A stretch of DNA of 64,000 nucleotides, taken from an uncultured virus (IMG/VR IMGVR_UViG_3300025433_000003). Lineage: Duplodnaviria > Heunggongvirae > Uroviricota > Caudoviricetes. The translations under genes and the position numbers were made by a program. This document shows positions 1-64,000 of this stretch, in pieces; positions within the stretch are counted from its first letter, which is position 1; every line of letters begins with the position of its first letter. The notes beneath the pieces are model-generated. The model ran no database searches. It was given only the letters and a program-made list of their open reading frames with translations, and had not been told where the DNA came from. Location of the stretch: the IMG/VR virus record IMGVR_UViG_3300025433_000003; one strand, given 5' to 3'.

Positions 1-417
1 GATGGTCTCCATATTAGTGTCTTGGCGATTCTAGTAATTTATAGATTCTTAAGAGATTATATCGAAGACGGAAATTTATCAGTAGTATTGCCGCCTTTGT
101 TTGGTGTACAATTAAAAAATGAATATAAATTATTGTATTCACACGAAGAAGCTCAACAACCAGCATATGCTGGTCATCACATTACCAGGTTTAAAGGGTT
201 AGGAGAAATGAATCCTGACCAACTTGAGTTATGTATTAGGAACAACATGGAATATGTTGTGACTATGCCTGACACAAAAGAAAAATTAAATAATTCTTTA
301 GATGTAATTGTGAATACGGAATTGAAAAAACAAATTATGACAATCCCAAAATTCACATTCAATACAGTATTGAGCAAGGTGCTTGATACTAATAAAAGTC
401 CTAACCCACTTAAATAA
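1..417 (+). CDS. Type IIA topoisomerase subunit B, C-terminal part (5'-truncated by window edge)
   Basis: Frame open from base 1 (DGLHISVL...). Contains PPLF and ITRFKGLGEMNPDQL, typical of the GyrB/ParE C-terminus. Confidence 0.9.
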   Translation, partial: DGLHISVLAILVIYRFLRDYIEDGNLSVVLPPLFGVQLKNEYKLLYSHEEAQQPAYAGHHITRFKGLGEMNPDQLELCIRNNMEYVVTMPDTKEKLNNSLDVIVNTELKKQIMTIPKFTFNTVLSKVLDTNKSPNPLK

Positions 418-428
418 GGAAAAACAAA

Positions 429-1043
429 ATGACTGATTTTACTGCACCCCCGGCATTCACTGCTCCCAAAACTGCTCTTTCTGCTGCTCCCAAAGCTGCT
501 CCCAAAGCTGCTCCTGCTGCTCCTTCTACTCCCCCTCAGACAGCACCTGTAGGCGTTCCCCCTGTAGCAGCGACTGGAACTCCTGTTCCCCCTGCTCCTA
601 TTGATGCTCCTGCTGCTGTCGAAGTTGCTCCTGATGAAAAGAAGAAACAGGTTCGACTGGCAACTAAAATCATCGGAAAAGATGAGATCAAATTCGTAGT
701 ACAGAATGTAGCTACGATGGGCTACAAAGAAATGGGAGATAAAATTGGACTGACAAAGCATCAGGTGAATAGAATTCTGCAGACTTTGAAAGAAGGTCTC
801 AGAAAAAGTGCCATTGATGGAGCCTTAGCCGATGATGAAAAGGCATATGGTGAGCGGATAACAAAGAAAGGGGATGTCAAGGCGGATTACAATAGTCCGT
901 TGACGGACTTTGCTCAAAAGGTCGAGAATAAGATTCTAAAAAGTCTTTCCCGTCCCAGTGATTCCCAGCCCGGTTCCAAAGGCGGAGGAAAGGCCAAACA
1001 GGCTCTTGACAGCACTCTTGATGCGATGTTGGCAGATCTCTAG
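429..1043 (+). CDS. Hypothetical protein with Pro/Ala-rich N-terminus and possible HTH
   Basis: AGGA RBS upstream, PKAA repeats, HTH-like MGYKEMGDKIGLTKHQVNRIL, followed by a terminator. Confidence 0.7.
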   Translation: MTDFTAPPAFTAPKTALSAAPKAAPKAAPAAPSTPPQTAPVGVPPVAATGTPVPPAPIDAPAAVEVAPDEKKKQVRLATKIIGKDEIKFVVQNVATMGYKEMGDKIGLTKHQVNRILQTLKEGLRKSAIDGALADDEKAYGERITKKGDVKADYNSPLTDFAQKVENKILKSLSRPSDSQPGSKGGGKAKQALDSTLDAMLADL

Positions 1044-1077
1044 GATCTATTTTAAGTAACCATAGTTAGTTAAACCG

Positions 1078-1120
1078 AATCAGGATTTAGAAGTAATATT
1101 CTAAGTCCTGATTTTTTATT
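1078..1120 (+). terminator. Intrinsic terminator
   Basis: AATCAGGATTTAGAA / TTCTAAGTCCTGATT inverted repeat followed by a T-tract. Confidence 0.75.
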
Positions 1121-1151
1121 TAAAGGATATTGATTCTAATATAGGGTTTTT

Positions 1152-2756
1152 ATGGCAAAACCAAAAAAACAAATCAAAAAAATTGAATTAAATTTCATAA
1201 CATTTTTAAAAGAGTTAACTCAATTCTTAAATAAAGACAACTACGATATCAAAATTATTTTAAACTTGATAGAAAAATACGATGTTTCTCCACAATTCTT
1301 ATTTAAGAGATTGATTGCATATTCATATAATAATCCATACATAATATGGTATGTGAATAAGTATATGAACAGTAAGTTTGAATTTTATAAATACGATGTT
1401 GAAAATATATTAATTAGTGTTAAATATTTATTAAAGACTAATAATCATAATAGATTATTTTTTTTCAAAGCTAAAGATTTTAAAGACGAAAATAAGTCTA
1501 AAGTTAAAGTTCTATTAAAAGAATATTATTCAACAATAAATAGAAAATATTTAAATGATTTAGAATTAAATCATTTATATTTAATGTTTTCGAAAAATGT
1601 AATTACTATTGACGATCTTCAAAAAATGAACCAAATTTTAAATGGAGAAAAGACTAAGTTTAGTATTTCTGAAAATACTTTATCATCAACTATTGATTCG
1701 AATAAACCTCAAGTAGACACAGCTAAAATTGAAGAGTATATTAATTATCACATTAGTAAATTACTACCAGATAATATTTATTCTTTTATAACTGAACTGC
1801 AAGAGAAGAAGAATCAACTTTGTGAAAAATGTCCATTGTTTAGTAAAACTATGATATCATTAGACACTAATGTTCCAGACTTTCAACCTGTTGATTTTAT
1901 GTTTATAATGTTAAATCCTGGTAATGAAGAAGTGACGTATAAAAAATTGTGTGTTGGTAAAAGTGGAAAATTACTCAGAAGTAATATGTTTCAATTAAAT
2001 TCAAAAATATCTTGGGTGATTACTAATGTAATCCAATGTAATGCTGCAACTCAAAAAGATATTGGTAAGACAGAGAAAGCTATTAAACTTGTTGCAAATA
2101 AATGTAAACCATTCTTAGATGAAATTATTAAAAAGTTTCCTGCAAAATATTATGTTTTAGTTGGAAAACATTCTATGGAATCATTTGGAATAAAAGGTTC
2201 AATTACACAAAAAAGTGGATCAATCCAAACTGTAAATAATAACGTTGTAATTCCATTGATTCATCCTAGTTCTCTTATCAGAAACGATAATAACAGACCT
2301 GTTTATGATAAATCTTGGCAAGCAATCTATCAAATTGCAAATAAATTAACAAATTCACAAGCTGACAATAATAAACAAATTGATTCTGCAATTAATAAAC
2401 AGACACAACCAGAAATTAAAGTTTCTACAAATAAGTATAATATTGATGATTCAAAATTAATTACAGTAGATATTATCCCAGAAGATATGACATATTTTGA
2501 TAGTGTTAATTTAGATGGAAATGAAATATTGAATATTTTTATTCAAAACAAAACTTGTACGAAATTTTATCGGATTGTTGAATATAAAGTACCTATATTT
2601 ATTAAAAATATTACAGATTATAAAGAATGTAATATGTTAAATCAAGGATTTGAATCTGTTACTTATGTCAATGGTTGGAATAAATACAAGTTGTCGAAAG
2701 CCCTGAAAGATAATTTAATCAAACATCAATATGCTGCATTGAGTCAAAAAGGATAA
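1152..2756 (+). CDS. Uracil-DNA glycosylase superfamily domain protein (Fe-S type) with C-terminal PolB N-terminal-domain-like segment
   Basis: CEKCPL..MLNPGNEE..VGKSGKLL..ITNVIQC..CKPFLDEII..LVGK..IHPS matches the family-4-like UDG pattern. The C-terminal YFDSVNLDGNEILNIF..RIVEYKVPIF resembles the T4/RB69 gp43 N-terminus. Confidence 0.75.
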   Translation: MAKPKKQIKKIELNFITFLKELTQFLNKDNYDIKIILNLIEKYDVSPQFLFKRLIAYSYNNPYIIWYVNKYMNSKFEFYKYDVENILISVKYLLKTNNHNRLFFFKAKDFKDENKSKVKVLLKEYYSTINRKYLNDLELNHLYLMFSKNVITIDDLQKMNQILNGEKTKFSISENTLSSTIDSNKPQVDTAKIEEYINYHISKLLPDNIYSFITELQEKKNQLCEKCPLFSKTMISLDTNVPDFQPVDFMFIMLNPGNEEVTYKKLCVGKSGKLLRSNMFQLNSKISWVITNVIQCNAATQKDIGKTEKAIKLVANKCKPFLDEIIKKFPAKYYVLVGKHSMESFGIKGSITQKSGSIQTVNNNVVIPLIHPSSLIRNDNNRPVYDKSWQAIYQIANKLTNSQADNNKQIDSAINKQTQPEIKVSTNKYNIDDSKLITVDIIPEDMTYFDSVNLDGNEILNIFIQNKTCTKFYRIVEYKVPIFIKNITDYKECNMLNQGFESVTYVNGWNKYKLSKALKDNLIKHQYAALSQKG

Positions 2757-2762
2757 TTAATT

Positions 2763-4121
2763 ATGTGGTGCTACTTATCAATCGAACACGAAGAACAATA
2801 CCTTAGAAAATATCCCAAATTTCAAGAGTATTGGTCAGAACTAATTATATTGAAAACTGAAAAAACTTATTTTTTACCAAGATTGTTTTATTATAATTAT
2901 CCAGCTACAGAATTGGTTCAATATTTTGGGAAAGTTAAAGTTCCTATGGGACATATTGATTTAAAGTTTAGTGGTAAATTACGTCCTGCTCAAAAAGAAG
3001 CTGCTAAAGTTGTTGAAGATCTATTCTTTAAACAACAATATGTTAACGCAATCTTAAAACTTCCTCCAGGTTCTGGAAAAACTGTTCTAGCTGTTTATCT
3101 TGCAATTAAATTAAAATTAAAAACTTGTATAGTTATTGATAATAGTGAATTGTTAAAGCAATGGATTGTTGCAATTATGTCGTTCGGCAATTTGACCGAA
3201 AATGATATTGGATTAATCCGTGGAAAGATTTATAATGTTGACAAACCATTTACGATTGCTATGACACAATCACTTGGGTCTCAATTAAAAAGAAATTTTA
3301 ATCCATTTATGAAGAAGATAGATAAAGCTCAATTTGGGTTAGTTATCTATGACGAAGTACATTGTACATCATCATCTGAAATGTTTGCAAAGGTAAGTGT
3401 TTTCTTTCGAACTCGTAATGTTCTAGGATTATCTGCAACACCATTTCATAATGGTTGTGCTGAAGTGCTAATGAAAAACACAATTGGTAATATTGAATAT
3501 GAGTCAAAAGAATATGAAATGACTCCTAATTACAATCTTGTGTTTTATAATAGTGGGCTTCAAAAATATACTTTCGTCATGAATAAAATGACTGATTATA
3601 TTCAGAAGAAATCATATTATAATAAGATACTTGTACAGAGTGAAGCTTATCTTGATCTGATTGCTAGACTTTCTCAAAAGATGAGGACGGAAGGTCATAA
3701 TATAATTATCATATGTATGACAAAGAAACAGGTTAATTTGATTTCTGATCGCCTTACAGATGCAGGACTTGAAAATAGAAAATTCACTGGTACTGATCGA
3801 GAGATTGATAAAGAAAATGATACTCTTCTCGTGTGTACTTATCAAATGGTGGGCAAGGGATTTGACATGTCACGTCTAAGCGGGTTGATTCTTGCATCAC
3901 TGTTTTCTGGAAAGAAATCATTAATTCAAATTTGTGGTCGTGTACTTCGTTCTGAACCAGGTAAACTCAAACCAGCAATCTATGATTTAATAGATGGTGC
4001 GTTCCCCATGTTCACCATACCAGAAATTCGTAGAAAGAAGAAAATTATCACTGAAGAATTTCCTGGATGCAAAATTCGAGAATTTGATATAACTAAATCA
4101 CAGGATCAAATAGGAAATTAA
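2763..4121 (+). CDS. SF2 DNA helicase (UvsW/XPB-like)
   Basis: LRPAQ Q-motif, PPGSGKT, DEVH, LSATP, GFD, QICGRVLR. Confidence 0.9.
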   Translation: MWCYLSIEHEEQYLRKYPKFQEYWSELIILKTEKTYFLPRLFYYNYPATELVQYFGKVKVPMGHIDLKFSGKLRPAQKEAAKVVEDLFFKQQYVNAILKLPPGSGKTVLAVYLAIKLKLKTCIVIDNSELLKQWIVAIMSFGNLTENDIGLIRGKIYNVDKPFTIAMTQSLGSQLKRNFNPFMKKIDKAQFGLVIYDEVHCTSSSEMFAKVSVFFRTRNVLGLSATPFHNGCAEVLMKNTIGNIEYESKEYEMTPNYNLVFYNSGLQKYTFVMNKMTDYIQKKSYYNKILVQSEAYLDLIARLSQKMRTEGHNIIIICMTKKQVNLISDRLTDAGLENRKFTGTDREIDKENDTLLVCTYQMVGKGFDMSRLSGLILASLFSGKKSLIQICGRVLRSEPGKLKPAIYDLIDGAFPMFTIPEIRRKKKIITEEFPGCKIREFDITKSQDQIGN

Positions 4122-4125
4122 CTAT

Positions 4126-5538
4126 ATGCAAAGTAAGAATTTTCTAGAAAAAGACTTTTATAAGACCGTTGAAATTAAAGGTCGTTTAAAGAAAGTGCTG
4201 TACTCAGATAGTGTTGCTAAATATACGGAAACTATTATTAAAAGAAGTAATCGTAATCGTTGTTGTACAATAACATTTGATAAATTGTGGGACGAATTAT
4301 TATCTTATGGTAATATAATAACATATCAAGATGGTAAAGAATATATTTTTATTATTGATGATAAAATTAAGATATTAACTTATGATATTAAAACTGATAA
4401 AATGGTTCTTGATGTTCCTGAATATATTATGAGACATAAAGTAGATACTAAATTAGTTCAATTATCATTAAGTCCAACAAAAACTCTCGACATTACTAAT
4501 AATCATTCTTTGTTAAAATACAATAACAAAACAAAAGATTTTGATATAATTAAACCTATAGAATGTGAATATCTCCCTATAATTAATATTGACGATAATA
4601 AAGAATTATTAATTTTGGGAGAACCAATTGACAATCTTAAAAATATTAAGTCGTTGAAAACAAGTATTATTAACAAAATTGACTATGATGATTATGTGTA
4701 CGATTTATGTATTCCACAGACTCAAACTTTTATTGCTAATTTTTGTGTAGTTCATAACACTGACAGTATCTTCATCACAATTCCAACAAAAGAAGATGCA
4801 AGTCAATTAGCTCCAGATGAACTCTGGAACAAAGCAATTGAAGCTTCGAATGGAATCAATGATTTAATTATTGATTATACTAAAGATGTTTTATTACCAA
4901 GATGTAATATTAAACCTGAACACAATCAAACTTTCTTTAAAACAGAGTTGTTAATGGAATCGATTATGTTCCTTGATACCAAAAAAAGATACGCTTTCAA
5001 ACTGTTAATTAAGGAGGGGAACCCATTAAAAAAACCTAAAGTTTTCTATACAGGTATAGATGTAATCAAATCAAATGTTGCAAAATTAACTCAAGATTTA
5101 TTAAAAGAAATAATTGAAAATATTGCTTTGAATGCAGAAATTCTTCCAGAAAATAAACGACAAGTGTTAATCGACACAATCGGAAAATTCTATACTAAAT
5201 TTAATCAATGTGTAGATAATCTTGAAACTGATTATGTGGGGATTCCAGGGAAATGGGCTCGGTTAAAAAATATGATCAGTGGAATGAAATTATATAATCA
5301 TATAATGAATGAACCTATATTTGAACCTAGTTCATCTGCTAAATTTGTTTATATTCACCCAGTAACAATTGGTGAATTTAAAAATGTAAATGGAATATGT
5401 CTCCCGTATGAATTTAATACAGAACTTGTAAAAGAAAAATTTAACATATTTAAAATTAAAATTGATCGTAAACTTCATTGGAGTAAAGTTTATAATAAGA
5501 CTTGTGAAAGAGTTGTTGATCTCCTTAAAAAAAGTTGA
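4126..5538 (+). CDS. Family B DNA polymerase, C-terminal subunit (motif C and thumb), intein-containing
   Basis: Removing the intein restores VLYSD-TDSIF (motif C). Also KKRYA and YTGIDVIKSN. Confidence 0.88.
   Translation: MQSKNFLEKDFYKTVEIKGRLKKVLYSDSVAKYTETIIKRSNRNRCCTITFDKLWDELLSYGNIITYQDGKEYIFIIDDKIKILTYDIKTDKMVLDVPEYIMRHKVDTKLVQLSLSPTKTLDITNNHSLLKYNNKTKDFDIIKPIECEYLPIINIDDNKELLILGEPIDNLKNIKSLKTSIINKIDYDDYVYDLCIPQTQTFIANFCVVHNTDSIFITIPTKEDASQLAPDELWNKAIEASNGINDLIIDYTKDVLLPRCNIKPEHNQTFFKTELLMESIMFLDTKKRYAFKLLIKEGNPLKKPKVFYTGIDVIKSNVAKLTQDLLKEIIENIALNAEILPENKRQVLIDTIGKFYTKFNQCVDNLETDYVGIPGKWARLKNMISGMKLYNHIMNEPIFEPSSSAKFVYIHPVTIGEFKNVNGICLPYEFNTELVKEKFNIFKIKIDRKLHWSKVYNKTCERVVDLLKKS
4210..4758 (+). 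mobile_element. Mini-intein (183 aa) in PolB motif C
   Basis: Starts SVAKYTETII, has block B LDITNNHSL, ends YVYDLCIPQTQTFIANFCVVHN followed by Thr. No endonuclease motifs. Confidence 0.9.
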
Positions 5539-5565
5539 ATAGGTTTTTAATAATATCAACTTTTA

Positions 5566-5574
5566 TATATAAAT
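5566..5574 (+). promoter_or_regulatory. Recurrent TATATAAAT phage promoter-like motif (also at 12555, 13504, 13960, 29501, 34495, 37762, 51046, 60664)
   Basis: Nine intergenic copies, mostly shortly upstream of gene starts. 5561-5587 is identical to 13955-13981. Confidence 0.65.
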
Positions 5575-5643
5575 TATTAATGTATAACACTTTATTTTCA
5601 AATTTCAAAATTCAAAATTTAGCAAAAAAAAGGAAATTTAAAA

Positions 5644-6270
5644 ATGGAAATATCAATTACCCGAGCACTCGCCGAATGCAAACTTCTTGAAAAACGAATC
5701 ACAAAAAAAACTAACGAATATACACCGATTATCATCCAGAAAGGGGAAGACAGTATTCCAGGATTTGGTGAAGTTGACAAGTTTAAAAAATATTCATTGG
5801 CAGAACACTTGTCTATTATTGATTTGACTAATCGACGAATGGTTATTAAAAGAGCGATTATTTTGTCGAACACACAGACTAAAATTACTATTAATGAAGA
5901 AGAAATGTCAGTGACAGAAGCAATTGATTTCAAAAATATTATTATATTGTGGGAACAGTTATTTGTTCGATTGAGAAGAGAAAAAGCATCGATTACTGAA
6001 AAATACGAATATTTGATGGAATCAGTTAATGAAAGACTAGATACATTACTGATGGCGAATCTGAATAAAGATAAATCAAAAATCAAGCCTGACGAAATGG
6101 AAAGCATTTCAGCTCCATTTTTGAAACGTAATGCTCCAAAAATTATTGACCCTATTGACATTACCGGTAAAATCAACGACCTTGAACACAAAATTAACGA
6201 ATTTAAATTAAACATAGATTTTATTCTTTCAGAGTCAAACTCCCGGACTTTGATAAATATTGCTGATTAA
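5644..6270 (+). CDS. Helical/coiled-coil hypothetical protein (tentatively DIP1984-like) upstream of a structured repeat RNA
   Basis: Good RBS. ISITRALAECKLLEKRI at the N-terminus, MSVTEAI in the middle, IDFILSESNSRTLINI at the C-terminus. Family similarity is from memory only. Confidence 0.75.
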   Translation: MEISITRALAECKLLEKRITKKTNEYTPIIIQKGEDSIPGFGEVDKFKKYSLAEHLSIIDLTNRRMVIKRAIILSNTQTKITINEEEMSVTEAIDFKNIIILWEQLFVRLRREKASITEKYEYLMESVNERLDTLLMANLNKDKSKIKPDEMESISAPFLKRNAPKIIDPIDITGKINDLEHKINEFKLNIDFILSESNSRTLINIAD

Positions 6271-6279
6271 AAAAATAAT

Positions 6280-6614
6280 ATAGTGAGTATACCGAGGATT
6301 AAAATTCAGACTGGTCTTTCAAGGGCTGACCAAAAAAATGCCCTTCAGTTTCCAACTCATACTTGGAAAACACTTAAATGGTGTAATAATCATTAGATTA
6401 TTACTAGTATTAGACCCATAAAGTCTAATTACAAGGAGCTATTATAGCGCCTGACATTTAAAGTTTAAATTTCAAAGATTAAAATTCAACGATTAAAACT
6501 TAAAGGTTAAACCATCAAATCTTAAAAGTCAAATCTAAAATTTTATAAAATCCTTGAGTAATTAAAAAAGTTTGTCTGATCCTGTAAATCGAACGAGGCT
6601 GGTATGCTTACTAT
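6280..6614 (+). ncRNA. Putative structured ncRNA with internal 7-nt repeat array
   Basis: 14-bp closing helix 6280-6293/6601-6614, H-type pseudoknot 6312-6345, hairpins at 6349-6369, 6383-6404 and 6409-6429, long-range pairings 6294-6300/6549-6555 and 6306-6311/6574-6579. No ORF. Confidence 0.7.
6457..6541 (+). repeat. Degenerate tandem heptamer array NTYAAAN, about 12 units
   Basis: tttaaag tttaaat ttcaaag attaaaa ttcaacg attaaaa cttaaag gttaaac (c) atcaaat cttaaaa gtcaaat ctaaaat. Confidence 0.8.
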
Positions 6615-6658
6615 CTTAACAATTTTATAAATAGTCTTAAAAAAAAGGAAACCAAAAA

Positions 6659-7036
6659 ATGACTGAAGAGAGTACTGTTATTGAAAAAATTGATAATAAA
6701 ATTATAGGCAAACTAGATCTAATTGAACTAGTTTGCGAAAAAGGTAATTTCACTAAATCAGAATCAACAAGAGCTATTGAATGTGTACTGTCAATTATTA
6801 AAGATAGTGTAAAGAACGAAAAAGAAGTTCAGATTAGAAAGTTCGGTAGTTTTATTCCTGCAATTCAAAAAGCTTTCACTGGTAGAAATCCCAGCACAGG
6901 TGAGTCTATTGAAGTAGCTGAGAAAAAGACTCTTCGATTTAAACCATCTAAATTATTTAAGAAGTATATTAACGACGAAGTATCTGATAATGATAACGAC
7001 GATGAAGATGAAGATGAACTTGTTGAAGATGAATAG
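6659..7036 (+). CDS. HU/IHF family DNA-binding protein with acidic tail
   Basis: VQIRKFGSF..FTGRNPSTGESIEVAEKKTLRFKPSKLFK. Confidence 0.92.
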   Translation: MTEESTVIEKIDNKIIGKLDLIELVCEKGNFTKSESTRAIECVLSIIKDSVKNEKEVQIRKFGSFIPAIQKAFTGRNPSTGESIEVAEKKTLRFKPSKLFKKYINDEVSDNDNDDEDEDELVEDE

Positions 7037-7148
7037 CGATTAAAGATTATTAAAGGCATTGTCACAATACATTATATTGAACACATGTATTGTTGGCGAT
7101 GCCTATTTATTTTAACATTTAACATTAATCAAAGGGTTCATTTAAAAA

Positions 7149-9695
7149 ATGGTAGAACTAGAGTTACCCGATGTTATTGATAAATTAGAACAGGGTGAAT
7201 TAAATTATTATCAATTCTATAATGCTGAAATAAATAGCGATCATCATTATTCAATCGATCATTATACTCGTTATGGTGAACGCGATAATTTGGATGTTGA
7301 TCAAGAATTAAAAGTTGTGTTTATTGATCTCGAGGTGTTTAAATGCGAACTTGATAAATTACGTAACAAGCAAGCGACAGGAATTATTAATTCAGTTTGT
7401 GTTTATGACAGTCACTCACAAACATATTATTTGTTTAGTTTGCTTATGATGACACAGAATTATTCATTAGTCGATACTAATGACCCTGGTAAATATGAAA
7501 AACAATTCAAAGAAGAATTAGTTGCTGAAAAATATTTGAAAGCGAGCGATAAACTTCGTGTCTTTTTTTATGTTGATGAAGAATTAAAGATGCTTGAAGA
7601 TATATGGAGATTGATTCATCAAATTGACCCTACTGTGTTGTCTGGATTTAATTTTAATAATTTTGATCTACCGTACATATATTATAGATTGAAATATTTA
7701 TATAATGATGATATTGATAAAGTTGCTAATACTCTTAGTAAATTTGGTGTGGTTAAAGCTCGATCATTTGGTTTTAATAATAACATTGAAATTGCTGAAT
7801 ATCCTGTGGCGGACATTCGACAATTATATATTCCTCGCTCGGAGAACGGGTTGAATTACGGCAAGTCTTTATCTAAGTACTCCCTTAATTTTATTGCTGA
7901 GGAAGAACTTGGAATAAAGAAGATTGAACATCAAGATCTATCGTTCGATCAATTCTATACAAGAGAACCAGTAGAATTTTTTAAATATAATATTGCAGAT
8001 GTATCTGTTTGTGTGCAATTAAATGATAAACTCAAACATATTGAGTTACATAACTTATTGAGACGGGATATGAAGACTTCATTCACAGCAAGTTTAATTG
8101 GGTCGTCTTCATTCTTTTCAACGATGTTTAATTATGAATTGAAAAAGAAATCACTTGGAATGAGGTTTGGTTTATTACAGGAACAGGCACATTCAATTGG
8201 TCAAGAAGAAATAGACATGATTGAACGCCCTAAAGAGAAATCCGTTAAATGGAATATCACTAGTATAGACCAGAAGACATATCGTAAAATAATGAGCAGA
8301 TTTGTTGGAGCTTATGTCAAAGAAGGACTCGGCAAGACTCTTACTATTAATGATGGTATATTAGTCGATATGGATGCAAGTTTACCTCCAGAAGAAAAGA
8401 TATTTATTCGTAAAAATAATATTAAATATTCTTTAAATGTTGGTGATTATGAATGGGAAGAAAATGATGAAACTTTAACTTGGAATAAAAATAATGAGGT
8501 GTGTTGGAAAAGAGTTAAAGGAAAAACTGAACATGATTGGAATGGTAAATTAATTAAATTACTAACTAACTGTTATGAAGCTGTGACGGTAACTGACAAT
8601 CATAGTATATTCAGTTCGTTGACTAATAATATCAATGATATTAAATTGGTCAACGCTGGAGAATTAAAAATTGGCAATTATATTGTTGTTAGATCTAAGA
8701 TAAACAATCAAATTATATTAGAAAAAATTAAATCAATAGAAGTTATAGATTATACAGGTAAAGTCTATGACTTAACAGTAGAAGAAACTGAACGTTTCTT
8801 TGCTGGTTCTGGAATTGGAGTTCATAATACTGCCTTGTATCCCTCAATGATGCGTCAGTCGAACATATCATTCGATTCATATTTTGGTCGAGTGATTGAT
8901 CCTGTTGCATATAAATTTATTAACACAGTTAGTAATGCAATCGAGCACAATCAAGATATTATTCCACAACTAAAAACAATGATATTTAACGAAATTAAAA
9001 AATCTGTTGAACGTCTTGATCCACAAAACAAAAACAATCATAAACAGTATATTTATATTATCTTTATGAAATTATTAAAAGATATTCTTAATGCTAAAGT
9101 ACCAATTAAGCAATTACTTACACCAACAACTCAACATGAATATTTGTTATTAAAAAGTTATTTACTCCCATTATTAGATATATTGACAGAGATAATGAAA
9201 GTTCCAGAGTATCATACATTTGCATATAATTATATATTGAATTTTGATGAAACAACAAATCCATGGGTACTTATTGTTGAAAATGAAAATGATTATAATT
9301 GTTGTGTTAAAAAAGTTGATTCAGTAAATTTTGGAAAATATTTGGTTGATAAACAATTGAGTTTTAATTTATCTGGAGCAATTTTTGCAACACATGAAAA
9401 ACATAAAGGAATATTAAACCATTTCTTAACTGAACGTCTTGCTTTAAGAAGTGAGTATAAAACTAAAAGAGATACTTTTCCTCACGGATCAAATGAATAT
9501 CAGTTCTTTGATCGTAGACAGTTATCTATGAAAATTAATGCTAATTCAAGTTATGGTTTGACAGGCATGGCAAGTTTCTTATTTTCAAATCGACAATTAG
9601 CAATGTCTACAACATTATCAGGGAGATTATGTTTGAAAATCTCACAAGCTTGTGGAGAGTTATACTTAAACAATTTAGAAAAGGAACTGATGTAG
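7149..9695 (+). CDS. Family B DNA polymerase, exonuclease plus motifs A and B subunit, intein-containing
   Basis: Exo I FIDLEV, Exo II GFNFNNFDLPY, Exo III YNIADV, FVGAYV, DMDA/TALYPS (motif A), KINANSSYG (motif B). Ends before motif C. Confidence 0.92.
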   Translation: MVELELPDVIDKLEQGELNYYQFYNAEINSDHHYSIDHYTRYGERDNLDVDQELKVVFIDLEVFKCELDKLRNKQATGIINSVCVYDSHSQTYYLFSLLMMTQNYSLVDTNDPGKYEKQFKEELVAEKYLKASDKLRVFFYVDEELKMLEDIWRLIHQIDPTVLSGFNFNNFDLPYIYYRLKYLYNDDIDKVANTLSKFGVVKARSFGFNNNIEIAEYPVADIRQLYIPRSENGLNYGKSLSKYSLNFIAEEELGIKKIEHQDLSFDQFYTREPVEFFKYNIADVSVCVQLNDKLKHIELHNLLRRDMKTSFTASLIGSSSFFSTMFNYELKKKSLGMRFGLLQEQAHSIGQEEIDMIERPKEKSVKWNITSIDQKTYRKIMSRFVGAYVKEGLGKTLTINDGILVDMDASLPPEEKIFIRKNNIKYSLNVGDYEWEENDETLTWNKNNEVCWKRVKGKTEHDWNGKLIKLLTNCYEAVTVTDNHSIFSSLTNNINDIKLVNAGELKIGNYIVVRSKINNQIILEKIKSIEVIDYTGKVYDLTVEETERFFAGSGIGVHNTALYPSMMRQSNISFDSYFGRVIDPVAYKFINTVSNAIEHNQDIIPQLKTMIFNEIKKSVERLDPQNKNNHKQYIYIIFMKLLKDILNAKVPIKQLLTPTTQHEYLLLKSYLLPLLDILTEIMKVPEYHTFAYNYILNFDETTNPWVLIVENENDYNCCVKKVDSVNFGKYLVDKQLSFNLSGAIFATHEKHKGILNHFLTERLALRSEYKTKRDTFPHGSNEYQFFDRRQLSMKINANSSYGLTGMASFLFSNRQLAMSTTLSGRLCLKISQACGELYLNNLEKELM
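8379..8828 (+). mobile_element. Mini-intein (150 aa) in PolB motif A
   Basis: Starts SLPPEEKIFI, block B VTVTDNHSIF, ends VYDLTVEETERFFAGSGIGVHN followed by Thr. Confidence 0.92.
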
Positions 9696-9704
9696 GAGGA
9701 CAAT

Positions 9705-10538
9705 ATGCCTTTGAAGCCTGATACTCCCGCGTTTAATTTCATCCAAACGGGAACTGGTCCTGTTAGAAATATGAACAACACTATATTACCTGGCTCTGAA
9801 CCAACCCCTACAGGAGATCCTATGGACGAATTCGATCAGAATATAATTATTGCTCCAGATTTTCTTCAAGACTTAGAAAACAACATCGATCAAATACAAC
9901 AAGACTTTAGTAGTATTGTTCCTCCCGAACCTGTTAATGATAGTGAAGTTATTAGAGGTGAACCACAGATTATTGAACAAATAAAAAAGCCCGATTTTTC
10001 AAATCAGTTAGTAAATAATCCACAATCTAATCCTGCAATTCAAACATATTTTTCCAAGAAGAAATATAATATAGTTGATATATTTACATTTGAATATGAA
10101 GGAGAACCAGAATCTGCCGAGGCAAATCCAATTAAAGTAGATGCAGTTAAAGTTTCGTACAATCAAGATTTTGGAAATCTGAGAATCACATTCAATCAAG
10201 TTCCTGAAGTAGCAAAGTATAATAACGTTTTGTTTTCTCAAAAAATGAAGTTATTAATTGCAGCAACAATCTATCCGACTTCAGCATTCAAAGCATTAAA
10301 TACTTTTGAAGGATTTAATTGTACGGAAGTGTTGATTAATAAAACTGGAGAAAAGTGGGAAAAAGAAAGACCTGTTATTGCCATTCAACAATTAGAAAAT
10401 GGTGAATTTTATGTTTGGATAACTGATGTTACAAAGGAAGACACACAATATGTTTATCATTTTGCTGGATGGCAAAGTAAAGCATTTAAATACTGTCTTG
10501 AATATTGTTATGGAGACGGAGTGGGGACTAGAAAATGA
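9705..10538 (+). CDS. Hypothetical protein
   Basis: 277-aa ORF with AGGAGG RBS and a Pro/acidic N-terminal half. Confidence 0.7.
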   Translation: MPLKPDTPAFNFIQTGTGPVRNMNNTILPGSEPTPTGDPMDEFDQNIIIAPDFLQDLENNIDQIQQDFSSIVPPEPVNDSEVIRGEPQIIEQIKKPDFSNQLVNNPQSNPAIQTYFSKKKYNIVDIFTFEYEGEPESAEANPIKVDAVKVSYNQDFGNLRITFNQVPEVAKYNNVLFSQKMKLLIAATIYPTSAFKALNTFEGFNCTEVLINKTGEKWEKERPVIAIQQLENGEFYVWITDVTKEDTQYVYHFAGWQSKAFKYCLEYCYGDGVGTRK

Positions 10539-10756
10539 GTTTTGTAAAATGGATTAAATGGTATTATTTTGAAGTTCCACAATGTTCTCATATTCCAGGA
10601 GAATGGCGCATGAGAGAATGTGGGATGGGGAAAATTAGACATTGTGTCAAATGTGGGGTTTGTCTTGATCTGATATAAAAGACATAAATAGACGAATCGA
10701 CATTTTGTTAAAGAACATAATTTGGAAAAACAAATAATAATAGGAGAAACAAATAC

Positions 10757-11566
10757 TTGAAAGATATTAAACAAGGTCTACCAGATATGCAGAATTCAAA
10801 GTCACAGTTCAATATACCAATTAAAAGAGTAGGAATTACAAATTTTAAATTACCAATATTTATTATTCAAAAAGATAATAAATTTCAACATACAATTTCA
10901 GATATTGATATTTTTGTTGATTTGAATAGTGATAATAAAGGTATTAATATGAGTCGTTTACCTATTGGTTTACAATCTTATATTGAAGCTCCTTTAAATT
11001 CTGCTGTAATTTGTAAAATAGCTGAAGATATACGAATATCATCTGAAGCAACACGATGCCAAATTGTATATAGTTTCCCCTACTTCATTAATAAGAAATC
11101 TCCAGTTAGTAAATTAGATGGATTGATTCATTATAATGTCGTATTTGATTTAACTAACACTAAAGACTCTGTTGAGTTTTGTATTAGTGTTGAAAGTACT
11201 GGTACTAGTTTGTGTCCGTGTTCAAAGGAGATTAGTGAAAAACAGGGAGCACATAATCAACGATCTAAAGTATTAGTTAAATGTGAAGTTAAATTTAAAA
11301 AAGAGTATTTATGGATTGAAGATATTGTCGATATTATTGAAAGTTGTTATAGTTGTCAGGTTTATAGTATATTAAAGAGACCTGATGAAAAACATGTTAC
11401 TATGGAGGCATATAATAATCCTAAGTTTGTTGAAGATATGGGGAGAGAGTTAGCTTATAAATTTGAAAAATTAAATAATATTGAAAATTTTGATATTCAA
11501 GTAAATAATGAAGAAAGTATTCATCAACACAATGCGTATTGTAGATTAACTTCTAAAGAGGAGTGA
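10757..11566 (+). CDS. folE2: GTP cyclohydrolase I type IB (FolE2)
   Basis: LPDMQ, IKRVGI, KGINMSR, TSLCPCSKEIS..GAHNQRS, LKRPDEK, NPKFVED, EESIHQHNA. Confidence 0.95.
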   Translation: MKDIKQGLPDMQNSKSQFNIPIKRVGITNFKLPIFIIQKDNKFQHTISDIDIFVDLNSDNKGINMSRLPIGLQSYIEAPLNSAVICKIAEDIRISSEATRCQIVYSFPYFINKKSPVSKLDGLIHYNVVFDLTNTKDSVEFCISVESTGTSLCPCSKEISEKQGAHNQRSKVLVKCEVKFKKEYLWIEDIVDIIESCYSCQVYSILKRPDEKHVTMEAYNNPKFVEDMGRELAYKFEKLNNIENFDIQVNNEESIHQHNAYCRLTSKEE

Positions 11567-11575
11567 TAAAATACA

Positions 11576-12208
11576 TTGTTTAATACAGGATATGATTATG
11601 AGAACAACGTAGATATTAATAAAACTTACAGACAATATCGACGGTTTAAAGATATGTATTATATTATTGAAAAAGAGTTTTATCCCGAATTGATTAATGA
11701 AATTGATCTTGGGCATAGTATTATAATTAGTAGTCCAAATCAATATAATTTTATTAGACGAAATAGATTTGGTAAATTAGATGTCCTTGCTAGTCAAGAT
11801 ATTAATTTATCGACTTGTGCTTCAGTTAATGAATATCTTAAAAAATTTAATTGTGTACCGAAGATTAAAGTGATGGTCCCAAAGGGTATTGAATTAAATA
11901 TAGAAAATCCTAACAACAATTACACTAACACTATCTATTCAAACTTCAACACAGAATTTAGAAAACATCATAAAAGTAATATCAATGATCGTTTAATTTA
12001 TGATCGTATGGAATTTGATATTTATATTGATATTAAACAGTTTTTAAAGACCAATCCTACTTATTTAATTAAATTTGATATGTCGTTATTTACTATGTCT
12101 TTTAATCCTATGTGTTATGTTGGTAGTGTTGATCATGTTAATGAAGTCAATGATATTTATTGGATTAAAAACGATGAGTTATTTAGAACATTTGAAGATA
12201 CTTTTTAA
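11576..12208 (+). CDS. Hypothetical protein
   Basis: 210-aa ORF with GAGGAG RBS. Confidence 0.65.
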   Translation: MFNTGYDYENNVDINKTYRQYRRFKDMYYIIEKEFYPELINEIDLGHSIIISSPNQYNFIRRNRFGKLDVLASQDINLSTCASVNEYLKKFNCVPKIKVMVPKGIELNIENPNNNYTNTIYSNFNTEFRKHHKSNINDRLIYDRMEFDIYIDIKQFLKTNPTYLIKFDMSLFTMSFNPMCYVGSVDHVNEVNDIYWIKNDELFRTFEDTF

Positions 12209-12209
12209 A

Positions 12210-12241
12210 TTTTTGGCCTCGGCAGATTTCAGAAGTTGAAA
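12210..12241 (+). repeat. Dispersed TTTTTGGCCTCGGC element (also at 26841, 36304, 36427, 43768, 51684; variant at 58129)
   Basis: A 14-mer rich in GC, identical at five intergenic sites just after stop codons in a very AT-rich genome. Confidence 0.85.
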
Positions 12242-12278
12242 GTTTGGGAATCATATTGCAGATTAAAAGGAAAACTAT

Positions 12279-12485
12279 ATGCAAGAAAAACAACCAGAAG
12301 AAATTAAAGCACAATTAAAAGAAATGGGAATTGATGCAGATACTCTTGCTAAACTCAGTCAAGTAAAGACAAAGTTTGGTGAGGATGCTGCACTTAAACA
12401 GACTATAATTTGTCAAGCAAAAAAGAAAATAGTTAATAGAAAAAAGAATAAAAATGCACGGAAATCAAGAAGAATGAACAGATAA
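12279..12485 (+). CDS. Small basic hypothetical protein
   Basis: AAGGA RBS, followed by hairpin 12495-12533. Confidence 0.6.
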   Translation: MQEKQPEEIKAQLKEMGIDADTLAKLSQVKTKFGEDAALKQTIICQAKKKIVNRKKNKNARKSRRMNR

Positions 12486-12582
12486 ATAGGGACATTATCG
12501 ACTACATATTATATTAATATGTAGTCGATAATTATTTTATTTTTACTGATTTTATATATAAATACTACACTTAGGAGATAAT

Positions 12583-12771
12583 ATGATGACTTTCAACCTG
12601 AAAGATGTCACTCATAAGATTACTCGATTGATTAATAAAGTAATCTTAAATAAACCATCTAATCTTGTCCTTGAAGAACGAATCGAAACTATTTTGATTC
12701 AATTCAAAGATGAGATTAAAAAAGAAATCCTAATTGATTTACGTAAGGATTTCAACAAAAGGAAGAAATGA
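12583..12771 (+). CDS. Small hypothetical protein
   Basis: TATATAAAT motif and AGGAG RBS upstream; stop overlaps next start. Confidence 0.6.
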   Translation: MMTFNLKDVTHKITRLINKVILNKPSNLVLEERIETILIQFKDEIKKEILIDLRKDFNKRKK

Positions 12772-13451
12772 AAATCAAACTGAGTGTTATTTTGAGTATT
12801 GTATTGGTTATCGGTGGATTTTTTTATATCAATAATTGGAGTTTAAAAAATTTCAAGGATTCAATTGGTGCTGTAGAAGTAGAAGCATCAATTCATGTTG
12901 ATGACCAAACAATCAACATCATTGATCAAATGATCAATAATGTTGATCAAATGATCAGTGAAGAGGAACTTAAACACAATAGGGTGTTCAAGTTCCTCAA
13001 ACATCTTCAACCTCGTCTAAGTGACCATGTTGCGGATGAAATAGCAACGAAGGTTATCAAACAGGCGAAATTGAAAGGTTTCCCACCGGAGTTAATATGC
13101 TCTCTTATCTACATAGAGAGCAGTTGTATTCCAACTGCTATTAGTCCAACCAATCATGGGGATGGACTGATGCAGATTAATACTAACGTTCATATTTTAT
13201 TGATTGAACGTTTAGGATTCAATCGAGAAGATATGTTTAAAATTGGCCCCAACATCGAAGTTGGGTGTAGTATTCTGCGTGAATACTATGATAAAACTCA
13301 TTCTATCCGAAAAGCATTGAAGCGTTACATTGGGGGAAATGAGACAAAATATGTGCTAGACATTTTAGCACGGTATGTTGATTCCCAGATCAATATCCCC
13401 CAAAAACCACATAAGTTAAGTCAAAAGAAACTTTCTTATGTTGGTAAATAA
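12768..13451 (+). CDS. Lytic transglycosylase (SLT domain) with N-terminal membrane anchor
   Basis: LIYIESS (catalytic Glu), GLMQIN, NIEVGCSIL, ALKRYIGG; hydrophobic N-terminus. Confidence 0.85.
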   Translation: MKIKLSVILSIVLVIGGFFYINNWSLKNFKDSIGAVEVEASIHVDDQTINIIDQMINNVDQMISEEELKHNRVFKFLKHLQPRLSDHVADEIATKVIKQAKLKGFPPELICSLIYIESSCIPTAISPTNHGDGLMQINTNVHILLIERLGFNREDMFKIGPNIEVGCSILREYYDKTHSIRKALKRYIGGNETKYVLDILARYVDSQINIPQKPHKLSQKKLSYVGK

Positions 13452-13634
13452 TAATTACACCTTCTAAAAATGTTAAAGATTAATATGTTATTCTCATTTT
13501 TGATATATAAATATTATAAATATTAGAAATAGAGTTATTAAATAGTTAATCTTTAAAAAATTTTTGGAGGTGGTTGTTTTGTTAAGTTCAATAGAAATAG
13601 TTGTGACCTGCTAAAGGGTCACAACTAAAAAGTT

Positions 13635-13684
13635 TTCTCCCCTATCACAATATGTGGTAGGGGAGATTTTATGTTTTTATTTTT
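13635..13684 (+). terminator. Hairpin/terminator (second of two tandem hairpins, first at 13598-13627)
   Basis: TCTCCCCTATCACA / TGTGGTAGGGGAGA followed by a T-rich tract. Confidence 0.6.
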
Positions 13685-13696
13685 AAAAGGAGAGAT

Positions 13697-13936
13697 ATGT
13701 CAAAGACACAAATATTAATATTAATATTAATATTAATTAGTATTGGTGTAATATCAACAATTTTTATAATCAAAACAGAAATAGACAAAAAACCAAAAAT
13801 AATACAATACGACACTGTAAATTATAATATTGAATGTATTGACGGGGTTCAATATTTTACTGGTTGGGGACGATCATCTAAATTTATTTTTTCTCCACAT
13901 TTTAAACCAGATGGCTCGTTATACTTGTGTGAGTGA
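13697..13936 (+). CDS. Small membrane-anchored hypothetical protein
   Basis: AAGGAG RBS, N-terminal TM segment, CIDGVQY..PHFKPDGSLYLC. Confidence 0.7.
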   Translation: MSKTQILILILILISIGVISTIFIIKTEIDKKPKIIQYDTVNYNIECIDGVQYFTGWGRSSKFIFSPHFKPDGSLYLCE

Positions 13937-13994
13937 TTTTTTAATATTATCACATTTTATATATAAATTATTAATGTATAAGGGGGAATTTATT

Positions 13995-14402
13995 TTGAAA
14001 CTCAAAGATTTGATTACACCTCCAACAATGTATAGAAATAGACTAAAAGATAGTTATAATATTTACCCGACGATTAATAGTTCGAGTAATCATATTACTA
14101 ATTTTTTAATTAAATACAATTGTGGAAACTATACAGTTGAATTTCAATTCATCGGAGAGACATTAAAAATAGATAACAATTTGAAAATCTATTGTTCTTG
14201 TCCAAGTTTTAATTTTGAATTTGCCCATATTTTGAATGATAACGAATCGTTATTGTATCCTGAATCATTTAAAAAAGCAATTAATAGTACACCAACTAAA
14301 AAGAATAAACACAATTTAATTGGCGGGTGTAAACATTGTATTGCTTGTGGCCGATTAACATTTAATAAGTTTGATTTATTACAAACTAGATTGGGGAGAT
14401 AA
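13995..14402 (+). CDS. SWIM-type zinc finger protein
   Basis: IYCSCPSF...CKHC. Probable TTG start after the AAGGGG RBS and the TATATAAAT motif. Confidence 0.7.
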   Translation: MKLKDLITPPTMYRNRLKDSYNIYPTINSSSNHITNFLIKYNCGNYTVEFQFIGETLKIDNNLKIYCSCPSFNFEFAHILNDNESLLYPESFKKAINSTPTKKNKHNLIGGCKHCIACGRLTFNKFDLLQTRLGR

Positions 14403-14836
14403 TCATGACGAATATTGAAGCATTTGAGATCGGTTCAGCAATTAAGGGCGTTTTGTGAAGTTTATTTTAGTGCAGCTAGGCAAACAGGAAGAACAAGTCA
14501 ACTTATAGATAGTTTAAATGACGGAGATAGAATTATATTCATCAATAGCGATCAAGCAAGATATTGGGTTAAAAAATGTAAAAAAACAGAAAAGAATATT
14601 GAATGTATAGGTATAGATCCTAAAAAAACCGATGAGTTGTTTAGACTTAATCAATGTAAAGGTCGTACCGTTTTTGATAACGCCTGGACAGAAATGTTTT
14701 ACACGAATCAAATTAGTAAAACTGCGAATCAAATTAATCGTTTTCAAAAAGAATTATCTTGTAATGCCGATTAACATTTAACAAGTTTGATTTATTACAA
14801 ACTAGATTGAGGAGACAATTATGACGAATATTGAAG
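14350..14836 (+). repeat. 71-bp direct repeat (14350-14420 and 14766-14836, 4 mismatches) flanking one gene
   Basis: GCCGATTAACATTTAAYAAGTTTGATTTATTACAAACTAGATTGRGGAGAYAATYATGACGAATATTGAAG occurs twice. Confidence 0.92.
14405..14774 (+). pseudogene. Hypothetical phage gene with an apparent 1-nt frameshift near its start
   Basis: The RBS-linked ATG at 14405 gives MTNIEAFEIGSAIKGVL-stop. Deleting one T from the run at 14451-14454 joins it to CEVYFSAARQTGRT... Confidence 0.55.
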
Positions 14837-15417
14837 AACCTAATGGTTGGGGAGATCAAGAACAGCCTGGAGTATATATTCCACCTGTTGAAACGACCTA
14901 CAATCAAGTAATAGATGAAGTACATCATCAAGATGTTATCCAACCAATTGATGTACCTGAAGAAGTTATTGTCGAAGACACACTATCAAATCAAGAAGTA
15001 ATTGGTAGTCAACCAGTAAATGAAATTACACAAGAAGAAGTTATTATGGAAGAAACCTTGCCTATTCAAGAAGAAATTGCTGTTGCAACTGAATTCGTTC
15101 AACCTACAAATATAGCTATTAAAGTTAATTTTCCTAAGTCTGCGACACCTGTGGACTGTGTTTCTGCAACAACAAATTGCTCTGATAAAATTGTTGCTGC
15201 AAATAAACAATTGGCGTTGTTACAAAATAGATTTTATTTTATTCCAGTAGATTGTGATGAAAGTATAGACAGTGATAAGTATTCAGTAATTAAAGTTTAC
15301 TCAGAATATGCTGCTGCGATCGATGTGAAGTATGTAAAAAATGGATTTGCATGTATTATGCCGTTAAAGCATAATTTTAAAATTAGACAGGATATGGTTA
15401 TTGCTATGTTGTTCTAA
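14821..15417 (+). CDS. Hypothetical protein with acidic N-terminal half
   Basis: GAGGAG RBS; followed by hairpin 15447-15483. Confidence 0.7.
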   Translation: MTNIEEPNGWGDQEQPGVYIPPVETTYNQVIDEVHHQDVIQPIDVPEEVIVEDTLSNQEVIGSQPVNEITQEEVIMEETLPIQEEIAVATEFVQPTNIAIKVNFPKSATPVDCVSATTNCSDKIVAANKQLALLQNRFYFIPVDCDESIDSDKYSVIKVYSEYAAAIDVKYVKNGFACIMPLKHNFKIRQDMVIAMLF

Positions 15418-15510
15418 GTGTTGTATTATTATATTATTATATTAATGTATTACTGTCACTCATATTGATTGTGACAGTAATACAATTACTTAAAAAGGAG
15501 AAAATGTTAT

Positions 15511-15948
15511 ATGTTTAAATTAACTGAAGATATTGAAAATGAATTGCAGATGTTGTATCCTGATATAGACATGGAGTTATTTCTTCATCAATTGATTAGT
15601 AAAATAGTTGACAAAACACTACAGAGTGGGGCATGTAGTATTCGAGAATTTGGAAAGTTTATAGCGTTTCAAACATTTTCAACAAGAATAGCTCGAAATA
15701 TAATACGTTTCAAATTTAAATTTTCTCCATCATTTTTAAATAAAATAAAATTTGATGAATTGTTAATGAAGAATCTTCCAATGAAAATGAAAGCTGAATT
15801 TAATGAAAGTCACGAAGCTAAATGTAGTGGAGTTCAACATAGGAAATTGAATTATCAAAAAGTAACAGAACTGAATGCTAATGAATTAGCAGTAACAAAG
15901 AGTAATCTGGGTAAATTAGAAATTATGAAAATACTTCAAGAAGATTAA
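15511..15948 (+). CDS. Divergent HU/IHF-like protein
   Basis: CSIREFGKF..IRFKFKFSPSFLNKI resembles the HU beta-arm and C-terminal helix. Confidence 0.55.
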   Translation: MFKLTEDIENELQMLYPDIDMELFLHQLISKIVDKTLQSGACSIREFGKFIAFQTFSTRIARNIIRFKFKFSPSFLNKIKFDELLMKNLPMKMKAEFNESHEAKCSGVQHRKLNYQKVTELNANELAVTKSNLGKLEIMKILQED

Positions 15949-15958
15949 AAAGGTTTTT

Positions 15959-17107
15959 ATGACTAATGCTATTGATTATCCAAGTCTAGGTGGATTTGTT
16001 ACTCATAACAGAGATTTCATAGGAGCAATCAAAACAAGAAAAGAAAATCCAAATGGTTTGTTTAGTGAACAGATTTTTGGTCCTAAACAAAATTATCGAT
16101 GCATATGTGGAGAATTAACTGGTGTCATTCATACTGATGAGATATGCGAAAAATGTGGAGTTATGTGTACAGATGCAAGTATCAGGTCTACTCAATTTGG
16201 AAAGATAAGGACGGAGTTTCCATTCATTAAACCAACTAAACAAAAAAACATCATTAAATATCTTGGTAAACTATCTAACAACATTGTTAATCCTATCCGA
16301 CTAGATGTTAATTTAGATACTAAAAGATATCTTGCAGTTAAAGATGATGCGTCAGCTATGAAGATTGTAAATACCCTTAGTCGAATGAATAATTATAGTA
16401 TTATTCCTTTTCGTGTTGTTGGAATTTATAGTCTTTACATTTGTTTGAAATTTGCTGCTGAATATTTAAAAGTAGATAAAGCAATTAACTTTTTTGACGA
16501 TGGTTGGATTACTGATATTGTGTCCGTACTTCCTCCAGATTTAAGAATGTATTCGTTTGATCCCGATAAAGATCAAGTTATGACTCCTCCAATTAATAAA
16601 GCATACACATCTATATTAAATGCTAAAATGATTAATGCTCCAATTCTTCAATATATTAAAACGGACGAACAAGATTGGTTAGAACAAATTAAGATTAGTT
16701 TTGAAGATAATTTAATCGATCAAGAAATATTTCCAACACAGTTAACTGAGTATGATGCAAAAACTGCACACTATCAGTCATTTGTTAATCAGATTTATGA
16801 GTATGTTTATACTAGTTTGTCAGGTAAACCAGGGTTAATTCGCAATAGTGTATTAGGTAAAACTTTAGAATTTAGTGGACGAACTGTTATTACTGTTGAC
16901 CCTTCATTAAAACCCTATCAAATTAAAGTCAGTAAGAAGATGTTAAAAGTGCTTTGGCAACCTATGTTTCTTCACTACCTGATTGAAGTGAAAGGATATG
17001 AAGCAACTAAATGTTTCGAAACGTACATGTTAAATGAGATTGATAATACAGATGAAGTTGATGAGTTATTTGACAGTTTTTTAGTATGGTTTTATGATTA
17101 TACATAA
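15959..17107 (+). CDS. Phage RNA polymerase beta-prime, N-terminal subunit (with Zn finger)
   Basis: GLFSEQIFGP..CICG..CEKCGV, VLPPDLR, GKPGLIRNSVLGKTLEFSGRTVI. Confidence 0.93.
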   Translation: MTNAIDYPSLGGFVTHNRDFIGAIKTRKENPNGLFSEQIFGPKQNYRCICGELTGVIHTDEICEKCGVMCTDASIRSTQFGKIRTEFPFIKPTKQKNIIKYLGKLSNNIVNPIRLDVNLDTKRYLAVKDDASAMKIVNTLSRMNNYSIIPFRVVGIYSLYICLKFAAEYLKVDKAINFFDDGWITDIVSVLPPDLRMYSFDPDKDQVMTPPINKAYTSILNAKMINAPILQYIKTDEQDWLEQIKISFEDNLIDQEIFPTQLTEYDAKTAHYQSFVNQIYEYVYTSLSGKPGLIRNSVLGKTLEFSGRTVITVDPSLKPYQIKVSKKMLKVLWQPMFLHYLIEVKGYEATKCFETYMLNEIDNTDEVDELFDSFLVWFYDYT

Positions 17108-17126
17108 TAATATAGGAGAATTAAAA

Positions 17127-17378
17127 ATGAGTTTTAATTTACTTGCTGAAGATAATGACCTTGATATTAAATTAAATAAAGGTGGACGGATTTATGTCGA
17201 TGTGTCAGATGGACATCAAAATCATAAAATTTTTAATGGCGAACAGATAAACGCTGTTATTATTGAAAGTTCTATTTTGTTTGCTGATAATGGAATGTTC
17301 GGTCCAATAAGTGGATTTGGGTTTTATGCTGGAACTAAAAAGTCTGTTGATGGTGTTAAGAAAAAACTTGACATTTAA
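17127..17378 (+). CDS. Small hypothetical protein, paralog 1 of 3
   Basis: AGGAG RBS. Near-identical to 17772-18023; C-terminus GTKKSVDxVKKKL. Confidence 0.75.
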   Translation: MSFNLLAEDNDLDIKLNKGGRIYVDVSDGHQNHKIFNGEQINAVIIESSILFADNGMFGPISGFGFYAGTKKSVDGVKKKLDI

Positions 17379-17400
17379 CAGTTTTTAATGGAGAATTATT

Positions 17401-17661
17401 ATGGGAATGAATTTAATTGCTGAAGATCCTGGAACAAACATCATTGTACCTGAAAATAGTTGGGTAACTATTGAAATTAATGACGAAGTTATATTTCATG
17501 AAAAAGTTAATCCAATGGCTATTGAAAATACTATTTTGTTTGGCGATGTTCAAATAGGAGATCCTTGGAGTGGAAAAGGTAGTCCTTGGGCTGGTGCAGG
17601 GGTGTATATGGGAACAAAAAAATCTGTTGATGATGTTAAGAAAAAACTTGAACTACAATGA
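17401..17661 (+). CDS. Small hypothetical protein, paralog 2 of 3 (divergent)
   Basis: Shares LIAED, IExxILF and GTKKSVDDVKKKL with its neighbours. Confidence 0.75.
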   Translation: MGMNLIAEDPGTNIIVPENSWVTIEINDEVIFHEKVNPMAIENTILFGDVQIGDPWSGKGSPWAGAGVYMGTKKSVDDVKKKLELQ

Positions 17662-17771
17662 GGAGAGTTTGTGAAACCAGAAATTAAACGACTTAGTGAG
17701 CTTGCTTATCTCAATTAAATGTTTGGTATGGTTTTATGATTATAGTGAAGAATAAAATAGGAGAAACGATC

Positions 17772-18023
17772 ATGGCTATAGAATTAATTGCGGAAGACAA
17801 TGACCTTGATATTAAATTAAATAAAGGTGGACGGGTTTATGTTGATGTGTGGGATGGACTTCAATATCATAAAATTTTTAATGGCGAACAGATAAATGCT
17901 GTTATTATTGAAAGATCCATTTTGTTTGCTGATGGTGGAATGTTCGGTCCAATAAGTGGTCTTGGATTTTATGCTGGAACTAAAAAGTCTGTTGATGATG
18001 TTAAGGAAAAACTTGGTATTTAA
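17772..18023 (+). CDS. Small hypothetical protein, paralog 3 of 3
   Basis: AGGAG RBS; near-identical to 17127-17378. Confidence 0.75.
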   Translation: MAIELIAEDNDLDIKLNKGGRVYVDVWDGLQYHKIFNGEQINAVIIERSILFADGGMFGPISGLGFYAGTKKSVDDVKEKLGI

Positions 18024-18035
18024 TAGGAGAGTTTT

Positions 18036-18785
18036 GTGAAACCAGAAATTAAACGAGAACGAGAACCTGAACTATGGGCAATACACCCAGACTTTCCAAT
18101 GTACACAGTTAGTACCTATGGAAAAGTATATACATACAAGAATCAAAAATTGTTAAAACCAGCAGTTAATCATGATGGATATTTAGCAGTTACATTGTAT
18201 AATTATTTAGGAAGACGAACGATTTTTATTCATAATTTAATGTTAGAAATATTTGTTAGTTTACGTCCAAAAGGACATGAATGTCGTCATTATCCAAATC
18301 AAGATCCTGCAGATAATTACATTGGTAATATTTCTTGGGCAACTCATGCTGTTAATAATCATGATAATTTAGAAACGGGTAGCGAAAAGATTAAACTTTC
18401 GGATAAAAAAATACTTGCAATTAAACAAGATATTAAAGATGGAGTATTCTTAGAAGATGTGGCTAAAAAACATGGTATGAGTAAAGCTTTAATGTCAAAT
18501 ATAAAAAGAGGAGAATTATGGTCAACTGTTGGTGAAGATTTATCTAAATTAGATATTGAACGTAAACCATTAAAACTATTTCGTAATCAAGTTTGTTTAA
18601 TTAAAATACTATTAAAAGAAAATAAATTAACTCAACTCAGAATATCAGAACTGTTTGATGTTTGTCCAATGACTATATCTAATATTAAAACTGGTAAAAC
18701 TCATTGGGATGTAATCCCATTAGATATATCATACGAAGATGCAAGTATTATTTATAATAATGGAGGGTCATTATTATTGGTATAA
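18036..18785 (+). CDS. Free-standing HNH homing endonuclease (NUMOD4-like plus HNH plus HTH)
   Basis: WAIHPDFPMYTVSTYGKV, GYLAVTL, IHNLM, ECRH..DPADNYIGNISWATHAVN. Confidence 0.88.
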   Translation: MKPEIKREREPELWAIHPDFPMYTVSTYGKVYTYKNQKLLKPAVNHDGYLAVTLYNYLGRRTIFIHNLMLEIFVSLRPKGHECRHYPNQDPADNYIGNISWATHAVNNHDNLETGSEKIKLSDKKILAIKQDIKDGVFLEDVAKKHGMSKALMSNIKRGELWSTVGEDLSKLDIERKPLKLFRNQVCLIKILLKENKLTQLRISELFDVCPMTISNIKTGKTHWDVIPLDISYEDASIIYNNGGSLLLV

Positions 18786-18806
18786 TTAATTCGAGAAAGG
18801 AAATTT

Positions 18807-21703
18807 ATGAAACCAGAAATTAAACGACTTAGTAAACTTGCTTATCTTAACCGTCAACCTTCGCTATGGCGCCATTCAATACCATGTGTTGAAATAATAC
18901 CTTCTGATGATGATGATTTGTCAATTGGATTATCACCATTGATGTTAGCTCCCCTTAATGCCGATTTTGATGGTGACGAGCTTGCGATCTATATAATAAA
19001 TAGTGTCGAAGCTCTAAAAGAAATGAAAGAAAAGGCATTCTTAAAGAACACATTTAGATACGATTCAAATAATGAAATGCTTAGTACAGTTAGACATGAA
19101 GCATTATATTGTTGTTATATTCTAACAGAAGACATTAATCCAGACTTTGATAGTTGGAAAAATGATATAATTGAGTTAGACGAATTAGAAAAATTACCAG
19201 AAGATTTCGATTATTGGAACGATCATCTTCAACAACCAGTTAAATTCAAAGACAATCATTATACTTATGGTGTGTGTCTATTGAATAAATGGTTAGGTTT
19301 CGATACAGTTCTTATTAATAAAACTGTTGCAAAGAATGAATCTAATGAAATTAGTGAGATCCTCTATCAATATGATCCAGATAATTTCTATGACCAATTA
19401 ACTGATTTTAGTAAACGTTTGTTCTTTTTTATATCTTCAACTAATCATAACCCAACTATAGATGTTGGTGAAATGGCTAATGTTGTTGATGATAAAACTG
19501 AAAAATTATTTCAAAAACTTCCACATTTTAATCCGTATTTGGGTTTCTATTTGAACGAAACATTGACTGATTATTGTGTTACTTCAATGGATCCAAAATC
19601 AAATTTGTTTCGTCTTTATAAAAGTGGCAGTAGGATGTCGAAACAACAACTTGCACGATCCTGTATAAATATAGGTTATGTTGCAGATACTGAAAATATT
19701 GTCGTTCCTACTCCAACTTGTACTCACTTAATGAAAGGTTTAAGTATCGAGGATTATTTTCTTGGTTCTCCAGGTTCTCGTAAGGGTTAACAACAAGGCT
19801 CTTTTAAAATTTATCTATATGCTGGAATCCCCTTAGAGTCTTTAATACATTATAACAGGTTTATAATGTTAAAATTTAAAGAATTGGGCAATCAGCAGAT
19901 AAGGCTTATTAATATAACATTAGTAAGAAATCTCAGAGACTATACGATAAGGTAAGAAGAAATGCATCCTCAGTACATATTAGGTTTATTTGATTCTGAA
20001 AAAGGAATATTTGAAGTTAAACAATATCACAAATGTTATAAATTTCGGATAGTGATATACAGTCAAAGTATTCAAGTATTATATAAAATTAAGAAACGAT
20101 TTAAAAATATTGGTAAAGTTAAACAATTAACAGACAATAAATATGTATTGATTTTTGATAAACAATTAGAATTAGTCCTACCATTTTTTTATACTAATAA
20201 ATTACAATCAATAAAAAAATCTGTTGAATTTTATAAATTTTCATATTTATATGAAAAACTTATTGTTGAAAAAGAAAAAGGATTAACTGAAAAAGAATTA
20301 CGACGGGTAATTAATAAATTACACTATTTCTTACAAGATAGAGTCCAACAGTTATAGAAATATAATTGAATCAACTGCTTGTTGATAAAGCATCAGAAAC
20401 TCCTCTCAGTGGTTATCTCGAAAGAACGTTAACAATGGCACTTGGAATAGTTGAGATTATCGAAGAAGATTGTGGAACAGAACATGGTATTGAATTTATC
20501 ATATTCAGTGAGAAACATGCAAAATCACTTGTTGGTAAATATTATAAAGATCCACAAGATTCAGCAATGGATTGGGAGATTCTTAATCTACCTACAGCAA
20601 GATCACTTATTAATTTGAAAATATTAATACGATCACCAATGACATGTCAAACACCGAATTTTAAATTATGTCGAAAATGTTTCGGTACAAGAAAATTACC
20701 TACAGAGTGTGTTGGAGTTGTTTCTGGTCAAGTTGTTTCGGAAAGATTGACTCAGCTAATAATGCGATTAATGAAAATGGTCGCTTCTAGGAGTAATCCT
20801 AGTCGAAAAATTCTTTGAATTCAGTAGATCTCTTAGCGTGTAAAGACGAAGACAATACTGAGCCAAGTTTTATAAATATTGCTAATATTTATATTAAAGG
20901 TGCAGAGACTATCCCGTCATGGGGAGTACACTCAAGCGAGTGGAAGTAGAGAACATCCTTTGAAAAGGATGGTAATATAGTCCGTTCTTTATAGAAATAT
21001 AGAGCAGGAACAAAAAAATAGTTCCGGAAAAGAATTAGCGATTCTTTTTGAACATTAAGCGTTCCATCACAGTGGTTCAGCCAATCTAGAAATTAACCAA
21101 TCAGTAAAAGATTTCATTCAAAACCATCTAACAAATATTATTCACAACCCAGAATTAAAACAATATATAATTGAATTCAATACAGAAGAGATTCCAAATA
21201 ATATTGATAAAATTCAAGGATTTAAAGAATCAATTAATAATAAATCATATTTTGATTATTTCACTGGGGAAGTAAAAAACATTGATGCAATTGAAATTAT
21301 GAACAATGTAAAGGAGATATTAAAAACTAATAATAAAGTCAAAAAATCCCCTGTGATTTATTATGAAGACATCATGTCACATCTTCTGACTGTTGGAACT
21401 CCGTATAGTAGTTTTATTGAAATTCTATTATGTAATATGTTTGTTATTAATAAAAATAAAGACAATAAAAGATTTTGGAGATATGATCCAGATCAACCAG
21501 CAGTAAAAAAGTTTGGTGAAAAGACACTTGCAATGAACCTGAGCCCGACTCTTGGAGCGTTATATCAACCGAATAAAACAACGCTAGGAAACATTAATTC
21601 GTTTTCTGATGTCGATATTGAAAAATTATCTATTCATGAACGTATTTGGATGGGTCATTGGCAAACTGGTCAAGTTGACAAAATTGAAAAGGGAGAGATA
21701 TGA
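18807..21703 (+). CDS. Phage RNA polymerase beta-prime, catalytic and C-terminal subunit; join(18807..19787,20378..20768,21060..21703), 671 aa
   Basis: LNRQPSL and NADFDGD. Splicing restores the bridge helix GSRKG|LVDKASETPLSGYLER and trigger loop TQLIMR-S-FHHSG. Confidence 0.92.
19788..20377 (+). mobile_element. Group I intron (590 nt) encoding a LAGLIDADG endonuclease
   Basis: 5' exon ends in U; P1 AAGGGU/GCUCUU; perfect P10 CAACAAG/CUUGUUG; core elements GCTGGAA, AATCAGCAG, TCAGAGACTA, AAGATAGAGTCC; terminal G. Confidence 0.93.
19962..20357 (+). CDS. Single-motif LAGLIDADG homing endonuclease (intron-encoded)
   Basis: HPQYILGLFDSEKGIF..FRIVIYSQSIQVLYKIKKRFKNIGKV..VLPFF..KLQSIKKSVEF. Confidence 0.85.
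   Translation: MHPQYILGLFDSEKGIFEVKQYHKCYKFRIVIYSQSIQVLYKIKKRFKNIGKVKQLTDNKYVLIFDKQLELVLPFFYTNKLQSIKKSVEFYKFSYLYEKLIVEKEKGLTEKELRRVINKLHYFLQDRVQQL
20769..21059 (+). mobile_element. Group I intron (291 nt, ORF-less, IA-like with P7.1/P7.2)
   Basis: P1 GCGAU/GUCGC; AATACTGAGCCAAG, GCAGAGACTA, ATATAGTCC; terminal G. Removal restores MRSFH. Confidence 0.9.
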
Positions 21704-22161
21704 CAATCACATGTATATTATCAGAATTGTTGTCAGCACCACAAATGGCTGTCCCTCTAGAATTTCAATTATGCGACCCTCCGTCTTTCAATGAACAAAT
21801 AAAAACACTAAAAAGAAGAGAGAATAACATGAGCAAAGACAACGGAATTTATATCCTTAAGACGTCAGATAGTTATATCATTGAAAAAGAAACTAAAGTT
21901 AAAGTTTCTATTGAAGATAAACGAATAGCATATCGAGTAGCACATGTTTCTGCAATTGATAATTTTAGTCAATTGGAATATGAAGAGAATTTAACTGATT
22001 TACATGAATATATGAAAGATAATTGGGGACAATCTACAGTTTATTATACTATTGAAGATGCACTTATTTGTGCAAGTAAGATATATGACAGTGTTAAATA
22101 TCTTGAATATGGTATCAATAAAATTGACGGTAGTTATTATGACTTCTTTTATCTCGAATAA
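21700..22161 (+). CDS. Hypothetical phage protein (true start possibly ATG 21829)
   Basis: MSKDNGIYILKT..YRVAHVSAIDN..YLEYGI. Confidence 0.65.
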   Translation: MTITCILSELLSAPQMAVPLEFQLCDPPSFNEQIKTLKRRENNMSKDNGIYILKTSDSYIIEKETKVKVSIEDKRIAYRVAHVSAIDNFSQLEYEENLTDLHEYMKDNWGQSTVYYTIEDALICASKIYDSVKYLEYGINKIDGSYYDFFYLE

Positions 22162-22273
22162 CCCGAATTTTTTGAATTTACCTCAAAAAGAAAGATATTT
22201 ACTCCGTAGACAGTTTCAATTTATGTCAAAGTATGCTGACATTCTTCAAAAAAGGATAGATTTGTTTTAAAAT

Positions 22274-22345
22274 ATTCAGTTCGAAAGCGACCGGTGACGC
22301 TTTACAGGATCGATCCGAGATAGGTTCAACTCCTATAACTGAATT
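22274..22345 (+). ncRNA. tRNA-like RNA lacking a canonical anticodon arm
   Basis: 8-bp acceptor-like stem ATTCAGTT/AACTGAAT, perfect T arm ATAGG-TTCAACT-CCTAT, 6-bp D-like arm with GG in the loop. Confidence 0.55.
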
Positions 22346-22346
22346 T

Positions 22347-22491
22347 GTAGGATGATCGGTTATCCGATGACGTGGCGTGGGAAAGTCGACGGATGGAAAT
22401 CCACTAACCTCACCATTCTACTAGGGAACACTAGCTGAAACTCGTGCTATACGAAAGGTTGACGACTTTCCTTGGGTGTAAAATAGTCGTT
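22347..22491 (+). ncRNA. Putative structured RNA of unknown family
   Basis: GC-elevated, no ORF. GGGAAAGTCG/CGACTTTCCT, GTAGGATG/CATTCTAC and several short hairpins. Confidence 0.5.
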
Positions 22492-22522
22492 TAAAAACTA
22501 AAATTAAAAAGGAACCTAAGCA

Positions 22523-22726
22523 ATGCCAAAATATAAAACTAAAAACACAGTAACTGAATTAAGCGAAGGAGAAAGAAGATTTAATAAAATCATGAGATAT
22601 CATATTGATGACATTGAACTGACAAAACATGAACTTGAAATTGCTGGCAAATTCTTCATGCTTGGTTGGCATCAATCATTGTTGAGTACAATAGATCTGC
22701 TTGAGAATAAAGGAGAAAATTTATGA
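22523..22726 (+). CDS. Hypothetical protein
   Basis: AAGGA RBS; stop overlaps next start. Confidence 0.6.
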   Translation: MPKYKTKNTVTELSEGERRFNKIMRYHIDDIELTKHELEIAGKFFMLGWHQSLLSTIDLLENKGENL

Positions 22727-23040
22727 AAAAACTCAAAAAGAAAAAACCAATTAAATTGACGGATGCACAAAAAAGAGTTAATGAATTAATGAAAAATTGT
22801 GACAGTAAAATTTCATTAAATGATCCCATTAGAACAATCCATGAAGATCGTGGGTATAAAGATTGTCTTTGCTGTGTATGTAAAAAAGTAAGTCAATGTA
22901 CACCAGAAAATGACTTTTATTCAACTGACGATCATGGGCAAGAATTAGTTTGTGAATTATGTTTTAAAAAATATTTAAAATCACAACATGGGATTAATGA
23001 TATGGTATATTTTACTAATACACAAAGAGATGGTATGTAA
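22723..23040 (+). CDS. Hypothetical Cys-containing protein
   Basis: AAGGAG RBS; CxxC motifs. Confidence 0.6.
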   Translation: MKKLKKKKPIKLTDAQKRVNELMKNCDSKISLNDPIRTIHEDRGYKDCLCCVCKKVSQCTPENDFYSTDDHGQELVCELCFKKYLKSQHGINDMVYFTNTQRDGM

Positions 23041-23594
23041 TGTATTATTTCACTTCTGATGAACACTATGGCCATAAAAAAATTATTGAATATTGTAATA
23101 GACCATTTTCAGACATAGAAGAGATGGATAAAACAATTATTCAAAACCATAATAATATTGTTACTCGACAGGATATGACAATACATGTTGGAGATTTTTG
23201 TTTAGCAAGTAGAGAATATTTATATGTGTTAAAAAACTATATTAAAAAACTCAATGGCAATCATATTTTCATTCCTGGATCACACGATTATTGGTTAAAG
23301 AAGAGTACTGAACCTAAGAGATCCCATATTTGGCAAACAGTATTTGATAAACAGCAAGTCATTTGTTGTCATTATCCAATGATGACATGGCCTGCAAGTA
23401 ATTATGGTTCATGGCATTTGTATGGTCATGCTCATGGTAAAACAGAAGGGTTAGGAAAATCAATGGATGTTGGTGTTGATTGTAATGATTTTAAACCAGT
23501 TAGTTTTGTCCAAGTTGTTGAGATCATGATGAGTAAACCCCTCAATATTAATCAAACATATGTGATAAATCATGATAAATCAAATCAAATGTAA
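23040..23594 (+). CDS. Calcineurin-like metallophosphoesterase
   Basis: FTSDEHYGH, HVGDF, GSHD, CHYP, LYGHAH, MDVGVD. Confidence 0.9.
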   Translation: MYYFTSDEHYGHKKIIEYCNRPFSDIEEMDKTIIQNHNNIVTRQDMTIHVGDFCLASREYLYVLKNYIKKLNGNHIFIPGSHDYWLKKSTEPKRSHIWQTVFDKQQVICCHYPMMTWPASNYGSWHLYGHAHGKTEGLGKSMDVGVDCNDFKPVSFVQVVEIMMSKPLNINQTYVINHDKSNQM

Positions 23595-23775
23595 AATGTT
23601 TAGTTTTGTTTATCGTAAATGGTTATGGAACGAATATCTTAAAACGTATGATGTAGTAACTAATGTGTTTGGGTGGAGGCTTGCTAGAACTAAAACAAGT
23701 ACTGGTGGGAGTGTAAAAACAGTTAGTCCATGCTTTACAATTTTTGGAGTTAAATTTGATTAACGGAGGACAATC

Positions 23776-24129
23776 ATGTGTAAAAATACATTTAAGTACA
23801 CTGTTAGAAATCGTGACAATATTAAATTTATTAGAATATTCAGAATAGAAGACATTTCCGATAGATTACGACCTTGGTTAGAGGCTAATTATTGTAGTGT
23901 TAATGATATTGTAAGTATTCATCAATACACTGGTGAAAATGATGCTCATGAAAAACCTATTTTTGAAAATGATTGTGTACAGAGAATTAATGATGATCAA
24001 GACAGTGATCTATTCTGTGGAACAGTTAAATTTCTTGAAGGTACTTTTTGGGTAATTAATGATGAATTTGCTTTTTCAGTATTTAGTGAAACTCGGCAAT
24101 GGGAAATACTAGATGGAGACAAAGATTGA
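23776..24129 (+). CDS. YopX-family protein (paralog 1)
   Basis: QYTGENDAHEKPIFENDCV..GTVKFLEGTF. Confidence 0.75.
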   Translation: MCKNTFKYTVRNRDNIKFIRIFRIEDISDRLRPWLEANYCSVNDIVSIHQYTGENDAHEKPIFENDCVQRINDDQDSDLFCGTVKFLEGTFWVINDEFAFSVFSETRQWEILDGDKD

Positions 24130-24130
24130 T

Positions 24131-24511
24131 ATGGATAAAAATCTATTTAGATACACAGTAACAAAAAATATCGATTCTGTATTTGTTGAAACATTTACTC
24201 TTAAAGAAATCCCAATCAAATTAAGACCTTGGTTAGATGCTAATTATCTTAGTTTCAATAATATTAAAAGTATTGATCAATGCACTGGCGAAAGGGATAT
24301 TAATAATATTCCAATATTTGAAAACGACATAGTACAACAAGTTCATAGTGGGGAAACAACATCTTCATTTCGAGGAATAGTTCAATTCTTGGAGGGTGCA
24401 TTTTGGGCAGTTAATTGTGATTGTGATGGCGATAATTGTATTGAATTTCCAATACATACAAAAGACCATTGTTGGCAAATTATTAAAGAAGATGAGGAAT
24501 GGACGGCATGA
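24131..24511 (+). CDS. YopX-family protein (paralog 2)
   Basis: QCTGERDINNIPIFENDIV..GIVQFLEGAF. Shares LRPWLxANY with paralog 1. Confidence 0.75.
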   Translation: MDKNLFRYTVTKNIDSVFVETFTLKEIPIKLRPWLDANYLSFNNIKSIDQCTGERDINNIPIFENDIVQQVHSGETTSSFRGIVQFLEGAFWAVNCDCDGDNCIEFPIHTKDHCWQIIKEDEEWTA

Positions 24512-24939
24512 ACGAGACAATTAGAATATACACTGATGGAAGTACGATGCCAAAAAACCCAGGTCCTTCGGGAGCTGGAGCAGTAATATTATATCCAGAT
24601 GGAAGAGAATTTCACCTATCCCAATATCTCGGAGATAATCTAACAAACAATATAGCTGAATTGAATGCAATATTACTTTCAGTTCAATCATTAAAGAATG
24701 TTGATGGTTCAATAAGGATTGAAATTTATTCAGATAGTCAATATTCAATCGGAGCATTAACAAAGAATAAAGCAATTAAAAATAAAGAGTTAATACAGAA
24801 AACTAAAGATGAGTTAGCTAAATTTGACGATGTTGAATTTTTTAAAGTTAAAGCTCATGCAACAGATAGATATAATAATCTTGCTGATCAACTTGCGAAT
24901 GATGCTGTACGAAACCATAAAATAAAAAGTTACTTGTAA
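24499..24939 (+). CDS. rnhA: Ribonuclease HI
   Basis: IYTDGS..NPGPSGAG, TNNIAEL, YSDSQY, KVKAHA..NNLADQLA. Confidence 0.93.
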   Translation: MDGMNETIRIYTDGSTMPKNPGPSGAGAVILYPDGREFHLSQYLGDNLTNNIAELNAILLSVQSLKNVDGSIRIEIYSDSQYSIGALTKNKAIKNKELIQKTKDELAKFDDVEFFKVKAHATDRYNNLADQLANDAVRNHKIKSYL

Positions 24940-24971
24940 GCAACTATTAACTAAAAAAAAGGAAAATTACT

Positions 24972-26834
24972 ATGTCTAACGAATCTAATGTTGCAGAAAT
25001 AAATCGATTAGTTGCACAAATCAAATATTTTAACTTTCAATACTGGAATATGAATGACCCCCAAATTAGCGATTACGGTTATGATACTATAATTGAACAA
25101 TTAAAAACTCGTGATCCAAATAATCCCATATTAGATTTTAAAGGTAGCTATTCACTAATTGCAAAGAATAATAAATTAGATAAAGTTGTTCACAAAAGAA
25201 AAATGCTTTCTCTTGCTAAATTTTATTACTCAACAGAATTAATTAAATGGGCTGAATCTGTAAGTAGAGATAAAAACGAAGTATTTAAACTTGAACCTAA
25301 ATTTGATGGTATTGCTGGTAAAATAGATAGAGACACTGGCACATTATCTACTTCAGGGGACACAGGTGAAGTTGGTGAAAATATCACACACAAACTTCCT
25401 CTTATTAATTTTGAAATGTATACGGGTGTAGATACTAGAATAGAAGTTCTTGGTGAAATAATTCTTCTTAAGAATGTATTTGAACAACACAAACACGAAT
25501 TATTAAGAAAGAATGGAAAAGAATATAAAATACCCAGAAGTGCCGTAATTGGTCTCCTAGCAACAGAAGAGGTTAGTGATCCAAAGTTTGATAAAATATT
25601 AACATTTATTGATTATAGAAAATATTCAAACGAGTATACTGTATCCCAATTAAAATTAATTGATTGGGATAAATATATACAACAGTTAAAAGGATGGGAA
25701 TATCCATTAGATGGTCTTGTTTTGAAATTAAAAGATCAAGAATATTTCGATAGTCTTGGTGAAACTTCTCATCATTACCTTGGAAATATGTCATTGAAAT
25801 TTGGTAATCCTACTGGAATTACTAAATTGCTTGATATTCAATTACAAAGTGGGAAACACACAATTACTCCCGTTGGAATAGTTGAGAAAGTTGTTATTGA
25901 AGGCATTGATAATAGAAAAATGTCATTTCATAATTTTAAATATGTTATAGATAATGATATTTGTGTTGGAGATACTATTGAAATAGAGAGGTGTGGTGAA
26001 ATTATTCCTCAATTTAAACGAATAGTTGAAAAATCTACTGATCCTAATAGAACAGTAATCAGTACCTTTAAATGTCCTGATTGTCAAAGTTCTTTGGTTT
26101 ATGATGAGCCTAATTTAATATGTCCTAATAGACAATGTGCAGGGAGAATCGTTAAAGTACTAACTGATAGTGTTGTTAGAATTGGTATTGAAGAACTTGG
26201 CCCAGGAACAATTAAAAAATTAGTTCTTGAAAAGGGGATAACTTCATTAAAACAAATACTTGATCTGACTTATTCTGATGTTATCACATTGAGTGGATTT
26301 GCTGAGTTGTCGGCTAATAATTTAATCTGTGAAATACAAAAAGTTAAATCTAAACCCATATATGATTACAATATTTTATCGTCTTTTAATATCTCTGGTG
26401 TTGGTACTAGAATGAGTAAAAAAATATTAAAACAATTCGATCTTTTTGAATTGAGTGAAATGAGTGTTAATGAATTAATGAAAATTGATGGTGTCGGTCC
26501 AGAAAGAGCAATATTATTATATGAATTTTTAGATGATTTAGGACCATTATTAGAAGTGAGTAATGAATTAAATGAAATGATTGATAGTAAATATATTAAG
26601 GAAGTTAAAAAAATCAATGTTTGTTTTACTGGTAAGAATAGTAAACCTAGAAATTATTGGGTTGAATTGTCTAAACAGAACGGATTAGAGTTTATTAAGA
26701 GTGTTACTAAAGAAGTTAATATTTTGGTAACTAATGATGTTAATTCAACTTCAAATAAGATTAAGACTGCTAAGAAGTATGGTTGTAAGATTATTACTTA
26801 CGAGCAGTTTGTTGAATTTCTTAATAATTTATAG
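24972..26834 (+). CDS. ligA: NAD-dependent DNA ligase
   Basis: YWNMNDPQISDYGYD, MLSL, EPKFDG, DGLVLK, Zn finger CPDC..CPN..C, HhH repeats, BRCT. Confidence 0.95.
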   Translation: MSNESNVAEINRLVAQIKYFNFQYWNMNDPQISDYGYDTIIEQLKTRDPNNPILDFKGSYSLIAKNNKLDKVVHKRKMLSLAKFYYSTELIKWAESVSRDKNEVFKLEPKFDGIAGKIDRDTGTLSTSGDTGEVGENITHKLPLINFEMYTGVDTRIEVLGEIILLKNVFEQHKHELLRKNGKEYKIPRSAVIGLLATEEVSDPKFDKILTFIDYRKYSNEYTVSQLKLIDWDKYIQQLKGWEYPLDGLVLKLKDQEYFDSLGETSHHYLGNMSLKFGNPTGITKLLDIQLQSGKHTITPVGIVEKVVIEGIDNRKMSFHNFKYVIDNDICVGDTIEIERCGEIIPQFKRIVEKSTDPNRTVISTFKCPDCQSSLVYDEPNLICPNRQCAGRIVKVLTDSVVRIGIEELGPGTIKKLVLEKGITSLKQILDLTYSDVITLSGFAELSANNLICEIQKVKSKPIYDYNILSSFNISGVGTRMSKKILKQFDLFELSEMSVNELMKIDGVGPERAILLYEFLDDLGPLLEVSNELNEMIDSKYIKEVKKINVCFTGKNSKPRNYWVELSKQNGLEFIKSVTKEVNILVTNDVNSTSNKIKTAKKYGCKIITYEQFVEFLNNL

Positions 26835-27086
26835 TTAACATTTTTGGCCTCGGCGGATTTTCGAGTCTTGCTGAGGTCAAAAAGGTGGTGTTTTTTGAAA
26901 AATGTTCTTATAAGCATAAGTATTATATACGGTTGTGTGATTATGTTCATTATGTGTCAATCAATTAATTTTGATTCTACAGAATATTGGACAATATTCA
27001 AAGGTATGTTAAGTTTTTTCGTTTTTCCATTTGGATTTGGATTTATACTTGGAAAAAATCAATAATATTAATAAGGAGAATTTTTT

Positions 27087-27458
27087 ATGAAAGACAGATA
27101 TTTCAATATCAGAAAAATATACGACTTAATTCAAGCTCAAAAAATGGGAAAATACAGTTCAGAACTTCGAGAATTTAAAGATTTAGACATTCATTGTTTT
27201 AATAATTTAGTCGACAACTTCAATTATATTGTTAATAACCCTGATGCACAATCTCCTGATGTTCATGAATATTTCTTAGAAAAAATACAAAATGACGGTT
27301 GGAAATATGGAGAACATAGAGATTTCAAAAGACAACTTGATCCATGGTGTGTTCCATATAGTAAATTAACTGATGAACAAAAAATGATCTGGACTGTTGG
27401 TTATATTAATACTAAATTCTTGACTACTCACAAAATCGCTGAATTTAAACAGGAGTAA
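27087..27458 (+). CDS. RyR-domain-like protein
   Basis: HEYFLEKIQNDGWKYGEHRDFKRQLDPWCVPYSKLTDEQK matches the RyR repeat pattern. Confidence 0.7.
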   Translation: MKDRYFNIRKIYDLIQAQKMGKYSSELREFKDLDIHCFNNLVDNFNYIVNNPDAQSPDVHEYFLEKIQNDGWKYGEHRDFKRQLDPWCVPYSKLTDEQKMIWTVGYINTKFLTTHKIAEFKQE

Positions 27459-27466
27459 TTAATTAA

Positions 27467-27847
27467 ATGATTAGTAATCCTATATTTGAAAATAAGAACA
27501 TGAGTTATTCAAAACAATATCTCAATACTGAAGTATCTGTAGTGATGGACAGAATGTTAGGTACTAAACATCCTAAACATGGATATACATATCCTGTTAA
27601 CTATGGATATATACCTAACACAAAAGCTCCCGATGGCGAAGAATTAGATGCATATGTATTAGGCGTTAGTACACCAGTCAAGAAATTCACAGGGTCATGT
27701 ATTGCAATAATACATCGATTAGATGATGATGATGACAAATTAATTGTTGTCAAACCTGGACAAAACTATTCGGATACTGAAATACGAGAGTTTACTCAAT
27801 TTCAAGAACAGTATTTTAAATCAAGAATTGTCCGAGGCCAAAAGTGA
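27467..27847 (+). CDS. Inorganic pyrophosphatase (short family I type)
   Basis: DRMLGTKHPK..YPVNYGYIPNT..DGEELDAYVL..DDDDKL. Confidence 0.9.
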   Translation: MISNPIFENKNMSYSKQYLNTEVSVVMDRMLGTKHPKHGYTYPVNYGYIPNTKAPDGEELDAYVLGVSTPVKKFTGSCIAIIHRLDDDDDKLIVVKPGQNYSDTEIREFTQFQEQYFKSRIVRGQK

Positions 27848-28518
27848 AACAACAACCTAGATTGTTCAATTTTAAAGATAAACATAAAGACAAAACAGGA
27901 ATAATAATTGGTGGAGGACCATCGATTAAACAACTAATTGATTCAAAATTTCAATTTAGTGAATTAAATAAGTTATATACAACTATCGGTACAAATATGT
28001 CATATACTATTGTCGATACTGATTATTTATTATTTATGGATCGTTATTTCTGGCATACATTTTATAAAGATATTGATGAATTGAAATGTACTATTAAATT
28101 AACTCAGTTAGAAAAAGAATATGGTGGTAAATTAAAAAGACCATTAAGTTCTGACATTGTTAGGATACAAAGGAAGGGTGTATTTTATCCATTAATCGAC
28201 GGGAAAAATAAATGCAACAATACAGGGTCAGCAGCTTTATCGTTTGCAAATTATATTGGACTAAAAAAGATATATTTATTCGGTTTTGATATGTGTTTAG
28301 ATAAAGAAAATAATAAAAACTTTCATAACGAATATAAAAGTAAATCTAAATCAATACCATTAACAAATGCTAATATTAGTAATCATTATACAAATATTGG
28401 CAAAATAATTGGGGAATTGACTGAAAAACATGATACTAAAATTTATTCATGTTCAAAAATATCAAGACTGAATAAATATATACCATATGTTAATCCAATG
28501 ACACTTATAACTCAGTAA
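27844..28518 (+). CDS. MptE/MAF_flag10-like or sialyltransferase-like fold protein
   Basis: IIGGGPS, TIGTN, DYLLFMD, NTGSAALSFA..GLKKIYLFGFDM. Confidence 0.65.
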   Translation: MKQQPRLFNFKDKHKDKTGIIIGGGPSIKQLIDSKFQFSELNKLYTTIGTNMSYTIVDTDYLLFMDRYFWHTFYKDIDELKCTIKLTQLEKEYGGKLKRPLSSDIVRIQRKGVFYPLIDGKNKCNNTGSAALSFANYIGLKKIYLFGFDMCLDKENNKNFHNEYKSKSKSIPLTNANISNHYTNIGKIIGELTEKHDTKIYSCSKISRLNKYIPYVNPMTLITQ

Positions 28519-28538
28519 AACAAAAAAAAGGATACTAC

Positions 28539-28982
28539 ATGAGTTCTTGCGAAAATATGATTTCACTAATTGGACATGTAGGAAGTGAACCTGAAGATTT
28601 AAATGATAATGTAGTTAGTGTTAAATTTTTCTTATTTACTAACAAATCTTATTATAGCAATAAGCAGAAAAAATTTATCCAATCAACTGAAAAACATTTA
28701 GTTAAAGCTTGGAAACAAAATGCTGAATATACTAGAAATAATATAGTAAAAGGAGATTATGTTCGAGTGTTAGGAGAACTTCATTATCATAAATTTAAAA
28801 TTGATAATAAACAGCATATTATACCTGAAATTATAACAACAAGTATATTGAAATTAAATAAAGAAAAAGATAAGATGTTAATTGGCATAAATAATATAAC
28901 TAAACATTTAGAAGACACAAAATCAGATCTTTCAAGTAAACAACTAGAAGACTTAACAGAATTAGTTAATCAATTAACTTAA
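28539..28982 (+). CDS. ssb: OB-fold single-stranded DNA-binding protein lacking an acidic tail
   Basis: NMISLIGHVGSEPE, TEKHLVKAW, KGDYVRVLGEL. Confidence 0.85.
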   Translation: MSSCENMISLIGHVGSEPEDLNDNVVSVKFFLFTNKSYYSNKQKKFIQSTEKHLVKAWKQNAEYTRNNIVKGDYVRVLGELHYHKFKIDNKQHIIPEIITTSILKLNKEKDKMLIGINNITKHLEDTKSDLSSKQLEDLTELVNQLT

Positions 28983-28993
28983 AGAAGATTTTT

Positions 28994-29443
28994 ATGATTG
29001 AACATTTTAGTCGTCGAATTGGCAATCTTACAGTTAGAACATGTCCATTCTATTTAGATATGGATAATATTAAAAAACAAAACGACCAAACTGCTCACAT
29101 TACTAACGAAGATGGTAACGGAAAAACTGCTCACGTTATTGCTAAGTGGGTACTTGATGAATTGTGGGGGTTTCAATTACATTTTTGGGGACGTAGAGTA
29201 TTTGAGTGTATTGATCCGGATGCGTTTTTTAAACTTGCAAAAGCTGGACAAGACCATTTAGATAATATTAATGTTATTTCAGTTAGTCATGCTAAATTTA
29301 TAAAATCACCACCTAAAAAACATGAAGAATTGTCAACATATTGGACACATTCCTACGAGGAGGATTTAAAACTATATAGTCATTTAATATTACTCAACAA
29401 TTTAATTAAAGACAACGAGAAACAAATGACATCAACAGAATAA
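28994..29443 (+). CDS. Hypothetical protein
   Basis: 149-aa ORF followed by hairpin 29453-29484 and a T-tract. Confidence 0.6.
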   Translation: MIEHFSRRIGNLTVRTCPFYLDMDNIKKQNDQTAHITNEDGNGKTAHVIAKWVLDELWGFQLHFWGRRVFECIDPDAFFKLAKAGQDHLDNINVISVSHAKFIKSPPKKHEELSTYWTHSYEEDLKLYSHLILLNNLIKDNEKQMTSTE

Positions 29444-29573
29444 ATATATAAAAATCACACGATCATTAAATTGATCGTGTGATTGTTTTCTTTGATTTGA
29501 TATATAAATAACATAAATATATACTATTTTATTTTTATATTTGATTTAAGAACACACTTAACAAGGAGAGTTT

Positions 29574-32409
29574 ATGCAAATAACCAGTGTTAATCTTAGT
29601 ACATTACCATTTTTAGGGGCTTGTGATTCAACTAGAGCTCAAATGGCATCCAAACAAGCAGCACAAGCAATAACTCATGAAAATTGTCAAATACCTTATG
29701 TTATTTCAAATGAATATCGTAATTTATCTGAAACAAGCTTTCTTGGGTTATGTATTGCAAAAGATGATGGCTATGTTGTATTTAATAGCAATGAACTAAT
29801 TATTATTTTTTACACTAATTTAAACGAACTTAAAGAGTATAAGATTCCCCTGTATCAGAAGACTACAGGATATTATTGTTCTAAATTAACTTATATGCTA
29901 TCGAAAGATCAACCTTTTAAAAAGGGTGATATTATATATAGTTATGATAATTTTAAGAATGGTATTCCAGCATTTGGTTATAATACACTAACAGCTTATA
30001 TAAATGGTTTTGGGTTAAAATATTAAGCCCCATTTATTAGTAATAATAAATGCAAATTTTGTGAATTCAGGGGAAGCCTAAGTCTAAATGGTAATCCTGA
30101 GCCAAGCCTCTTGTGCTAGAGAGGAAGGTGCAACGACTATCCCTTTGGGGAGTACACTCAAGTGAGTGGAAGCACAAAACATCGATTAATGTCGATGATG
30201 ATATAGTCTGCTCTGTATAGAAATATACAGCGGGATTTATTCCGGGGAGAACCGTAGCGATTTATCTCGAACATAAAGGTTAACCACGAAGATTCTCTAC
30301 TATTGAGTGAAAGTTTTTTAGAAAGAGCCAAAGTTAGATTAAGTGAGAAAGTGTATATTCCTGTATTTGAATATACTATTTTGTTGCCTTCATATAATGA
30401 TGTAGAAGGATCATTAAAATACTTTCCAAATGTTGGACAAAAAATACATGGTAATGTTGTTTGTTCTGTACTTAAACCAAGTTCAATGCGAGCATTTGAA
30501 TCACTTTCAACTATTAAAACTAAGATGACTCGTTTTTATAATTCACTAACACTTTCAGATTTATTGAATTTGAATAACGAGAGCACTCAAGCGATTAAAG
30601 TTGATGGTATTACTTCAAAAATTAAAGGTGGTAAAGTTACCGGAATAAGTGTTCATAAACTCTATAAGAAAGAAGTTCCTCAATTAATAGATGGAAAACT
30701 TCAAAAGTGTCTAGATAAACTTGTCAATATGCAAACAGATGAAAGTATTATTGCTCCGTTTAATGATTTACAATATAAGATTAATCGCGATTATGCAAAA
30801 CAAATAATTAAAAATTATATGATGTATATTCCAGATACTATTTCTGCGAATGCTAGTATGCTTAAAAATGCTAAATATTTAATCGAACTAGAAATTACTC
30901 GTGAGAGTGGTAGTCAAAAGGGAGATAAGTTTGCAAATCGTTTGTAAAATAGCGACTTTTAAAAGTAATTTTAATCGAATAACGCCTCTTTATCAGGGAA
31001 ACTCTAAACAGATAATGCTGAAGATAATCCTGAGCCAAGCTTTAATAATATATTAAATATTATTATTGAAGGTGCAACGACTATCGAAATCACATTTATT
31101 ATTTTATAATAGATGGAAGAAAGTAGAGTACACTCTTAGTGGAGTGGAAACGGGGCGGGTCCAATTTGATTGGATCGTGATATAGTCTGGCCTATATAGA
31201 AATGTATAGAAGGAGAGAAATAACGAATCTCTTCGTAACACAAGCGTATGCAGGAAAAGGAATAGCAAGTGATCCATTACCAGATGAGTTAAGACCAATT
31301 GCTATGAGTTGCAATCGACCTATTGATTGTATATTCAATTCCTTTGGCTGTTACAGCAGAATGAACATCAGTCAGTTGATTGAAGGAGTGGTTTCAAAAG
31401 AAGTAATGCTAAGTGAAGAACAAATGTTAAACGACCCAAACTGTTGTATTTCTGAGTTGACTAAAATTAACGAAAATATAATTAGTAATCTAAATACTAC
31501 TGATTATTATACAGATGTTAGTAATTTAATTTCTCGAATGAATGAAGATCCTCAAGTTGTTAAAGAATTTATTAAAGATGTTAAGACTAATGGATTTTTC
31601 ATTGAAGCACCAAGCTTCAGTGTATTAAATATTAAAAAATTAATCAAACAAAACCGATCACATGTTGAACATATTAAGATTAAAAAAGAGACTTTAAATT
31701 ATATGAAAGATAAGTTAAAGTTTGAATTACCATTTACAATCAATAATGATGTTATTATTAAGAATAAGTTTGTGGTACCAATTTACACTTTTAAACTCTA
31801 TAAGATGGTTTCTGAAATTGTTGCTGCTCGTGACCTTGGTAAATGTCGTTTTATAACGAAGCAACCTTTGCGTGGTAAATCGAACGACGGAGGAAAACGT
31901 TTGGGTCAGATGGAGATTAACCGAATCGGTCTCCTACACATAGTAATATGTGTATAAAAAACTCTTTTAACTCGGTGGACTTCCTAACAGATAATGCTGA
32001 GGTCAATACCGAGCCAAGCTCTATATGTTTTAACGACATATATTGAAGGTGTAACGACTATCCCGTAAGGGAGTACCTGGAAATGCGAGCCAGGGAAACA
32101 GAGAGTATCCTATAACTTATAGGATAAAGATATAGTCTACTCTGCATGGATAACATGCAGCAGGGTGAACGATTTCCCGGAAAATGAGTCGCGATCTTTT
32201 TCGAATATTAAAGCGAAGGAATTATAGCTCATGGAACTATGAAGTCCCTCCACGAATTATTGACTGTTAAATCTGATTGTGCAGATGCTAAAAAGAAAAT
32301 GTTGAAAGATATCATAACAGACGGGGAGTATCATATGGATACTTCAGTTAGTCATGATGGAGAAACTAAAAAAGTTGTAGATACATTAATTAAATTTATT
32401 AACGATTAA
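29574..32409 (+). CDS. Phage RNA polymerase beta, C-terminal subunit; join(29574..30015,30280..30941,31247..31917,32214..32409), 656 aa
   Basis: DSTRAQMASKQAAQA. Splicing restores GFGFNHEDS, GDKFANR|YAGKG and GGKRLGQMEIEGIIAHG..LLTVKSD. Confidence 0.92.
30016..30279 (+). mobile_element. Group I intron (264 nt, ORF-less)
   Basis: P1 GGGU/GCCC; AATCCTGAGCCAAG, GCAACGACTA, ATATAGTCT; terminal G; reading frame restored. Confidence 0.9.
30942..31246 (+). mobile_element. Group I intron (305 nt, ORF-less)
   Basis: P1 UCGU/GCGA; same core motifs; terminal G; restores NR|YAGKG. Confidence 0.9.
31918..32213 (+). mobile_element. Group I intron (296 nt, ORF-less)
   Basis: P1 GGAGAU/GUCUCC; AATACCGAGCCAAG, GTAACGACTA, ATATAGTCT; terminal G; restores QMEIEG. 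Confidence 0.9.
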
Positions 32410-32530
32410 TTCGTTAATAATATTAACTGTGAAGTATTAAGAGGACTAAAGATAGCTTCTTTGAAATGAAATGCCTATACATTTTTTTCTAACTCTTAAT
32501 GCTTCATATTTTTCTTATAGGAGAACAATT

Positions 32531-33307
32531 ATGTTGGATGAAAAATTATTAAATAAAACAAATTTATTAAGTAACGAATTGTTAGATTCATGGAACCGAA
32601 ATAATTTATCAGAATATGAACTACGTCGATTTTGGAAAAAAGTACATGTCCCCTTAAATACTGATGGGTCAATAAATTACAATGTTTGTTGGGAATGGAA
32701 AAAGTACAGAGATAAAGATGGATATGGCACTTTTTATCATGACAATACAAGTACAAAATCCCATAGATATGTTTATGAATTATATAATGGTCCACTTTGT
32801 GATAATGAATGTGTTTGTCATTCCCATGATAACCCGTCTTGTCAAAATCCATTACACTTATTTAGTGGTACACATTTAAGAAATATGAATGACATGGTAG
32901 ATAAAAAAAGAAGTAGAATTAGTTTAGGTTCAGATAATGTCAATACTAAGTTTAAAGAAAATGAAATTATAGAATGTTTAAACTTAGTATTATTAAATAA
33001 ACTTCAAACAAAACAAGATATTATAGATTATAATAATAAATTTACACTTCGAATTATTAAAAATATTTTAACAAAACAAAATTGGGGTCATGTTACTAAT
33101 ATATTTAATGAAGAACAATGGAATCATATAACAGATACATTGAATGGATATATGACTGAATATTTAGTTAAATATATAGAATATGAAATTTTAACTACTA
33201 GTATAACTAATGTTGATCTAGCTAAAAAACATAACTTAACTATCCATACTATGTCAAAAATACGTAATTATAAACATAAATATTCATCCAAAAGGAATAA
33301 TATATGA
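32531..33307 (+). CDS. Free-standing HNH homing endonuclease
   Basis: RFWKKV..CWEW..DGYGTF..SHRYVY..VCHSHDNPSCQNPLHL..THLRNMNDM. AGGAG RBS before ATG 32531. Confidence 0.9.
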   Translation: MLDEKLLNKTNLLSNELLDSWNRNNLSEYELRRFWKKVHVPLNTDGSINYNVCWEWKKYRDKDGYGTFYHDNTSTKSHRYVYELYNGPLCDNECVCHSHDNPSCQNPLHLFSGTHLRNMNDMVDKKRSRISLGSDNVNTKFKENEIIECLNLVLLNKLQTKQDIIDYNNKFTLRIIKNILTKQNWGHVTNIFNEEQWNHITDTLNGYMTEYLVKYIEYEILTTSITNVDLAKKHNLTIHTMSKIRNYKHKYSSKRNNI

Positions 33308-34476
33308 ATCTACTAAAATATAGAAAAAATAATGATTTTTTTTCATACGTTAATCCAATATCAATAAGACAATACCAATACAATTTCATAGAATCATTCT
33401 GTGCAAATGCAATTAATTTTCTTTCAGCTCAACGAAACAACTATCTCTCGGTACACGAAATTAAAATAACAAAACGAATTAATTATCTGGGAGTCAATAA
33501 TTCTGCATATTCAAAAGTATCGATTGATGTTAAAAATAACGTAACTGATGAAATTCATCATTTTACAGAGTTTTTTATTCCTACTTTGATGGATCACGAA
33601 CATTTTTATCTAAACGCGAATTACTACACATGTATGATGTATGCAATAGATTATCCGATTACAATTAAAAAACAAAGTTGTAAGATATTTAGTTTGTTTA
33701 ATTCAATCACTCTCTATGCAGAGAATGACATTGCAATCTTTGTTCGTAATCATATGTCATTGGAATTTTTCTTACAATTATTTGTAGATTTTGAAGATCC
33801 AATTTATCAAAAATATATGAAAAAGTACAAACTTGCTCACACGAAGCAGGAGATGGTAAATGTTGTAGAAGTTATAAGCAAACGTTTCTCCGTCAAAGAG
33901 AAAACTCAACAAGCAGTAATTGATAAATTAGATACTCTATTTTTTGATGATTATTCAAGAGCATTGTATCATAAATGTTATGGCTTTGAAGCACCATTCA
34001 CATTAGTTGATGTAATTCGTCAGACTTTAATTAATAGTCTAGGTGAACCTAAAGCGTTTACTGATTTGAATAATAAAAGAGTAGTTTTTCTTGAAATGCT
34101 CCTTCAACCATTCTTAACAAGAATATCTGGGTTATGTACAGAAGTGGCCAAAGGCAACTATAAAAATGAAATGAAGGTTGATCAGTTGTTTATTATTAAG
34201 TACTTCTTGAAAGCTAAAAACACAAATATGACTAATTCGAGTGTTGGTTTATCGGGAAATTATTTGTATGATACTAAGAATTTATATTCAGGAATATTAG
34301 TCAACAAGTGTAGTTTTATCCCACCAAATATGTCAATGCCCCCAACAGAAGTGAAACATGTCCATCCGAGTCATTTTGGTAAGGTGTGTCCAATTAGTGT
34401 ATCAGCACAGTCGCCAGGGGAAACTGTTTCACTAATACCAACAGTTCACCTTGATGAGTTTGGCATGTTTCAATAA
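33304..34476 (+). CDS. Phage RNA polymerase beta, N-terminal subunit
   Basis: FIPTLMDHEHFYLN, DLNNKRV, EVKHVHPSHFGKVCPI..PGETVSL (compare bacterial VRDVHPTHYGRVCP). Confidence 0.85.
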   Translation: MNLLKYRKNNDFFSYVNPISIRQYQYNFIESFCANAINFLSAQRNNYLSVHEIKITKRINYLGVNNSAYSKVSIDVKNNVTDEIHHFTEFFIPTLMDHEHFYLNANYYTCMMYAIDYPITIKKQSCKIFSLFNSITLYAENDIAIFVRNHMSLEFFLQLFVDFEDPIYQKYMKKYKLAHTKQEMVNVVEVISKRFSVKEKTQQAVIDKLDTLFFDDYSRALYHKCYGFEAPFTLVDVIRQTLINSLGEPKAFTDLNNKRVVFLEMLLQPFLTRISGLCTEVAKGNYKNEMKVDQLFIIKYFLKAKNTNMTNSSVGLSGNYLYDTKNLYSGILVNKCSFIPPNMSMPPTEVKHVHPSHFGKVCPISVSAQSPGETVSLIPTVHLDEFGMFQ

Positions 34477-34535
34477 CAACTACATGTGAACGATTATATA
34501 AATATAGTCGTTCACAATAAAAGGAGAACAACTAC

Positions 34536-36299
34536 TTGTCAAAATACAAACAAGCAATTCAAAATGCCTTCCCATTCCCAGAGTTTAGAATTAATCAAGA
34601 AGAAATTATTCATGATATTGTTGAATCCTTCGATCAAATAACTGACCACTTTGTGTTAGAAAGTCCAACCGGTGTGGGTAAATCGGCTATATGTTTTACA
34701 GTAGGTAAAGCTCTTGCAAAATTAAATGACAATTTAAATATTAAAAGTAATGAAACTGGACCACCTATTTTGATCCTATCTTCAACCAGACAACTTCAAG
34801 TACAATATATTGAATCTTTTAATAACCGTTCTGACTTTAATCATATCTGGAGCGCAAAGAATTATGAGTGTGCAGAGTTTCCATTAACATCAAAGGAGAA
34901 TATTGAATTTGATGTGCATTTTGGTAGTCCGTTATGTATGGGTGCAAAAAAGTGTATAGCGGCAAAAGAGTATCGTTGTGAATATCTATTACAAAAAGAA
35001 AAATTTATGTCTGGTCAAGTTGGGGTAACAAATTATGCTTATTTTATGAATTCTTGTGCATTAAAACCTAAGATATTAGTTTGTGATGAAGCACATAATC
35101 TTCAAAAGATTCTTTGTGATTACGCAACATTATCATTATCAGAAGATCAATTAGCTTTCATGGCATATCAAATTACAAAACAATCTGGTGGTGAATTATG
35201 TGTGGATTTTAAAAATCTAATACAGAAAGTTAATAAGTTAACGAATAATAAACATATTAAAAATGCATCATTCCAAAATCCAGAAGTATTATCATTGATT
35301 TCTGATTATATTGACGAAGCATATAACGAAATTAATCCAATTATTAAAAAACTTGAAATATTAATAATGAAACTGAAAAGGATAAAAAAGTATAAAACTC
35401 ATGTTAGTAAATTAAATCGAGTAAAAGAAAATCTTACTGATATTTATGATAAATATGACATGTTTCTGTCTAGTACTACTCAATGGGTTTACAATTTAGT
35501 AAAGTTCACAAAGAAGAATGGAGAAGAATCTAAAACTATTGAAGTTAAACCACTTGAAGTTCATGAGTATTTTAAATCACTTATTGGTGATAGAGTTAAG
35601 AAAAGCTTATTTATGTCAGCATCAATTTGTGGAGTAAATCAGTTTTGTCAGGAATTAGGAATACCTGAATATGATTTTAAACAAACAGGTTCAACAATCC
35701 CAGTAGAGAACAGAACAGTTCATGTTGTAAATAATCTTGGTAAATTGACATATAAGAATAAAGATGAAATGATGCCAAAGTTTATTATTACTATTGATCG
35801 AATACTTAAATATTTGTACGAAAAGAACGACGGTAAGAAAATAAACGGAATAATTCATACAGTTTCATACGACAATGCTGAAAGAATATTAGCAGCAAGC
35901 CAATATGCGTCTAACATGCTAATCCCAAATAAGAAAGATTTGCTTAATTTAGACAAAGTCATTACAGAAGGTAAAGCAAATGTTATTGTTTCGCCGTCAA
36001 TAATTGAGGGAGTTGATTTAGTTGATGATTTAAGTAGATTTCAAATATTTTTGAAAGTTCCATATCAATTCATTGGTGATATATGGGTTAAAACTAAAAT
36101 GAATATGAATAGTAAATGGTATTCAAGAATGGCTATTATTAAAATAGTTCAGGGATGTGGTAGATCAATTCGATCAGATAAAGACTGGGCAGAAACCTTT
36201 ATTCTTGACGGAAACTTTAATAGACTAATGCAATACGATAATGAATTATTTCCTGAGTGGTTTAAAGAGAGTGTAAGATCATATAATATTCAAATTTAA
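34536..36299 (+). CDS. DinG/XPD-family helicase
   Basis: FRINQ, SPTGVGKS, Cys cluster, DEAH, MSAS, EGVDL..KVPY, QGCGRSIRS. Confidence 0.92.
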   Translation: MSKYKQAIQNAFPFPEFRINQEEIIHDIVESFDQITDHFVLESPTGVGKSAICFTVGKALAKLNDNLNIKSNETGPPILILSSTRQLQVQYIESFNNRSDFNHIWSAKNYECAEFPLTSKENIEFDVHFGSPLCMGAKKCIAAKEYRCEYLLQKEKFMSGQVGVTNYAYFMNSCALKPKILVCDEAHNLQKILCDYATLSLSEDQLAFMAYQITKQSGGELCVDFKNLIQKVNKLTNNKHIKNASFQNPEVLSLISDYIDEAYNEINPIIKKLEILIMKLKRIKKYKTHVSKLNRVKENLTDIYDKYDMFLSSTTQWVYNLVKFTKKNGEESKTIEVKPLEVHEYFKSLIGDRVKKSLFMSASICGVNQFCQELGIPEYDFKQTGSTIPVENRTVHVVNNLGKLTYKNKDEMMPKFIITIDRILKYLYEKNDGKKINGIIHTVSYDNAERILAASQYASNMLIPNKKDLLNLDKVITEGKANVIVSPSIIEGVDLVDDLSRFQIFLKVPYQFIGDIWVKTKMNMNSKWYSRMAIIKIVQGCGRSIRSDKDWAETFILDGNFNRLMQYDNELFPEWFKESVRSYNIQI

Positions 36300-36474
36300 T
36301 ATATTTTTGGCCTCGGCGAATTTCAGAAGTTGAAGTTTTCCGGGGTTAAAATGGAAAAAGCTATGCTTGAATTTTATGGATACAAAGATGGGATAAAAAG
36401 GTTCGAAAAGATTTAATAATTAACCATTGGCCTCGGGATAATCTTCCGAGGACAAAACATACGAGACAAATATT

Positions 36475-37737
36475 ATGGGAGCCCAATCACAATTAAGTTT
36501 TGAAATATTACTAACAATAAACGGGATATCGTACTCTGATATCTCATTTTGTGCATTTATACGATCACCTATACTCAAGCAAAGTTCATTTTGCTTAGTT
36601 AAATTATTTTTTTCTCAACCAGTTTTGCGACAAATGATAAGTGATATAGATAGAAATAAATTTCCCAGCATTACAATGACAATATACTCAAAAGATGAAG
36701 GTAAAACAAAAGGAAATACAAATGTTGTTTTTGTTAAAACGTTTTTATGTATTAAAGTAACTCCTGAAGGAGCGATTAGATTTCAAGAAGATAAAATGTT
36801 TACAACGCTTGTATTAGTTCATCCAACTTTATATTATCTTGGAAACAATAACACATATAATAATATTCAATTTGATAAAAAAGCTGGAGATGTATTAGGA
36901 GGGTTTGAAGGGTTCTTGAGTACTAATTTTGGAGAAATTTTTAAATTTAATCATATTGGGGCAGATGTTCAGAAAAATGAATATATATATGAAGAAATAT
37001 TAACTCGAGCAAAAAACGATTTAAATGTGCCGTCATATCTAATTAACAACTACAAAGTGAATAATACATTTAGTTATTATTTTTTCGATTCGTTTGCAAT
37101 ATCGGAAAGTGACGATATGGAAATAGCTAATTACTATATTAACTTATTTGACAAAACTAAATTTAAAAAAGTCGATGTGTTTGAATATTTCGATCGACAA
37201 GTAACTAGTAATAAAATTTTAATGAAAAATCTTTCAGACACAGACCAAACTTTGATAGGTAAACGAGGAAATAGGTATATATTCAAACATCAGGAAATTA
37301 AATATTCACATGAAAAAGAACCTAAAATTACGTCACTTGATAAAAAACTAACACCAATATCAACGGATTTTAAAATGGTTGAAGAACGTAAAATTAAATC
37401 CGTAATCGAACAAGGAGTAGTTGGAATAGTATATGGTGGAAGTTCAGCAACGACAATAATATATTGTCCTGATGAACCAGGAAATGGTCAAGCAAGATTT
37501 GATAATGCAATTCAACTAGTTAGTGATAAAATCATGGGTTTTCAATATTATGAAATGTCAAACTGTTTACCAGATTTTCCACAATTTGGAGAAATATATA
37601 ATTTAGAAGAACACAATGAATCTAATTTTGTTTTATCTCCATTAAATATCGTTAATGTTTTTTATAGAAAAAATCAAAGAGAACATTATTTATATCATCT
37701 TGCAAAGACTGTTATGTTGCGTTATAAAAATGATTAA
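36475..37737 (+). CDS. Hypothetical protein (possibly virion structural)
   Basis: 420-aa ORF; no motif recognised. Confidence 0.65.
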   Translation: MGAQSQLSFEILLTINGISYSDISFCAFIRSPILKQSSFCLVKLFFSQPVLRQMISDIDRNKFPSITMTIYSKDEGKTKGNTNVVFVKTFLCIKVTPEGAIRFQEDKMFTTLVLVHPTLYYLGNNNTYNNIQFDKKAGDVLGGFEGFLSTNFGEIFKFNHIGADVQKNEYIYEEILTRAKNDLNVPSYLINNYKVNNTFSYYFFDSFAISESDDMEIANYYINLFDKTKFKKVDVFEYFDRQVTSNKILMKNLSDTDQTLIGKRGNRYIFKHQEIKYSHEKEPKITSLDKKLTPISTDFKMVEERKIKSVIEQGVVGIVYGGSSATTIIYCPDEPGNGQARFDNAIQLVSDKIMGFQYYEMSNCLPDFPQFGEIYNLEEHNESNFVLSPLNIVNVFYRKNQREHYLYHLAKTVMLRYKND

Positions 37738-37843
37738 GATTTTTAATATTGTCAGTTTTCATATATAAATTATTAAAATATATACAAATTATTTTTTAAT
37801 AATTTTTTAATTTCTTTTTATAAATCTTGACTGGAGAAATCAT

Positions 37844-38824
37844 GTGCATAATGCTAATAGAAATATTTATGTTAAATCAAGTATAACGTATGAATTAGTT
37901 AAAAACATATTAAATACTCTACACAAAACAAATATTATTTTTTATATTGATTTAGCATCGGTATGTAAAGGGTTGTATAATAAGAACAATGTATTTAATG
38001 AAATAAACTATTATATTGAAAATAAACGTCCAAGTGACCAGTTAGTTAATGAATACCGAGATTATCTAAATCTTCTTCATAAAAGATTTAGGGGATTCAA
38101 TCCCAAATTTGTAACTTTTTTTGATGATGGACAAAATAGTCAAAACTTATCTATCCAAAGTTCGTATAAGAGTGGACGATCAAGTTTAGCTGATATCATT
38201 GATAAAGATGAAGACTTATACTTGTTTAAACAATTAAAGAAAAGATATTGGGAAGAAATTGAACAGAAATGCAGTATAAAAGGACATGGTGTTGTATATA
38301 ATCTTCATGAATATGAAAGTGACTTGATTCCATATTATGTAATTAAGAATAACTTTTATGAAAGTGGAGAAGAACACACGTTGAATGTTGTTATATCTAA
38401 TGATAAAGACTTATTGCAATGTTGTCAATTTACAAACACAATACAATTCACTAATCGATTTATGCCTAGTCAAACAGGGAACAAACGATTAGCAATCGAT
38501 TGTTGGGACAATAATTCAGCTATTGAGTATATATATAAAAAATTTAAAAGAGGAGCATTGACATCAAAACACATAGTATTGATATTAGCATTGGCTGGGG
38601 ATAAGGCAGATGGAATCAATGGTATTAAAAATGTAGGTCCTAAAAAAGCAATAGACTTAATATTGAATTATAATATTCCTATTGATCCGTTAATATTAAA
38701 GAACGAATTACAAAATATGCCAGATATCATCAAAACCAATATAACAACAATTGTTGAAAATATTAAAATGATATCATTTGAAGAACAACTAAAACGGATT
38801 AAAATTACAAAAAGGGAGATGTAA
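37844..38824 (+). CDS. 5'-3' exonuclease / flap endonuclease (T4 RNase H-like)
   Basis: YIDL, FFDD, YKSGR, ESDLI, SNDKDLLQ, LAGDKADGINGIKNVGPKKA. Confidence 0.9.
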   Translation: MHNANRNIYVKSSITYELVKNILNTLHKTNIIFYIDLASVCKGLYNKNNVFNEINYYIENKRPSDQLVNEYRDYLNLLHKRFRGFNPKFVTFFDDGQNSQNLSIQSSYKSGRSSLADIIDKDEDLYLFKQLKKRYWEEIEQKCSIKGHGVVYNLHEYESDLIPYYVIKNNFYESGEEHTLNVVISNDKDLLQCCQFTNTIQFTNRFMPSQTGNKRLAIDCWDNNSAIEYIYKKFKRGALTSKHIVLILALAGDKADGINGIKNVGPKKAIDLILNYNIPIDPLILKNELQNMPDIIKTNITTIVENIKMISFEEQLKRIKITKREM

Positions 38825-39208
38825 ATGCTCATCAACGAAGTGAATACCGTACTTAGGCTGATGTTTAATGAATTAATTGAAAGTGGATTTAAAAAATTTC
38901 CAATGGCAGAAGTTACACTTGGAAAATCTTTTTCTCCACAGTTTAATAAATTTCTTGAAGATGTCGATTTAGGACTTAATCCGTTAACTAGAATGGTTAA
39001 TGGGCTAGGATTTGATTTACATCTAGTTCCAGTTAAATCGGACAATAATGAATTTAAAAAATTAATGGAAGATCAATTCACTAGTTTTTTAGCTACTTCA
39101 AAAAATGATTTGATCGATCATATTGAGAACTGTCCTGAAGTGAAAAAAGGAAAAACCAATAAATTGTATGAGGATATAGTCGATGATTTATTAAATGGGT
39201 TAGATTAG
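38825..39208 (+). CDS. Hypothetical protein, possible HTH
   Basis: GGGAG RBS; 127 aa. Confidence 0.6.
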   Translation: MLINEVNTVLRLMFNELIESGFKKFPMAEVTLGKSFSPQFNKFLEDVDLGLNPLTRMVNGLGFDLHLVPVKSDNNEFKKLMEDQFTSFLATSKNDLIDHIENCPEVKKGKTNKLYEDIVDDLLNGLD

Positions 39209-39227
39209 ACTTGGAGTATTATTTATT

Positions 39228-39989
39228 ATGCAAACATGGACGAATTTATTAAACTATATTAAAAGAAATACAGGAGCTAAATTAAATTTACTTGAGATGG
39301 ACGATGATGAAATTATAGAAGGAATCACTGAAGACGTACTTCCCCTATTTTCTCAATATTCATCATTCAAGAAATACTGTATTATAAATGGTGATTGTTT
39401 GATGCCTTTTACAACAAACAGTGGAGACAATCAATGGAAATATGAATTACCTATTACTATAAATGAATATGTGATTGATATTGATGCTGTGTACATTGAC
39501 ACTGGAGCAACTGACGATCCATTTTATAATACAAAATACAGCAATGGGAATACCAGTAGTAGCTTATCAAATTATGGTGGAGGGTCTACTGGAGTTTATG
39601 GTGGAGGAATGATAGATACTGTTGTTAATAATGAATTTCTCAATATGTTAAATTCACTTGGTAAACAGATTACTTGGGAATTTACTCCACCTAAAACTAT
39701 TCGAGTAGATGGAGAAGTAAACACAGCAGTTGTTGTATATTGTACAAACCATGAAGACTTAAATACAATTAGTCCTGATTTTTACAATATAATATTTAAA
39801 CCACTTTCACTCGGATATGTATTGAAATGGATTTCAGCAATTAGATCTAAATACGAAACATTAGCATCTCCAATGGGTGAAATTAGAATCAATTGGAGTA
39901 AACTAGAACAAGATTCAGAAAAACTAATTATGGAAGCAAATGAGAAAATGGAAAACATTGTACCAGATCATTTTCTTGAAATCGTTTAA
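39228..39989 (+). CDS. Putative neck/head-completion protein (T4 gp13-like)
   Basis: LLNYIKRNTGAKLNLLEMDDDEI at the N-terminus; RSKY..PMGEIRINW at the C-terminus. Confidence 0.55.
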   Translation: MQTWTNLLNYIKRNTGAKLNLLEMDDDEIIEGITEDVLPLFSQYSSFKKYCIINGDCLMPFTTNSGDNQWKYELPITINEYVIDIDAVYIDTGATDDPFYNTKYSNGNTSSSLSNYGGGSTGVYGGGMIDTVVNNEFLNMLNSLGKQITWEFTPPKTIRVDGEVNTAVVVYCTNHEDLNTISPDFYNIIFKPLSLGYVLKWISAIRSKYETLASPMGEIRINWSKLEQDSEKLIMEANEKMENIVPDHFLEIV

Positions 39990-40009
39990 ATAAAAAAGGA
40001 ATTAACAAC

Positions 40010-40801
40010 ATGGCAGGACAATCTTCACTTCAAAATATTTTTGACAGATCTTTTCCAGCGAATAATCTATTTGGAATTTCATTGGTCAAAGACGCAGCAC
40101 CAGATCTTCCATTTTATAAACCAAGATATTTTTGTTTCGTATCTGTTACTCCTGGAGCAAAAACAGATAGTGGCGGTCGCACTTTTCAAAAAGAAGGGCG
40201 AATCACAATTAAAGCCGATCTAGAAAAAGTTCTTGCTATTAGTAATAGTCTAAAAGCGTTTGCTCGTGGACAGGGTGAAACATTTGGTCAATTCGCTATC
40301 TTTTCTGATAGTAGTAAATCGAGTTTTGGCGGGTCGGGTGGAGGATTTAAATCTTGTTTCGTTAGTGATTTTTTACAACAAGCTAAAGAAGGATCAAATC
40401 AAAAAGCTCAAAATAAAGTTGTAATTTCACTAAAAACTAGTGGGAATCCTATTGGTATTTTTATGTCTAGACCAGAAGCAATTGCAATGGCGGATATATT
40501 TGATTTTATTGCAATGAAAGGTTTTGAATTAGAATTCAAAGATAAGAAAAACTCGGTAGGTACAGTTCAGAACACTAATAATAGTTATAAACCACAGAAC
40601 CAGGGTGGGGGACAAAATCAAGGATACCAGCAGCAACAGCAACAGCCTCAGAATCAAGGGTATCAGCAGCAAGGTGGTGGACAGCCACAGCAGGGGGGAT
40701 ATCAACAACAGCCTCAGGGTAATTCTGTAGGTAATGCGATGGGAGTTCCACAGCAGCCGACTAATCAAGCTCCTCCGCCAGATGATGACATTCCATTCTA
40801 A
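40010..40801 (+). CDS. Putative ssDNA-binding protein with Gln/Gly linker and DDDIPF tail
   Basis: Ends PPPDDDIPF like bacterial SSB; N-terminal domain not a recognisable canonical SSB. Confidence 0.6.
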   Translation: MAGQSSLQNIFDRSFPANNLFGISLVKDAAPDLPFYKPRYFCFVSVTPGAKTDSGGRTFQKEGRITIKADLEKVLAISNSLKAFARGQGETFGQFAIFSDSSKSSFGGSGGGFKSCFVSDFLQQAKEGSNQKAQNKVVISLKTSGNPIGIFMSRPEAIAMADIFDFIAMKGFELEFKDKKNSVGTVQNTNNSYKPQNQGGGQNQGYQQQQQQPQNQGYQQQGGGQPQQGGYQQQPQGNSVGNAMGVPQQPTNQAPPPDDDIPF

Positions 40802-40847
40802 ACATTAACATAATCAACTAATTATACTAGAGAAATAGTGTAATTAG

Positions 40848-41456
40848 TTGATTTTATATTCTTTAAAAAATAAGGACAATATTATGCAAGACTTAATTTT
40901 TGACACAGAAGGTCAGGAACTAGGAGACATTTTTTTCTATAATGCACTAGCTGAAGTTGTAGTGACTACAATACCAATTACTGTTCGACAATATTTTCAG
41001 AAGAAAGAAAATCGACAGAAGTTATTTGAAGAAATTGGTGAAAAAGCATTTTTGATGCCCAAAGAATTAAAATTTCCTGTAGTTAATCCTTTTACAAAAG
41101 ATTTTGATTGTAGATTAATACAAGCTGCTATAATCAGAAGCAAACAACATAAGTATCCAGAAGTTGAACACAAAGCTAAATCGTTATATGAGAAACATGG
41201 ATGCAAGGAAGAGTTAAAAATAATTCTTAAAGAAGGACAAGAAGATGGAGTAGAATTTACTTACGATGAGTTATTTGAAACTTTTGATTTCGATAGTGTG
41301 CGTATATTTGAAAATCAAGACGAATATCAAAAATTGTTTGATGATACTCTTAAAAGATTTAAAGTTGAATCTATTATTGAATTATCTAAAGATGATAAGA
41401 AAAAGTTTTTTAATATTCTTGAGAAAAACTGGACTAAGGAAGAGAAAGAGAAATAA
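40848..41456 (+). CDS. Hypothetical protein (start probably ATG 40884)
   Basis: AAGGA RBS before 40884. Confidence 0.65.
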   Translation: MILYSLKNKDNIMQDLIFDTEGQELGDIFFYNALAEVVVTTIPITVRQYFQKKENRQKLFEEIGEKAFLMPKELKFPVVNPFTKDFDCRLIQAAIIRSKQHKYPEVEHKAKSLYEKHGCKEELKIILKEGQEDGVEFTYDELFETFDFDSVRIFENQDEYQKLFDDTLKRFKVESIIELSKDDKKKFFNILEKNWTKEEKEK

Positions 41457-41473
41457 CTACCTGGAGATTTTTT

Positions 41474-42025
41474 ATGATTTCAAATGAATTATTTAAAAAC
41501 GTTAAACTTCCTGATAAGAAGTTTACTATCGTTCCGGATTTAGTCAGATGGGCTAAGAAGAATAAGTTAATGGACAAAGATGTTCAACGACCGAACATTA
41601 AACTCGAAGAAGATGAGTATGCGGTACCGCAAAAGAATAAATCCAAAGTCAAAAAAATAAATATAAAAACGGGCAGACTCAAAAAACATAATGTAAAAAA
41701 TTATGAAGTAACTAATATTAAACCAGAAGACCGAACTTTAAAAAATCTTCCAGTGTATGCTGACAAGAAACCTAAAGTACGTTTTCAAGATTGGTTGATG
41801 TTAAAAAAATCTCCTAAACTATATTCCAAACACGACGATTGTAGTTGGGGTCGATCACCAAGTGGTGAAGTTTATGGATGGTCACATCGTGCTGTCGCTG
41901 GTTTTAAGATTGGTAAAAAAATCACTCTAGATACTTGTGGTAATTGGAAAAAAGAAGTGTGGACAATTAAAACTGAAGTTGAAGCAGAACGAATGGCTAA
42001 AGAATTTGCTCGAAGTGTTAGTTAA
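41474..42025 (+). CDS. Hypothetical basic phage protein
   Basis: GGAG RBS; YGWSHRA..FKIG..AKEFARSVS. Confidence 0.65.
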   Translation: MISNELFKNVKLPDKKFTIVPDLVRWAKKNKLMDKDVQRPNIKLEEDEYAVPQKNKSKVKKINIKTGRLKKHNVKNYEVTNIKPEDRTLKNLPVYADKKPKVRFQDWLMLKKSPKLYSKHDDCSWGRSPSGEVYGWSHRAVAGFKIGKKITLDTCGNWKKEVWTIKTEVEAERMAKEFARSVS

Positions 42026-42050
42026 ACGTATTCAGAAAGGAGTTTAAAAA

Positions 42051-42365
42051 ATGGCTGATTGTCCAACAGTGGGCGGACCATGTACCACAGTAGATTGTAG
42101 TTTTTGGAGTATACCCGATGAAAAATGTACTATGCTCCCTACACCTGCAACTGCTGCACAGATTTTAATGTCTGAATTTTTAGGTAATGCAGATATGGAT
42201 AATAACGGAGAAATATATGGTACAGATTTTATGATTGACGGTGAAGGAAAACCTCCTCTACTTATTGCAATTGAAAATAATCCCGAATGGGGGTTTCCTG
42301 AAAAGAAAGTATTATGGGCAGATTTTCTTAGTGAAGTCATATCACCAACTGATCCAATTTTGTAA
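42051..42365 (+). CDS. Hypothetical Cys-containing protein
   Basis: AAGGAG RBS; CP..C..C..W..C N-terminus. Confidence 0.6.
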   Translation: MADCPTVGGPCTTVDCSFWSIPDEKCTMLPTPATAAQILMSEFLGNADMDNNGEIYGTDFMIDGEGKPPLLIAIENNPEWGFPEKKVLWADFLSEVISPTDPIL

Positions 42366-42386
42366 ACTTACAGGGAGAGTTATTAA

Positions 42387-42668
42387 ATGGGATGCCCTTG
42401 GGCAACAAGATTAACAGACAATTGTACTGGTCATCCAGGATGTCCTCCTAGACCATCGTGTTCTGGTTCTCCAAATGTATTTACTAATGGGTTAAATCAA
42501 ATGAGGTTAAGTGATTGTTATGTGCCCCATTGTAACCATCCAGGAATTTTAGTTGGAGGATCTGGAACTGTATTTGTTAATGGTCTTCCTGCTGGACGAC
42601 AAGGAGATCCGGTTAATTGTGGAAGTTTAGCAGATGAACATTCACCAGATGTTAAAATTGGAGGATAG
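42387..42668 (+). CDS. PAAR-domain spike tip protein
   Basis: DNCTGH..GSPNVFTNG..H..GSGTVFVNGLPAGRQGDPVNCGS. Confidence 0.92.
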   Translation: MGCPWATRLTDNCTGHPGCPPRPSCSGSPNVFTNGLNQMRLSDCYVPHCNHPGILVGGSGTVFVNGLPAGRQGDPVNCGSLADEHSPDVKIGG

Positions 42669-43040
42669 TTGTTTAAATTAATTCAAAAATTTAAAAATAA
42701 ATTCATTACAAAAAGAAAAATTAATACTATATTAGATTGTGTTGAAGATATTGATATTACTAATGATTTAGTTACAATCAAATTAAATAAAAACATACTC
42801 GTAAAATCAAATCAGAACATTATATTGAATTCCGATAGAAATATTGTGTTTAAATGTAAAACACTTCATATGAATCCTGATATAAACATAGTCAAAAACA
42901 TTGATTTATATGGAGTGTCAAATACAATAAATACAATAATTGAGGATATTGAAAGTAATAATGATTTTATTGACATTGGTGTTGATTTAAATGGAGTTAA
43001 AGAAATTTGTGAATGTACTAAACATAAGGAGACTTCATGA
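42669..43040 (+). CDS. Hypothetical protein
   Basis: Follows PAAR directly; GGAGG upstream. Confidence 0.55.
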   Translation: MFKLIQKFKNKFITKRKINTILDCVEDIDITNDLVTIKLNKNILVKSNQNIILNSDRNIVFKCKTLHMNPDINIVKNIDLYGVSNTINTIIEDIESNNDFIDIGVDLNGVKEICECTKHKETS

Positions 43041-43199
43041 TCAGAATATCGATTCAAGATTTTGATATTATTAGTCAATACAAACTAATCTGTCATCATT
43101 GTGGAAAAGTAATACTCTTTGATGATCATCCACTAGATATAGTTGATATTTACTGTCTGATGTGTCAAACTGAATATTGTCTATTAGAAGAGAACGAAA

Positions 43200-43760
43200 T
43201 TGCAGCCTGTTAAAGTTGCTCACTCTGGTGGAGCCAAAGGTGCAGACACTTTGTTTTCCCACTTAATTAATTGTACGTTTCCCCATATAGATATTATTCA
43301 TCATTCATTCACTGGTCATAAATTATATTCAACAACTGGTCGTCAGTATATTCATTCAGATGATGAGTTATATTCATGGAACAATACATTAAAAACTATT
43401 TGTGGAAGTTTAAATAGAAAACTCCCTTCTAAAGATTATATAAAAAAATTATTGTTGAGAAATATTTTTCAAATTAAAGATTCTTTATTAGTTATAGCTA
43501 TAGGCCCTATTACTGATCGTTCAATGTGTGTTGTTGATGGTGGGACTGGATACGCTATTAAGTATGGTCAGTTACTGAATATTCCTATGTTAGTATATAA
43601 TTTAGTTGACGATGTATGGTATTATTCTTTACATGGATTTGGGTTTCAAAAATTAAATCGTCTTCCAGAATTTAGTAAATTTCCATCTAGTATTACTTGT
43701 ATTGGTAGTCGAAATCTTAGTAGAAATAGTTTAATTAATATCAACAAATTGTTTGAGTAA
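43200..43760 (+). CDS. SLOG-like nucleotide-binding fold protein
   Basis: HSGGAKGAD, LLRNIFQI, GGTGYA, IGSR. Confidence 0.6.
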   Translation: MQPVKVAHSGGAKGADTLFSHLINCTFPHIDIIHHSFTGHKLYSTTGRQYIHSDDELYSWNNTLKTICGSLNRKLPSKDYIKKLLLRNIFQIKDSLLVIAIGPITDRSMCVVDGGTGYAIKYGQLLNIPMLVYNLVDDVWYYSLHGFGFQKLNRLPEFSKFPSSITCIGSRNLSRNSLININKLFE

Positions 43761-43793
43761 ATAATTATTTTTGGCCTCGGCAAATTTCAACAA

Positions 43794-45149
43794 TTGAAAA
43801 TAAATATTCTTAAAAAAGGAGAATTACGTGTGACATACAGATATGTTCATACAACAAGTAATGTTCTTGAACGTGGGTGGAATAAACAAATATTAAGACC
43901 ATATGTAAAACGATATTTATATTCTTTGTATAATGGATTCTCTAATACTGAGTTTGGATATGATTCCTTAGATAAACTGTCAAAAAAGATTGAAAAATAT
44001 TATAATGGATTGTATCCTGAAGATGGTGAAAAACTAATAATTGATTCTGGTGGATTTAGTATTATTCAAGGACAAATTAATCCCAGAGATATAACAAAGT
44101 TTATGGAATGTTATTGTTATTTTATGGAACACCATCAAGATGTGTATGATTATATTATGTCACTTGATATTCCAATATTCTTAAAATATCCAACGTTCAA
44201 TAATGTTAAAACAATTAAAAGTAATAATTTTAAATCATGTATTAAAACTAAAGAAATTCTTGAAAAACAACCTGAATTATATGAAAAATTCATATTTGTT
44301 TGGCACTTTAAATTGAAGAAACAATTTGATATTTGGCGGGAGATGTATGGTGAACTATTTGCCGAGGACAAAAAAGTTAAACATCATGCGATTGGTGGGC
44401 TGGTTAGTCTTAGAGGGATAACTGGAATTAAGTTTTCTCCATTCATTGCTCCAGTATATCGACTCATAAAACTAGTTGAACAAGATCAAGCTGATGACAA
44501 CTCTATCATACATATTCTTGGAGTATACGGAAAACATGATAGATTCTGTTTACAATTCATGGATATATTAATCAACAAATATTATTTGAAAGATAGTAAG
44601 AAGTCTATTGACATTACCTTCGATACAATTAATTACACGATTAGTGGTTTATTTAAAATCAGAGATTTTCCACTGGTTCAATTATTCAGGGATCAATTTG
44701 GAGCTAAGACAGACAAAGATATTGAACGATTATTACATGTATATATTCCGAATCCAAATATTTGCGAAAGTATAATTAAAGAATATTACAATCTTAAGAA
44801 TGGAAAACAAATTACAGATACTATAGTGTTGAGTACAACGTATATTATTTTTAGTCATATAATAGATCAATTAATGTTAAAATTCATTGAAGATGAAAAC
44901 TTAGTCGAACTATTTATAAAATATCCAAATTATAACCAATTAAAAAATAAATTACTACCAATACTTGATAAAGGCAGAAAACGATATCCAGTAGTGTTTA
45001 AAAATATGGAAACACAGATAATGAGTAATTTTTATTGGTTAAGTAATTTTCATATTGCTTATACCGATGGAGCGTCGCTTGAACGTATTGATAAAGGAAT
45101 TGAAGTGTTTATTAAACATATTAACTTTCCAATGGATCTTGACGATTAA
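43794..45149 (+). CDS. TGT-fold transglycosylase, putative DpdA-like 7-deazaguanine insertase (start possibly GTG 43830)
   Basis: IIDSGGFS, MSLDIP, VWH, AIGGLV, IHILGV, TFD motif order of the TGT family; lies next to queE. Confidence 0.75.
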   Translation: MKINILKKGELRVTYRYVHTTSNVLERGWNKQILRPYVKRYLYSLYNGFSNTEFGYDSLDKLSKKIEKYYNGLYPEDGEKLIIDSGGFSIIQGQINPRDITKFMECYCYFMEHHQDVYDYIMSLDIPIFLKYPTFNNVKTIKSNNFKSCIKTKEILEKQPELYEKFIFVWHFKLKKQFDIWREMYGELFAEDKKVKHHAIGGLVSLRGITGIKFSPFIAPVYRLIKLVEQDQADDNSIIHILGVYGKHDRFCLQFMDILINKYYLKDSKKSIDITFDTINYTISGLFKIRDFPLVQLFRDQFGAKTDKDIERLLHVYIPNPNICESIIKEYYNLKNGKQITDTIVLSTTYIIFSHIIDQLMLKFIEDENLVELFIKYPNYNQLKNKLLPILDKGRKRYPVVFKNMETQIMSNFYWLSNFHIAYTDGASLERIDKGIEVFIKHINFPMDLDD

Positions 45150-45219
45150 CGGAGAAAAATAATGGAATTTATTCAAAAATATTATACACTGATAGAAACA
45201 ATAATTAAAGAAGGTAATC

Positions 45220-45487
45220 ATGAAACTCAATGAAGCGATGAAAATCATAAACAATATTGATACTCCAGGATTTAGAGTTCATTTTGAAATTTCAAAAGAA
45301 GGACTTTTATATCCAGGTTATTTTCCTGACGACAACGAAGAACTTATAGAAAACGAAAAAATTGCATGGGGGACTTGCTAAAAAATTTGCATTAAAGACT
45401 AAAGGTAAATATGTAAATATTTATGTTGTCGATAGACGATTTGTCCCTGTACCCGGATATGAAAAACAACAGATTAAAAATAGATAA
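45220..45487 (+). pseudogene. Small phage gene with an apparent 1-nt frameshift in a G5 run
   Basis: Removing one G from 45368-45372 gives an intact 88-aa ORF (MKLNEAMKII...VNIYVVDRRFVPVPGYEKQQIKNR). Confidence 0.6.
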
Positions 45488-45512
45488 TAAATACTAAAAA
45501 GGAAAATTAATA

Positions 45513-46262
45513 ATGGAATTCATTCAAACTATACAGGGTGAAGGAATTAATGTTGGTAAACCTGTTATACTAGTTCGATTTGATGGATGTAATTTGTGTT
45601 GTGGATTTTGTGATACTAAGTGTGCATCACTATCGAAAGAGAAAACATCATACGAAGTAATATCCAATCAAATTAACGATCTAAGAAATAAATATCCCAA
45701 CATAGACACTTTATTAATCACTGGTGGGGAACCAATATATGATGAAAATATTAAAATGGTTACTGATATTCTTGCAACTCAATCAAACATGAATTTTGAG
45801 ATTGAAACCAATGGAACGTCACTTGGTAGTTTGTTTTGGAATATGCGAAATAAATGTGATTTAGATGAAATTCAATTAAATATTAGCCCTAAATTCAATG
45901 TAGATGCACATAAAAATATTGAATCCCTCGAAAATATTGAATCCATCGAAGAAATTTATTCAATATATAAAGATCAGTTCTTAATAATGAAATTCGAAAA
46001 ATTTAATAATTATACAGTTAAATTTGTATATGGAGACTATTTGAATAATTGTGATAATATAATTCTTTCATTTATAATAATGAATAATATTCCAAAAGAA
46101 AAAGTATGTGTCATGCCATTTACTCCAAATCAAAATAATTTTGATCACCCAAGAAATTTTCTTGATGCATTTAATGATAGTGCTAAACAATCAATTGAAT
46201 TCTGTTTGAAACATGGATTTAGATATTCTCCCAGAGAACATATTACTCTAAATATTAAATAG
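45513..46262 (+). CDS. queE: 7-carboxy-7-deazaguanine synthase (radical SAM)
   Basis: TIQGEG..G.P.ILVRFDGCNLCCGFCDT, ITGGEP, IETNGT, ISPK, SPREH. Confidence 0.9.
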   Translation: MEFIQTIQGEGINVGKPVILVRFDGCNLCCGFCDTKCASLSKEKTSYEVISNQINDLRNKYPNIDTLLITGGEPIYDENIKMVTDILATQSNMNFEIETNGTSLGSLFWNMRNKCDLDEIQLNISPKFNVDAHKNIESLENIESIEEIYSIYKDQFLIMKFEKFNNYTVKFVYGDYLNNCDNIILSFIIMNNIPKEKVCVMPFTPNQNNFDHPRNFLDAFNDSAKQSIEFCLKHGFRYSPREHITLNIK

Positions 46263-46270
46263 GAGAATTT

Positions 46271-46475
46271 GTCAAGCACCCCAGGAAACCTCTGGGGCTT
46301 GAACAGACACGAGTAGCTAAGTAATTAGTCAATCAGGATCTAATTAAGAGTTCACTTACGGATGCCACTCCCAGTCCGTGACTCTGGAGGTACCGATAAT
46401 ATTTATATTATTGAAGTCCTCATTGCTGACCAGTAGGTAACGAAAATCAGTATTACTCTTAATTAAGTCGAGGAG
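46271..46475 (+). ncRNA. HEARO/omega-RNA scaffold
   Basis: GGATGCCACTCCCAGTCC..CTCTG, stem TAATTAAGAGT/ACTCTTAATTA, GTCGAGG. Confidence 0.75.
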
Positions 46476-47209
46476 GCTCAGATAGTCCAGACAATCTACT
46501 ATTACTTTGTAAACCTTGTCATGATAAGATTCACAAAGGGAAATCTAAGTGTCCGAAAGTTGGCACAAGTAAAACACTTAGAGCATCTGGAGTATTGAAT
46601 AGTTGTATGAAGTATATGTTCAATATGTTTGAATCTACTCCAGACATTTATATTCAAGATACTTTTGGTTATATTACTAAAGTAGCTAGACGACAATTTG
46701 ATATGGAGAAAACACATGCTAACGACGCTCATGTAATTGCGTTCAGTGATAGTCTAAGTTTCCAGGATATTTCTGAATATAGTTATACAGATGTAAGTAC
46801 AACAGTAAACTTCAAACAATATAGAAGACATGTTAGAAACCATGTACAGAGACATGAAGACCGTAAATATTATACTCCTGGGTATAAGAAGTGTCTAGCT
46901 TGGAATAGACGTAAACGTGAGACACAAACTAAACCTAGTTTAGTTGACGTGCGAAAGTATCTTCGAGAACAAGATATGTATGTCGACTTGGTTCCGAAAC
47001 CTGGTAAAGCTGTTCGACGAAAGTTGAATAAAGATATAAGATTCAGACCAGGAGATATTGTTTTGTGTGACGGTAAGTATAGTGTCTGTCGAGGTTGGGC
47101 GTCTACTCAAGGTAAAGTCATCCTTGAGGATGGCAGTAAAACAGGATATAGAGTTAAACAAAAAGATTGTGTTGTTGTTAAACATAATAGTGGAATGGTT
47201 GCGAGTTAA
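46466..47209 (+). pseudogene. iscB: Truncated IscB (3' half of HNH, RuvC-III, C-terminal domain)
   Basis: SRGGSDSPDNLLLLCKPCHDKIH, TFGYITK..R, KTHANDAHVIA. In-frame stop just upstream; PLMP and RuvC-I absent. Confidence 0.8.
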
Positions 47210-47293
47210 TCCCCAGCATAAATGCAGGGGTTTCTCGTGACACAGTATAACAACACAATCTTAAATAATTAATTACATGGAGACGTTTTTTTT

Positions 47294-47608
47294 ATGAAAA
47301 TATTTTGGATATCTTGGTATCAACCTACTGATGATCATAGACCACTTAGTTTTCCACCAAATGAGTCTATACTTGGGTGGTGGTGTACTGGTCAAAGATG
47401 TTCTGATGATTCAAGTACTTTGTGTGCAATGATTGTTGCAGAAGACGAAACATATGCAAAAATTGCAATTAGAAAAGACTGGCCAGAAGCTGGAGATTGG
47501 AGATTTTGTGATGAATCAAAGAATACTGATTTGTGTGACAGATTTCCAACTAATGACTGGATGAAAATAAGAATAGGTCAATTTAATAACAAAAGTCGTG
47601 TGACTTAA
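47294..47608 (+). CDS. Hypothetical Trp-rich phage protein
   Basis: GGAG RBS; followed by hairpin 47616-47641. Confidence 0.7.
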   Translation: MKIFWISWYQPTDDHRPLSFPPNESILGWWCTGQRCSDDSSTLCAMIVAEDETYAKIAIRKDWPEAGDWRFCDESKNTDLCDRFPTNDWMKIRIGQFNNKSRVT

Positions 47609-47677
47609 TCACACTAATGCTATGGCTTATGCCATAGCATTGTATTTTTAACAAAATTTAATAGGCGAACAAAAAAA

Positions 47678-48988
47678 ATGAAACTAAAACTGTTAGACAT
47701 AGATTTGTTTATTGAAAAACGTAAACTAGAAGCTGTAAGTAGCGGAAAATATTATGCTGGAAATAATCGAAATGAATTTGATAAACTAGGTATATTCAGT
47801 CAAGAAATATTTGGAAGATTGGGGAGTGCAAAACGAAAGAAATTATTTGCATATATTAATTTGAATAATAAATTAATTCATCCTGAAGGTTATAAAATAT
47901 TAACTTCTATTAACCCTGATTTAACTAAATTAATTATGGGAAAAGAAAAATATTTAATTTCGGATGACGGTAAGTTAACAATAGATCAAGAAGCTGGATC
48001 AACTGGTGTTTCTTTTTTTATTGCTAATTTTGATAAATTAAACTTTGAAGAAATGAAAACTAAAAATCCTGATAATGTAAAGTTTGTCTTGCAATTTAGA
48101 GACACGATAATTATTGATAAATTTCCTATTATGCCAGCAGGTATTCGTGATGTCCAAATAACGACAGCAGGAAAACAATTAATCCAACATTCAGAAGTTA
48201 ATGAGTTATATATTAAATTAATCAATCAAGTTAATATGACGATTAATGCTGAATTTCTTGAAGATGAAATTAAAGATAGTTTAATAAATGGCATTCAACG
48301 AACATTAATCATGTTGAATACTTGGATTAAAAATAAAATCAAAGGAAAGTATGGTTTAATTCGTGGCGGGATGTTGAAGAAAGTTGTTGATTATTGTGCT
48401 CGACTTGTTATTGTTCCAGACACAAATATGCAATTTGGATTTATTGGTATACCTTGGCATATCTGTTTAAAACTATTTGAACCAATGTTTATTCATTATA
48501 TACTTAAAGAAGATTCAAGTAAATTAATAACAACTCTAATTCAACAATATTTTAATATTGAAGAAGTTGATATTAATGATATTAAAAACTTCAATACTAA
48601 AATTAATGAAAACCCAGATGAGATAGATAAATTAACTGAAAGAGAATTAATCAAAGTTGTTAAAATAATTGTTAAAGATAAACTAATTCTGTTTAAAAGA
48701 GATCCTGTTGAAAATAGAGATAGTTGGCAAGCTCTTTATGTTACTCCGGCTAAAACTGGATTTGTTGCATCATTAAATAGTTATGATCTTTGTAAGAATG
48801 GTGGAGATTATGATGGGGACACAATTGCTGTATATAGTCTATTAACAAATCAAGCACAAGAACAAGCTAAGAAATTAAGTGTTCTTCATAATAAAGGAAC
48901 ATGGACTAATGCTGGTAATTATGATGGTTGTGCATTTGAGTTAACTATGGATGCAGCGATTGCTATTTATTCTGCAACATTGAAATAA
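47678..48988 (+). CDS. Second phage RNA polymerase beta-prime subunit (N-terminal through catalytic loop)
   Basis: GIFSQEIFG, MPAGIRD, KGKYGLIRGGMLKKVVDYCARLVI, LKLFEPM, KRDP, NGGDYDGD. No Zn-finger cysteines. Confidence 0.88.
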   Translation: MKLKLLDIDLFIEKRKLEAVSSGKYYAGNNRNEFDKLGIFSQEIFGRLGSAKRKKLFAYINLNNKLIHPEGYKILTSINPDLTKLIMGKEKYLISDDGKLTIDQEAGSTGVSFFIANFDKLNFEEMKTKNPDNVKFVLQFRDTIIIDKFPIMPAGIRDVQITTAGKQLIQHSEVNELYIKLINQVNMTINAEFLEDEIKDSLINGIQRTLIMLNTWIKNKIKGKYGLIRGGMLKKVVDYCARLVIVPDTNMQFGFIGIPWHICLKLFEPMFIHYILKEDSSKLITTLIQQYFNIEEVDINDIKNFNTKINENPDEIDKLTERELIKVVKIIVKDKLILFKRDPVENRDSWQALYVTPAKTGFVASLNSYDLCKNGGDYDGDTIAVYSLLTNQAQEQAKKLSVLHNKGTWTNAGNYDGCAFELTMDAAIAIYSATLK

Positions 48989-49003
48989 TGGAGACTAATT
49001 TCT

Positions 49004-51031
49004 ATGAAATCAACTAAAAATTTATTTGAAGACCTTGGGTCACTAACCCGAAGAGACTATGAAAATGAAAGTGCTGGAACTCCCAGTATGGTGCGACCAC
49101 CAAATCAAAGATTAGCAGCACAACAAAGACAACCAAGTAATGTTATCCGAGCAACAAGAAACGAACTACAAGGAGTTAAATTATTTGATTTTTCATTTCG
49201 TCCTTGGCAACAGTCATTAATAAATACTCTCCGAAATGGGACTAATGTTTATCAAGTTGCTTCTCCAGGTGCTGGAAAGACTGCTCCAGTCGTGTTTCAT
49301 TGGGCAACTATGTTAGATCTACATCCCAGTATGGATTTAGACATCGTTAATCGAAATACTGCTACTGGAGCTGACTATAACAGAGCAGCAATTACTCAAG
49401 TTAATGAATTAGTCACTAATTTATTTAGATTTTTTAATGAACCTAATGGAGCATTAGGGCAGATCCCTAAATTATTGTACTTGTGCCCAGTTAGACAATT
49501 AGTTTATGAGATACGGAAAGACTTCATTGAACATGTTAGTAAAATTGTATATCATTTAGTTCATATTGCAATTACAGTTAGTGGAACTCCTCAGTTACGA
49601 GGACACATACACATGAATATAACCAGAATTTATGCATTACTACAAGCAAATGGAATGAATGTTCGACAATTGGTCAATAGAAAACAAGTAATGTACAATG
49701 AAATGCAACATTTTATGGCTTTACAAGTAAATGATAGTAGAGCAAATAAATTAGCAAAAGACATACAAGTAGTCGATCAACAAATAATGAAAATTATTGT
49801 TGATGGGATGAAAAGATTTATCAGTACAAATATAGTTAATATTAAATCAGAACAAGATAGTATTACTAATTACGATGCCCCAATTATAATTACTATTTAT
49901 CAATCAGCAAACGGAGTATATAAGAAAATCAATACTAATCGATTACGAATGATTGTACTCGATGAAGCACATTTAATTCAACAGATTAGTCCAACTGATT
50001 CTCAAGCAAAACAAATAACAGATTCTTTATATTCAATTTTAAAGAAGTTTTCTGGGTTACAACAATGTCAATTAGTGTTATTGAGTGGAACTGTCAGACC
50101 ACAAGCAGCAACTAATTTAATTCAATTTTTAAATCGTTCAATGAATATTCCAATCACTAGATTAGAATCAGGTAGTGAAGCTCGAAACCCATCAAATATA
50201 TCTGTCATGCCTATGGATAGTTTGAATAATGATGACACATTAGTAAAATTAATGTTGAAACCACCAGAAAACAATAACGTTATTATACTATTTAGTAAGA
50301 AAAGAATAAAACGGTTAGTCAAACAAGCATTACAACAAACTAAAGGTCATCAACATACTGCTGATCAAATTGAAAGAGGAGACTTACAGAAGCGACAACG
50401 AAGTTCATTAAACATTAACTTACAAGATTTAGAAAAAGATCATCCAGAAAATGTTAGAGATGGATTCAATCTTAATCGTAATCAATTTCTTGATGCAGTT
50501 AATAAAATGCCAGAAGCAAATGAGATTTATAATCCTGATTTACTACAATGTGTGTTGAGTGGTTTTGGGTATATTTATAGAGCCGAAGACGATTCTTCGG
50601 CTGAAATAAAATCACATGCTGGTCAAGATTCACAAATTGTTGCTAACTTATTCTCACAAGGTAAAATTAAAACTCTGTTAGCGACAGATGCAGTAGGAAT
50701 TGGTATAAATTTAACAATCAAAAATATGTATGTACCAGAGAGTAAAAAGTTTAGTGACGGTAGTTTTGTTAATTTGCCTTTAAGCAATGCAAGCCAATTA
50801 TATAATCGAACTGGTCGAATGTCATTTACAACTAGTTCGATTTATACACCTCAAGAAAATGTCAATAGTGTTATTCAAGCAATATCTGCTACTAATAATA
50901 GTTTTGATATGAGAGAAACACTTGGTAGATTCAAACAACTTGTTAGTCCTACTGGTAGTGCAGTTACGTTTGCCAATGCTTGGAGGAGTTTTTCAAATTA
51001 TATCGCTAGAAATAGAGACCATACTAATTAA
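49004..51031 (+). CDS. SF2 helicase (Ski2-like DEAH)
   Basis: FRPWQ, SPGAGKT, DEAH, LSGT, ATDAVGIGIN, QLYNRTGR. Confidence 0.85.
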   Translation: MKSTKNLFEDLGSLTRRDYENESAGTPSMVRPPNQRLAAQQRQPSNVIRATRNELQGVKLFDFSFRPWQQSLINTLRNGTNVYQVASPGAGKTAPVVFHWATMLDLHPSMDLDIVNRNTATGADYNRAAITQVNELVTNLFRFFNEPNGALGQIPKLLYLCPVRQLVYEIRKDFIEHVSKIVYHLVHIAITVSGTPQLRGHIHMNITRIYALLQANGMNVRQLVNRKQVMYNEMQHFMALQVNDSRANKLAKDIQVVDQQIMKIIVDGMKRFISTNIVNIKSEQDSITNYDAPIIITIYQSANGVYKKINTNRLRMIVLDEAHLIQQISPTDSQAKQITDSLYSILKKFSGLQQCQLVLLSGTVRPQAATNLIQFLNRSMNIPITRLESGSEARNPSNISVMPMDSLNNDDTLVKLMLKPPENNNVIILFSKKRIKRLVKQALQQTKGHQHTADQIERGDLQKRQRSSLNINLQDLEKDHPENVRDGFNLNRNQFLDAVNKMPEANEIYNPDLLQCVLSGFGYIYRAEDDSSAEIKSHAGQDSQIVANLFSQGKIKTLLATDAVGIGINLTIKNMYVPESKKFSDGSFVNLPLSNASQLYNRTGRMSFTTSSIYTPQENVNSVIQAISATNNSFDMRETLGRFKQLVSPTGSAVTFANAWRSFSNYIARNRDHTN

Positions 51032-51104
51032 ATTTTCATAGTTTATATATAAATAATTAAGTTATAGTAAAAAAAATTAATTAAAAAAAAGGAGTTTTTT
51101 AAAA

Positions 51105-51683
51105 ATGGGAAGTATTGAAATACGGAGTTTTAAATGTCGTGTTTGTGGTTGTTCTAAATTCAGTTACATGCATGGAGTTTCTTTAATGTATTGTAATCAA
51201 TGTTCATCAGTATTTTTTGATGAACAACAATTTAGTTTACCCGATATTGGATTTAAAAAATTAATTAATGATGAGTATGTAGAACCAGTTGAACCGAAAA
51301 ATATTCATGGGACTGACACAGGTTATGATTTGTTTTCGATTGAAAGTAAGATAGTTAAACCTGGTGTGACTGAAATGATCAAGACTGGGATATGTGTACA
51401 ATTTCCCTTTGGAATGGGAGCAGAAGTAAGACCAAGATCAGGGTTGGCATATAAACATGGTATTATGGTTACTAATTCCCCAGGCACAATCGATAATGAA
51501 TATCGTAATGAAATTCGAGTATTGTTATATAATTCTGGTAAAGAAGACTACGAAGTTAAAGTACATGATAAAATTGCTCAACTAGTGTTTGAATATACTG
51601 TGTTACCTACATTGATTGAAGTTAAAGAATTTGGTGATGAGACTTCCAGAAATCTTGGTGGATTTGGCTCCACTGGAGAATAG
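51105..51683 (+). CDS. dut: Trimeric dUTPase with N-terminal CxxC..CxxC extension
   Basis: GYDL, PRSGLA, GTIDNEYRNEI, KIAQLV, RNLGGFGSTG. Confidence 0.95.
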   Translation: MGSIEIRSFKCRVCGCSKFSYMHGVSLMYCNQCSSVFFDEQQFSLPDIGFKKLINDEYVEPVEPKNIHGTDTGYDLFSIESKIVKPGVTEMIKTGICVQFPFGMGAEVRPRSGLAYKHGIMVTNSPGTIDNEYRNEIRVLLYNSGKEDYEVKVHDKIAQLVFEYTVLPTLIEVKEFGDETSRNLGGFGSTGE

Positions 51684-51745
51684 TTTTTGGCCTCGGCAAA
51701 TTTCAAACTTTGATGTTTTAACAAATCTTAAAAAGGAGAATTCTG

Positions 51746-52807
51746 ATGTTAATAATGCCAAGTATAGGTCAATTCAGACAAATAATTAGAAATGTAAAAA
51801 ATACTGCTGAATTTTCACACATTGACGAAAATGACGAACCTGTATTTAAAACGATTTGTGAATATCCTATTATAGAGTGTACTGGTACAGTAAAAATTCA
51901 TGGTACTAATGCATCTATTCGTTATGATTTAAAAAATGAAATTGTTTGTCAATCAAAGAAAAATATCATTACTCCAAATAAAGATAATGCTGGATTTGCA
52001 AATTTTATTCATCTGAATTTTGATAAATTTAATATTTTGATGAAAGATTTACATTGTGAATTTTGTACGAAGGAGACCCAAGAAATAACACTATTTGGAG
52101 AATGGGCAGGAAAAGCCATTCAAAACGGTGTTGCTATATCCGAAATTGATAAATCGTTTTTCATATTTGGTATCAGAATTACTAATATAATCAACGATGA
52201 TAAAGAATCATTTTGGGTTAATGATAAAGATGTTGATGCATATTTTTTAAAGAATAATATATGTATTAATAATGTATACATTCTTTCACTCATTAAATCA
52301 TATAATATATCTATTGATTTTAACAAACCAGAAATAGCTAATAATATCATTACTGGTATTGTTGATGAAATTGAAAACGAATGTCCGATTGGTAAATATT
52401 TTAATATTTCTGGAATCGGTGAAGGAATAGTTATTAAATTTAAATATAGTGGTCAAGATTTTATATTTAAAGCAAAAGGAGAAAAACATTCAAAATCAAA
52501 AGTAAAAGTACATAAAGATATAGATGTTAAATATATTAATAGAATTCAATATATAGCTGATCAAGTTACACCTAATTGGAGACTTGAACAAATTTATCAA
52601 GAAACCTTTGACACTATTAACGGCGGTAAAGGGGATATTAAAAAAACTGGTGATTATATTAGAAGTTTGATGCAGGATATTATCAAAGAAGACTTAGATA
52701 TTATTATTGCTGCTAGTCTTGAAGTTAAAAATATTGGTAAATATGTGTCGAAAATCGGTGTAAAATATATGCATACTCGACTTGACGAAGAAGCAGGGTT
52801 GGTATAA
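51746..52807 (+). CDS. ATP-dependent RNA ligase (Rnl2-like)
   Basis: KIHGTN, FGEW, FFIFGI, EGIV, FKAK. Confidence 0.85.
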   Translation: MLIMPSIGQFRQIIRNVKNTAEFSHIDENDEPVFKTICEYPIIECTGTVKIHGTNASIRYDLKNEIVCQSKKNIITPNKDNAGFANFIHLNFDKFNILMKDLHCEFCTKETQEITLFGEWAGKAIQNGVAISEIDKSFFIFGIRITNIINDDKESFWVNDKDVDAYFLKNNICINNVYILSLIKSYNISIDFNKPEIANNIITGIVDEIENECPIGKYFNISGIGEGIVIKFKYSGQDFIFKAKGEKHSKSKVKVHKDIDVKYINRIQYIADQVTPNWRLEQIYQETFDTINGGKGDIKKTGDYIRSLMQDIIKEDLDIIIAASLEVKNIGKYVSKIGVKYMHTRLDEEAGLV

Positions 52808-52827
52808 TAATTAAAAAGGGGAATGAC

Positions 52828-53139
52828 ATGGATAAAGATAAACAAGAAAGTAATGTATTTGACAAAGACTTTTATTCTGAACATTATATTACTGCTGAGA
52901 AAAATCCTGCTGGCGGAGTGGCCGATGGACTGGGATTCACTATCTCATGGAACCGGGGAGAGCTGAAGTTTAATGACCAGAAGCAGGCTCTTCCAAATGG
53001 GGCATTTCCTCACGATGTAATTGATGCTGTAAGAGATCGATTAAAATTTCTACAGGGGACTAAATACAAATCAGAAGATATTAAAAAAGCTATTAAATAT
53101 TTGTCGAAAGCTCTTACTTATCTTCAGATTAAAATATAA
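52828..53139 (+). CDS. Tad1/Acb2-like small protein (tentative)
   Basis: ISWNRG..NGAFPHDVIDAVRDRLKFLQ..AIKYLSKALTYL resembles the Tad1 helical core. Confidence 0.5.
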   Translation: MDKDKQESNVFDKDFYSEHYITAEKNPAGGVADGLGFTISWNRGELKFNDQKQALPNGAFPHDVIDAVRDRLKFLQGTKYKSEDIKKAIKYLSKALTYLQIKI

Positions 53140-53274
53140 AAAAATATTAATTTAATTTATTTGGAAGGGGAGTTAAATAGGTTCGCGACCTATTTTTTAA
53201 AAATTATTTTTTATACCCCTTCGATAATTTTTTACTTCCTTTTCCAAATAATTCTACATGAGGGGTGTATTCAC

Positions 53275-54663
53275 ATGAAAGAGATAGTAAATAAGTTTTA
53301 TAAGAAGAAAATAGACAATTTAATTCATTTATTAGAAAATAAAAACGACATTGTTGAGTTAGATCAAATCAGAGATTGGAATAGACTGAATTGGAATATT
53401 GAGGAATGGATAATATTCTTTGAACAAGTTGAGATTATTCCTGATGAGAATGACCAGGCTGTTGATTATGTGTTTAAATGGAATGGTGAATTTGATTTTA
53501 ATAATTTCCCGATTTACACTGACAAGTGTTGGCAGGATATGTGGATAAAAGGAATTTTGTATAACCAATTTTATTTGAATGACTATGTTAACAACTTCGA
53601 TTTAATATTTGATGTTCTTAGTAATCAAACTGATATTCATCAATTGAATCCTATTAGTATTCAATATGAATACGTTAAGAAGGTTAACTCTCATATTCTT
53701 TATTGTGTTGAACGAGAATGGAAGGGGATTACATTAGAACATGTTCGATTGTTTAATCGATTGAATTGGTCGGTTTATAATTTAAAGCGATTTTATGATA
53801 AAGTTGATGTTCCGAAAGACGATAGTGTTCATAAACAGTGGGTTTGGATTGGGAGTCTAGATAAGAAATCATACGGGAGGTTTGGTATATATTATGGTCA
53901 AAGTTTTTCTCACAGATTAAGTTATCATCAAGTATTTGGATCTGCTGCCCCAGGAATAATGATTAGACATATTGGAGATGTAAACAAATCAGATATTAAT
54001 ATTTTTAGTATTCTTTCGGGAAACAGTCAGGATAATGTAAATGACCAAACAGAAAATGGGAATATAGTGTCTGGGGAAAATCATAGCAATGCTAAATTAA
54101 CTAATACACAAGTATATCAAATAATTCGAGTATTATATGACAAGAAAACAAATATTACACAAACAGAATTAGCTAAAAATTGTGGAGTTGTTCAATCAGT
54201 AATCAGTGCCATATGTAGAAATACAGCAAGACAAGAAAGTATGAAACAATTTGCAAAAGACAGAAACATTTCTGTTAAAGAAGTTGTCGACATTATACAA
54301 ATAAATGTAGATTCAAACTGGAAAAAAATAAATTCTGAAATAAATTCTGGTTCAAACCATCCTTCAGCACAATTACATGAAGAAATCATAATTAAAGGGA
54401 TAATTGATCGATTTATGTGTGGACATTCATATCCTCAAATATATCGAGACAGGATAATAAATAATTATAATGTACACAACAGCACAATTCGACAAGCTAT
54501 AAAAGGCGATTCTTGGAAGGGATTAGACCCATATAGAGACGCAGCAAAAGAAATGAAGTTATTAAACTATCCCTCGACAACATCATATCCAGATCTAATC
54601 AATTTTATGAGAAATGACCCGAAATACAAAAACAGTTATTATCTTGATCAGATTAAACTCTAA
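53275..54663 (+). CDS. Free-standing HNH-like homing endonuclease with long N-terminal extension
   Basis: RFYDKV..WVWIGS..YGRF..SHRLSY..IRH..GNSQDNVND, GENHSNAKL repeats. AGGGGTG RBS before ATG 53275. Confidence 0.75.
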   Translation: MKEIVNKFYKKKIDNLIHLLENKNDIVELDQIRDWNRLNWNIEEWIIFFEQVEIIPDENDQAVDYVFKWNGEFDFNNFPIYTDKCWQDMWIKGILYNQFYLNDYVNNFDLIFDVLSNQTDIHQLNPISIQYEYVKKVNSHILYCVEREWKGITLEHVRLFNRLNWSVYNLKRFYDKVDVPKDDSVHKQWVWIGSLDKKSYGRFGIYYGQSFSHRLSYHQVFGSAAPGIMIRHIGDVNKSDINIFSILSGNSQDNVNDQTENGNIVSGENHSNAKLTNTQVYQIIRVLYDKKTNITQTELAKNCGVVQSVISAICRNTARQESMKQFAKDRNISVKEVVDIIQINVDSNWKKINSEINSGSNHPSAQLHEEIIIKGIIDRFMCGHSYPQIYRDRIINNYNVHNSTIRQAIKGDSWKGLDPYRDAAKEMKLLNYPSTTSYPDLINFMRNDPKYKNSYYLDQIKL

Positions 54664-54684
54664 ATATAAAAAAGGAAATCCATT

Positions 54685-57600
54685 TTGACAACACTAGAAA
54701 AAGAATATGAAGAATTCATGAAAGTGACTGAAGAATTTATTCAAGGGGTAATAACCAAAAAATATTTATTAAATGATGAAAAGACATACAATGATATTAT
54801 TAATAAACGGTTCTTACCAATACTCAATAATAAAACTAAATTAGATAAAACCAAATTAAATTATATTATTGAGATGTTTCTTAAAAAGAGATGCGTTCCT
54901 GCTGGGAGTATACTATCTGGTCTTGGAAATACTGAGTATACATGTTCTCTCTCTAATTGTTATTACATTCCTTTAAATTCAGATTCTTTAGAGGGAATCT
55001 TTGAATGTGAAAAGGAAATTGCTCGCACTTTTAGTTGGCGTGGAGGGTGTGGGTTATCTATCTCCATACTTCGACCAAGTGGTTGCCCAGTTAAAAATTC
55101 AGCCAAGACTTCAACTGGTGCAGTGAGCTTTATGCCTAGCTTTAGTCAATTAGGTCACGACATAGGTCAGAACGGTCGTCGTGCTGCTGAGTTAATTGAT
55201 ATCGACTGTCGTCATCCTGACTTAGAAAAATTCATTTGGAGTAAGGCAAACCCGGATCGCGTCTTTCCAAAAGACTTTATGACTGGATACCAGCCTACCG
55301 TGAATTTTGCAAACATATCAGTTCAAATAACGAATAAATTTATGGAGGCGGTTAAGACGGACTCCGATTGGGATCTGTTCTTTCCTGAAACGACATTTGA
55401 AAAATATGATGCTGAGTGGGATGGAAATTATGATGACTGGATAGCCAAGGGATATCCAGTCAAAATATACAAAACAGTTAAAGCAAAAGATATTCTAAAA
55501 CAGATCGCAGAAGCATCGTGGTTAACAGGCGATCCGGGTATTATTTTCCGGGACAACATGAGAAATTTCTCCTCTTGTGCTTTTGATCCAAAGTTAATCC
55601 CGGTGGGATGTAATCCTTGCCTTCCTGAGTGGGCACCGGTTTTAACTCCTGAAGGTTATAAACAACTTAAAGACATTAAAAATGAAATTGTGTTAGGTGG
55701 AGAGACATACGAATGTTCTGATGTATTTAAAACAAGAGAATTAGACGATGTATATGAAATAGAATTAATGGGGGGCATTAAATTTTGGTCTACTTATGAT
55801 CACGAAATTATGGCAACCAAGAATGATTATAAATTTAGTGAACCAAAATTAACTAAAATTAAAGATTTGAATGTTAAAGATTTTGTTAAAATGGATTATA
55901 CTCCAATTAAAATCAATATTGATAAAGAAGAATGGAAAAACGGGTATGATTATGTAAAAATGTTTGATGAACAGACAGACATTTTAATGTTTAACAATAT
56001 TAATTTTCAATTAGGGTTTATAGAAGGCATATATAAAGAATTTGGGTATATTGATAAATTGAAAGATGTACATTCAATCGATGTTACTTCAAAAATATCA
56101 AGTGGATTATTAGGTAATACACAACTCATCTTATGTTCATTAGGAATTTTTTCTGATATTTTAGAGAATACACTAAGGATAATGGATGCAGATTCTTTTG
56201 AAGATATGTTTAATTTAACAAATAAAACTAATTCCGCAGTGTTTACTAATTTTTCAAAAGATAAACAACATATTAAGTCAATCACTAAATTAGATGGAAA
56301 GTTTCCAGTTTATGATATCAGTGTGCCAGGACCAAATAAATTTGTTTCGTCAGCAATTGTAATATCTAATTGTGGGGAGCAGTCGCTTCAATCTTATGGT
56401 AATTGTCTCCTGTCGGCGATATGTTTGCATAAATATGTGAAAAACCCATATGAGCCAATTGCTGAATTTGACATTCATACGTTCCTGGCAGATACAGAAC
56501 ATTTGGTATATTTTTTAGATGAAATGATTAATCTTAATAATCATCCTCTTAACGAACAAAATTTGATGGATAAATATAGTCGGAGAATGGGAATTGAGTT
56601 TACCGGAATGGCAGACATGATTTCTATGTTAAACATGGATTATGGTAGTGATGAATCTTGTGATTTCTTAGACGATATTTTATTCAGCAAAGCAATCTGT
56701 GAAATTAAAACAAGTATTAAATTAGCTAAAGAAAAAGGTTATGCACCATGTTTTAAAACCAAAAAATCTCGAACAGCATTTATAAAACAACCATACATCC
56801 AAAGAATCCTTAATAATTTACTTAAAACAAATCAGACTGAAATTACAAATAATATTATGGAATATGGTCTGTCTTCTCCAGCGTTTAATACTGTGGGCCC
56901 GACAGGAAGTATCTCGATTGTAGCTGATAATTGTACCAGTGGCATAGAACCAATTTATAACATTTCGTATTATCGGAAATCAAGATTGTTTGGTGATAAA
57001 CAGATGAAGATGGTCCATCTTCCTTTAATAAAACACGTAGGACCAAAAATTCTATCATTAACCGATGAAGAAATCAAAAAGAAATATCATTATCAGTGCG
57101 CTCATGAAATAGACTACATCACCAGAATAAAAGTTCAATCAACGGTTCAAAAGTGGACAGATAATAGTATTTCATCAACAATCAACTTGAATAATGATGC
57201 AACGATTGACGATATTTATAATATATATCTTGAAGCATATGATAAACAGTTGAAAGGAATAACCATTTTTAGAGATGGCTCTAAAAAAGGTATCCTTTCA
57301 AGTACAGCAGAAGAATCTAGTAAACCTAAAGAAATAGATAATAAAATCACATCTGAAAATATTACAAATCATTTATCATTAATTAAAGACGAGTTAACTC
57401 AAACCCTGCGAGCATATCGGTATGTTCGAATGTGGAAAGGAAATAAAGTATATATCACTATCACTATTGACAGTAGCGGCAAACCAGTTGAAATATTTGC
57501 CAACGTTCCATATGAAGCAGGAATAGATAAATCTGGAGTCTACCACCAAGAACAATTAATGGAAAAGAAAACATATTGGGATACAATTTGTCGATTGATT

Positions 57601-57858
57601 TCACTAATGCTTCGATTGAATATGCCTATTCCAGTCATCCTTAAACAACTTGATAAATCTTCTCCGAATATGGTTGAAATGCCTAGTATAATTGCGTATA
57701 TTCTTAAAAAATATGTCGATTATACTCCAGAGAAAATTAAAGAAATTAAGGAGACAAAACTTGGTGGAGAATATTGTCAGTCGTGTGGAGAATATGCTGG
57801 CATATTTCAGGGTGGCTGCTTAGTTTGTCAATCATGTGGCGATAGCAAATGCGGATGA
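54685..57858 (+). CDS. nrdJ: Class II (B12-dependent) ribonucleotide reductase, intein-containing
   Basis: SLSNCY, GGCG, QNGRRAA, NP|CGEQ, PTGSIS, TSGIEP, C-terminal Zn-ribbon CQSCG..CLVCQSCGDSKCG. Confidence 0.9.
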   Translation: MTTLEKEYEEFMKVTEEFIQGVITKKYLLNDEKTYNDIINKRFLPILNNKTKLDKTKLNYIIEMFLKKRCVPAGSILSGLGNTEYTCSLSNCYYIPLNSDSLEGIFECEKEIARTFSWRGGCGLSISILRPSGCPVKNSAKTSTGAVSFMPSFSQLGHDIGQNGRRAAELIDIDCRHPDLEKFIWSKANPDRVFPKDFMTGYQPTVNFANISVQITNKFMEAVKTDSDWDLFFPETTFEKYDAEWDGNYDDWIAKGYPVKIYKTVKAKDILKQIAEASWLTGDPGIIFRDNMRNFSSCAFDPKLIPVGCNPCLPEWAPVLTPEGYKQLKDIKNEIVLGGETYECSDVFKTRELDDVYEIELMGGIKFWSTYDHEIMATKNDYKFSEPKLTKIKDLNVKDFVKMDYTPIKINIDKEEWKNGYDYVKMFDEQTDILMFNNINFQLGFIEGIYKEFGYIDKLKDVHSIDVTSKISSGLLGNTQLILCSLGIFSDILENTLRIMDADSFEDMFNLTNKTNSAVFTNFSKDKQHIKSITKLDGKFPVYDISVPGPNKFVSSAIVISNCGEQSLQSYGNCLLSAICLHKYVKNPYEPIAEFDIHTFLADTEHLVYFLDEMINLNNHPLNEQNLMDKYSRRMGIEFTGMADMISMLNMDYGSDESCDFLDDILFSKAICEIKTSIKLAKEKGYAPCFKTKKSRTAFIKQPYIQRILNNLLKTNQTEITNNIMEYGLSSPAFNTVGPTGSISIVADNCTSGIEPIYNISYYRKSRLFGDKQMKMVHLPLIKHVGPKILSLTDEEIKKKYHYQCAHEIDYITRIKVQSTVQKWTDNSISSTINLNNDATIDDIYNIYLEAYDKQLKGITIFRDGSKKGILSSTAEESSKPKEIDNKITSENITNHLSLIKDELTQTLRAYRYVRMWKGNKVYITITIDSSGKPVEIFANVPYEAGIDKSGVYHQEQLMEKKTYWDTICRLISLMLRLNMPIPVILKQLDKSSPNMVEMPSIIAYILKKYVDYTPEKIKEIKETKLGGEYCQSCGEYAGIFQGGCLVCQSCGDSKCG
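55618..56370 (+). mobile_element. Intein (251 aa) with degenerate LAGLIDADG remnant
   Basis: CLPEWAPVLTPEG, STYDHEI, FIEGIYKEFG..TQLILCSLGI, VYDISV..VISN followed by the catalytic Cys. Confidence 0.9.
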
Positions 57859-57880
57859 TATAAATATATGGAGAATCTTT

Positions 57881-58123
57881 ATGAATGTTGAATATTATTT
57901 TGAAAATTCTAACACAATTTATTTAAACAAATATTCTGAAGATTTATTAAGAACACAATTATACGATTTAAGATGTCGACAATGTGGAAAAGAAATGAGT
58001 ATAATAACATTTCAAGAAGGAACAAGTATAGTTTGTAAAGAATGTCCTTGGTCTCATAACACAGGATACACTATTGAGTGTGGAGATTTTACAAAAGAAC
58101 CACGAATTATAACTCACAATTAA
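57881..58123 (+). CDS. Small zinc-ribbon protein
   Basis: GGAG RBS; CRQCG..CKEC. Confidence 0.6.
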   Translation: MNVEYYFENSNTIYLNKYSEDLLRTQLYDLRCRQCGKEMSIITFQEGTSIVCKECPWSHNTGYTIECGDFTKEPRIITHN

Positions 58124-58174
58124 TTATATTTGACCTTGGCAAAACCCTGCCGAGGTCAAAAAAGGAGAAAATAT

Positions 58175-58942
58175 ATGGAAATTAAACCAAGAGTCAAACT
58201 ACTTTTTCCACCAACAAATCCAATAGAGACTATATATTGTGCTGCTAGCCAATGTTATTCTTCTGAGTTTATTTGTGATATAATAGGTACAGATAAATCA
58301 CCAACAATCGAAGAAATGATTACTTTAATTCTGAAAGTTATTAAAAGTGGACACACAAGTATTCTTGAACATGTTAAATATACTTTTGCAATTGATGGAG
58401 TTTCACGAGCTAATACACATCAAATTGTTCGTCATCGAATAGCATCATATTCACAACAGTCTCAAAGATATTGTGATATGTCTAAAGATGAAAGTTTTGA
58501 ATATATTATTCCTGAGTCTATACGAAATAATAAAAAAACATTGAGTCTATATATTAATTTAATGAAAGTGATAGATACTACTTATGGGAATCTAAAAGAA
58601 ATTCTATCTAAAGATTTAAAAACTTCTGAACAGGTAAATCAAGATGCTCGTTATGTTCTTCCAAATGCCTGTAGTAGTAAGATAGTCACTACGATGAATA
58701 TTCGGGCATTATTTAATTTCTTTGAATTAAGATGTTGTAATCGTGCTCAATGGGAAATCAGATATATTGCTAATGAAATGTTAAAATTATGTAAAGAAAA
58801 TTGTCCTTCAATTTTTGAACTTACTGGACCTAAATGTAAACAACTTGGATACTGTCCAGAAGGTAAATTTACTTGTGGTAAATTTATTGAAATTATGAAA
58901 GATAAAATAGTTAGGCTTAAAGGTAGTACTGTTGATATATAA
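58175..58942 (+). CDS. thyX: Flavin-dependent thymidylate synthase
   Basis: GHTSILEH, SRANTHQIVRHRIASYSQQSQRY, DARYVLP, LRCCNRAQWEIR. Confidence 0.96.
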   Translation: MEIKPRVKLLFPPTNPIETIYCAASQCYSSEFICDIIGTDKSPTIEEMITLILKVIKSGHTSILEHVKYTFAIDGVSRANTHQIVRHRIASYSQQSQRYCDMSKDESFEYIIPESIRNNKKTLSLYINLMKVIDTTYGNLKEILSKDLKTSEQVNQDARYVLPNACSSKIVTTMNIRALFNFFELRCCNRAQWEIRYIANEMLKLCKENCPSIFELTGPKCKQLGYCPEGKFTCGKFIEIMKDKIVRLKGSTVDI

Positions 58943-58984
58943 TTAGAGATTGAATAAACACATATTATTAACCCGGAGTCCCAC

Positions 58985-60181
58985 ATGCAAAAAAATTATG
59001 TAATAGATACAAACGTTTTGATTGACAATCCTGATTGTATTAAAATACTTAGAAATGGTGAGGAAAATAATATTTTCCTCCCACTTCATGTATTGATTGA
59101 ATTGGACAAACTGAAAAATGATGAAAAAATAGGTGGTTCAGTTCGAGAAGCAATAAACAGCATAGTCGAGCATAAAGACGTTATCGAAATTACATCAACA
59201 AATAACTCAATTAATGAATTTCAAAAAAACTTCGATGGAAAAATATTAGCAGATATAACAAATAACGAAGAGACAAAAAATGGTATTCTTGTAAGTAATG
59301 ATAAAATTCTTAAATTAATTTCTGAAAAAATTTATAATTATGATTGCGAAGACTTTAATGCGTCTAATCCATACTTGACAGACAGTGAAACATATACTGG
59401 ATTTTGTGAACCTGAAGTTGCTAACGAAGATCGTCCAACGAATAGTTTTACTTGGGAAAACGGCATACCAATATTCAATGGTGTAAACGAAAGTAAACCT
59501 GTGAGTTATGAAAATGTTGCCTGGGGAATAAAACCAAAAACTGTTTATCAGAATCTTGCACTTGAGTTGATGTTAAAAGATAGTATTGACTTAGTAACAA
59601 TTCAATCGAGAGCTGGTTACGGGAAAACTTTACTGGCACTGGCGGCTGCATTTCACCTGACTTTTAAAGAAAAAAAATATAAAAAGATTTATATTACTAA
59701 AACCGCATACGAACTCGATAAAGATACTGGGTTTCTTCCAGGTAATCAAGACGAAAAGTTTGCTCCAATTATGAGACCAATTGTTGATCTAATATATGAA
59801 CTTCATAATCGACAGAATTGTAATAGATTGTTTGTTGAGGGAGATTCAACAAAGGGGTTCAATAAAAAACGAATTGAAATGCTTCCATTAAACTATATCC
59901 AAGGAATGAACCTTAAAAATTGTGTTGTTATTTTTGATGAAGCACAAAATGCTGAAAGAAAGACTATGCGTGCAATTGCTACTCGATGTGGTAAAAATAC
60001 TAAGATGTTTGCTGTTGGCGATACTCGTCAAGTGATTCATCCACATATTAATGAATATAATAACGGTTTAAATTGGCTTGTTAAACTATGTACCGGTCAA
60101 CCCAACTACGCACACATGGTACTCAAAGGTAAGAACTCGAGAGGTCCAATCACAGATTTAATTCTTGGTTGTGGACTATAA
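58985..60181 (+). CDS. phoH: PIN-PhoH (PhoH2-type) protein
   Basis: YVIDTNVL..ELDKLK, AGYGKT, GFLPG, DEAQN, GDTRQ. Confidence 0.92.
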   Translation: MQKNYVIDTNVLIDNPDCIKILRNGEENNIFLPLHVLIELDKLKNDEKIGGSVREAINSIVEHKDVIEITSTNNSINEFQKNFDGKILADITNNEETKNGILVSNDKILKLISEKIYNYDCEDFNASNPYLTDSETYTGFCEPEVANEDRPTNSFTWENGIPIFNGVNESKPVSYENVAWGIKPKTVYQNLALELMLKDSIDLVTIQSRAGYGKTLLALAAAFHLTFKEKKYKKIYITKTAYELDKDTGFLPGNQDEKFAPIMRPIVDLIYELHNRQNCNRLFVEGDSTKGFNKKRIEMLPLNYIQGMNLKNCVVIFDEAQNAERKTMRAIATRCGKNTKMFAVGDTRQVIHPHINEYNNGLNWLVKLCTGQPNYAHMVLKGKNSRGPITDLILGCGL

Positions 60182-60212
60182 ACGATAAATTAAGTTTAAA
60201 AGGAATTTTTTT

Positions 60213-60638
60213 ATGATAATATTTGATTTAGATGGAACACTTTCATTAGTTGGAGATAGAGAAAAATATATCAAACAAGCAAAACCTGATTGGGATAAAT
60301 TCTTTAAAAGTTGTGGAGAAGATAAACCAAACATTCCAATTGTTAATTTATATAACACACTTAGAAAACATTATTTCATTAAAGTTGTCACAGGTCGAAG
60401 TGAGGATGTTAGAGAAATTACATTAAAATGGTTTAAACAAAACAAAATGAAATTAGAATCCAAAGATCTAATTATGCGTAAATCTGGAGATTTTCGTTCA
60501 GATACTATTATTAAACCTGAACTGATTAAACCATTTGCTGATAAAATTGAAATATTATTTGATGACAGAGATGGGGTTGTTGATATGTGGAGAAAAATGG
60601 GCTATACATGCCTTCAAGTAGCTCCAGGTAAATTCTAA
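60213..60638 (+). CDS. HAD-family phosphatase (polynucleotide 3'-phosphatase-like)
   Basis: FDLDGTL, VTGR, MR..GDFRSDTIIK, FDDR..VVDMWR. Confidence 0.88.
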   Translation: MIIFDLDGTLSLVGDREKYIKQAKPDWDKFFKSCGEDKPNIPIVNLYNTLRKHYFIKVVTGRSEDVREITLKWFKQNKMKLESKDLIMRKSGDFRSDTIIKPELIKPFADKIEILFDDRDGVVDMWRKMGYTCLQVAPGKF

Positions 60639-60683
60639 ATATTTCTAATATTCTCCTTTTTTATATATAAATAACATAATTAT

Positions 60684-60949
60684 AAACCCCACTTGTTCGG
60701 TATCGAGCTACTGAACAGACGGACACCAGAATATTCTAGGCTATAGGAATAGGGATATACATATATCTCACTAGTAAGTAGGAAGGAGGGGATTCAGAGG
60801 GAATAGCTAACTCTGATAGGTACTAACAGTTGCCGAAAAAAAACTGTAGGGCATAAACCAGAGTTGATCTGGTTGTCCAAAAAACCCTCCACCAACGGGG
60901 CTACCAGCCCAATGGAGGTTAAAATGAAGCACGAGAGTGCTTCATTTTA
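60684..60949 (+). ncRNA. Putative structured ncRNA or leader bounded by promoter motif and terminator
   Basis: TATATAAAT at 60664; GC-elevated chain of at least 7 hairpins; 13-bp terminal hairpin 60920-60949. Confidence 0.6.
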
Positions 60950-60981
60950 TATATTTGTATTTATTTAAAAAGGAGAATAAA

Positions 60982-61743
60982 ATGGGAACACACGGCAGAA
61001 ATGCAATCACAGACAAAGACGGTAATCACTATTGTTTCGAACAGAGCATGGATGGACACGATGCGTGTAGTGATTTTATGATTGAGTTTTTAGAAAAGAG
61101 AAACTACCCACAACATCCGACTATGAGTAATGATGTTGATGAGTGCGATCAAGGAACAAATTTCTGTCACATTGACTATAAACGAAAAATTTTTTATTGT
61201 GGTCAAGAAGATCCCGAAGACATATTAAACATGCCGATCGAAGAGTTTATGGATGAGTATGGCTATTGTTCAGAGGACATTGATGATATTGAAAGGATGC
61301 TATTGTTTGCGCGAACTTGTCTGGACACTAAGAAATTGAGAATTAGTCAAGGTTGGAGATTCTTATTCAATGTCGTTAAATGCCCTCATGAGTATGACTG
61401 CTATAATGCTATTCCGGCAGAGATCGACGATTTTCTAAATAACACAGTTAAATACAGACTGTGGAGTCGATCAGCAGATTACAGAGTGACACATATTTTT
61501 GAAAATTCATTAATTTGTGTTAATGAAGACATTCTTCGATATGTGTATTATGATCAAAACGAAGATGTAATTATTTCTGAATATTGTATTAAATTAACTT
61601 CTTTGGACATTGAATTTTTTAAAAAAGAAAATTTGACTGACGGGAAAGTATTAGTATATTTGAAAAATTTGTCAGAAAATTATTCTGAAATTAACTCAGG
61701 AGACGAGTTGTTGACATTTTTAAATAAGGTGTGTAAATCATAA
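60982..61743 (+). CDS. Hypothetical acidic protein
   Basis: AAGGAG RBS before ATG 60982. Confidence 0.7.
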   Translation: MGTHGRNAITDKDGNHYCFEQSMDGHDACSDFMIEFLEKRNYPQHPTMSNDVDECDQGTNFCHIDYKRKIFYCGQEDPEDILNMPIEEFMDEYGYCSEDIDDIERMLLFARTCLDTKKLRISQGWRFLFNVVKCPHEYDCYNAIPAEIDDFLNNTVKYRLWSRSADYRVTHIFENSLICVNEDILRYVYYDQNEDVIISEYCIKLTSLDIEFFKKENLTDGKVLVYLKNLSENYSEINSGDELLTFLNKVCKS

Positions 61744-61810
61744 TTAATTTTAAATGGAGTACTTGGGTGTACTTCATTTATATTTTAATTCTTAAAAAGG
61801 AGAAATTAGT

Positions 61811-62167
61811 ATGTTGATTAAAAAAGTATTTCATTTCAAAGAACTTGCATTTACTGTAATAGCAACCCCAAATGAGTATTATGTGGATTATAAAATATAT
61901 AATCATGAAGGGGAAGACGATAAAGGAAATTATCTTTTTCATAAAAAAGGAGCTGATGATTATCCAAATCCTGTAAAATCTGTTAATGATGCAGATGTAT
62001 ATATTCATGGGTCTGTAAAATGGGATGGTTGTTCTAATTGGTATTTTGATGAACAAGATAATTGTATGCTCCACGGGTGTTCTAAAGAATATATAGTTCG
62101 TTTTGGATTAATTCTTGGAGAATGTTGGGAGTTAACAAAAAAGTTATGTCCCATGTGGACTGAATAA
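61811..62167 (+). CDS. Hypothetical phage protein
   Basis: AAGGAG RBS; GSVKWDGCSN motif. Confidence 0.7.
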   Translation: MLIKKVFHFKELAFTVIATPNEYYVDYKIYNHEGEDDKGNYLFHKKGADDYPNPVKSVNDADVYIHGSVKWDGCSNWYFDEQDNCMLHGCSKEYIVRFGLILGECWELTKKLCPMWTE

Positions 62168-62358
62168 AGGAAAATGTATGCTACTTACACAAAGTAACGA
62201 AATTTCAGCATCATATTATTTCTGTCTCGTAGGACAAATAAACAGAGGCACTTGTGGCACTTGTAAATTAAGAGTTGCGAAAAAGCTTTTAATTAATGGT
62301 GAATATAGTTATCACTTAATATCCAATTAGATAAAAAATTTGATTATAAAAAGGAGAA

Positions 62359-62997
62359 ATGAATAAGATGTTTAAAGATTATCAGAAATTAGTATTTTTT
62401 GATTTTGAAACGACTGGAATTGATGTGAGTGGCGAACCTAATATTGGATGTTTCCCAATTGAGTTAGCAATGCTGGTGACAGATTGTAATTTGAATATTA
62501 TTGGGAAATCATTTTCATCGTTAATTAACTGGGACATTTTTAAAACTAAGACAATTAGGGAAAACTGGGATACTCTTGGAGCAACTAAAGTACATGGTAT
62601 TAAATTAGAAGAAGTTATGGATTGTGGAGTTTTACACAAAGCAGTATGTACTCACTGTAAAGATGATATTCTTATGCCACAGATTATTGAAATGTATTTT
62701 GAAGAGTTGAAAATTAGACATGAGGATGAGTTAATTCTTGTAAGCGATAATCCATATTTCGATTTTACGTTAATGAAAAAATTGTATAACGTTAAGATTG
62801 ATGGTGGACAAATTAAATTTCCGTTTCATTATAATTGTTACAGTCCCATGTTATTGTTTAAAGCTCTTGGAATGAATATTAATAATTGTAAATCTCATCG
62901 AGCAATGGGAGATGTAAATGCTTTATATAAATCATGTGTTATTGCATTTGATCGACTTGGAAAATTTAATAAAAAGGAAAAAATAAATGTTAAGTAA
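62359..62997 (+). CDS. DEDDh 3'-5' exonuclease (DnaQ/oligoribonuclease-like)
   Basis: FFDFETTG, IELA, VHGI, NPYFDF, HRAMGDV. Confidence 0.88.
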   Translation: MNKMFKDYQKLVFFDFETTGIDVSGEPNIGCFPIELAMLVTDCNLNIIGKSFSSLINWDIFKTKTIRENWDTLGATKVHGIKLEEVMDCGVLHKAVCTHCKDDILMPQIIEMYFEELKIRHEDELILVSDNPYFDFTLMKKLYNVKIDGGQIKFPFHYNCYSPMLLFKALGMNINNCKSHRAMGDVNALYKSCVIAFDRLGKFNKKEKINVK

Positions 62998-63544
62998 GAA
63001 CAAAAAATTGATGATTTGTTTGAATGGATGTGGGGGAGTGGGTAAAGATGAACTTGTTGAGTTTTGTCGCAACGAAGCATATAGCAAAGACACTTATATT
63101 GCTAATCTTTCAACTATTGACATGATTCGTCAAGCTGGACGTTTAATAGGATGTGTAGATAAGAAAGAAAATGATAGAAAGTTTCTATCTGATTTAAAAT
63201 GTTTATCAAAAAAATATAATAATCATCCAAGAAATTATATAAAAGATCAAATTAAGAGTTTTTGTAACGTAACTGGGAATACAATTGTATTTGTACATAG
63301 TCGTGAAATTGAGGAAATCAAAGAGTTTAAAGAATATTTTATTGAACATGGAATCGTTGACTATTTTATTAGTGTTCTTGTTAAGAACAAGAACGTTGAA
63401 AAAATAGTTAGTAATGAATCTGATGCAGGAGTTGAAGATTATGAGTACGATTACTATATTCATAATGACGGTAGTTTGGATGAGTTGAGAGATGCTGCTA
63501 AGATGTTTATTGGTAATGTTGTTAATGTTTATTTTACTGAATAA
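62987..63544 (+). CDS. P-loop nucleotide kinase-like protein
   Basis: LNGCGGVGKD, FVHSRE, YDYYIHNDGSLDEL. Confidence 0.7.
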   Translation: MLSKNKKLMICLNGCGGVGKDELVEFCRNEAYSKDTYIANLSTIDMIRQAGRLIGCVDKKENDRKFLSDLKCLSKKYNNHPRNYIKDQIKSFCNVTGNTIVFVHSREIEEIKEFKEYFIEHGIVDYFISVLVKNKNVEKIVSNESDAGVEDYEYDYYIHNDGSLDELRDAAKMFIGNVVNVYFTE

Positions 63545-63556
63545 AGGAGAAGTGAA

Positions 63557-64000
63557 TTGACTTTTGGGATTGAGAATAAGTGGCTCTTTGGGATTGGATA
63601 TATTGCTTCCATTATACTTGGAAATTTTCTCGTAGTATGGTTTGGGATTATTCAGGTTGGACCGTTTGTATTCCCCTGTGGTGCGGTTGCTATAGGCCTA
63701 ACATTCAGTCTTAGAGATTTTGTCCAAAGGGAATTTGGACATCGTGTGTGGTATTTCATGATTGTTAGTACAATTATTACAGCATTGATGAGTTTTGTTA
63801 TGGTTGATATGCCTATCCCTCCTTGGAAAGTCGCTCTTGCCTCGAGCGTTGCATTTATGGCCAGCGAATTTATCGATTGGTTAGTTTATACAATAATGAA
63901 GAAAGATATTGTATGGAGAATTACAGTAAGCAATTTGTTTAGCACTCCTATCGATTCAATACTATTTGTCGGAATCGCCTTCGGATCGTTTAACTTTCTT
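63557..64000 (+). CDS. VUT family (YhhQ-like) queuosine-precursor transporter, 3'-truncated by window edge
   Basis: Not in the ORF track; translated by hand: YIASIILGN..GLTFSLRDFVQREFG..ALASSVAFMASEFIDWLVY..SNLFSTPIDSILF. Confidence 0.85.
   Translation, partial: MTFGIENKWLFGIGYIASIILGNFLVVWFGIIQVGPFVFPCGAVAIGLTFSLRDFVQREFGHRVWYFMIVSTIITALMSFVMVDMPIPPWKVALASSVAFMASEFIDWLVYTIMKKDIVWRITVSNLFSTPIDSILFVGIAFGSFNFL

Follow-up and report, generated by a model that had tools for sequence, protein, structure and literature searches.

Does the gene for a helical protein in an uncultured virus form a functional unit with a structured noncoding RNA encoded directly behind it, and what might such a unit do? 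The question was raised by an earlier interpretation, made from the letters alone, of a 64,000-nt stretch of viral DNA (IMG/VR record IMGVR_UViG_3300025433_000003). That whole stretch is referred to here as the window and the interpretation as the sequence-only reading. It proposed a protein-RNA pair in which a pseudoknotted RNA displays about 12 heptamer repeats to an oligomeric protein.

RESULTS

A structured RNA accompanies the protein gene

The two elements from which that proposal started, a 208-aa open reading frame (ORF) and an ORF-poor region after it, are both present (Table 1). The largest ORF on the ORF list that overlaps positions 6275 to 6655 encodes 38 aa and lies away from the single-stranded tract, and the ORF-poor stretch runs from the protein gene to a gene for HU that starts at 6659. 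The RNA begins 10 nt past the protein stop codon, with no terminator in the gap. Taken alone, the fold of the window RNA is moderately unusual (minimum free energy [MFE], -77.9 kcal/mol; z, -4.22; equaled by 0 of 100 shuffles), and the minus strand of the same region gives a z of -3.27; comparison across the family puts the fold far beyond chance. Neighboring genes in the window include replication genes (PolB pieces, HU, and a helicase). ARAGORN found no tRNA in the 64-kb window, and a blastn search of window positions 5000 to 8000 against phage records gave no match. Sigma-70-like promoter matches (15, versus 7.4 expected) were set aside as uninformative at 25 to 30% GC and in a phage with its own RNA polymerase.

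Table 1. Coordinates of the protein gene, the RNA, and its parts in the window
Feature	Position	Strand	Description
Protein gene	5644-6270	+	208-aa ORF, predicted all-helical; phrog_1491, distantly DUF6847/DIP1984-like; constant partner of the RNA
Structured RNA	6280-6614	+	335 nt, from outer end to outer end of the closing helix
P1, 5' arm	6280-6294	+	Pairs with 6600-6614; 15 bp including 3 G-U
Long-range pseudoknot, 5' strand	6306-6311	+	Pairs with 6574-6579
H-type pseudoknot PK1	6312-6345	+	S1, 6312-6316/6328-6332; S2, 6321-6326/6340-6345; A-rich loop 3
Variable region	6346-6449	+	Several MFE hairpins; alignment columns poor
Heptamer tract	6450-6548	+	~12 units of n-U-Y-A-A-A-G; 8 in phase, a phase shift, 4-5 more
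3' domain	6552-6598	+	Helix 6552-6556/6594-6598 around a hairpin
P1, 3' arm	6600-6614	+	Pairs with 6280-6294

Searching 139 fetched loci with a profile built from 41 RNAs, we detected the RNA directly 3' of the protein gene, in the same (+) orientation, in all but L128, L136, and L139 (136/139). Loci from bacterial genomes, none of which had been used in building the profile, carried the RNA in 52 of 55 cases. At least 200 nt free of any ORF of 60 aa or more followed the protein gene in 73 of 80 IMG/VR loci, and among 73 distinct downstream sequences, 63 contained a closing helix of 11 bp or more with a span no greater than 400 nt. Across the family the RNA measures ~250 to 400 bases. In an alignment of 41 sequences and 27 pairs (A2), 91.3% of cells were paired versus 58.5% after shuffling, and the covariation score was 0.754 versus 0.205; none of 500 shuffles was as high on either count, and slid controls gave 33 to 44% paired cells. 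Compensatory changes were seen in four helices. Homologues thus keep both the downstream fold, with covariation, and the 7-nt repeats, and the proposal of a gene pair made up of a protein and a noncoding RNA is borne out by the 136/139 linkage and the covarying helices. Conserved as a family, the RNA has a long closing helix, two pseudoknots, a 3' domain, and ~12 phased heptamers, and it nearly always accompanies the protein gene, whether in a phage or in a bacterial chromosome.

Two pseudoknots and a closing helix organize the RNA

The closing helix, P1, had been read as 14 bp (6280-6293/6601-6614) and proved to be one pair longer. In the A2 alignment, its 14 aligned pairs were 94.1% paired, with both-side changes at 14/14; its frequent G-U pairs fit the + strand only. 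Two crossing long-range pairings had also been proposed. The first, between 6306-6311 and 6574-6579, is present in the window and kept across the family: in a position-restricted test (an unconstrained complementarity search was not discriminating), self complementarity scored 6.10 versus 4.76 for non-self, a value reached by 0 of 5000 permutations, and the corresponding A2 columns (56-63/540-547) were 80.6% paired, with double changes at 7 of 8 pairs. The second, 6294-6300/6549-6555, found no support, as 6552-6556 pairs instead with 6594-6598, in 41/41 aligned RNAs.

The H-type pseudoknot PK1 lies exactly where the sequence-only reading had placed it. A position-anchored search recovered it in the window, where 1.5% of 200 shuffles reached its score, and at the equivalent place in 35 of the 41 aligned RNAs, in 29 of which no more than 5% of shuffles did so; an unconstrained version of the search is not discriminating in AT-rich RNA (7/41 at the 5% level). 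Its second stem occurs in 32 distinct versions among the family RNAs. The variable region that follows is the insertion site of whole tRNA genes in three relatives (L013, L019, and L031). In the 3' domain, pairing reached 90.7% versus 68.2% in shuffles (0/500 as high), and the hairpin loop at 6574-6579 supplies the partner strand of the long-range pseudoknot. A conserved A-A-A-U-C-C motif precedes this domain and G-G-C-U-G follows it, leading into P1; the RNA core carries several invariant unpaired motifs.

The heptamer tract keeps its phase across the family

Tandem Repeats Finder (TRF) reported a period of 7 over 6457-6511 (7.9 copies; 64% matches; score, 40) and also a period of 14 (78% matches). 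A separate repeat scan gave 8 good in-phase units at 6450-6512 and more units beyond a phase shift. Family-wide, 12 units could be aligned, so the array of ~12 phased heptamers in the original proposal stands. The U is present in 88 to 100% of sequences in 11 of the 12 units and in 73% in the remaining one, and the first A is present in 93 to 100% in 11 of 12, giving a family core of U-N-A-A-R. The phase and the core bases are kept, whereas the remaining positions vary, much as had been noticed in the window. RNAalifold leaves the tract unpaired. Repeat number is only roughly constant, and hairpins break up the tract in some members. The idea that the heptamers are complementary to anticodon loops or T-loops, or imitate them, was set aside, since the conserved positions suit a U-N-R turn equally.

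Searches among known RNAs

The absence of a named RNA family, suspected from the letters, held up in Rfam 15 and ARAGORN: neither gave a match for the RNA, and Rfam 15 showed none to RNase P RNA, ROOL, GOLLD, OLE, 6S, Y RNA, or tmRNA. Matches at the gathering threshold in the window and 20 phage loci were limited to tRNAs and group I introns, those at E<=10 in window positions 6100 to 6800 to two at chance level, and those at E<=0.1 in 10 bacterial loci to tRNAs. A full-text literature search, with subscription journals and bioRxiv supplements outside its scope, found no description of the RNA or the protein. The available part of a catalogue of phage csRNAs (PMC10690425) does not mention the RNA, and four contig ids are absent from 6 of its supplementary files; RNA fragments may be listed in others. 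Rad, the anti-retron protein of T5-like phages, is a different protein (189 aa; TOPRIM), as described in the available text of bioRxiv 10.1101/2023.03.15.532788. That text does not give the identity of ORF71-73 and hence offers no link.

RNA contigs from T5-infected cells

In phage T5 (locus L060), the predicted RNA spans 3136 to 3492. We examined RNA library contigs from runs of two studies, data in which strand and true abundance are not readable and contig ends are a weak hint. In run X8, adapter abutted position 3130, contigs over 3130-3190 had depths of 2350 to 3833, and a contig over 3161-3495 had a depth of 831, compared with 328 in the upstream and 477 in the downstream flank. In run X9, a contig ended at 3480 with adapter. 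The contigs break 3 nt past the stop codon of the protein gene, and depth over the RNA exceeds that over the gene. Thus, RNA contigs from T5-infected cells start or stop only a few bases from the predicted ends, a weak hint of where the RNA begins and ends. By analogy with T5, the mature RNA of the window probably ends a few nucleotides outside 6280-6614.

The protein is a predicted helical bundle that may self-associate

The window protein matched phrog_1491 (E, 6.8e-51; residues 2 to 206) and no Pfam family. Its family comprises 3,532 cluster representatives (50% identity; E<=1e-3), labeled "tail fiber protein" or "hypothetical" in GenBank; the "tail fiber protein" label of phrog_1491 was rejected as unsupported by fold, context, and the bacterial chromosomal copies. 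The predicted structure is all-helical (pLDDT, 89). Conserved polar residues are T6, R7, K13, K69, S75, N76, K97, S198, and N199. A PDB sequence search returned nothing below an E of 0.06, the ESM Atlas gave only unnamed clusters and a weak DUF6847 lead, and PADLOC gave no consistent match. No longer fused forms of the protein were found in our search, which is weak evidence.

When four copies of the protein were modeled alone, self-association was predicted with an ipSAE of 0.45, versus 0.00 for the best control; runs shared at least 78% of contacts, with a partner pLDDT of at least 78. A calibration with two copies, not four, placed 20 of 30 solved homo-pairs and 1 of 23 single chains at or above the pass mark for self-association. 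The modeled interface is symmetric, with the same residues on both copies, which favors a dimer over a ring or filament. Of the proposed oligomerization into a ring or filament, self-association is therefore supported by the model, whereas the ring or filament is not, the interface being dimer-like and not head-to-tail.

A possible distant resemblance to DUF6847 proteins and their downstream RNAs

By sequence and modeled structure, the protein appears distantly like DUF6847/DIP1984 (PF20935, NF038048; PDB 3kdq). Its best PDB fold match was 3kdq_A (VIA-align Z, 11.9; rmsd, 5.9; 151 residues of 152 aligned), with the next entry at 7.7. Foldseek gave an E of 6e-3 for 3kdq, and hhalign against DUF6847 gave a probability of 55.9% (E, 1.1e-4; 87 columns), scores to be read knowing that helical bundles often score middling. 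A motif around S75-N76 and the following helix is common to both in the hhalign alignment. The window protein is ~55 residues longer and did not reach the curated Pfam or NCBIfam cutoffs for DUF6847 (0 families). Among 18 relatives, one matched PF20935 at an E of 0.04 and one matched NF038048 at 0.13.

Behind DUF6847 genes in Bacilli there is likewise a conserved RNA-like element, whose ends are paired and which has the same layout of P1 plus pseudoknot. Unlike the heptamer RNA, that element lacks a heptamer tract, and the two share no detectable primary-sequence similarity. Rfam searches of 14 DUF6847 loci gave nothing beyond tRNAs, group I introns, and chance-level matches. As a lead only, the type of RNA appears to change with the protein subfamily. 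In four weaker DUF6847-like loci, a tract is present that has a 7-nt period but a different unit.

Genomic context and distribution

Hosts range from Proteobacteria to Bacillota. In phages, the RNA lies in or beside tRNA clusters, with a tRNA in 27 of 49 loci; in 10 of 41 members a tRNA follows within 13 nt of the RNA, and the 3 members named above carry tRNAs inside it. The tRNA link does not hold for most bacterial copies, which occur as solitary inserts amid unrelated chromosomal genes, far from any origin. The locus is syntenic in 8 species of the Bacillus pumilus group, where identity is 87 to 90% for the RNA, 82 to 85% for the gene, and 79 to 84% for the flanks, and a syntenic chromosomal locus is found in 7 species of Exiguobacterium. 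In Bacillus safensis, an intrinsic terminator directly follows P1.

Besides the RNA, no neighbor is conserved across the loci compared, and context thus gives little functional direction. Genes scattered through the phage neighborhoods include an RNase J-like gene and genes for an RNA ligase, a Rv2179c-like exoribonuclease, PIN-PhoH, and cREC_REC. One Brevibacillus copy lies near an AbiEii-like gene. An "smpB" label on a neighbor in phage Pyxpy02 is without Pfam support.

DISCUSSION

A protein-bound heptamer array and its alternatives

The reading that we favor, and to which we give an even chance, is that the locus specifies a new ribonucleoprotein (RNP) in which a pseudoknotted core displays an array of heptamers to which the protein binds; the binding, its stoichiometry, and the function are what we infer. 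The module would consist of two parts, a helical protein of ~208 aa and a structured RNA of its own, encoded in the DNA that directly follows the gene. The two pseudoknots and the closing helix would form a compact clamp, from which the heptamer tract would loop out as a single strand with both ends held together. The protein, predicted by modeling to self-associate, would bind the heptamers through a patch formed by the conserved polar residues listed above. One heptamer per subunit would yield an RNP of fixed stoichiometry, with ~12 subunits or 6 dimers. The phage RNA may be freed from tRNA-type polycistronic transcripts, and the particle may act in RNA or translation-related metabolism. The repeats could instead be contacted by a host factor, by a different RNA, or by a second copy of the RNA that carries them, and adjacency of gene and RNA is by itself weak evidence of physical contact.

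A bolder form of this reading, which we regard as rather doubtful, would make the locus the founding example of an RNP class shared by large lytic phages and Bacillota. Here the clamp would hold ~12 heptamers in a closed loop, covered by ~12 copies (6 dimers) of the protein, one heptamer each, in the manner of a nucleocapsid or TRAP. The heptamer "code" would coevolve with the protein subfamily, DUF6847 relatives having other RNA partners, and the particle would be made from tRNA operons and act on tRNAs or the translation apparatus during infection.

It seems to us unlikely that the RNA is itself the active agent, whether as a ribozyme, as a ligand- or ribosome-binding RNA, or as an RNA-only multimer like ROOL, GOLLD, or OLE, with the protein a chaperone, a stabilizer, or simply cotranscribed and the heptamers serving RNA-RNA or RNA-host contacts. 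A core with two pseudoknots and invariant unpaired motifs is as elaborate as those of catalytic and ornate RNAs, in the B. pumilus group the RNA has diverged less than the protein gene, and its location recalls that of GOLLD, which lies in tRNA clusters and hosts embedded tRNAs. However, near-absolute linkage to one protein family argues for a direct partnership, as does an RNA type that seems to differ from one protein subfamily to the next, and Rfam gave no match to ROOL, GOLLD, OLE, or a ribozyme.

The repeat tract might alternatively be a decoy or sponge for a factor of the host or a competitor, such as an RNA-binding regulator, a ribonuclease, or an anticodon-directed defense nuclease, loaded or protected by the protein and serving phage counterdefense or host takeover. 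Multisite sponge RNAs of the CsrB type are an established principle and a precedent for such a role, and the phage module sits amid tRNAs and scattered RNA metabolism genes. The available text on T5-like phages also describes anti-defense genes as clustering in the tRNA region (bioRxiv 10.1101/2023.03.15.532788). The vertical inheritance and synteny of the chromosomal copies in Bacillus and Exiguobacterium nevertheless speak against a sponge, and with hosts from Proteobacteria to Bacillota its target would need to be universal; PADLOC gave no consistent matches, and Rad is another protein. We consider this role distinctly improbable.

Very unlikely, in our estimation, is a toxin-antitoxin or abortive infection pair of a type III-like kind, in which the protein would be a toxin neutralized by the adjacent repeat RNA. 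Such a pair would account for a cassette of two genes that is complete in itself and occurs both in phages and as solitary chromosomal inserts, for the pairing of a protein with a repeat RNA, and for the AbiEii-like gene near the Brevibacillus copy. But the units are 7 nt rather than ~35 nt, the RNA lies 3' rather than 5' of the gene, its structured core is large and nonrepetitive, the helical protein matches neither ToxN/AbiQ nor another nuclease in Pfam or PADLOC, and the locus is syntenic in 8 Bacillus and 7 Exiguobacterium species. Chromosomal copies that are stable and syntenic, together with PADLOC results that show no consistent match, lend no positive support to a role in defense or as a toxin-antitoxin.

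Less probable again is a cis-acting element in the 3' untranslated region, that is, an autoregulatory operator or a stabilizer of the mRNA of the protein gene. The operator of T4 gene 32 has unstructured A/U-rich repeat content and a site size of 7 nt. The available text of PMC10690425 describes it as a pseudoknot bound by its own protein, a precedent for the present arrangement, in which the RNA begins 10 nt past the stop codon with no intervening terminator. Against such an element stand the T5 contigs, which break 3 nt past the stop codon with adapter abutting and show greater depth over the RNA than over the gene; the tRNAs within 13 nt in 10 of 41 members and embedded in 3; and a double-pseudoknot core of 330 nt, which far exceeds what an operator needs. 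Finally, a DNA-level element (a replication origin, iterons, or a packaging site) or chance structure in AT-rich DNA, which AT-rich short direct repeats beside replication genes and the excess of sigma-70-like matches might suggest, has almost no probability left, being already contradicted by the 136/139 linkage in fixed orientation and by helix covariation in four helices with G-U pairs that suit one strand only, besides the T5 RNA ends, the B. safensis terminator right after P1, and the chromosomal copies far from any origin.

Significance

A structured, expressed RNA of ~365 nt with a dedicated partner appears to have gone unannotated in T5, a classic model phage, and also in the well-studied Bacillus pumilus and licheniformis groups. 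New RNA classes of a complexity like that of tmRNA or RNase P are rare, more so with a candidate protein partner of their own. The 12-fold heptamer array offers an obvious biochemical handle, and tractable systems carry the module, which is short and self-contained. The favored protein-bound array could open a new line of work on RNA in phage-host relations and account for some of the "dark" content in the tRNA regions of large phages. It would also supply a function for DUF6847/DIP1984, a family with a crystal structure (3kdq) but no function to go with it since 2009.

Comparison with known systems

The closest overall resemblance, and a resemblance only, is to tmRNA (SsrA) and SmpB. Both RNAs measure ~260 to 400 nt, have paired 5' and 3' ends, and place an H-type pseudoknot just 5' of a single-stranded tract that is followed by more structure; both have a small protein partner of their own (here a candidate) and occur in large phages near tRNAs. 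Permuted tmRNAs are two-piece RNAs, and an inserted tRNA would similarly split the heptamer RNA in two. Unlike tmRNA, however, the heptamer RNA has no tRNA-like acceptor/T-arm end (ARAGORN found 0 tmRNAs in the window and 49 loci) and no tag reading frame, there being no ORF over the tract and a 7-nt period not being a codon multiple. The partner, unlike SmpB, is a helical protein.

With TRAP and the trp leader, HutP and hut, and CsrA and CsrB, assemblies of an oligomeric protein on short RNA motifs at periodic spacing, the locus shares ~12 short motifs at fixed spacing in presumably single-stranded RNA, which is the signature of one site per subunit. It differs from them in its 7-nt period and U-N-A-A-R core, in an array clamped by a large pseudoknotted core within a stand-alone RNA rather than an mRNA leader, and in an unrelated protein fold with a modeled dimer-like interface and putative RNA binding. 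Type III toxin-antitoxin systems (ToxIN, CptIN, and TenpIN) likewise place a protein gene beside a repeat RNA in phage and chromosomal cassettes. Their antitoxin, however, consists of tandem repeats of ~34 to 36 nt 5' of the toxin, whereas here 7-nt units lie 3' of the gene, the RNA core is nonrepetitive, and the all-helical model has no ToxN/AbiQ fold.

The large ornate RNAs GOLLD and ROOL and the stable RNAs C and D of the T4 tRNA cluster are, like the heptamer RNA, structured noncoding RNAs with no assigned role that lie in phage tRNA regions and are, or in the case of the heptamer RNA may be, processed with tRNAs. GOLLD and ROOL are larger and T4 RNAs C and D smaller, with no Rfam match between them and the heptamer RNA, which is set apart from all of them by its heptamer array and its constant tie to one protein gene.

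A conserved structured RNA follows the gene for a helical protein

The RNA directly downstream of the 208-amino-acid (208-aa) ORF is conserved, elaborately folded, and genetically locked to one protein family. Nearly all of the anatomy proposed for it in the sequence-only reading was borne out. No ORF longer than 38 aa occurs between the protein gene and the HU-like gene; the closing helix (P1), the H-type pseudoknot near the 5' end (PK1), and the heptamer repeats were likewise present. TRF reported the repeats with a period of 7 (7.9 copies) and with a period of 14 (78% matches). Of the two long-range pairings that had been proposed, the one between the segment just 5' of PK1 and the loop of a 3' hairpin stood, but the other (6294-6300/6549-6555) clashes with a conserved 3' helix. 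Folded alone, the window RNA had a z score of -4.22 and beat 100 of 100 shuffled sequences.

Features of the protein-RNA module and its surroundings in the window and in related loci
Sequence	Feature	Position	Strand	Remark
Window	208-aa ORF	5644-6270	+	
Window	P1 closing helix	6280-6294/6600-6614	+	15 bp, three G-U pairs
Window	Long-range pairing	6306-6311/6574-6579	+	
Window	PK1 H-type pseudoknot	6312-6316/6328-6332 and 6321-6326/6340-6345	+	
Window	Heptamer tract	about 6450 to 6548	+	TRF and a scan for units
Window	Conserved 3' helix	6552-6556/6594-6598	+	
Window	HU-like DNA-binding protein gene	start 6659		next gene after 208-aa ORF
Window	Group I intron 1	30000-30230		106.5 bits
Window	Group I intron 2	30934-31209		61.5 bits
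Window	Group I intron 3	31908-32160		68.2 bits
L060 (T5)	Rv2179c-like 3'-5' exoribonuclease gene	1482-2180		upstream nearby
L060 (T5)	Family ORF	stop 3127		
L060 (T5)	Predicted RNA	3136-3492		
L060 (T5)	cREC_REC gene	3570-3884		3' of RNA
L082	cREC_REC gene	4070-4387		3' of RNA
L013	Complete tRNA in variable region of RNA	3232-3308		
L019	Complete tRNA in variable region of RNA	3213-3287		
L031	Complete tRNA in variable region of RNA	3203-3277		
L077	tRNA in variable region of RNA	3147-3221		probable
L140, L142-L150, L155	DUF6847-linked element	e.g., L140, 1930-2175		

The annotated phages Bf23, Pyxpy02, and Thurquoise, which belong to different families, have an unannotated gap of 385 to 560 nt 3' of the homologous gene, and at 73 of 80 IMG/VR loci the gene is followed by at least 200 nt without an ORF of at least 60 aa. 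Heptamers and conserved motifs recur in the downstream sequences, and a closing helix of 11 to 21 bp, spanning 256 to 397 nt, was found in 63 of 73 distinct ones; its inner end is mostly C-G/G-U in the same arrangement, and its sequence is wholly different between lineages. For an alignment of 41 RNAs, RNAalifold returned P1 and the 3' helix, with 10 to 25 double changes at most pairs. Across P1, the long-range pseudoknot, and the 3' helix (94.1%, 80.6%, and 98.5% paired, respectively), 91.3% of cells were paired, compared to 58.5% in shuffled alignments and 33 to 44% in slid controls, and the covariation score was 0.754 versus 0.205 in shuffles (0 of 500 as high). Two more covarying helices lie in the 3' domain (90.7% versus 68.2% in shuffles; 0 of 500). 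PK1 occupies the homologous position in 35 of the 41 RNAs, with a score reached by at most 5% of shuffles in 29 of these, and its stem 2 exists in 32 distinct versions. The long-range segments were more complementary to their own partners than to those of other RNAs (6.10 versus 4.76; 0 of 5,000 permutations as high). Because G-U pairs are frequent, the plus strand is the RNA strand. In the alignment, the tract of heptamers comprises about 12 units with the consensus n-U-Y-A-A-A-G, in which the U (88 to 100%) and the first A (93 to 100%) are each nearly invariant in 11 units and the remaining positions are variable; the break after unit 7 is the place of a hairpin in some members. Homologues thus keep both the covarying fold and the 7-nt phase.

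The RNA is linked to the protein gene in phages and bacteria

Searched with a nhmmer profile of the alignment, the window and 136 of 139 loci each gave a single match, which lies immediately 3' of the protein gene in the same orientation; those missed were L128, L136, and L139. Because 41 sequences went into the profile and near-duplicates are numerous among the T5-like loci, linkage is fairly tested by the bacterial genome assemblies, whose 55 loci contributed nothing to the profile; 52 of these were matched. The bacterial copies come from Brevibacillus, Paenibacillus, the Bacillus pumilus and Bacillus licheniformis groups, Exiguobacterium, clostridia, and some MAGs, and they are solitary cassettes with ordinary chromosomal genes around them rather than parts of prophages. 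Synteny of the locus extends over 8 pumilus-group and 7 Exiguobacterium species, an intrinsic terminator follows the closing helix in B. safensis, and identity within the pumilus group is higher for the RNA (87 to 90%) than for the gene (82 to 85%) or the flanks (79 to 84%). That the chromosomal copies are stable favors a cellular function borrowed by phages.

Three copies were found in archaeal bins. No copy is closer to the window module than one of these (L085), which shares 76% protein identity, has the RNA, and lies on a 3-kb contig binned as a Woesearchaeota MAG; the others (L087 and L110) come from Bathyarchaeia and Methanosarcinales bins. All three are probably mis-binned phage contigs rather than archaeal genes.

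The protein self-associates in a model and has possible RNA-linked relatives

The window protein matched phrog_1491 (E value, 6.8e-51) and had no Pfam match. Using tblastn, we found relatives in 684 phage records, with carriers including T5-like phages, Pseudomonas phages of ~98 kb, Klebsiella phages of ~145 kb, Bacillus phage Thurquoise, jumbo Erwinia phages, Lactococcus phages, and phiCD211. An exhaustive profile search returned 3,532 representatives at an E value of ≤1e-3 and 1,456 at ≤1e-30; among 150 representatives listed, length was mostly about 200 to 215 aa, with a few up to 280, and a search for longer fused forms found none. Relatives are labeled "hypothetical" or "tail fiber protein" in GenBank. 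The latter label (e.g., OR083247.1, 39086-39724; L082, 2989-3627) is probably a propagated annotation error, because the protein is a 208-aa helical bundle encoded outside structural modules and also by a solitary chromosomal gene in Bacillota.

An AlphaFold model (pLDDT 89) predicted an all-helical protein with short strands at the termini, for which the sole standout PDB entry was 3kdq, a Corynebacterium diphtheriae protein of unknown function (Z, 11.9; rmsd, 5.9; 151 of 152 residues aligned; runner-up, 7.7). Weak sequence signals likewise point to the family of that structure, DUF6847/DIP1984 (hhalign against eight DUF6847 proteins: probability, 55.9%; E value, 1.1e-4). A four-copy model supports self-association, with a predicted ipSAE of 0.45, whereas none of three controls exceeded 0.00; different runs have at least 78% of contacts in common, and the partner pLDDT is at least 78. 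In a two-copy calibration, 20 of 30 solved homo-pairs reached the ipSAE mark, as against 1 of 23 single chains. The earlier proposal of an oligomer thus found support in modeling, but its ring or filament did not: the modeled interface appears dimer-like because both copies contribute identical residues. A conserved polar patch (N terminus, S75-N76/K97 hairpin, and C-terminal S-E-S-N motif) lies mostly apart from the modeled interface, with K69 and S75 falling inside the interface residue ranges.

Of 201 Bacilli genomes sampled, 14 carry genuine DUF6847 (PF20935) genes, encoding 153 to 172 aa. A conserved RNA-like element of ~230 to 260 nt follows these genes; its ends are paired, and it has an H-type pseudoknot in the layout of the window RNA and a G-rich 3' motif, joined in 5 of 9 loci by a T-arm-like hairpin. 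The element has no heptamers and no Rfam match; neither its profile nor that of the window RNA detects the other family, and the two show no sequence similarity. The tracts downstream of four weak DUF6847-like genes (L151 to L154; 173 to 183 aa) also repeat every 7 nt, but their unit differs, being roughly n-n-U-U-R-A-C (lag-7 match, 0.40 to 0.52, versus 0.15 to 0.34 at other lags); in L151, a closing helix and the G-G-C-U-G motif are present as well. The repeat motif therefore seems to differ between protein subfamilies. If the pattern holds, the entire protein superfamily would be RNA partnered, its repeat motif shifting with the protein, and no other indirect evidence would speak as strongly for the protein recognizing the RNA directly.

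Genomic context and expression in T5

The window is AT-rich phage DNA, and its genome is jumbo-phage-like, as judged from a split multisubunit RNA polymerase, an RNA ligase, a ribonucleotide reductase, and three group I introns. The introns are clustered among ORFs matching phage multisubunit RNA polymerase beta-like subunits and HNH endonucleases. The protein-RNA module and the HU gene lie between two pieces of a family B DNA polymerase (4126-5538 and 7149-9695), each with an intein, and the C-terminal-part piece is upstream of the exonuclease and N-terminal piece.

There is no tRNA in the window. A scan of 49 phage loci found at least one in 27, without exception on the same strand. Among the 41 aligned RNAs, 10 have a tRNA that begins 4 to 13 nt past the closing helix, and some RNAs contain one in their variable region. 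These adjoining and embedded tRNAs suggest that the phage RNA derives from tRNA-type polycistronic precursors and that its variable region can accommodate an insert, which would be removed during processing. Processed tRNA-bearing members would then be two-piece RNAs, joined by P1 and the long-range pseudoknot. Among 119 neighboring ORFs at 35 loci, scattered RNA-metabolism genes occur along with much else, and there is no constant neighbor besides the RNA. The surroundings in T5-like phages, with an exoribonuclease gene nearby in T5, suggest an RNA-processing neighborhood. The gene after the RNA in these phages has a cREC_REC (cyclic-phosphate processing receiver) domain (E value, 3e-15). In Pseudomonas phage Pyxpy02, a 74-aa "smpB SsrA-binding protein" encoded just upstream of the family gene (L083, 2706-2930) has no Pfam support at an E value of ≤0.1.

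Public RNA libraries contain T5 sequences. In one run (X8), contigs begin at 3130-3131 of the T5 locus, with adapter abutting 3130 in one; depth was 2,350 to 3,833 over 3130-3190 and 831 over 3161-3495, compared to 328 upstream and 477 downstream, although strand and level are not readable from such contigs. In another run (X9), a contig ends at 3480, with adapter behind it. That these breaks coincide with the predicted RNA ends is a weak hint, consistent with a discrete RNA of ~365 nt freed right after the stop codon.

Proposed ribonucleoprotein and comparison with known systems

Given the strict 7-nt spacing and the conserved polar patch, we favor a ribonucleoprotein in which the protein would bind the RNA, and we put the chances of this as even. 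P1 would stack on the 3' helix, and the pair of pseudoknots would draw the 5' domain and the 3' domain together as a compact core; the heptamer tract, with each of its ends leading back to this core, would form a closed single-stranded loop. One heptamer would be read per subunit, as expected from two nearly invariant bases strictly 7 nt apart with the rest free to vary. An assembly of ~12 subunits on the array, perhaps six dimers, is a more tentative proposal than the ribonucleoprotein itself. For the phage copies, the genomic surroundings hint at a role in the metabolism of RNA or in translation-related metabolism.

The sequence-only reading had recognized no named RNA family, and neither phage nor bacterial versions of the RNA matched a family in Rfam 15. 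Full-text literature searches turned up no description of the RNA or protein; a large catalogue of phage candidate RNAs (PMC10690425) does not mention the RNA in the passages or the part of its supplements consulted. PADLOC gave no consistent match, and ARAGORN called no tmRNA in the window or the 49 loci. The anti-retron Rad of T5-like phages is a different protein from the family protein. Compared with type III toxin-antitoxin systems, the module departs from the defining features of unit length, gene order, and toxin fold.
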